Below are positions 1 through 64,000 of a stretch of DNA of 64,000 nucleotides, piece after piece. A program made the position numbers and the translations under genes. Below the pieces are notes generated by a model. It made no database searches, had not been told where the DNA came from, and saw nothing but the letters and a program-made list of their open reading frames with translations. Where the stretch lies: assembly GCF_009914755.1 (NCBI RefSeq), contig NC_060946.1. One strand, given 5' to 3'. Origin of the DNA: the human T2T-CHM13v2.0 reference genome, Homo sapiens. The number at the start of each line of letters is the position of its first letter. Position 1 is the stretch's first letter.

Positions 1-138
1 AGGCACAAGAACAACTGGCACCCCCAGCCAGGCTCCGACTTCTAGGTACTCAGGACTGCCTGGTGAAGAGTCAAGCCAATGTCTTCCCAAGCAACCCAGG
101 AGGTGGTGGAGGTAGCACGGTGGGTGGCAGTGGCTTAC

Positions 139-384
139 CATGGGGTTAGAGTCGGAGATGAGGTCTTTAAGGGTGTCCAGGAAGCCCTGGTCCTCCACCA
201 GCTGGGCGTTGATGTCGTGGAGCTTGGCCACGCACACAGCTGCTGTCTTGCGCACATATGGATCCTCGTCCTTCAGGCACTTCCGGAGTGGCTCGCACAG
301 GTACTCTGTGATCTTGTCAACGCGGATGCAGCCCATGGTCCGCACTGCCAGGGCTCGGATGAGGGGGTTGGGGTCCTCACAGTC
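139..384 (-). CDS. AP1B1: AP1B1 coding exon 5 (246 nt; [82 protein letters not shown])
   Basis: Minus-strand translation matches the beta-adaptin N-terminal trunk. Acceptor ccccag at 385-390, donor gtaagc at 133-138; phase 0-0. Confidence 0.97.
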
Positions 385-1236
385 CTGGGGGGAACCAGCC
401 ATCGGCCAGGGCAGGGGTGGGATGAGCCATCTGTGGCTTCATATTCTCCCTGGCCTGCAGCTCTGAGCCCTGCTAGGCTGAGCGACATCAGATGGCTGCT
501 GTGGATCTTCACCAACTACAGCCAACAACAGCAAAAGTAAATGCTATATAACCAGCACCCATGCCAGCTCTGCACACCATCTCCTCTGATCCTCACAGTA
601 GAAATACAATACGGGTCCCATTTTATAGATGATGAAACTGAGGCTCTCAGAAAGGCTAGGAGCTCATCTGAAGCCACAGAGCAGAGCCGTGATTCAAACC
701 CACATCCACCTAGCATCACAGCCCTCGGTCTTTCCACTGGGCCACAGAAGCCTCATTTCCCCATATCCGAGCACGGACAGGACTCAGGGGAGCTAAGGTT
801 CTAAAGGTATACAAATTCAGAGGTACTGAACATTAGGAGAAAATAAAATTAAAATATAGGTGCACAGAGCTGACAATTTAATCTGAAGGACAGAAAATGG
901 AGAAAGCAGCAGTCTGTAAGGGCAACAGAGAAGCTCTCGGGCACCTGCTGATTCCTGCCCTAGCAAAGCATGCAGGGCAGGGTCCAATCAGGGCAGTGAG
1001 GGGATCAACAGGCCTGGCAGGACCTCACACAGGATGAGTTACGCAGGGTCCTTAGCATCTGATTTTCTGGAGAGTGGGAGCCCTCTGCTGGAGGAAGAGG
1101 CCTGCAGGCTGGGCGGGCGCGGGCAGTCTGAAGGTCTGGACTCCATCCAGTGCCACAGGGCCCCGCCCCAAAGAGACTGAGGGGAGACAGAGCCTTAAGC
1201 ACCCAATGTCCCCACGCCCACCAAGCGTCTGCTCAC

Positions 1237-1372
1237 CTTCACAAAGGTGTTGACGGCCATAATGGCCATGTCAGGCTGACTCTTGGCGTAATTCATCAAG
1301 TAGAGGTATACTAGCTTCTTCAGCTCCAGGTTGTCCGTCTGCATGCAGTTGACCACATCGGGGAAGAGGGCA
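1237..1372 (-). CDS. AP1B1: AP1B1 coding exon 4 (136 nt; [45 protein letters not shown])
   Basis: Canonical ttccag acceptor and gtgagc donor; joins exons 3 and 5 in frame. Confidence 0.97.
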
Positions 1373-3214
1373 CTGGAAGGTCAAAATGGTGTCAGCATGG
1401 GAAAGGCTGAACAAAGGAAGAGGAAGATTTTCAGGCTGCTAACTAGTGGGTGAGAGGACAGTGGGTAGGAGAGAAAGGAGAGACACACTGGACTTCCTGG
1501 TAAAAGGGAGGGTTTCAGGTCTGCTGTTAACAATCAACACCTATTGATAGAAAGGGAATCCCAAAGGGTAATTTTAAAAGCAGGAAAGTCCTTGATTCTT
1601 TTCATATAGTTCAAACATGAGTTCTGGAGCCCATCAAACCCACCACTGCCTCTTGCTAGCTATATGACATTGGAGAAATTCCTTTGTCACCTGCCCCCTC
1701 GCCCTGAGTCTCAATTTTCTAACTTCCAAGAAAGACGCAACAGAAACTCACTTCACAGGGCCTTTATGATAACTGAATGAGACAACATACTTAGGTATCT
1801 GGTCCTTGATATCTGGGAGATGCTGAGTAAATGAAAATGATCCTTTCTCCCTCTCTGATACTTAATGTGGCCCCTTACATTGGGCTGCTGGTTCTGGAGG
1901 GTCGCAGGGAAGCAGGATGGCTCATGCTGCTTTCTCCACAAGCTCTGGCACCCGGTAAGAACCAGCACAGCATGCATGGAGCACACACCATACACCAGGC
2001 TTGGTGCTAAGAGCTTTACATGCTTGATCTCATTTAACTGCCCTCAGAAGTCAGGGGATGATCCCCATTTCAGAGAACACTGAGGTTCATAAATGTCAAA
2101 TAACCTGCCTGGAGGAATCAGGTCTGAGAACAAGGTCCGTGCTCATGACCACTGGGTGGAACCCTTCTCAACATGGTACCCGTGGTCCCAGAGTCACAGG
2201 CCTTCTTAAGATGTGAAATTTGGTTAGAGATCAATTTTCTATCTCTGAAATCATCATATCCCCTCTCAATTCTTATGTGTTTATAGGAAAGGACGTGTCA
2301 ACATAGAGACTTAGGAGGTCAAAGTGAACTTCCTGATCCCCAACAGGCAGGAGTCCTGCCAAAGCCAAAATTTATGTGTCACCTTGGAAGATGATGCACC
2401 AGGAAGAATGGGGAGGAGGGAGGAGGAAAAACTGCTGATGAGGCCGACTCGCTCTTTGGGGCTTATCATATCAGCAAAGCCAGCTCTTTTGAGATGGAAG
2501 AACAAAGATGTTTCTCCTCTGTGAGGAGGTGACAGTGGTGTGCTGGGTGAAGGAGAGCAGCTTTGTCCTGGAAGGAATCTGACTTGGAAGGAGGCCCAGT
2601 TGTCCAGCAGGTACCTGTTTCCTTTCTGCTCTGGCTTCCAAAGGGCTCTCTGCAGAGCCCCTTCCCGGAGCTGCTGGCAGGAGGTCCTTTGCTTGGGGGG
2701 CGATCCATGGGGACGTCTGGAGCAGTGGGAGCCTATCTTGGGACCTGGATGGGAGCTGCTCCACCTCAGCACCCGGGTTATGAGGCACAGGGCTGGGCAC
2801 CACGAGGGCATGGGTGAAAGTGGCCTGGATTTGGATTTCAGAAGAACTGGGCTTGAGTCCTAGTTCTGCCATAAACCATGTGACTCTTAGGCAGTCACTT
2901 TATGTTTTTATTTCTTTGGCAGTAAAACTGTCATTACCTACAATATGGGAATTGTAAGGAACTACTGAGAAAACAAATCTCAAAATGTTCTGTGCAGACT
3001 CTCAAATACTGTGCAAATATCAAGCTGTTTTAAAATCCAGTCTCTGCCTTTGAGATTTTACAATCTGGTGAGCAGGTAAACACAAGTACACATAACAAGA
3101 GAACAGTTTCCATTTAGTGCTGGGTGATGGGAACAGACAGCAAATGCTTTGAGTTTGAGGTAGTGGGCTGGGGTGATCAGGGAAGGAAACACAGGGAAGG
3201 CAGACCTTGAATGT

Positions 3215-4057
3215 TTTTTTTTTTTGAGATGGAGTCTTGCTCTGTTGCCCAGGCTGGAGTGCAGTGGCGTGATCTTGGCTCACTGCAGCCTCTGCCTCCC
3301 AGGTTCCAGCAATTCTCTGCCTCAGCCTCCCAAGTAGCTGGGATTACAGGTGCCCACCACCACGCTTGGCTAATTTTTGTATTTTTAGTAGAGACGGGGT
3401 TTCACCATGTTGGCCAGGCTGGTCTTGAACTCCTGACCTCGTGATCCACCCGCCTCGGCCTCCCAAAGTGCTAGGATTACAGGTGTGAGCCACCACATCC
3501 GGCCTCGAATGGGTTTTTAAAGATGGGAAGACAAGCTGGGTCACTGGGCGCTCCCACAGGGGAAGCATGAGCCAAGGTGCGGCAGCCGCTCTACACACAA
3601 CCGGCTTTAGCCATCAGGTGCGACAGAGGCTGCACACCGGTGACAAATTAGAGAAATCCAATCTGCACGTGTGTTTTACTTGCACCACACAGTGTTTGTT
3701 TAATATCATCTGGCCACTTAAGACAGGGAGATTTAAAATGAAAAATCCAGATTTCCCATTCTTCTTTTTTTTTTTTTGAGACTGAGTCTCGCTCTGTCAC
3801 CTGGGCTGGACTGCAGTGGCACAATCTCAGCTGAATGCACCCTGTGTCTCCCAGGTTCAAGCAATTCTCCTGCCTCAGCCTCCCGAGTAGCTGAGACTAC
3901 AGGCATGCGCCACCATGCCCGGCTACTTTTTGTATTTTTAGTAGAGACAGGATATCACCATATTGGCCAGGCTGGTGTCGAACTCCTGACCTCGAGATCC
4001 GCCCGCCTGGGCCTCCCCAAGTGCTAGGATTACAGGCGTGAGCCACCGCGCCTGGCC
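3215..4057 (-). mobile_element. Two antisense Alus (~3215-3504 and ~3765-4057)
   Basis: Alu consensus with poly(T) heads. Confidence 0.9.
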
Positions 4058-4413
4058 CAGATTTCCCATTCTTTTAAAAACCAGAAGACCTGGCCACACT
4101 GGGTCCTCTTCCCCAGCCAGTACTGATCCTCTGGAGTTTCTGAGAGGGTTCATGCCACACCCACTCCATTGCCTGCTGCCTTTCCCACCTACTCCAGTTA
4201 ACTCACTCCATAACCACCTGACCTGTCAGTGTCTGGGCTCGTGATTCCTGTGTAAACAAAACCTTCTATTGGGAAGAAAGTTTTATGAAGGGAGCTGTAT
4301 GAGGGGAGACATGGGTCCCTAGACACCCTAAAGGAGAGACTGAAGTGGACCCAAGCTATAAACCCTCCCCTGTCAGCCAGCTTCTAGCTGCCACCAGGCC
4401 TACTCCTGCACAC

Positions 4414-4519
4414 CTGACATCTTTGCCCACGGTCATCGATGCAATCACTTTCTTCACTGCCTCCTTCTTCTTCTCCTTCTTGTCACTGTTGAGCTCTGCC
4501 TTCAGCTCGAAGATCTCCC
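4414..4519 (-). CDS. AP1B1: AP1B1 coding exon 3 (106 nt; [36 protein letters not shown])
   Basis: Acceptor ttccttag, donor gtgtgc; translation matches beta-1 adaptin. Confidence 0.97.
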
Positions 4520-4726
4520 CTAAGGAAAGGAGGCAAGCATGAGTGATCCCTCCCTACCCTGGCAGGGGACAATTCCCAGTATCTAACTTCCAAAAGAACC
4601 GGAGGGAGGCACGTAAGACATCCTATGCTGTTGGCTGAGGGAAGCTTCAGGCGCCTGGCCTCAGGTGGGCCAGGCAACAGTGAGGGATGACTGTTAGGAC
4701 AGGAATTAACAAGATGGAAACTTGTA

Positions 4727-5319
<593 letters not shown>

Positions 5320-5726
5320 GTTTAGAGGCCACTCTGGATTGAAGCAACAGGAACCATGGAAGCTACAAAGGTTCTGAGGAAGACAAAAGCATCAAAAACA
5401 TGATGGCAGGCTCTGCTCAGCCAGGGAGCTAAAACCCCAGTGGAAGGCAAAGCTGTCCTCAGCTACCCTCACTCAACAAAAGACCCTTAAAAGGCTCAGT
5501 GCAATAGAACCTGAGTACTTAAGGCTTGCGGGGTGAGAGCAGGATTTGTGGATTCCCACATGAAGGCCTTTCCTGTTTTCCTCAAACCTCTAATTAAAAC
5601 AGCTTGTTCAGGGTTTCACTTCCTGAGACACAAGTGGTTGGTTGCTCAGCTCTGAAAACAGGAATTCAGCTGCTCCATGAGAGCTCAAGCATGAAATCAA
5701 TTGTTCTGAAGAACTTCATGACATGA

Positions 5727-6425
<699 letters not shown>

Positions 6426-7769
6426 TAAGCCCTTCTCTAAGCCTAGTCCCATACTAACTTGTTCCCACACATTTTCTTATTTCATCCTCACAACTCTGCA
6501 TTTCCCTCCGTTTTGCAAATGGAGGCTGTGAGAGGCTCAGTAACGTATAGCCAATGCTGGTAGGGGGCAGGGCTGAAACTGAAAACCAGGTCTGCTAGCT
6601 CCAAAGCCCATGCTCTCAATCCCTATGCTTGGGCCTACCCAAGATACCCACTTTGCTTTCCTAAACCTGTTTCCTTGTCTCTTTGGCTGGAGCATTGAAC
6701 CCAGGCATGTCTGTCCACACATCTCTCTTCCCAAAAGAAATCCACTAAAAAACCCCAACCCCAAAATAAAAAAAATAGCTGGGCATGGTGGCACGTGCCT
6801 GTAGTCCCAGCTACTTGGGAGAATTGCTTGAACCCAGGAGGCTGCAGTGAGCAGAGATCTTCCCATTGCACTCCAGCCTGGGTGACAGAGACTCTGTCTC
6901 AAAAAAAAACAAACAAACAACAAAACCCACCCCTGGGACTCCAATACACTCAGCACTACGTTCACCCTGTGGCTCACCAGGCTCCACAAGACTGATCCCT
7001 GCGTACCTCTCCAATTGCTTTCTCTCTTTTTTCAATTAGTTGCCCAGGCTAGACTCGAACTCCTGGGCTCAAGCAAGTAATCCTCCCACCCAAGCCACCA
7101 CCTGGGGCGCCACTGTGCCTGGCTCTAACCTCTTCTTGTATCACCCTCCTCGGTAGCTCATGCCCACTACCTTCCTTTCCCCAAATGTGTCACAGGCACA
7201 GCACTCACTCCTTCCCCTTCCTATCCCCCATCGATCTGGCCAGCTCCACCCAGAGCTCTCCCACAGTCCCCCCTGGACCCAGTACACTTCAGTGTGGTTA
7301 CTACTCTACAGACTGTCTTCCCTGCTCAACCTTGAGCAACACCAGGTCAGAGGCTCTGTTTCTTTTCCACTGCACATGGTAGGTTCTCAGTAAAAACCAG
7401 CTAGACCAATACATGAAATGCCTGATGAGGGGCAGACTTCGGGTCCTGGATCAGCTGATCCAGCAACAGACTCTTTTCATCTGGTCGGCAGGCATGTGTC
7501 AGTATCACTTGGAAGGAAGGAGGGAGGAATAAAGGGCTGGCCAGAAAGATGCTTACAGGGTTAAAGCACATTTGTCAGCCACGACGACATCCTCCATTTC
7601 CTTAAAAGCAGAAACAACCAAAATACCCAATGATATAAGCCTAGCTTAGCAAATTTCAGTGTAGCTACTCAATAGACTTAATAGTGAGTCATTAGAATTG
7701 TTGGGAAATGTTTATGATATCAAAACATCAAATGAAAAACAGGATTAAAACGATGAAAATACATGCCTG

Positions 7770-8349
<580 letters not shown>

Positions 8350-8615
8350 TTATTTTAAGCCATGGGAAATAAAAGGGCACTTTTTTTCCCCACACTTGGA
8401 GCTAATGTTCTTCCCTTTCTGAGCTCTAAAAGGAGTGGTCAATTTCTTATATCATCAACAGTTCAATTTTCTAGATCTACCACAAGCTCTAGGCCATTCC
8501 TGCCACATGTTTCCAGGCCTTCATTCCCACCCCTACTCCCTACCGCCATAGGAGGAAAACAGAAGGGACAGGAAGAGAAAGCATAGGACAAGGCCCATTA
8601 TTAAACAAGTAATAC

Positions 8616-8652
8616 CTTTCTTGGTCGTGGTGAAATATTTTGAGTCAGTCAT
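8616..8652 (-). CDS. AP1B1: AP1B1 exon 2 coding part with start codon (MTDSKYFTTTKK-G); the exon extends to 8679 as 27 nt of 5'UTR
   Basis: ATG at 8652-8650 (ccaaaATGa), acceptor cttgcag ending at 8680, donor gtatt at 8615; 37 coding nt give phase 1 into exon 3. Confidence 0.96.
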
Positions 8653-8844
8653 TTTGGTCCCTTATCTGTAGCCAGGCTTCTGCAAGAGAGAGAAGAGAGG
8701 GGTGACTTTCAGTTATGCTCCATCCCATCTTCAGTTATGGTGCAGAGGGAGGAGAAGGATCCAGAACACATGTGGTACAGGAAAACAGCTGCTTATCTAT
8801 TTCCTGGAGAAACAAACTTTAGATCATGGCAGATTAGATTTTGA

Positions 8845-9003
<159 letters not shown>

Positions 9004-9424
9004 TGATCCCATCAAATTTTTGAATGTGCCTCTTCTAGAAATCTTTCCCACAAAAATATCTGCACAAGGATGGATGGGCTTACAGCAGCCCCTTTGTGGG
9101 ACCCACTTTGCTCAGCACTGTCCTAAATGCTTGGCACACATTAACTCATTAGGAGCCTCATCACAGCATCATCAAGGCACGATATTACCCTATACAGTCA
9201 AATAAGATTAGAAAATACCAAGCTTAAAAGGCTAGGGAGACTTCTTCTCCCCACAACTTTTCTAAGCTGCTAAAATAGTAACATGCCTGATTCATCTCTG
9301 GAAAGGGCTAGAATCTGTACTCTACAGCAGTTCCCAAATCTACCTGGCCAGTTTTCTTAAAGGCTCTCTCAGGACATCTCCTAGCGCAAAGCTCACAGCG
9401 TGAAGTACTATTGTAGACAATAGG

Positions 9425-20750
<11,326 letters not shown>

Positions 20751-21499
20751 TCCTCTGGACTTGAAAATAAAGTAAGTAAGGCTTCTTCTGAACAATACTT
20801 AAATTAATCGAGATGAGGAGAAAGAGGCCAGAGACTACAGAACAACGCTCTTTGTGATCTCGGTTTTCCCATCTATGTAATGGGAACACTTTCTGAAGAT
20901 CTGTCAAATTAACAGTGTAGAGCACCATCCGCTCCATGCCTGGAACTGTGCCCCACACGGAAGCATGCACACAGTAAACAAAGGACAGTCTTTTCTCACT
21001 GAGCTCTTACAGATTTAGAGGCCAGGTAAAGGACTGCAGGGGAACGGCAGAGTGATCATGCCTCCAGAGGAGGAGGGTTCTGAGATAGGTGGAGCAGCAA
21101 GGGAAGTTCTCTTAGATGAAGAGGGGCTTGGCTGACGCAAAAAGACAGGTCAGATTTAGAGAGGCAAGAGTGGAGGTGGCAAAGAGATGCACCACGAAAT
21201 TGCCAATGTGACAACGGAGGGAACTGACAACAATTAAATCAACACTAGCTGGGGAACGGCTTCTTGCTAAGTGATTTACAACCCTTCTCATTTAATTCTC
21301 AGGGTAATTCAGTTAAAAAACAAGGAATTAGAGACACTGAGAGATGAGTGATTTACCTAAGGCCAAAACAAGAAGTCTGTGAGCCCCGCTGCCTGGCTGA
21401 AGGAAAGGACCTGGAAGGGAAAGGAGCAGACGAGGCTAGGGAAGGAAGAATGAGATTCAGAAATGGTTCTGGATGCCAGGTGTGTTGGGTCCTGCCAGG

Positions 21500-22860
21500 A
21501 GAAGACACAATGGTCATGTCAAATGACAAGTCTCATGCTGATAAGCATTTGACACTACTGATCACTCCCTCCTTCCTGAAAACCTGTCTTCCCTCAAATG
21601 CTAGGATGCCATGCTCTCTGCCTGCCCTCCTACGCCACTGTCTGCGCCTTCTCAGTCTCCTTTGCTTGTTCCTCTCCTTCTCCTTCAACACTGTGTGCCC
21701 CAGGGCTCAGGCCTGGTACCTCTTCTCTTCCCCATCTATGCTATTTTGCCTCTTTGGTGGATCATCCGGTATCACAGCTTTACATACCATCCACATAGCC
21801 CAACCTCTCCCCAGAACCCCCGGGCACACATGTCCAAACTGTGTAACTGACATCTCCACATTACTGTGGAGATGACTAGCAGGCAGCTCAAACAATGGGA
21901 TAAAAACTGACCTCCTGCTTCCTTCCTTTCCCCAACTGGCTCACCCTGCAGTCTACATCATCTAGTTCCTGCCAGCACCATCTTTAAGAGGGCCTCAGGC
22001 TAAAAACCTGAGTCACTCTTAACAACATACTCTCCTTTAAATCTATCGGCAAATCCTATTGGATTCCGACCTTCAAAATGAATCTAGAATCCATGAGCAG
22101 CTTCTCACTAGCTCCATCACTAACCCCAGCTCCAAGCCAGCATCACCTTCCATTTAGAGTGCTAACAAAGCTGCTCCCACACTGCTTTGCTGACACCCCA
22201 TCTCAGCAACAGCCAGGATGATCCTCTTACAGTCCAAATCAGACAGTAGCACCCCTCTGCTCAACGTCTTCCAACGGTTCTCTGTCTTACTCATAGTAAA
22301 AGCCAAAGTCCCTACCATGGCCTCATAGCCCACAGGTCCTATAAGAGATGCATGCCCCTCCTCTCTCACGCATGCACCCTGCTGGCCATTACCCTTTGAA
22401 CTCTTCTCCCCATCATTCCCTCAGCTCCAGCCGCACAGGCCTCTTTACTGATCCTCGAACACAACATGCATCCACCCCAGGGCCTTTGCCCGTGCTATTC
22501 ACTTTGCTAGGAAGGCTCTTTCTCCAGACAGCCTCATGGCTCAGTCCCTCACCTCTTTAGGTCTTGGCTCAAATGTCATCTTCTCATTGAGGCCTTCTTT
22601 GACCATTTTATTTAAAATTGTATACCCCTCCCCCATAATCCCCACCACTTCCTAACCCTCTTTGCCCTTTTTCCCTTCAAAGTACTTATTACCTATTACC
22701 TACACACTATAAAATATACTTACGTTGTCTATTCTTTCTCCCCCTATAAATTCCCTAATGTAAATGGGGGTAAGGATTTTGTCCATTTTGTTCACTATCA
22801 TATTCCTGACTCCTAGGCTGGTACCTGGCAAACAGGTGTTCAATAAGTAGCTGAATGACC
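21500..22860 (+). mobile_element. L2 LINE 3' fragment
   Basis: Pyrimidine-rich L2-type phrases ending in ...caataagtagctgaatga. Confidence 0.65.
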
Positions 22861-23490
22861 AGTGCTCAACTCTCTTCTTGGGCAAATTTCATGTTTTGTA
22901 AACCAACCTCTGCTAGAGCAGCTTCTCCATGTTCCATTCACGGGGTTATCCAGGATCAGAGATACATCTGCTCTGATTGTCAAGCTATTCTAACTATACT
23001 GAAATTGAACATGCCAGACCCCTAGCACATTTACAGCCAATAAATGGAAGTTAAGTGAATAAATTATGAGAGAGAGAAGAAATGGCAAGGGTAGAAGATC
23101 AGGTGGCAACATCTCCAGTGGGAGAAACGTTCAGTGAGGCCAAGTCACTCTCACCTGCTCCCATAGGTATCAGCTCAGAGTGACAGAGCTGCAGAAGGTG
23201 GGGGGCTCTGGCACAGGATATAAGTACCAGGTCCTTGCCTCCAGGCCCACATGCCTTCTTTGTTCCTCTAACAGCCAACTCTTCACTATCTCTACCCTTG
23301 CTGATCCTTCTGCTTGGATTATCCTCTCCTAACTGCTCCAATTTATCCTTCAAATCTCAGCTTAGATGATCTCATTTCAAAGATAACTTCCCTTCAGCGT
23401 GATACCTCTGATGCTTAAAAAAAGAAACAAAAAAAAAATACCTTTCCTACATGTACTATCTTTTTTGTTGTTGTTGCTAGAGACAGATAG

Positions 23491-23652
<162 letters not shown>

Positions 23653-23789
23653 TAAATTATCCAGGCTGGTCTTGAACTCCTGGCCTCAAATGATCCTCCC
23701 ACCTCAGCCTCCCAAGTAGCTGGGATTACAGGCATGAGCCACGGCACCTGGCCATGCATGTACAACCTTAAGAAGGTATTTCTCTGTCC

Positions 23790-24370
23790 ACATCCTTCAG
23801 TGTTCTTATTCATACATTTCCTGAGCATCTTTCGTGTACCAGAAACACTTCTACATGTTGGGAATGCAGCAGTGAAAGAAACAGACAAAAATCCTTCCCT
23901 ACATGGAGTTTATGTCCTAATGGGGGAAAGAGACCGTAAGCAAGATAAGTGAGTAAAATATATAACATCTTAGATAGTGATAAACACAATGGAGGCAAAA
24001 AAGAGGAGGGAAGGAGGATAGGGAGGGGAGAGGGGAGGAAGGGAAGTTAAAATTTAACTAGGGTGGCCATAGAAGGCCTCCTTGAGAAGGTGACAGGTGA
24101 CACTGTCTGCGAAAGAGCCTGCCAAGCAAAAGAGATCGCCAGTGCAAAGGTGAGTATGTGCCTGGCATGTCTGAGGAACAGAAGGGAAGTGAATGTGGCT
24201 GAGTGAGCAATGAGGAAAACAGTGGGTCAGGAAGTCACAGGAGAATGCAGGGGGCCTTATGATCAAGCGTGAGGTCTCTGGCTTTTACTGAGTGAGCTGG
24301 AGCCACTGGAGGGTTTTGAGCAGAGGAGTCCTGACATCTGACCTATATTTTAATAAGTTCTGGCTGCTAT
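23790..24370 (-). mobile_element. L2 LINE fragment in the opposite orientation
   Basis: ttattcat...gagccactggagggttttgagcagagg is L2-type sequence. Confidence 0.6.
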
Positions 24371-24835
24371 GCCTTTTGTTTCCCTTGTGGCTTATTGGTT
24401 TTTCTAATCATTGCATTTTTTTCTCTACTTCTTTGTCTCTCTCTCCCATTAAAATGAAGTAAGCAACTAGAGGGCTTATCTGAAGCCTGAAGCCATATCT
24501 GGCCTGTTGACCTATCAGCATAGGCCAGCACCAGGCATTAGCAGGCCTCGATAAATACTGAATGAATACTGGACTTAGAAAGTCTCTGTCCTCAGTGTCC
24601 CAGCAGCCAGCCACCCAATACTCGGAGATCGGGCAATGAAGACCACCACAGCAGCAGACCCAAGGCTGGCTCTACTGAAATTGTGTTATTCTGCTCCCAA
24701 TAGGCTTAAGATCCTAAATGTAAGGAGGGTGTGGTAAAAAGTATCTACCACCCAAGTCTATTCCTCTATGGAACTCAGCTACTGAAATGCCAAAAATGAA
24801 CACTGAAGGTTCAGTTTTAAAGCTTTTGAGACCTG

Positions 24836-25117
24836 GGCCGGGTGCGGTGGCTCACGCCTGTAATCCCAGCACTTTGGGAGGCTGAGGTGGGCGGATCACA
24901 AGGTCAGGAGATCGAGACCATCCTGGCTAACACGGTGAAACCCCGTCTTTATTAAAAATAGAAAAATTAGCCGGGCGTGGTGGCGGGCGCCTGTAATCCC
25001 AGCTACTCAGGAGGCTGAAGCAGGAGAATGGCGTGAACCTGGGAGGCAGAGCTTGCAGTGAGCCGAGATCACGCCACTGCACTCCAGACTCCGTCTCAAA
25101 AAAAAAAAAAAAAAAAA
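24836..25117 (+). mobile_element. AluY with short internal 3' deletion, TSD AAAGCTTTTGAGACCTG
   Basis: TSD on both flanks; ccagactccgtctc lacks the cctgggcgacagagcg segment. Confidence 0.9.
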
Positions 25118-25979
25118 GCTTTTGAGACCTGACTTTCAAACCTACCACCTTCCAGCTCCGAGTCCACAGGGTAGACTGTGGTAATTGGTGGTAACCTGGG
25201 GGATCAGTGACTAAGGCATCCCAGTAACTGATGAATTCTGGGCCTTGTGGGGTCAACCCAGAGTTAGGCCACACTCATACCACAACTAGGAGAGGCCTCC
25301 CCTCCTGACAGAGGTCAGAGGTCAAGTCCAAGGCTAAAGACCCAGACAGCATGAGGTGTAGGAGTGTAGAACCATAGCCAAGTCCTTCCTCAGCTCCACT
25401 ATATAAGAGGGGACAATCTAAACACAAGGAGTGGGTAGGTGAAGGCAGCCATTGCAGGTAGGACAGGGGCTCTCCCAGGTTCTACAAAGCAAACAGGCAC
25501 AACTGCAGCACAACTGTAAAATGGGAACTACAATGTTACATGCCTGAAGGGTTTGTGAGGCTAAAACAAGTCAATACATACCTAGCCCTTAGCAGTGCCC
25601 GGCCCACAAAATGCCTGATAAATGTTAGCCACTATTACTACTACCGAGAGAGAGAGAGTTTACCACTTCCCTGCTCCGTACCAGATTCCCAGGTCTCTGG
25701 AAGCCCTGAAACACCCTGATGGCTGTCTGGTGGTACCAACTGTAGTTTGAAAGTAGTCTCAGCACTGATCAGATTTCTCCCTGTCTCTATGAGGTGACAT
25801 GAGGATGGACAGGAGATAATCTAGAAAGTGCTTTGAACCCCTTAGGAGTCAAGGAATCCTAACAATTCAATGCAATATTCATTCATTCACTCATTCAACA
25901 CCTGCTGAGCACCAACTATGTACCAGACACCTCACTAGGTGCTGGAGACGTAGTTAAGGCAGGTCTTCGTCAAGGATTA

Positions 25980-26805
<826 letters not shown>

Positions 26806-28681
26806 GAGTTGGTGCTTGCAGAAGTAGCAAGTAGCTGAGGTTGACTGGAGCTTGGGAAAAGGTGAGTGTGGAGCAGGAGAGATGACAAAAGAGAGCTAGG
26901 CAGGGGTCAGAGTCCAAAGGGCCTTGAATGCCATGCTAAGGAATGTGAGTTTTAGCCCGAGGGCAACTAGGAGCCACTGATGAATTTTCAAGCAGAATTT
27001 TCTTTAAGGATTCCCCAACTGCTCTGTTGACATTTTTTCTCAGGAGTATTTGTTCCTCTCCATGTGAAGACATAAAGAACAGAAAAATCACTTCTGGGCT
27101 GTGATAATATCAACGATGTCTCTTAGGCAAAAAGACCTGCTGAGAAAAAGAAATGTCTGCAAGGCACAGATGTCACCTCAACCTTCAGAAACACAGCGAA
27201 GTGCAAAACCCAAGCCATGTTTGCTTACTGTCAGCATGTCAGGCTTTGGTGCCAGACACGGGAAGTTCCTGGGAAGTAGTTAAGACATGCAAGAGTTTCA
27301 GAGGATGACTAGAAAAAGATGCAAGCCCAAGCTCAAAGCCAGAAGGACCAACAAATTGAACTTGTTCTGAACTACTTTTAGGAAGTGAAACAAGAAGGGT
27401 GGAAAAAGTCCTGCGTACATTAAGGTCTCTGTTTGCAGAAGGAAGTAACGCTCCAGAAGCCAAGGTTGGCAGCCTTCCTCAGACACAGGCCCCCAGCAGG
27501 CATCAGTCTGCCTAGAGTCAAAGCACCCAAAAATCACAGGCCCTGCACAAATTTTCCCATCTAACCCTCACACAAACCAGGGGTAGAGGAGTCAGAAAGG
27601 GTGGCCAGTATTATTTTAGAACTGAGGTAAAGGAGGGCCAGCCTATGTCAACGGTCCAGGTCAGGTCACACTGCCAGGAAGCTGCTGAGCTGGGGTTGAA
27701 CCCAGGGCTGACTGACTGGGAGTCTGGTGATCTTTCCATCATACCTCTGGGCTCTTGAAGCAGCTCAGGGTGAAGCCTCCACTGACCTACACTCAACAGA
27801 TGATCTTCACACAATCTCTGAGGGATCTGACTCTTTGAGACCTACTGAAGATGCTCCTCATGACAGTTTCTAAGAGGTCAGAGGAGACTGGTGGGCTCAA
27901 CTCAGGACAGAAAACCAGAAGCTCTGAGCTCTGCTCATGTTCCTACCCTCTGTGACAAGTTGCTTCATCTCAAATCCTCCCTTGGAAGGATGGGAATATA
28001 AGGTGACAATATTAAGTTTCTGTGAATTCAATGGAACTAGGAGAATAGATCACACAGCTTAAAAAAAAAAGGTATTACAGTAATATTTATATACAGCTTT
28101 CTTCAGAAGCCATGTGGAAGCCCTCACGGGTTCATTCACAGGTTCATACCCCTAGGAGCAGACAGGAAGGCGGCAGGTCTTTCTCATGTTGATGTCAGGG
28201 AAACTGAGGCAGAATTGAAGCAAGTGAATATCCGCAATGGAATGAGGCTTAGATTCATACAGCCTAGTCCTCCAGCCACCAAACCGTCTCACCACCTCCC
28301 AAGTAAGACGTGCTCTGCTCTGGCAAGAAGCCATGGGGCCTGCATATTTCTCAGAAAGGCAAAGATTCTTCCTCTGGGTACCTTCTTCCAGAACCTAGGA
28401 CCAAAAGATCCCCTAGAGGTCATGTGGTTCCTCTCTTTTTAGACCAAAACGAATGCAGCTCAACCACTCTGAAGAGAAGTTCTCGACAATCTTCAAATAG
28501 TTTTCACGGATAGCCTGTTTTGTGTCTCACTGTTCCCTAAAGTCAGGAAAATCTTAGACTCTTGCCCTGAAAGGTATCACTAATAGCAACAGCCTGTAGG
28601 ATTGTTTTATCCTAAAGAAAGTAAGTCGAATGCCCCTTATGAAGATCAGACAAAAAGCAATAAGGCTACATCGTGACATAA

Positions 28682-29147
<466 letters not shown>

Positions 29148-29559
29148 TAACCTCTCTGTGCCTCAGGGTCCTCATCGATAAAATAGGGATATTTAATCCC
29201 CACAAAGGTTGCTGTGAAGTTTAAATGTGTCATTGTAAGGAAAGTGCTTAGCACAGTGCCCGGTACACAGAAGGGACTCGATAGCCACTAGCAAGCATCT
29301 CCCTCGTTATTTTGCAGCATTATCACCGGTGTCTCCATTCAGTTAACTTGTCTTAGAGGCTCCAACAAACAAGACCAAGCCAGTGCCTAGCCGGAGGCGG
29401 GCGGCACGGGACCGTTTTCTAGTTTTTTTTTCTTTCTTCTTTTTCAACCTTGGCAAAGAGATAACGCCCTGAACAACGAGGAGGCCTCAGGATGGCCATG
29501 GAGGTGAGTCCGAAAGAGGAAATCAGAGCCCGAAGAGTTTTCCCTCAGGCCAGTGGGGA

Positions 29560-30200
29560 ATTCCTCGGGGCCTAAGTCCTGTCTCTCCGGGCGGAAGCCC
29601 CAGGAGGTGCTGCGGGTATGGGGCGGCCGAGGAACAGGCCGGCGGCCAAGTGGGCGCGAATGAATGAACGAACCCTCAGCCCTTCCTCCTCCTCTGGCTG
29701 GGGACGTCGCTCGCGCCCCTGCAGCGCCGCGTCCTCTTCATGACCTCTGACCCCGCAAACCCCTCACCTAGGACCCCTGACCCCTCGCCCCACTTCTTCT
29801 CCTGGCTCGCCCGGGTCCCCGCTTCCTCACCCGCAGGTCCCAATAGCTCCCGGCGCCCCGGCTCGGTTCGGCTTGGCACCAAAATGTCCGCGGCCTCCAC
29901 CTCTCGCTCTCCCGGTGCGTCCGGGCTGCCGGCGGCTCGGAGCCCCGCGGCTGTCACCTGCCGGGCGGAAGTGAGCTGCCCGCGCGCGGGTACTTCCGGT
30001 GGACGCAAGGCCTGAAGGCGGGGTCAAGGGTACAACCCTGGCGGGGGTGGTGCCCGTGGGGCGGGGCAAGAAAAGGGGAAGAGCCCAACGGTATTAACCC
30101 CTCGGCAGCCGCGGCGCTGCTATGCTGCAGTCTCCCGCAGAGCCCTTGGGAAACCATCCCGCTAGCCAATTCAGCGTGAGGGGGCCGGGCAAGGTCGTAG
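29560..30200. promoter_or_regulatory. CpG-island, TATA-less AP1B1 promoter with ETS motifs (CGGAAGTG ~29966-29973, ACTTCCGG 29992-29999) and GC boxes (~30017, ~30058)
   Basis: Dense CpG relative to the flanks; motifs read directly from the sequence. Confidence 0.88.
29831..29980 (-). other. AP1B1: AP1B1 non-coding exon 1 (5' end approximate)
   Basis: GC-rich segment inside the CpG island ending in GG|gtgagg donor at 29830. TSS position is inferred. Confidence 0.8.
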
Positions 30201-30279
30201 GGAGTTTGAAGTCCATCTTCTGTGTAAAGACGGCAAATCTGAGGTTCTAAGAGGGGCAGGGTTTTGCTCAAGGTCACTC

Positions 30280-31543
<1,264 letters not shown>

Positions 31544-31925
31544 TAGTAAATACATTTCTACTTGGCACTTTCCAGTATCTGCATAGTATTCCATTACGTG
31601 GATGGTACTGCTAATCTCAAAAACAATCCCCTGAGGTTGTTATCCATCTTTTTTAATATTATCAAAAAGTTGTTAATAAATAAGCTTGCACTTACTGCTA
31701 AGTGCACTTATTGCTAAGTCTCTACGTCCTATCTAATATAGATATTACTGGTTTTTATATTTAATATAATTTTAGATGTTTAAGCAGCCTCAAAGCCTTT
31801 AAAAGTTATTTTTAAATAATTATAGACTTACAGGAAATTGCAAAATTAGTACCAAAATTGAGTCCCATATACCCTTCACCCAGCTTCCCACAATGGTGAC
31901 ATTTTATATATCTGCAGTATAATAG

Positions 31926-32652
<727 letters not shown>

Positions 32653-33474
32653 CTAAGATCAAGGTGTTGGCATGGCTGCTTTCCTCTGAGGCCTCTCTCC
32701 TTGGCTTGTAGATGGCCGCCCTCTTGCTATGTCCTCACACGATCTTTCCTCTGTGTGCCTGGAATAATTTTATGTGTATGTATGTGCCATGCAGCATGTG
32801 TGATATGCAACTTTCTGGAGGAACTGCCCTTCTCTGATGATAGATGTTGGTAAATGCCACCCGCCTCAGTGGAAAACAAAATTTCATTGGGAATGTAACA
32901 TCAGAAGAGAAAAATTATCCTACAAAACAAACCAACAAACCTAAAGGTATCAAGCTGGAGAGCTTATGTGCAAGTGGCAAGTCAGTGGTTGAAGGAGTCA
33001 GAGCTTTAAGATTTCCAAGGAGGGAGAGGTCACAGCACCGGGCGGCTCAGGAAGGACTTCCTGGGGAAGATGGCATTTGCGCTGTCTTGCCGAATGAGAA
33101 CAGAGTTGCGTAGGCTGAGAGAGAAGGAAAGGGTAATCCAGAGAAAAGAACTGTGCCGAGGCAGGAAAACCTCACGGGCCCACCCCCACGCCCAGTGCAA
33201 GGGAGCCAGGTGTCTGAGTCCTGCAGAAAGCATTTTCCAAGCCTCTGGTTTCAGCCAGGCCCTGGGCTGGGTGCTGGATAGTCAGATGGGTGAGGCTAAG
33301 GCCCTGCCCTTGCTCAGCCTACAGTTTGCAGGGAGAGGGGGTGACAGAGGAGCAAGTCACAAGTGTGACTGATGCTGTGAGAGGGGACATACTGGGAGGC
33401 TATGGGAGTCCAGAGCTAAAACTGAAGTTCCTTTGGGTTGGAGGGACCAGGGATGCCTGGACAAGTAGAAGGTT

Positions 33475-36139
<2,665 letters not shown>

Positions 36140-37087
36140 TCACCGTTCTCAATAGGTAGATGCTAAGATAACCCCATTTTACAGATGAGGCCACTGAAGT
36201 CCTGAAATGTTGAGGGACTTTCCCAGCTTCCCAAAGCAGCAATGGGCCTAGCGGAGAGTCAAGGCCAGGGCTGATGACGGCAGGCCTCATGCTTTCTTCT
36301 CCACTCACCCTTACCTGCTTCATGAGGTTTCATCCAATGCCAGGAAGGTTGAGAGTTCGTGCGGTCTCGTGAAATGACCCACTGTGACCCCTGCCACTGG
36401 CATTCTGTGACCCTCAGCAAGTCCCTTCCCCTTTCTGATACTCAGAATCTCAGAGCAAAGTCCTTCCCATCCTCCCTCCACAATGAATGGGTGCATAAGT
36501 ACATGAACAAATTAAGTATTCTTCCCCTCTGCGCCCACTAGAGTGCGCACAGGTGCCACTAACCGCCACCGTTCCCTTCAATTGCCATCCTTTCACAGGG
36601 GCCGCTGTGCCTTTCTATATACATTCCCAGCCTTTCCGCACTCTTGTTCCTCTGTGATTACTATTCCTCTACTCCAGTCTCTGTTTGCTTGCTGGTTTTT
36701 GTTGTTTTCATCCTGCAAATCTCTAAAAGTTGCCACAGAGCCTTTCTAAAAGGAGGCAGGAGGTGGCTTTGTCCATAGCCTCAGGAACACCAGCCTCCAC
36801 CTGCTTGCTGAGGGCAGGCAGCTTCCCATCCCTCCCGCCCAGCCCAGGCCTGGCACAACCCCCAGGGCAGAGAGGCCTAGAGCTTGCCAGGGATCCCAGC
36901 CTTTGCCTCCAGCTCTCCTTGCTGCAGATGTCCTCAGTGCACCATTTCTAGTCTTCCCAGTAGCAAATTCCTGCTCAGCCCCTCCTAGCTGTACACCACA
37001 GGCTCCCTCTTGAAGAGCTCTGCTCTCTCAGGTACCCCTGTGCTGAACTACCCTCCGCCGATGCATCGAAAAAGCCCAGGCTCTCAG

Positions 37088-37490
37088 ATGGGCACAGTGG
37101 CTCACACCTGTAATCCCAGCACTTTGGGAGGCTTAGGCAGGTGGATCACCTGAGGTCAGGAGTTCCAGACCAGCCTGGCCAATATGGTGAAACCCTGTCT
37201 CTACTAAAAACACAAAAATTAGCTGGGGATGGTGGTGAGTGCCTGTAATCCCAACTACTAGGGGGGCTGAGGCAGGAGGATTACTTGAACCTGGGTGGCA
37301 GAGGTTGCAGTGAGCTGAGATCATGCCCGTCCACTCCAGCCTGGGCAACAGAGCGAGACTCTGTCGAAAAGAGAAGAGAAGAGAAATAAGAGAAAAGAGA
37401 AGAGAAGAGAAAGAAAAGAGAAGAGAAGAGAAGAGAAAGAAGAGAAGAGAAGGAAGAGAAGAGAAGATAAGAGAAAAGAGAAGAGAAGAG
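37088..37490 (+). mobile_element. Alu whose tail has expanded into an (AAGAG)n purine-rich repeat (~37367-37490)
   Basis: Direct reading; cccaggctctca recurs on both flanks (TSD-like). Confidence 0.9.
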
Positions 37491-37565
37491 GCCCAGGCTC
37501 TCAACCCCACCTGGGCTCAGATCTTCAGCTATGGGACTTCAGTTTCCAGTCTGAAAAATGGGACT

Positions 37566-37915
37566 TGCTATGGTTTGAATGCATCCCCCAGGAAGCACAT
37601 GTTGGCAGTCCCCACTGCAACAGTGTTAGGAGGTGGGGCCTAATGGGAGGTGTTTGGGTCATGAAGTCTGTACTCTCATGAGTGGATTAATGCCAATCAC
37701 AGAAGGGCTTGAGGCTGTGTGTTAGATCTCTTGCACTCTCTCTCACTCTCTCTCTTTCTGCCATGGGAATATGCAAGGAGGCCCCCACCAGATGCCGAGC
37801 AGATATTGGCACCATGCCCTTGGACTCTGGACTTCAAGAACCATGAGCCAAATACATTTCTGTTTATTATAAATTACCGAGGTATTCTGTTAAAGCAGCA
37901 CAAGACAGACTAACA
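37566..37915. mobile_element. MaLR solo LTR (MST-like)
   Basis: tgctatggtttgaat... to ...gcagcacaagacagactaaca termini typical of MST LTRs. Confidence 0.75.
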
Positions 37916-38059
37916 TAGGTTGGTTGTGCCTTCTTGCAAGGTTGCTGTAGAGATTAAATTGTAGAACTAATGTACAGTGCCTGGCATCTATAAGTCCCCC
38001 TTAAATGGGAGCTTTTGTATTAATTTAATTTGTATTAATTAAAAAAAAATAGAGGTTGG

Positions 38060-38604
38060 AGGGAGGTCTTACCATGTAGTTCAGGCTGGTCTCGAACTCC
38101 TGGCCTCAAGTGATCCTCCTGCCTTGGCCTCCCAAAGTGCTGGGACTACAGGCACGTGCACCACACCTGGCTAATTTTTGTATTTTTTGTGGAGACAGGG
38201 TTTTGCCTCATGTGCTCAAGTGATCCACCCACCTTGGCCTCCCAAAGTGCTGGGATTACAGGTGTGAGCCACCACACCCAGCCTGAAACTTCTTTTTTTT
38301 TTTTTTTTTTTTTTTTTTTGAGACGGAGTCTCGCTGTGTCGCCCAGGCTGGAGTGCAGTGGCTTGATCTCGGCTCACTGCAAGCTCCGCCTCCCGGGTTC
38401 ACGCCATTCTCCTGCCTCAGTCCTCCCGAATGGCTGGGACTACAGGCGCCTGCCACCGCGCCCGGCTAATTTTTTTTGTATTTTTAGTAGAGATGGTGTT
38501 TCACCGTGTTAGCCAGGATGGTCTCGATCTCCTGACCTCGTGATCCGCCCACCTCGGCCTCCCAAAGTGCTGGGATTACAGGCTTGAGCCACCGCGCCCG
38601 GCCA
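38060..38604 (-). mobile_element. Alu fragments plus AluY (TSD cctgaaacttctt)
   Basis: Alu consensus and TSD. Confidence 0.88.
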
Positions 38605-41293
38605 CCTGAAACTTCTTAAGTAGTTCCCACAATGACATAAGTTCAACAACTGAGACAAATCTCTTAATCTATATGCCCTGGTGTTTCCGTTTCTGTGCTT
38701 GAACCCTGACTGAATTGGGGGGATACACTGATTCAGGTCTTCAACTGGTTCAGCTCTAAGGCAGGTCCTTAGAGCGTGAGGTCTCCAAAACCCATCAGCC
38801 TTGGGTCCTCCTGGTGGGACTTGCTCAGAGTCCAGTTTTCCTAACCGCCCTGTAGCTACCAGTGGCTGGACGAGGACAGACTTTTCCCAAGCCAGTGCCA
38901 ACAGCAAGAAACTGCAGTTACCTGCCGACCGATGGGCCAAACAGAACAAAAGAAAACCCAGGATTGGACCTAAAAACCAGATCTTCTGTATCAATAGAGG
39001 GTCTTTTGATAAGTGGGCATCTTGGAACTGGGGCACTCTGGGAACAAAAGTGGTGATGGGACTCTGTGGGTGAGTGTTAACCCCCATTCTCCTATTGGGA
39101 TAGGGTTACATGCTCCCAGGAGTGGGGTTTGGGTCTCTGCATGCAGATTGGGACCCTGCTTGAGTAGTGCCCACTTCTAGTTGGGTAAAGAGGCATGTGG
39201 AAGCTGAGCTTCCATCTGGGGCTGAGCTGGACTTCATGACACCCAGACTCTCCAGCCCGGGCCTTGGCTAGTTCCCAGGGGGCTCTGAGGCCATGTCCAA
39301 GGGGACAATGATGGCCCTCAGTGTGACAGGGTGGCTGGGAAGTGGGAAGAATCCATGGAAGGGGGGGTTGGCATCTGGCTTGCCCGAGGGGTCTCCCACA
39401 TCGAGCAGGGCAAATTCCCCACGCAAAGCAGCAAGCTGCACCTGTCAGAGCTCTCAGTGCTGTGGCTCATCCGCTCTACCCTGGGCAGCTGGTGGTACGA
39501 AGCTGGTTAGTGCCATCTGAGACCACCACTGGGGCTGCACTCATGGGGGTGTGGGAAGGCTGGAGATGGCAGGCCTCAGCCTCATGAAGATCTCTGTTAC
39601 TCCTTTGCTAATTACCAACAGTGATCCACTGACCCCAGTTCAGGCCTCAGTTTCCCATCTGTACAACAAGGGGACTGGACTGGATGATCACTCATTTGGC
39701 TTCCAGCTAGGACTCGTAATAATGGTGATGATGGTGATGATGATGGCGGTGCCATTTGCCAAAAACTCACCATGTGCCAGACTCCACGCAAAAATCATGA
39801 AACTGGACTGGCTCCCTTAATCTGCAAAATATCCCCACGGGGCAGGCACAGTTGTTATCCCCATTTCGTAGTTGAGGGCATGCAATCCTCGTGCAGTTGG
39901 AAAGGAGCTGAGCTGGGAGGAAGATAGGACAGCCACATGGATCTAGATCGGGACCCAGGTTCTGCTGTTTCTAGCCGTGTGACCCTGAGCAAGTCACTTG
40001 CCCTTTCTGTGCCTCTGTCTCCTCTGATGCCCATTCCTCGGGGCTGCTATGTGGCCTAAAGGAGGCAATGCACTATGCGTGGTGCACAAAGAACACACCG
40101 TAGTCATCAATCATTGTGATGATTATGGTTTTTCTTTTAGTCTCCCGTGTAGCTAGGTATGGCCATATGACTAACCTTTAAGCCAATGATTTGTAAGCAC
40201 TGTCCTATGTGGAACTTCCAGAAAATCTTCCTTCTTCTTCCTGTCCTCCATCCTGCTCTCTGGAACGAATATACAAAAGCTGAAGATCAACAGCCACCCT
40301 AGGCCACAAAGATAGCAGGGATGGGCCACACTGTCTCTTGACTCCCTTACTAGAAGACAAGTTACACAAGAACAGAAATCTTGTTTATCTTGGTCAAAGC
40401 GACCTCCAGAACACTTACAAAGTGTGTGTCACGTGTTAAGGGCACAGGTATTGAATGACTATTGAATGAATAGGTGAATAAATGAATTTACTTCAGACTC
40501 ACCAATAAATAAGGTTTCAGCTTCCTTCATAGAATTAAAGTATTGATTAATTTAAGTCACATTACTTCTATTTGCTTTCCTTTGCTCTCCCAAACTTGCA
40601 CCTGTCATAGAAGGATAGTGTTTTGTTTTTTTAAATGTGCTCCAGAATTCCCCTCAAAAAAAAAAAAAGTTTTAAAATCTATTTTCATGACAATGCTTCC
40701 CAGTATAGTCCTGCTTAGCAAGTTTAAAATTCTTCAGTTTTCTTGGTCATGGATACGTATTTTTGTGTACGTCTGTTGTTAAATGGAGGCACTGATTTGG
40801 AACAAAATAGACCTCACCTCAAGTCCATAAGAATCATCCAAAATGGTATCTAATGACATTCCTGGGACCTCAGCCAATATTATTATTGACATAGAATGCA
40901 GTCACTGGGTCCTGAGGATTTCATCGGATGTTGGTTGCTGAAACTGAACTTTATCGGGTCTTTTCCCCTTCCACTGTGGTTTTCCACATTTCAACATGTC
41001 ACCTAACTGTCCTCAAACTTTACTTAAATCTTTTCAACTAAATGGAATCTTTATTACCCCTGCTCCTCTGCTTTTTGAAGCAACCGTTTTCCTCCTGTGA
41101 TAACACTCCCTGTGGCCCCTTTTGTGGCCCCTTTTGTGGTCACAGGGTTTGTAAACATTCAGACTTTTTGCAACTACATATACTTTTATTCTTATTTTTC
41201 ACTCTTCTCGCAGTTGTTGCTTTTTCTTTTAACTCTTTGAGGGAGTTAATTAGCCCCCTCTTCAACTTTTGTGATGCACCTATTCATATTTGA

Positions 41294-41689
<396 letters not shown>

Positions 41690-44600
41690 TATCAAGCTTT
41701 TCTAAAGTGTAGACTTCTCTATACATAATTGCCTCTTTCCTAGAGTAGTTATCTGACAAGTCTATTCAGAGAGCTGGTCATGAAAAGAGCTTTTTGTAAA
41801 CCTCTCCTTTAGAAGAAATGTCTCTAGTCACACAGTGCTTTCTCCCTTCTTGATTTTGTATCAGTCCGAAGCTAATCTGTCCTCACTCTGGATTGCATGA
41901 ACTTGTGCCTTCTTGGGCATCATGTGTTATTAATTCTCCCTCTCTTCCAATTGTAAACATGTTTCCTTTATTGGTTCTTACCATTTAGGATAAAAGTATA
42001 CTCATCTTTATGGGGGGGGAATGAAAGCTTTCTTAACCATATATCTCCCTTCAACTGTTCCCACATCTCTCTTTTCAGCCATACTTTTAGGAGGAGAAGC
42101 CCTCAGTTGATGTCTTTACTTTCTCACCTCTAGTTCACTCTTTCCCCACTGCTGACGCTCAGCTTACTCACACACATCCTCAATCACTGAGTTGCCACAG
42201 GCAATGGCATCTGTGGCTTTTCTGCCTTCTTGGCAAAATATGGCTCTGTTGATTGGGGTATTAGGTATAAAGTACCTACTGACCAGGCCCTGTGCTAGGT
42301 GAGGCCATTACAGAAATGAGAAGCAGACACCACCTCCATTCCGATGAGACCCACCAGATCAGCCATTGCTGATGAACACTCAGGTGCCTTGACTCTCACT
42401 TTTCACTTTTGCAGTCTTTACTTCATGCCACGTACATTTCCCTATTCCCCAAGCCTCCTTTCTCTCCAAACCCCTCCCCTTATTAGACACAGCCTTTTAA
42501 AGCAGTCACGGTCATACCCATGGCTTCAATTGTATTGTATATGCTGTTATGACAATAGAATTTAAATGTTGTTCTTATATAACAGTTTTATTTTACGTGA
42601 CACCTCATTCGCTACAACCATAAATTCAAAGTTTCCCTAAGAAAGTAATCACTAAAAAATTGTCATATTCTTAGTATGTAAATTTTAGGAAATTTCCTTA
42701 ATGATTTGAGTTACTGTGTGTGTGTTACTTTTGAAAACATGAGTTGGGATGTCACAGAATGGACTTAGCCTACAGAGGTTTATATCCAATTTTCAACCAG
42801 ACGGTTCCATTTCAATGTGACACTTAAAGAGTTCAAAACTGTCTCATTCCCCACACCTCTTTCTCGTCCTACATTCTCTGTCTAGGGGAGAATCACTGCT
42901 ATTTACACAGTCCATCAAACTAGGGCCTTAGCAGCCTGTTTTTCCTTCCCCTCTTCTTCCACGTCTAATCACCAAGCACTTCCTCTTCTATCTCCCAGCT
43001 GATCACAAAACTTTTCCTTCCACTTCAGTCACTGCTGCTGCCTTTTTAGCCTTACTGTTCTCCAGATGAACATAGAGTATCTTAATCAGCCCCACTGCTT
43101 TCATAAAGCCCTCTCCACTGCGCAGAGTGACGTCACTGCAAACACATCGGATAGAGACTCTTCACCCCTGTGTGGTTCAGTGACTCTCGTTTCCAGAATA
43201 AAATTCAAACTCTACCCCAGCATCTAATTTTGGGTCAGATAGATCTGCGTTTTCATTCCAGGTTGATTCACTGTCCAGCAGTGTAGCCTCAGACAATTGA
43301 ATCCTCTAAGCCTTTGTTTGCTCATCTGCCTGAACTCACGGAGGGTTGGGACTGTTTCACACATGCAGTATTGGCACTTAGACTTAATGTTGAATGAAGG
43401 GGAGGCATTTTAAAATCCACATCAAAAAACTGTTATTCTTTAAAAAAAATACTAATCTACAAGGTCACTGCCCCTCCAAGCATGACGTCTACCTTTACTT
43501 TCTGATAACCATGATCGGCTTGTGGGGATCAAGATTACTCAGGATTAAATCCTAGCCCCATCTTGAGCCGTCATGGAAACTTGGAGAAAGCTACTTAACT
43601 TCTCCATCTAGATTGATTCTGTAAAATCCATAAAATGGAATGGTTTCTGGGGGTTAAATTAGTATACCACAGCTGGAACACTGTCAGGCTTGCCAGATAT
43701 TTACTATTCATCTTCATCAAATGAGGACAGTGGTTCTCAATTTTGTATAAGAAAAACACGCTTTATGCATTGTTAGTAAAAGAAATATCTGAATATCCCT
43801 GCCATGGAAGAAAGAAACAGAGGGAGAAAAGAGAGTTGGTAGGTCCTAGCATTTCAGAACTGGGAAGGATGAGTTCAGTCCCTATTTTATAGACAAGGAA
43901 GGGAAAGTGTGATGTGTCCTAGGGTTTCATTCAAGTCACAGTCATCACGCTTTATCGAGAGTGGGACCAGGGCTCTAGGAGTTGCTATGGTCAAGTTGAA
44001 GACAAAAACTAACACTTGTAAGACAGGAGAGAAGCATTTACTTACAAAGCAGTCCGAAATTTGTGTATAACTACATTTGGTGAGCAAACGAAAGCTGCCA
44101 GACTCAGAAAAACAGAGATGCTAATGGAACTGACTTTAGTAACCAGGGTTTTCCATTGAGTTCATTGCCCGGGGTGACTTCCAATAACAACCCCCGCCCC
44201 CCTGCACTTTTCTCAGGACTGGAAAGCTCAGGCAGCCCAGGACGAATAGTGCAGTCACCACAGAGGGACAGGGTGGCCACAAGGTGGGCAGCAGCAGGGA
44301 GGTGTGAGCCATTGGGTGGGTCTGTGGGGTCGGCCATTGTGAGCCACTAGCCTGACTTGGTTGTTTCCTGGTAACCAGGTGACATAGGAGGCTTTGTGGG
44401 TACTAGCCATTGGGCAGGGCCAGCAGCCTTCAGTAGCTGGTAGTGGAAGGAGGAGCTCTGACTACACTCTCACGACTGTTTTTTGCCTCTTGGTTCTTGT
44501 TATGTCCCTTTCTTTTTGAAATAAGACAGAAGGTCCCCACCTTCATAGACATAGAGAGATCCCATCTTATTTGTTTTTAAAAATAAATTGAAAAGTGAGG

Positions 44601-45009
44601 CGGAGCCTTGTGAGGATGATGGGAGAGGGCTTCCAGAGAGGAATTTCTTCTTTGGAATTCCTGAAATGGGAACAAACTTGTTTTGGGAAAAGGACAGAAA
44701 GACACAAAGGTGGCTGCAGCAGAGTGAAATGAATATGATGGGCTAAGGCCTCGTACACGTAGTGAGCATTGACAAAGAATATGGACTTTAGTTGAGATGG
44801 GAAACCACTGGAGGATTACAGCCTGGGGATTACTGTTAATTCTCCAAGAAGAAGACTGACCAGCGGCTGTGTGAGAATGTCCTGTAATGCAGGCAAGGGT
44901 GGAAGCAGGGAGACCAGCTAGGAGGCTGGTGGCGAAGTGCAGGTGAGAGTCAACAGTGAACAGACAGACGATCATGACCTGAAATAGGCTGACTTGAGAA
45001 TCTCTAGAG

Positions 45010-45560
45010 TCAAGTGATCCTAAAAGTAGGTAATAAAGTGATAAATAGAGAAGTCACAGAAAAAGAAATGCAGACGATCCTTAAACACATCTTCACACAT
45101 AAGAGAAAGGCAAATGACAACTATACTGCAGTGTCTCTCCTATTAAGTGAAATTCCAAAAACGTGGCAATACATTCTTTGGTTTGGCTGTAAGGAAAGTT
45201 GCATGCATATATTGCTGGTGGAAATGCAAAATGGCTCGACTCCACGAAGGGGAATTTGGCACAATCTCACAACCTTGCAAATGCATTTAAACCGGAAATC
45301 CTACTTTGAGGCATTTTATCCCGAGGGTATACTCCATAAATATGAAACAACCTATGCACAAAGTCCTTGTTGCATTATTTTCAATAGCTCAATATTGGAA
45401 ATAACTGAAATGTCTAGTAAGGGACTAGTAAAATTAACTGGTACTTCCACCTAAAGGAGAACTATGGAGCTGTAAACAAGGGTAAGATGTCATTTTACTG
45501 CTATGGAGTGATTCCCAAGATAGGTTACACAGAAAAGCAAAAAGGGAGAACATGCGGTAA
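45010..45560 (+). mobile_element. Old L1M fragment
   Basis: Degenerate L1 ORF2-end/3'UTR phrases (attgctggtggaaatgcaaaatgg). Confidence 0.6.
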
Positions 45561-46129
45561 CATACATGAAAGAAAGCAGGGGGAATAATGTGTGATTATT
45601 AAAACAAACAAAAAAACAACGCTGGGGAATTCTTGATGCTGACCTGTGACTGTTTTCTCCTTAACTTCAGTGGGTAGCCAAAGTGCGTGTTTTCTCAAAA
45701 TGTTATTTTGCTATGGGTTTTCCAAAGGATGTTAACTGTTTACTTTTCACCCAGAAGCTTTGCTTTGTAATTGATTGTGCATTATGTAGTAAATAGACTG
45801 CTCTTGCATTTTATTTGATCCTCTCAATGTTTTAAGTTAGGTGTAATATGGGAATTTTCCTTGTGTCACATATGAGAAGGCTGGTTCTAATAAGTATAAA
45901 GTGAGTTTTTCAAGGTTTGAAAAAATAAGAGTCAGATCAAGAATGTAAATTCTAGACATGGCATATAAAACTAGAATTTATTACAAGGTGCATATGAGCT
46001 GCTTTGAATACTACCTCTTTTAAAAAAAATTTCCTTTAGTTTATTAAAGTAGTTAAGCCTCAGGATTAAAACAGTAACATTAGATAATGAGAAATAAAAT
46101 GGAGATACTTGTAACTCAGTAATGCTTTT

Positions 46130-46425
<296 letters not shown>

Positions 46426-47221
46426 GAAATGTTCCTAAAACTCTGAAAAATGAAGTTAAATGCTATTAACAAATCTATAAATGGATAAAAATATACTATG
46501 ATATATCAAATGTCACAGCTCAGTCATGGTCACAACATTGATTAAAACGTTAAACAGTTTAGGCAAGTCTGAGAACTGAGAGGGAAGTACAGGATTGCTT
46601 TGGAAGCCAGAATTAGGATTGTCGGAGCAGGGAAAGCAGAAGCAAGGCGTGAGTGTGCACAGGACTGGGGGACGCAGCAGCTCCATGGTATGCTGTGTGT
46701 CCTCTTACATGGCAGGCCACCTCCAGGCCAGCAGATGAGAATCACCTGATGGGTGATTTAGGTAAAATCACCCAAAATAGAGTGGATTTAGGTAAAATCC
46801 CAGACTGTGCATCATAACTGAGAGACTTTAAATGTTTGTCTTATGGGGCATAAAGCTAATCAAAGTGAAGACGCAGGGATAATAGAGCAGGTGAGTAAAT
46901 GCAGTAAGCCACCTGCCACCTCTCCAGGGCATCAACCATCCCAAAGAAATATTGGGGCAGCAGGATTTGACAAAGCTTTTGAGAAGAGCTCTCAGTTCAG
47001 GGTCCAGGGCATGATCTAGAGGACTCAGATGTTCCTGGATCTCTGTCCCCAGGGAACCAACTACATTCTTGCCCCACATCTTCATGCCTCACTGTGGTAA
47101 CTCTGGGCAAGTCACTCAAAACGTCTAAGTTTTAATTCATTGAATTGGAAAATACGGGTTGTAGCCCCTGCTCTGCCCGTCCCTCGGGGCTAATGTGGGG
47201 ATCAAAGAAATAACACATCTC

Positions 47222-47550
<329 letters not shown>

Positions 47551-48467
47551 AATAACACATCTCTTTCATGAGCTGGAAAGCATCATGCCCATGGAAACAG
47601 TGAAGTCACCTTCCACCCTCCCCTGCCCGGGAGCCATACACGCTCCCTCTCTGTATTCTATACACTACCAAGTATCTGGATTATTCTTCCAGACATTGAA
47701 TGATTGAACACTGTTGGGCATTTACAACTCATGAGTCTTCTTAAGCCTTTATCTGTATCTCATCCTTTTTAGCCCTATAGATCTTAGTAGGTCTATAGCA
47801 GAGATCTACTAACATTCCCACATCTCAGAATAGGGAACTGAGGCACAGAGGGGTTCATTTCACTCTCCCAGGTATGTGCAGATTCTAAGTAGCATTTGAA
47901 CCCAGGCCATTCTTGGTGACTTGGATCTGCTGCTTTTCTATATTGTCTCATCTAAATAAAGGTATCTGCCTGCACAGTCTGTTTTAAGTGCAACAAACCT
48001 TGCAAAATCTTCCTAGAACCCAAATCTAATTCAGGTAGAGTTGAAAAGCAGACGGTGCAAACCGGGATCAAAACTTTCATCTGTGAATAAGTTTTTACTA
48101 ATTTCTCTGCTATCCTCTGCCAGCAACATGTCAAGCACTGTCTTTATTATAATACATTTCCTGGAATCTATAAGAAGTCTGCTCTACCTTGCAGGTTTGG
48201 ACGCCCGCTCCAAGCGCTGGTTAAAAATAATATGGAGACGGCACGGGATTTGGCCTCTAGAAAATATAGGTAATGTGGAAATTAAATCATTAAGTTCATT
48301 TAAGCAAATAATTCCAGTTTATTCATTCAGTGCTCCATATTAGAGAAACTCAGTAAATGCTATGTCATGTTCTTCATTTATTTCATTTGTGCCAATTTAA
48401 ATGCATTAAATCAATGGTAGATGATACAACTACACAAGTAAAGTAATATTGACAAGTTAGAGTTGTT

Positions 48468-48471
<4 letters not shown>

Positions 48472-48507
<36 letters not shown>

Positions 48508-48700
48508 AAAAGGTCTCATTTGTCACCCAGGAGTGCATTGGTGCAATCACAACTCACTGCGATCTTGACCTCCCCAGGTTCAGGGGATCCTTCCACCTCA
48601 GCCTCCCAAGTAGCTGGCCATAAGGCACGTGCCACTATACCAAGCTAATTTTTTTTTTTTCGTAGAGATGGGATTTCACCATGTTGCCCAGGCTTAGTTC
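48472..48700 (-). mobile_element. (TG)n repeat leading into a truncated antisense Alu
   Basis: Direct reading. Confidence 0.85.
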
Positions 48701-49630
48701 AACTTTGATAGTAAAGGACATCTCAAATATTTAGACATTTGCTTTCAGTTTAGTCAATTATGAATACAGCTATTATAAACCTTCCTGTGTCTTGTTTGGA
48801 AACACAATTTTTAAAATGTAACTGAGGAAATACTTAGGATTATGATTACTTGCTTGTATGGTAAGACTACATTTTTCTTTGTAAGAATTTCAGTAGAATT
48901 TACCAGTGAAATCATCTGAATATACTGTTTTAGTTTTTTGAAAAGATATTAATCATTGATTCAATTTCTAAAATAAATATAGGCCTATTCAGATGATCTA
49001 TTTCTCCTGAGTTTTGGTCTTCTAAAATAGATTTTAACAGTTAGCCCATTTCATCTACTGTATCCAATTGTGAGCACAGATGTGTTCAGGATATTCCTTT
49101 ATTATTTACTATTTTTTGATTTGACTCTTCTTAAACAGATATTATTAGTATACTGTGACTTCTTTCTTTCCTTTGTGGGTAGCCAAGGTAGAGGTTTATC
49201 AATGTTACTGATCTTTTCAAACAACTGACTTTTGGTTTTGTTGATTTTCTCTGAGGATTTTCTGTTTCCTATTCCATTGTATTCTGCAATCGTTATTTAT
49301 TTTTCCTCTGTTCTATATCACACTGCTGTTTTTCTCTCATTGCCCAAGTTGAAGCTAAGATTATGAATTTAGACATTTCTCATTATTGACACAGCATCCT
49401 GAATGTAACTCATTGAATGTAATCTCATTAAAATGCACACTTAATAATTAAAATGATAAATATGCATGCTTCACTACAATTTGAAAAACACAACAGGGTA
49501 GATGATCAATGTAGTGGCAGGATATGTAGATCCACAGAAGTTAAATGATCTTGTAACATTTCATAAAATTGGGGATTTGCCTGGACCTTCAAATGGGGAG
49601 GAGGTGTGATGAGATGCTGTCGCTGAACCA

Positions 49631-51597
49631 TACAGTGCCTTTCTGTATTAAACTGTTCTTAAGGTGACATTGATGAGGTTGCCCTAGCTGGAAAGCCAAG
49701 GCTCTTTCATTTCTTTCTGCCCCTCTTCTTTGCCTTCCTTCAACACCAAGGAGAATGGTCCAGCAGCAGCTCAGTCCATGCCTGTCAACCGCCCACCTCC
49801 ACACTCCAGACCCAGTCCATATCCCCCAAGGCTCCTTGTGGGATTCCTCAGCAGCACCAATGCACTGACTGTCACTCTATGTTCTCCTAGGTCCCATTGA
49901 AGATGTGCAGGCGTCTGCACACGGCGGTGTGGAGGAGAATATGACATCAGATATTGTAAGATGTATTTCTTTCTCTGGAAGAGAAATGCTTTTTGTTTTT
50001 TCTGGGGCTTCTAGAATATCAAGTGAGTATCATTTTTGACTGCCATCATGATTCAGGCCTCAGTGTCATGGACTCTAGCGACCGGTCACTGGAGGTTATG
50101 ACCAGCTGAGGCCTGATTGAAAATGGCAGTCAAAGGACGGCATCACTTACAAACTGTTTGGTAGTGAGTGTATTTCTCAGTAGCAACCTTTTCTCCTTGA
50201 AAAATAATTTTGTATTTGCCAGCCAACATAGACTTGCTAAATATTCCAAAAAACCCACTGCATGTTCCACAAGCATCCTCTATGCTTTATTTGGGGGCCA
50301 GTGACTTGATCACTGTTTCACATCCGGTTTTTTATTTCACCAAGTGAATAAAGGCCTTTGCCAACAGAACCCAGCATGATCTGATCCTCATGGTGTTTTT
50401 TTTTTCTCTTATTGCAGAGAAAGTCGAAAGCCCAGCGTCAAGTCTGTACATATACTTTTTTTTTTAAACAGCTTTATTTAGACATAGTTGACATGCAAAA
50501 CAACTCACCCATTTAAAGTACGTGATTCAGCGTTTTTACTATATTTACACGGTTGTGCAACCATTGTTACAATCTCATCTTAGAACCTCTTTATTCCCCC
50601 CTCAAAGAAACCCCACTAGTAGTCACTCCTGTTTTTCCCATCTCCCATGCCCCTGGATCTAGGCAGCCACAAATGTACTTCCTGTTTCTATAGTACAGTG
50701 CTTTTCTGTATTAACCGGTTCTTAAGGTGACTATTTCGCATTGATGAAGTTGCTCTAGCTAGAAAGCCAAGGCTCTTTCATTTCCTTCTGCCCTTCTCCT
50801 TTGCCATCCTTCAACACCAAGGAGAATGGTCCAGCAACAGCTCGGTCCAAGCTTGTCAACCGCCCACCTCCACACACTCCAGCCCCGGTCCACATCCCCC
50901 AAGGCTCCTTGTGGGATTCCTCAGCAGCACCAATGCACTGACTGTCACTATGTTCTCCTAGATTTGGTCGAAGATCTCAGTGAATACCCATCTGTCCATC
51001 TTGAAGACCTCATGACACCGGAGATGGTAAGATGCATTTCTCTGTCTGGAACAGAAATGTTTTTTCTGGGCCCTCTTGCCTTATTAATGAAATGAAGATA
51101 TAAAAATCTGACCATGTATATTATAGAAGACAAATACAATTTTTTTGTTGGCTGGAACATCAAGGGAATATCATATTTGATTGCCGTCATCCACCAGGTC
51201 TTGGTTGATCATGGACTCTAGCGACTGTCACTGGAGTTTATGACCAACTGAGGCCAGTTGGATGATGGTAGTCAAAAATGAGCGCATCACTTACAAATTA
51301 TCTGGTAGTGAGCATATTTCTCAGTAGCAACTTTTTCTTCTTGAAAAATAATTTTGTATTTGCCAGCCAACAAAGACTTGCTAAATATTCCATGAAAACC
51401 CATTGCCTTTTCCACAAGCATCGTCTATGCTTCATTCGGGGGGCCAGTGACTTGATCACTGTTTGACATGTTGTTTTCTACTGTCACCAAGTGAATAATA
51501 GACCTGTGCCAACAGGGCCCAGCATGATCTAATCCTCATGGCGTTTTCCTTTCTCCTATTGTAGGCAAAGGAGAGACGCGAAGATTACCTCTGTAAG
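49631..51597 (+). repeat. Diverged tandem duplication (units ~49631-50450 and ~50693-51597), each carrying a 65-nt and a 28-nt exon
   Basis: Both units start tacagtgc(c/t)tttctgtatta and share long collinear intron sequence; an L1M fragment separates them. Confidence 0.92.
50455..50692 (-). mobile_element. L1MB-like 3' fragment between the two C22orf42-like tandem units
   Basis: cagctttatt...cacccatttaaagt...ttgtgcaaccat is typical of L1M 3' ends. Confidence 0.65.
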
Positions 51598-52050
51598 TAT
51601 ATCTATATATATATATAGATATATATATAGTAGATATATATTTGTAGATATATATATCTATATATATAGATCTATATATATGTAGATATATATCTATATA
51701 TAGATATATATATGTAGATATATAGATCTATATATAGATATATATGTAGATATATATATCTATATATATAGATATATATATTGTAGATATATATCTATAT
51801 ATATAGATATATATATTGTAGATATATATATCTATATATAGATATATATATCTATATATAGATATATATATTGTAGATATATATCTATATATAGAGAGAT
51901 ATATATTGTAGATATATATATCTACTATATATAGAGATATATATTGTAGATATATATATTGTAGATATATCTATCTATATATAGATATATATAGATATAT
52001 CTATCTATATATAGATAGATATATTGTAGATATATCTATCTATATATATA
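51597..52050. repeat. Long degenerate (TA)n/TAGA microsatellite (~450 bp)
   Basis: Direct reading; fills the last intron of the C22orf42-like gene. Confidence 0.97.
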
Positions 52051-52206
52051 TTTTTTTGAGACAAAGTCTTGTTCTTTTCCCCTAGGCTGGGTTAACATGG
52101 CACAATCTCGGCTCAATGAACCCATCAGCTCCCAGGTTTGAGGACTTCTCCGGCTTCCGCATCCCGAGTAGCTGGGATTACGGACGCCTGCCACCACACC
52201 CAGCTC
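52051..52206 (-). mobile_element. Alu right arm (antisense), exonised from 52086
   Basis: ttttttgagac...cctag|gctgg...cccgagtagctgggattac matches antisense Alu. Confidence 0.88.
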
Positions 52207-54333
52207 AAATCATTTTATGAATGCATATTTCCATCTGGGTGAAAAAAAAATCACAAGCCTCTCTCTCTTCCTACTGAGCACCTGTGAACAGTGACCTGCA
52301 GTTTGTGGCTGCAGCCAGTCCTCATGGAGCCTGCTGTTCTTACATTTCATTCTGAGGCTCACATTCTCAGTCACCATGCAGAAGAACACCCGCCCCATCC
52401 TGGGTCATTACAGAGTGGGCCAATCCATCTGCTGCATCTGAGGAGCTGGGTCCAGCTTCTACGGTGAATCCATATATTTCTGTATTTCCTGGATAAGGAA
52501 GAGGAAAGGAGCTGAGCTGGTGGAGGAAGAAGATCTAATATTAACTGACTCCTTATTTTGTACCAGGTACTGTGTTAGTTACATATTTTATCTCATGTAA
52601 TTCTTACCAAATAGTAAGGGGGTTGGGAGTGATGGAGACAATATTGATATTATCTCCATTTTAGGGTGAGAAAATGAAGGCTCAGAAAGGTTATATAACT
52701 TGCCCAAGGTCACTCAGCTGCTGAGAGCCAGGATATGAAACAGAAGTTTTACATTAGAAGCGTTCAAATTTATTTTCAATTTCCCTGCTCCATTCTGAAT
52801 AGGTATTGGCATTTACCCTTGGGCTATGTAGAACAAGTGCTTTGTCACCAAAACACCTATTGTGAACTCTTTCTGCCCTAGTAGGATTCATGCATTTTAT
52901 CTTCTTCAAAGTAAAAACCTTTAAGAGCCAGGAATCTGCCACACTGACTCTCAACTTAAATCTCAGCCACTTTTACCTTAAAATTCAGACTTGTGTAGAT
53001 ATCTCTAGAAGACTTGGTGGACTAATCTTTAAGAGTTAATTTGCATGAGGGAGGAAGAGGAGCCCACATTTGCACCAAAGACATGCCTAGAAGTCGGAGC
53101 AGGAGGGTCAGCAGGAAGTCTGTTTCTTAGAGTTCCTCCAGCCCAGTCTGAGTGGTAGAAATCAGGAACTGAAAATAAATCTGAAAGTTGTTTGAAATGA
53201 TGGTAAGACATGGGTAACATAATATATTGGGGGTTTGTGTTATAAATGAGGCTATTTTCTTATGTTTAGTATTTTGTAATTTTAGTAGAGATGGGGTTTC
53301 ACCATGTTGGCCAGGCTGGTCTGGAACTCCTGATCTCAAGTGATCCCCCCACCTCAGTTGGAGTGAGCAGGACCTGGCCTTCCTGTCTGCCGAGAGTATG
53401 GTGTGAACATCATCCTAAGTGCCTCGAGAAAGCAGCTTCCTTATTGTACCATGTCTTCCCCATCTCTTTGTGTGATGATGGCAATGACACCAGCAGAAAT
53501 TGGTGAGAGGGGCAGAACAGGAATCAGGTCCCCACTTTTCTGACACAGAGCAGACAGGACACGAGTCAGTAGGGATGGACTTCAGGGTCAGGCCAGACAC
53601 AGAGAGGTCCCAGACCTGATCTTCCTGGGTCTGGGACAGATAAGTTTTCATTTTTCACCTCTTCTGGAAGTCACCTGGGGAATGGTCCTTCAGTAGACAC
53701 TGTTGGCCAATGGTTGTCTGGCCCAGAAATATGTTTCAACTAGACGTAGCCCCCCAGTTCTTGGCCAGGGCAGTGGCAGCGCTCCCGAGTAGCAGGGGAG
53801 GTGGGGAGGGACACGAGTTCCAGGGCAGGGTGAGCTCAGCAAAGGGGTGGGGACTGACCCTAGGGTCCAGGTCATCGAATCCACAACACCTCAGTTTCCA
53901 CTTACTTTGGAGATGGTTTAACATCTTCAGTATCAAACTTGGGGTCTTCCCACAGATGGATAGAGGAACCCTGGCCATGGGTGTTTGCTGCCAGGGCAGT
54001 GACTGTCTCTTCCTCATTTGTTCTTATCCCAGAGCTCAGTCCTGGGGAAGACACATTAGGCCCCATGAATGTTTTAATGAACACACTCCAGAGATGAGTT
54101 CTAGATCACCCCTGGGCTGGTATCTAGTGCAGGTGTGGAAAGGTTTTCTTCACAGCCTGTCCAGCCTATTGAGCCCCACACTCATCCTGGAGCCTGCCCA
54201 GCTTATGATTCAGGGTCCCTGGAGATGAGGGTGAGCTCCTGAGGACAGCGAGTTGCCCCTACCTCTCTGCTCCTGCCGCTGTGATCTTGTCTAGACAGGG
54301 TGTGCAGGGCCATGCTCTTCCACTGGGTGCAAG

Positions 54334-54348
54334 AGCGCCCCCTGCTGG
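54334..54348 (-). promoter_or_regulatory. Consensus CTCF core motif (CCAGCAGGGGGCGCT)
   Basis: Near-perfect match to the CTCF consensus; occupancy not known. Confidence 0.7.
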
Positions 54349-54664
54349 AATCCCTCTGGACCTGGATATTGTCCTCATGGTCATATCCCCAGCCCCACAC
54401 AGTGACTGGCCCTTATGCAGATGCCCAGGAAGTAACCTTAAATGTATGGTAGGATCAGAGCAGCAAACGATTCTGCAGAAAAAAACACCAGGATAGGGGA
54501 GTCTTGTCTTCCTCATTTCTGGATCTCTGGAGCTGTCCCATCTAGTGTGGTTCTCAGTCATATATGTGCCTCTTCATGGTTAAATAAATTTAAATATATA
54601 CAATTAAAAATTCAGAACCTCATCAACAGAGACCATGCAATGGCCCAGCAGCCACATGTTTATA

Positions 54665-56963
54665 CAGCTCGAGTTTTCCTTCTTTCCACCCTTTGATGAG
54701 AACATGATCTTCAGGCTGGTGCTGGTTTACCAGAAATTCTCGGGGTGGTACATGTGCTAAAAGACTTTTAGTTTTGAGGGAAAGGAAAGTGGGAGATAAA
54801 TCAAGTATATAATTTTTAAGAAATGGACCTTTTATTTTAAATGTAGGGACATCAGCAGTGGACTTTATAGTCCTTGGTGCCTTCTTACTGAGAAATTTCC
54901 TTTAGCACCTATTTTTATTAGTTTTTAGACCAAAGAAAGCCAAACACCATTTTATATTTGACAATGCTTCCTGTATGTTTATACCAGATAAGCTAGATTT
55001 CACCTTTATATTAGTGTTATTAATGTTAAACAGTTTTAATAAAACTTTGTAGACATATTTATTCAACTTTTAATGTCTGACCATAAGATTTTTATAGGCT
55101 TTTTTAACCTTTTATAATTTTTGTCAAACAGCAGGTTAGCGCTTTAAGAAAAACCCGTTGTGTTTTTATTTTAATGTCCAGTTCACAGAAAAACTGGATG
55201 ATACCCCTTTAACTTTAGCCAATGTTTACACACAGAATTTTCTTTACAATTAACATTTCAAAACTTGCTTAAACCTTCAAAACTATTTTTGTAACCTTTT
55301 AATGTAGGTAAAAATTCATATTCTTATGCTTCCTTATAATCCTTTTACCAAAGGCATATTTTACTTACCTTATACACCTTGCACATAAACTGTTTCTTCA
55401 ATAGTTTTACATTCAGGAGGACTAATTAATTTAAATTATACAACATTTCTTGCATAAATTTCTTTTTCTAACACTTTTTTTCATGACTTTCACAGACAAT
55501 TCTTCGACATGCCTCAACTTTCTGACTTATTGGAAACATCCCTTTCTTTAAACAACTAGTTAGTTTATTTCAGGACAAGAATTTTCCATATAACATTCCT
55601 TTTGCACCCCCAATTTTTTCTTTTTTCGAAGATGATAACCATTCTTTTCCAAAGCAAACTTCCTTCATGTCTGTGGACTAGATTTTCTAAGGCCACAGAT
55701 TAGAAATTACCATAATACATGTTACACTGTTAACTTTTAGCAAAACAACTTTACTTTTGTTGAAAACCTTGTAAGTGTGGGATTTCAATTATCCTTTGCT
55801 ATAAATAAGACATTGCTTAGTCCAAATTAACTTAGAATTGGTATAGATGGCTTTTTTTTTCCTGGTTCTGTAAGTACTTCAAGGCTTGGCTGAGTGGCAA
55901 AGTTGAGCAGACCAATTATTAGGCAATTTTCCTAACTCTGCTTCTACAAGAGTTTTCCTCAATTACAGAATACTGATTGTGTTTTTTTTTCCTTAATCAC
56001 CTGGGAGGAACTATCTATCATCCTGTCCTGAAGGTAGTTCCTCCTAGGTCTGGTCAGACCTTTGTATGGTAATTAAGATTTAAATCCCCTGTTAGGAAAT
56101 CTGCTGGGTTAAGGGAATTTTCAGGGGTTTATGTTAAATCATCTTTTTCTAACGGAGTAGCCCCATACTTTAAGATTTTTGAGTTATGAAGCTACCTTTT
56201 TGCTTTTTTTTTTTTTTTAATTAGGATACTTCTGAACTGGTGAGGTGTGCTCACAATGAGGTTTCCTCTAAAAGTTATCTTTCTACTTTCTTCTGTCAGC
56301 AAAGCAGTTGCCGCTACAGACTGAATGCATTTGGGCCATCCGTGGGTTAGTGGGTTCACGGAATTCACATCAAATCAGAATCAAAACCAAAACCAAAGTG
56401 CAGATAAAGGCACGCCCGTTCGTCAAGCAGTTTAAACCAAGTGAAAATCAAAACCAAAACCAAAACCAAAGTGCTGATAAAGGCACGCTGTGGGTGATCA
56501 GGCCATGCTTCCACTCAAATGGAGTGGACAAGTTCCCAAGACCGGTCCTGTCAAGCAGCTCAAACCAAGTCAAAATCAAAACCAAAACCAAAGTGCTGAT
56601 AAAGGCACGCCCGTTTGCCTAGGAATTCAAACCAAGTCAAAATCAAAACCAAAACCAAAGTGCCGATAAAGGCATGCCGTGGGTGATCAGGCCACGCTTC
56701 CACTCAAATGGAGTGGGCAAGTTCCCAAGACCAGTCCTACCGTATTCCAGATATCTGGACTCCAAGCGCCAGTTCCTTCCCGGTGTTCAGCCACTGCACT
56801 GATCCTCTGCGGGGGCCTGCCATGCACTGCTCTGACGAGGCATTGCACCGGGGCAAATGCCTACCCAGGAGCATGCTCAGGAACCGCGTAGCTCAAGCTG
56901 GCCGGAGTCCCCTGCAGGGATGCTCCACAGGGCAAGCCTAAGCTGCCTAAGAGGCTGCCTCGC
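54665..56963 (-). mobile_element. ERV1 internal region (MER4-group/MER61-int-like), non-coding and truncated; no 3' LTR seen
   Basis: Contiguous with the PBS; AT-rich sequence typical of non-autonomous ERV1 internals; no gag/pol ORF in the track. Confidence 0.72.
56370..56740. repeat. Tandem repeat in the ERV leader; four copies of the aatcaaaaccaaaaccaaagtg...gataaaggca core with alternating tails
   Basis: Cores near 56379, 56446, 56573 and 56641. Confidence 0.85.
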
Positions 56964-56981
56964 TTCCCGGTCAGGGAACCA
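56964..56981 (-). other. Retroviral primer-binding site complementary to the 3' 18 nt of tRNA-Glu
   Basis: Plus strand reads TTCCCGGTCAGGGAACCA, the tRNA-Glu 3' end including CCA. Confidence 0.9.
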
Positions 56982-56986
56982 AGAAA

Positions 56987-57292
56987 TGTAGCAGGATGAG
57001 CCACAGACAAAACTCCTCAGACACCGGGTTAAACAAGGAAGAGGCTTTATTCGGCCGGGAAATCGGCAGACTTGCGTCTCAAGAACAGAACTAAGCTCCC
57101 CGAAGAAAGAGTTCCTGGCCCTTTTAAGGGCTTACAACTCTAAGGGGTCCAGGTGACAGGGTCGTGATAGACTGAGCAAGCATGGGGTACGTGACTAGGT
57201 GGGGGTAAGCAAGGCAAGTATTTCTCCACACCATTGTCTGTGATCTATAGATAGCACAAGCGATTAGGGTGGGGGTTAATCTTCAGCCTACA
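56987..57292 (-). mobile_element. ERV1 5' LTR, MER61-like (306 bp)
   Basis: TG...CA termini on the minus strand, AATAAA at 57051-57046, followed 5 nt later by a PBS. Subfamily from recall. Confidence 0.8.
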
Positions 57293-57778
57293 GGCTAAAG
57301 CAACACCAGAGAGGATGGAAGTGAGACCCCTGGAGTTGTGGTTGTGGTCAGATTGGACCTTCCCGTGGCTGCTGAGACCCTGGGGCATTGGAGACACCTG
57401 AGGATGCCTCCCTGCTCTTACTTTGTGGTCACCAAGAGATTGGGGTTACCACAACCCTATAATGTAGAGAATCCCTGTCCCCTTCCATGCCACTTCATTC
57501 TTTAGGGAAGCAAACGCCCTCCCAGGAGCTCATTCCCATTCCTGGGCCACAGTCAAAGGGAAAACCTGATCCAGACATGAATTTCCTTGGGCCTCTGCAT
57601 TTCCAGACATCCTGTCATTGCATGCATGGGGCTGACTGTCTCATCTCAGCTTCAGAAGGGCAGGCAGAGTTGTGGACACCCTGCTGAGCAAATGCCCACC
57701 GGAGTCAGGGGTTCAGCTTTCCTGCATCACTGCTGCAGGTGGGGGCTGGGGAGGGGGGCATAGGGGGTCCTAGGGAGT

Positions 57779-57806
57779 AGTTTTTGTATGAGCCTGTGTC
57801 ACAGCA
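57779..57806 (+). other. 12-bp-spacer recombination signal sequence: nonamer AGTTTTTGT, spacer ATGAGCCTGTGT, heptamer CACAGCA
   Basis: Exact 9-12-7 geometry abutting the J-like segment; lambda J segments use a 12-RSS. Confidence 0.85.
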
Positions 57807-57843
57807 CTTGATGTTTAGCAGAGAGACCCAGCTGACCGTCCTA
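57807..57843 (+). pseudogene. Orphan immunoglobulin lambda J-like segment (LMFSRETQLTVL; FGXG motif lost)
   Basis: CTTGATGTTTAGCAGAGAGACCCAGCTGACCGTCCTA resembles IGLJ segments (WVFGGGTKLTVL type) and follows an RSS. Confidence 0.85.

Positions 57844-64000
<6,157 letters not shown>

What the first reader, a model, noticed from the sequence alone, without database searches (positions are those of the whole stretch)
57779..57870. Orphan Ig-lambda J segment with its 12-RSS sits at the breakpoint of the AP1B1 duplication
Seen: nonamer AGTTTTTGT, 12-nt spacer, heptamer CACAGCA, then a 37-nt J-like sequence (LMFSRETQLTVL) ending GACCGTCCTA. The next bases (aagaaagatgcaactgaaactcac, 57844) are the start of the AP1B1 intron-3 copy (cf. 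1728). Known: IGLJ segments carry 12-RSSs and end ...GTCCTAG|gt, and I recall CACAGCA as the non-canonical heptamer of IGLJ5. Inference: a piece of the IGL J-C cluster was copied here and cut within about 1 nt of the J splice donor, so the J-C intron is replaced by AP1B1 sequence. The break is at the donor end, not the heptamer, so this is not a standard RAG joint. The retained RSS could still be a cryptic RAG target far from IGL.
Basis: partly seen in the sequence, partly recalled or inferred. Interest (0 to 1): 0.85.

Follow-up and report, generated by a model that had tools for sequence, protein, structure and literature searches.

The report
Lambda J relic beside AP1B1 copy
A dead fragment of an antibody lambda-chain joining (J) segment, left from an old stray copy of the lambda locus, sits exactly where an 8.8-kb copy of AP1B1 intron DNA was pasted in; it is a genuine evolutionary fossil and most likely inert.

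Summary
Window 57779-57843 holds a nonamer, a 12-nt spacer, a heptamer and 37 of the 38 nt of an IGLJ-like segment. The AP1B1 intron-3 copy starts at 57844, matching 1728 in the parent gene. The 549 bp at 57295-57843 match the IGLJ4 unit of the lambda locus (77%, E 1.5e-118) and a J-C orphon at chr22:32.66 Mb (85%) that still has its donor, intron and C exon.

New context changes the story. The AP1B1 copy (parent 1728-10499, 8.8 kb) also ends against IGL J4-unit DNA on its far side, just outside the window, in the opposite orientation. So AP1B1 DNA was inserted into an existing IGL orphon upstream of RFPL1. The event was complex: the J piece was inverted, 746 bp were lost, and the joints are blunt or share 3 bp.

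A partial paralog at 32.60 Mb shares the J|AP1B1 joint. Copies differ by 4-7%.

The RSS is unlikely to work. Read from the coding border, the heptamer is TGCTGTG and lacks the required CAC. The FGXG motif, the donor and the C exon are also gone. An IMGT review's table lists no IGLJ orphon.

Verdict: an ordinary, probably uncatalogued pseudogene relic at a segmental-duplication joint. Interest is low to moderate.

The parts
57295..57778 (+). Upstream flank of an IGL J unit, J4 type (non-coding)
   Evidence: Matches chr22:23332953 onward, upstream of the J before the 4th IGLC exon, at 77% and E 1.5e-118. Only this J unit aligns beyond the last ~170 bp. The indels shared with J4 and L003 are shown. 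The homology edge at 57295 is the same against L003 and against IGL.
57779..57787 (+). J-nonamer AGTTTTTGT
   Evidence: Identical to the J4 nonamer and 8 of 9 to GGTTTTTGT of J2/J3/J5. The consensus 'ggtttttgt' is quoted in PMC8950363.
57788..57799 (+). 12-nt RSS spacer ATGAGCCTGTGT
   Evidence: Identical to the spacers of J2, J3, J5, L003 and the 32.60-Mb paralog.
57800..57806 (+). J-heptamer CACAGCA (defective: coding-proximal triplet is GCA, not GTG)
   Evidence: window CACAGCA, paralog CACAGCG, L003 CACAGTG, J4 CACCGCA, J5 CACAGCA. The requirement for CAC at heptamer positions 1-3 is from PMC9723617.
57807..57843 (+). J coding remnant, 37 of 38 nt; encodes LMFSRETQLTVL; the FGXG motif is lost and the last base and splice donor are missing
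   Evidence: J coding identity is 28 of 37 to J2 and J5, 29 of 37 to J3, and 24 of 37 to J4.
57843..57844 (.). Blunt joint between the J remnant and the AP1B1 intron-3 copy
   Evidence: J homology ends at 57843 (the next J base would be G). AP1B1 homology starts at 57844, matching 1728 (the previous parent base is C). No shared bases. The same joint is present in the paralog at chr22:32600952/3.
57844..64000 (+). AP1B1 partial copy, antisense to the AP1B1 gene orientation; it continues outside the window to window-equivalent 66687
   Evidence: It matches parent 1728-10499. Substitution divergence is 4.2% over the first 3.3 kb and 7.4% over the next 5.3 kb. Only 3 copies of its first 1457 bp exist in the genome.
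1728..10499 (+). Parent segment inside AP1B1 (part of intron 3, exon 3, intron 2, exon 2, part of intron 1)
   Evidence: with the hub's exon table.
54667..57294 (.). Dispersed interspersed repeat that abuts the left end of the IGL piece (family not identified)
   Evidence: 91 matches from the 40 candidates scored of 6515 seen in the first look, mostly 77-93% identical, on many chromosomes; a chr7 copy aligns up to 57295; internal 189/67-bp tandem repeats; no long ORF.

Best explanation
Window 57295-57843 is a non-functional relic of one J unit of an old immunoglobulin-lambda J-C orphon, a stray germline copy of part of the IGL J-C cluster that lay upstream of the ancestral RFPL gene on 22q12.

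In the RFPL1 locus an 8.8-kb piece of the neighbouring AP1B1 gene (parent 1728-10499, about 56 kb away, same orientation) was inserted into that orphon in a complex germline rearrangement. Its parts were as follows.
- The 549-bp J piece was inverted.
- The 746 bp between it and the rest of the flank were lost.
- The J-C intron and C exon were removed from this locus.
- One break fell 1 nt before the 3' end of J. I take that position to be coincidental (inferred).

The joints are blunt on the J side and share 3 bp (AAG) on the far side. That fits end-joining or replicative template switching, not RAG and not splicing.

A block holding the joint (window 53347-61203, plus 52100-53357 as a separate piece about 6 kb further off) was later copied to chr22:32.60 Mb.

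Today the relic is intronic to long RFPL1 isoforms and has no working RSS heptamer, FGXG motif, donor or C exon. Its most likely activity is none.
For: Shown:
- IGL origin of 57295-57843.
- The exact start of the AP1B1 copy at 57844.
- The AP1B1 copy ends at window-equivalent 66687, matching parent 10499. It overlaps by AAG the start of a second IGL-derived piece at 66685-68919. That piece matches IGL 23332206 down to 23330893 on the opposite strand at 80-83%. Apart from Alu copies it has no other match in the genome.
- The two IGL pieces come from the same J4-type unit, 746 bp apart in the locus, and are in opposite orientation here.
- IGL J-C orphon DNA also lies upstream of, and head-to-head with, RFPL1-homologous sequence at chr22:32.66 Mb, where J, the GTGAGT donor, the intron and a C-like exon at 32664060-32664314 are present. 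At 32.82 Mb a C-like exon lies at 32820650-32820865 and the J was lost in a 5.5-kb deletion.
- No IGLC-like exon was found at chr22:29.82-29.91 Mb among 68 matches genome-wide. No other IGL-derived DNA lies in window-equivalent 30000-84000.
- The paralog at 32.60 Mb shares the joint and covers only 53347-61203 contiguously. It lacks the far-side IGL piece, so it is the derived copy.
- Only 3 of 3 genome matches exist for the AP1B1 piece: parent, window copy and paralog.

Inferred: the order of events, the mechanism, and the lack of function.
Against: - A break 1 nt from the J end is unlikely a priori, and I have no mechanism for it.
- The three AP1B1 copies do not give a clock-like tree that groups the window copy with the paralog apart from the parent. 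Over 3274 ungapped columns the private differences are window 73, parent 63, paralog 135 and all-different 4. Over the first 2 kb they are 38/40/53, which is nearly a star. Divergence from the parent is uneven, at 4.2% versus 7.4%. So gene conversion or rate differences must be invoked.
- The left joint, where the repeat ends at 57294 and the IGL flank starts at 57295, is not explained. The missing flank is not found beyond the repeat.
- No primate genomes, expression data or chromatin data were available. The age is not anchored, and a regulatory role cannot be excluded; the relic lies 446 bp upstream of the first exon of LOC102723305 at 56741-56849 on the minus strand.
- Only one human haplotype was examined.
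Confidence: 0.8

Rival explanations
1. The retained 12-RSS is a working cryptic RAG target. In developing lymphocytes it would be nicked at the heptamer/J border and could pair with 23-RSSs such as those of IGLV segments 6.5 Mb away, giving 22q12 breaks.
For: The nonamer is good: AGTTTTTGT is 8 of 9 to the J consensus and identical to J4. The 12-nt spacer is identical to those of the J segments before the 2nd and 3rd IGLC exons. Non-consensus RSSs can be cleaved off-target (PMC9723617 introduction, passage).
Against: Read from the coding border the heptamer is TGCTGTG, with positions 1-2 changed. [quoted passage not shown] The first three heptamer nucleotides are 'strictly conserved' (PMC12711392, abstract start in the listing). 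The same GCA defect is carried by the J segments before the 4th and 5th IGLC exons. From recall only, IMGT classes human IGLJ4 and IGLJ5 as ORF rather than functional, and rhesus IGLJ5 with the same heptamer is listed as F. No RIC score, assay or off-target dataset could be consulted.
Confidence: 0.03
2. The J piece is filler DNA. During the AP1B1 duplication a 549-bp fragment was captured directly from the IGL locus, or from a distant orphon, and pasted at the breakpoint. No orphon previously existed at this site.
For: Short captured fragments occur at duplication joints (general knowledge, recalled). The J piece is inverted relative to the other IGL piece, and its left end abuts unrelated repeat DNA.
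Against: It is only 77% identical to the IGL locus and 85% to the nearest orphon, whereas the AP1B1 copy is 93-96% identical to its parent. So the piece had been diverging long before the AP1B1 event. A second piece of the same J4-type unit lies at the other end of the AP1B1 copy. The other two RFPL loci carry IGL orphons in the corresponding upstream position.
Confidence: 0.1
3. The break at the J donor reflects an RNA step. A spliced or trans-spliced J-containing transcript was reverse-transcribed and joined to AP1B1-antisense sequence.
For: The break is 1 nt from the exon end. A processed IGL J-C orphon exists on chromosome 18 (PMC7555362, passage). The parent AP1B1 + strand has a pyrimidine tract and an AG at 1729-1730 just at the joint.
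Against: The RSS and 484 bp of unspliced upstream flank are retained. What follows is 8.8 kb of colinear genomic intron DNA with its Alus, and there is no poly(A). Splicing of the J donor to the AG at 1729-1730 would give a junction 2 nt different from the observed one (own reading).
Confidence: 0.02
4. The J-like sequence is a chance resemblance, or the AP1B1 homology runs through it.
For: None found.
Against: E 1.5e-118 to the IGLJ4 unit and 2.4e-176 to the 32.66-Mb orphon. Only 11 of 65 identities to the AP1B1 parent left of the joint.
Confidence: 0

Closest known systems
IGL orphons on 22q outside the main locus (the two IGLC orphons counted by IMGT; PMC7555362 section 3.4.2)
   Same: These are germline copies of IGL J-C cluster DNA displaced to 22q12, non-functional, and embedded in the RFPL duplications. 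The C-like exons at chr22:32664060 and 32820650 are most likely those two orphons. That mapping of names rests on my recall, not on a call.
   Different: The window's piece has no C exon. It is a J with its RSS only, inverted and fused to AP1B1 DNA. Table 5 of that review lists 0 IGLJ genes in orphon sets, so this J, and the J upstream of the 32.66-Mb C, appear uncatalogued there.
IGLJ4 and IGLJ5 of the main locus (the J segments before the 4th and 5th IGLC exons)
   Same: The nonamer is identical to J4, the upstream flank is of J4 type, and the heptamer is identical to J5. The GCA defect at the coding border is shared.
   Different: The FGXG motif is lost (FSRE versus FGGG or FGEG). There is no donor at all, whereas J4 and J5 have ATGAGT. 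There is no C exon, and the piece lies 6.5 Mb from the locus.
IGLJ-C/OR18, the processed J-C orphon on chromosome 18 (PMC7555362; C-like match at chr18:3554379)
   Same: It is also an IGL J sequence outside the locus.
   Different: That one is RNA-processed, with J spliced to C. The window's relic keeps the RSS and the unspliced flank and is a DNA-level product. No alignment of the window's 173-bp J region to the chr18 locus was found at E 0.01 or better.
AP1B1 (BAM22) pseudogene copies beside RFPL genes (Seroussi et al. 1999, Genome Res 9:803; recalled only, paper not held)
   Same: It is the same duplication. A partial AP1B1 copy lies upstream of RFPL1 and a second lies at 32.60 Mb.
   Different: I could not check whether that paper describes the IGL-derived DNA at the copy's ends.
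Complex duplication joints with small inverted segments, attributed to template switching or multi-break end joining (FoSTeS/MMBIR; recalled general knowledge)
   Same: A templated insertion from about 56 kb away, a short inverted segment at the breakpoint, small deletions, and 0-3 bp of microhomology.
   Different: This is an ancient, fixed event (4-7% divergence), so the mechanism can only be inferred.

Membership tests
IGLJ gene segment (functional, IMGT sense) | Nucleotide homology to IGLJ and its upstream flank | tested here: met
   77% to the J4 unit over 549 bp; 50-55 of 65 nt (RSS plus J) identical to J2-J5.
IGLJ gene segment (functional, IMGT sense) | J-RSS with nonamer and 12-nt spacer | tested here: met
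   AGTTTTTGT plus a 12-nt spacer identical to J2/J3/J5.
IGLJ gene segment (functional, IMGT sense) | Canonical heptamer with CAC at the coding border (GTG on the J strand) | tested here: not met
   CACAGCA, so the coding-proximal triplet is GCA. The requirement is from PMC9723617.
IGLJ gene segment (functional, IMGT sense) | F-G-X-G motif in the J region (motif recalled; seen as FG.G in 6 of 6 locus J segments translated) | tested here: not met
   LMFSRETQLTVL has F-S-R-E.
IGLJ gene segment (functional, IMGT sense) | Complete 38-nt J ending in a splice donor, with an IGLC exon downstream | tested here: not met
   37 nt, with the donor replaced by AP1B1 DNA; no IGLC-like exon in chr22:29.82-29.91 Mb.
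IG orphon (IG gene copy outside its major locus) | IG-gene-derived sequence located outside the major locus and unable to contribute to chain synthesis | tested here: met
   The window is at chr22:29.88 Mb and the J-C cluster at 23.316-23.346 Mb. The definition is from PMC7555362.
Functional cryptic RSS (RAG off-target site) | Heptamer positions 1-3 = CAC | tested here: not met
   TGC in the canonical reading (rule).
Functional cryptic RSS (RAG off-target site) | Passing RIC12 score, or cleavage in an assay | not testable with these tools
   No RIC model, assay or off-target dataset was available.
RAG-made joint (coding, signal or hybrid joint) | Breakpoint at the heptamer/coding border | tested here: not met
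   The break is at 57843/57844, 37 nt from the heptamer border.
Segmental duplication junction | Paralogous blocks of at least 1 kb at about 90% identity or more meeting at a sharp edge | tested here: met
   57844-61164 vs 1728-5037 at 94.3%; 56549-61203 vs chr22:32602247-32597610 at 93.0%.
Processed (retrocopied) IG orphon | Spliced J-C junction, poly(A), no flank | tested here: not met
   The RSS and 484-bp flank are kept, genomic intron DNA follows, and there is no C.

The most novel reading that the evidence does not exclude
Despite its damaged heptamer, the RSS relic is bound or nicked by RAG in early B cells. Its better-preserved sister at chr22:32662598, which has a canonical CACAGTG heptamer, could do the same. 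These sites lie on the same chromosome arm as the IGLV 23-RSSs. They would then be recurrent off-target partners, producing megabase-scale 22q deletions or inversions with end-points near AP1B1/RFPL1, in the EWSR1-NF2 neighbourhood.
Probability: 0.03. Interest if true: 0.6.

Novelty: new member of a known kind. Interest (0 to 1): 0.25.

Why it matters
IG orphons are a known class, and 22q12 is known to be a patchwork of duplications, so the finding does not change any concept. It has three modest uses.

1. It adds J-type relics to the IGL orphon inventory: this one, its copy at 32.60 Mb, and the J upstream of the 32.66-Mb C exon. The IMGT review's table gives zero IGLJ orphons.
2. It shows that an IGL J-C orphon lies just upstream of the RFPL coding region at all three RFPL loci, whole or in pieces. 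It also shows that the AP1B1 pseudogene at RFPL1 was inserted into that orphon. This gives three base-resolved joints for dating and for studying the mechanism of a primate duplication.
3. It tells annotators and users of RSS predictors that this RSS-like site descends from a true RSS but carries an inactivating heptamer change.

Tried and rejected
- **Protein-level check.** A 24-aa translation across the J (window 57799-57870) was searched against PDB chains at E up to 10. It gave 0 matches, being too short and too diverged, so this is uninformative.
- **J6 not recovered.** My spacer-based pattern found 6 J segments in the 50-kb cluster where 7 C-like exons exist. BLAST with the 173-bp J region also missed the J before the 6th C, the J before the 1st C, and the chr18 orphon. 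J6 is therefore absent from all comparisons.
- **Missing 5' flank.** I looked for IGL 23332207-23332952 or its orphon equivalent elsewhere in the window. Only short Alu-type hits appeared.
- **L008 as a second J-end break.** L008 (chr22:32676281) looked like a second case of a break at a J end. Its post-heptamer sequence is a very diverged J-like stretch followed within about 110-165 bp by interspersed repeats, so it gives no clear joint and was dropped as support.
- **The repeat at 54667-57294.** There are no ORFs of note (6 stop-free stretches of 70 aa or more, the longest 116 aa) and there are tandem repeats. The family was not identified; LTR-like is only a guess.
- **Literature.**
  - Seroussi 1999 was not held, tried by DOI, PubMed id and a guessed PMC id. 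Bonnefont 2008, PMC2495069, was not held either.
  - The searches found no paper linking RFPL or AP1B1 pseudogenes with IGL orphons. each listed papers holding both an RFPL term and an IGL term (2 and 1 respectively), judged unrelated from titles and abstract starts only.
  - The listed rows show no occurrence of AP1B1P1 or AP1B1P2.
  - These searches cover only the held open-access library.

Full report
**1. What is at the coordinates**

Reading the + strand gives:

| Element | Coordinates | Sequence |
|---|---|---|
| Nonamer | 57779-57787 | AGTTTTTGT |
| Spacer (12 nt) | 57788-57799 | ATGAGCCTGTGT |
| Heptamer | 57800-57806 | CACAGCA |
| J-like remnant (37 nt) | 57807-57843 | ends GACCGTCCTA |

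- Codons 57808-57843 translate to LMFSRETQLTVL.
- From 57844 the sequence is a copy of AP1B1 intron 3. Self-BLAST aligns 57844-61164 with 1728-5037 at 94.3% and 60981-64000 with 5096-8082 at 89.2%.
- Left of the joint the two places are unrelated, with 11 of 65 ungapped identities.

**2. Is it really IGL?**

The window's own genome (T2T-CHM13) could be searched. Window 57300-57843 gave 8 matches of 8 scored candidates:

| Match | Identity | Note |
|---|---|---|
| Itself | 100% | |
| chr22:32600953-32601496 (-) | 97% | paralog |
| chr22:32662095-32662661 (+) | 85% | locus L003 |
| chr22:23332959-23333507 (+) | 77% | covers 2-536 of 544; E 1.5e-118 |
| chr22:23322402, 23327771, 23337049 | 75-76% | last ~170 bp only |
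| chr22:32676281 | 80% | 77-bp match |

- I fetched chr22:23300001-23350000. It holds seven IGLC-like exons in a row: 23318286, 23323887, 23329253, 23333712, 23338542, 23342447 and 23345506.
- Six J segments with RSSs lie before C exons 1, 2, 3, 4, 5 and 7. The J before the 6th C was not recovered by my pattern or by BLAST.
- Naming by position, the 77% full-length match is the IGLJ4 unit.
- The window's flank shares indels with J4 and L003 that J2, J3 and J5 lack. Its nonamer equals J4's, its spacer equals that of J2/J3/J5, and its heptamer equals J5's.
- The relic keeps 37 of the 38 nt of a J; the final G and the donor are missing.
- Six of six locus J segments translate with F-G-x-G. The relic has F-S-R-E.

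**3. The joint is shared**

- The paralog at 32.60 Mb aligns with the window across 56300-59341, including the identical ...GTCCTA|AAGAAAG... joint.
- Its contiguous homology covers window 53347-61203. A further piece, 52100-53357, matches about 6 kb further off.
- Only three copies of the first 1457 bp of the AP1B1 piece exist in the genome: the parent (97%), the window copy, and this paralog (96%).
- So the joint arose once and was then copied.

**4. The sister orphon keeps what the window lost**

- L003 (chr22:32.66 Mb) matches the window only over 57295-57843. It then continues with ...GTCCTAG|GTGAGT, a J-C intron, and an IGLC-like exon at 32664060-32664314 (71% amino-acid identity over residues 20-105, no stop).
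- It has a canonical CACAGTG heptamer and a 1-nt deletion in J.
- L003 stays homologous to the IGLJ4 unit for about 180 bp further upstream than the window does. The window's left edge at 57295 is therefore a breakpoint of the window lineage.
- L003 lies head-to-head with sequence homologous to the RFPL1 coding region.
- A third locus at 32.82 Mb has an IGLC-like exon (32820650-32820865, minus strand) directly upstream of RFPL1-homologous sequence. The J there was removed by a 5.5-kb deletion relative to L003's locus.
- From recalled gene order these are the RFPL2 and RFPL3 loci, and these C exons are probably IMGT's two 22q IGLC orphons. No call gave me those names.

**5. The decisive new observation**

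- I extended the window rightwards (chr22:29886001-29906000).
- The AP1B1 copy runs to window-equivalent 66687, matching parent 10499. It is interrupted only by a young Alu at 66302-66605, which is flanked by the target-site duplication GAAAACCACACAACTCCA.
- From 66685 to 68919 the DNA matches IGL 23332206 down to 23330893 at 80-83%, on the opposite strand. It is broken up by Alus.
- Apart from Alu copies, that stretch has no other match in the genome.
- The AP1B1 homology and the IGL homology overlap by AAG at 66685-66687.
- In the lambda locus these two IGL pieces are 746 bp apart in the same J4 unit. Here they flank the 8.8-kb AP1B1 copy and point in opposite directions.
- The far-side piece has the orientation expected from the RFPL2- and RFPL3-type arrangement: moving away from the RFPL gene one meets flank, then J, then C. 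The J piece is inverted relative to it.
- No other IGL-derived DNA lies in window-equivalent 30000-84000. No IGLC-like exon lies there either.

**6. Most likely history** (inferred from sections 2-5)

1. An IGL J-C orphon lay upstream of the ancestral RFPL gene.
2. In the RFPL1 locus a complex germline rearrangement copied AP1B1 1728-10499 from about 56 kb away, in direct orientation, into the orphon.
3. The same event inverted the 549-bp flank-plus-J piece. It deleted the 746 bp between the two IGL pieces and removed the J-C intron and C exon.
4. The joints are blunt (57843/57844) or share 3 bp (66685-66687). That fits end joining or replicative template switching.
5. Neither RAG nor splicing fits. 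The break is 37 nt from the heptamer border. The RSS and flank are retained and genomic intron DNA follows. A splice to the AG at 1729-1730 would differ from the observed junction by 2 nt.
6. A block containing the joint was then copied to 32.60 Mb. That copy lacks the far-side IGL piece, so it is the derived one.

**7. Age**

- The J piece differs from L003 by about 15% and from the IGLJ4 unit by about 23%. The AP1B1 copy differs from its parent by 4.2% (138 substitutions over 3290 aligned bases) and 7.4% (384 over 5200).
- The IGL piece is therefore much older than the AP1B1 event.
- Using recalled ape and Old World monkey divergence levels, 4-7% suggests roughly 15-30 million years. This was not tested, because no primate genome was available.
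- Over 3274 columns the three AP1B1 copies give private differences of window 73, parent 63 and paralog 135.
- That is not the clock-like pattern expected if the window copy and the paralog were sisters. Gene conversion with the nearby parent, or a faster paralog, has to be assumed. This remains a weakness.

**8. Can the RSS still work?**

- The J-side consensus is quoted as nonamer ggtttttgt and heptamer cacagtg (PMC8950363, passage). The general consensus is CACAGTG-N12/23-ACAAAAACC (PMC9723617, passage).
- The bases that matter most are the three next to the coding end. On the J strand these are the last three of the heptamer.
- Here they read GCA, not GTG. In the canonical reading the heptamer is TGCTGTG.
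- PMC9723617 states that CAC is required for RAG-mediated cleavage. The abstract start of PMC12711392 calls it strictly conserved (listing).
- The paralog has CACAGCG and L003 has CACAGTG. The CpG in CACAGCG could give either neighbour by deamination (inference).
- I could not compute a RIC score or consult off-target data.
- I rate a working cryptic RSS at about 3%.

**9. Present context**

- By the hub's table the relic lies in an intron of long RFPL1 isoforms, between exons 52086-52566 and 58400-58720. The latter exon lies within the AP1B1 copy.
- It lies 446 bp upstream of the first exon of LOC102723305 (56741-56849, minus strand). That exon sits in the dispersed repeat 54667-57294.
- The window and the paralog differ by about 3% in the J piece and 4-6% in the adjacent AP1B1 copy. 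That gives no sign of constraint.

**10. Known or new?**

- The IMGT review PMC7555362 (passages and Table 5) counts two IGLV and two IGLC orphons on 22q, two IGLV on chromosome 8, and the processed IGLJ-C/OR18. It lists zero IGLJ genes in orphon sets.
- My library searches found nothing linking RFPL or AP1B1 pseudogenes to IGL orphons. Searches listed papers holding both an RFPL term and an IGL term. I judged these unrelated from titles and abstract starts only.
- The key 1999 paper on these duplications and the 2008 RFPL evolution paper were not held. Prior description cannot be excluded.
- I file it as a new member of a known kind: an IG orphon or pseudogene relic at a segmental-duplication joint.

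**11. Verdict**

The relic is real and well resolved, but it is probably inert. Interest is 0.25.

Noticed in passing
outside the window: chr22:29888685-29890919 (window-equivalent 66685-68919): A second IGL J4-unit-derived piece (matching IGL 23332206 down to 23330893, 80-83%, minus orientation, Alu-interrupted). It abuts the far end of the AP1B1 copy with a 3-bp AAG overlap. It contains a small local duplication: 67293-67419 and 67707-67857 both match IGL 23331690-23331836.
   Followed up: yes
L003 / chr22:32661908-32666526: A near-complete IGL J-C orphon. It has a J4-type flank, an RSS with canonical CACAGTG heptamer but a weak nonamer (AGATTTTCT), a J with a 1-nt deletion, an intact GTGAGT donor, a C-like exon open over 88 aa, and C7-type downstream DNA. 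It lies head-to-head with RFPL1-homologous sequence.
   Followed up: partly
L008 / chr22:32673535-32676357: A second orphon fragment of the C4-to-J5 intergenic type. It ends in a good RSS (GGTTTTTGT, 12-nt spacer, CACAATG) followed by a very diverged J-like stretch, then interspersed repeats. The stretch reads like a hydrophobic leader in one frame.
   Followed up: partly
chr22:32819815-32821132 (L019/L020): The third orphon, 92.9% identical to the 32.66-Mb one. It keeps the C-like exon and about 270 bp of the J-C intron, then joins RFPL1-homologous DNA directly. This is a 5.5-kb deletion relative to the 32.66-Mb locus, and it removed the J.
   Followed up: partly
outside the window: window-equivalent 66302-66605: A young Alu (94-96% identical to many copies) inserted into the AP1B1 copy after the duplication. 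It has an 18-bp target-site duplication, GAAAACCACACAACTCCA.
   Followed up: yes
window 54667-57294: A dispersed repeat of about 2.6 kb, mostly 77-93% identical to copies on many chromosomes, with internal 189/67-bp tandem repeats at 56371-56738 and no long ORF. Its right end coincides with the start of the IGL piece. The first exon of LOC102723305 (56741-56849, minus strand) lies inside it. The family was not identified.
   Followed up: partly
window 49631-52051: A tandem duplication with a period of about 1.06 kb (82-84% between copies) and internal palindromic matches at 51598-52051. The two 65-nt alternative RFPL1 exons (49891-49955 and 50962-51026) are one period apart.
   Followed up: no
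window 57844-61164 versus 60981 to window-equivalent 66301: Divergence of the AP1B1 copy from its parent is uneven: 4.2% then 7.4% substitutions. Between 59844 and 60843 the window copy and the parent are nearly identical while the 32.60-Mb paralog is far. This suggests gene conversion between the parent and the nearby copy.
   Followed up: partly
L012 / chr22:23333452-23333986 and 23337155-23338839: In this genome the J segments before the 4th and 5th IGLC exons both have ATGAGT instead of a GT donor. The 4th C-like exon starts only about 200 bp after its J, so the J-C intron is largely deleted. The 5th and 6th C-like exons carry stops or are split.
   Followed up: no
window 58400-58720: An annotated alternative RFPL1 exon lies inside the AP1B1 intron-3 copy, antisense to AP1B1. 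So the inserted AP1B1 DNA contributes 5' exon sequence to RFPL1 isoforms.
   Followed up: no
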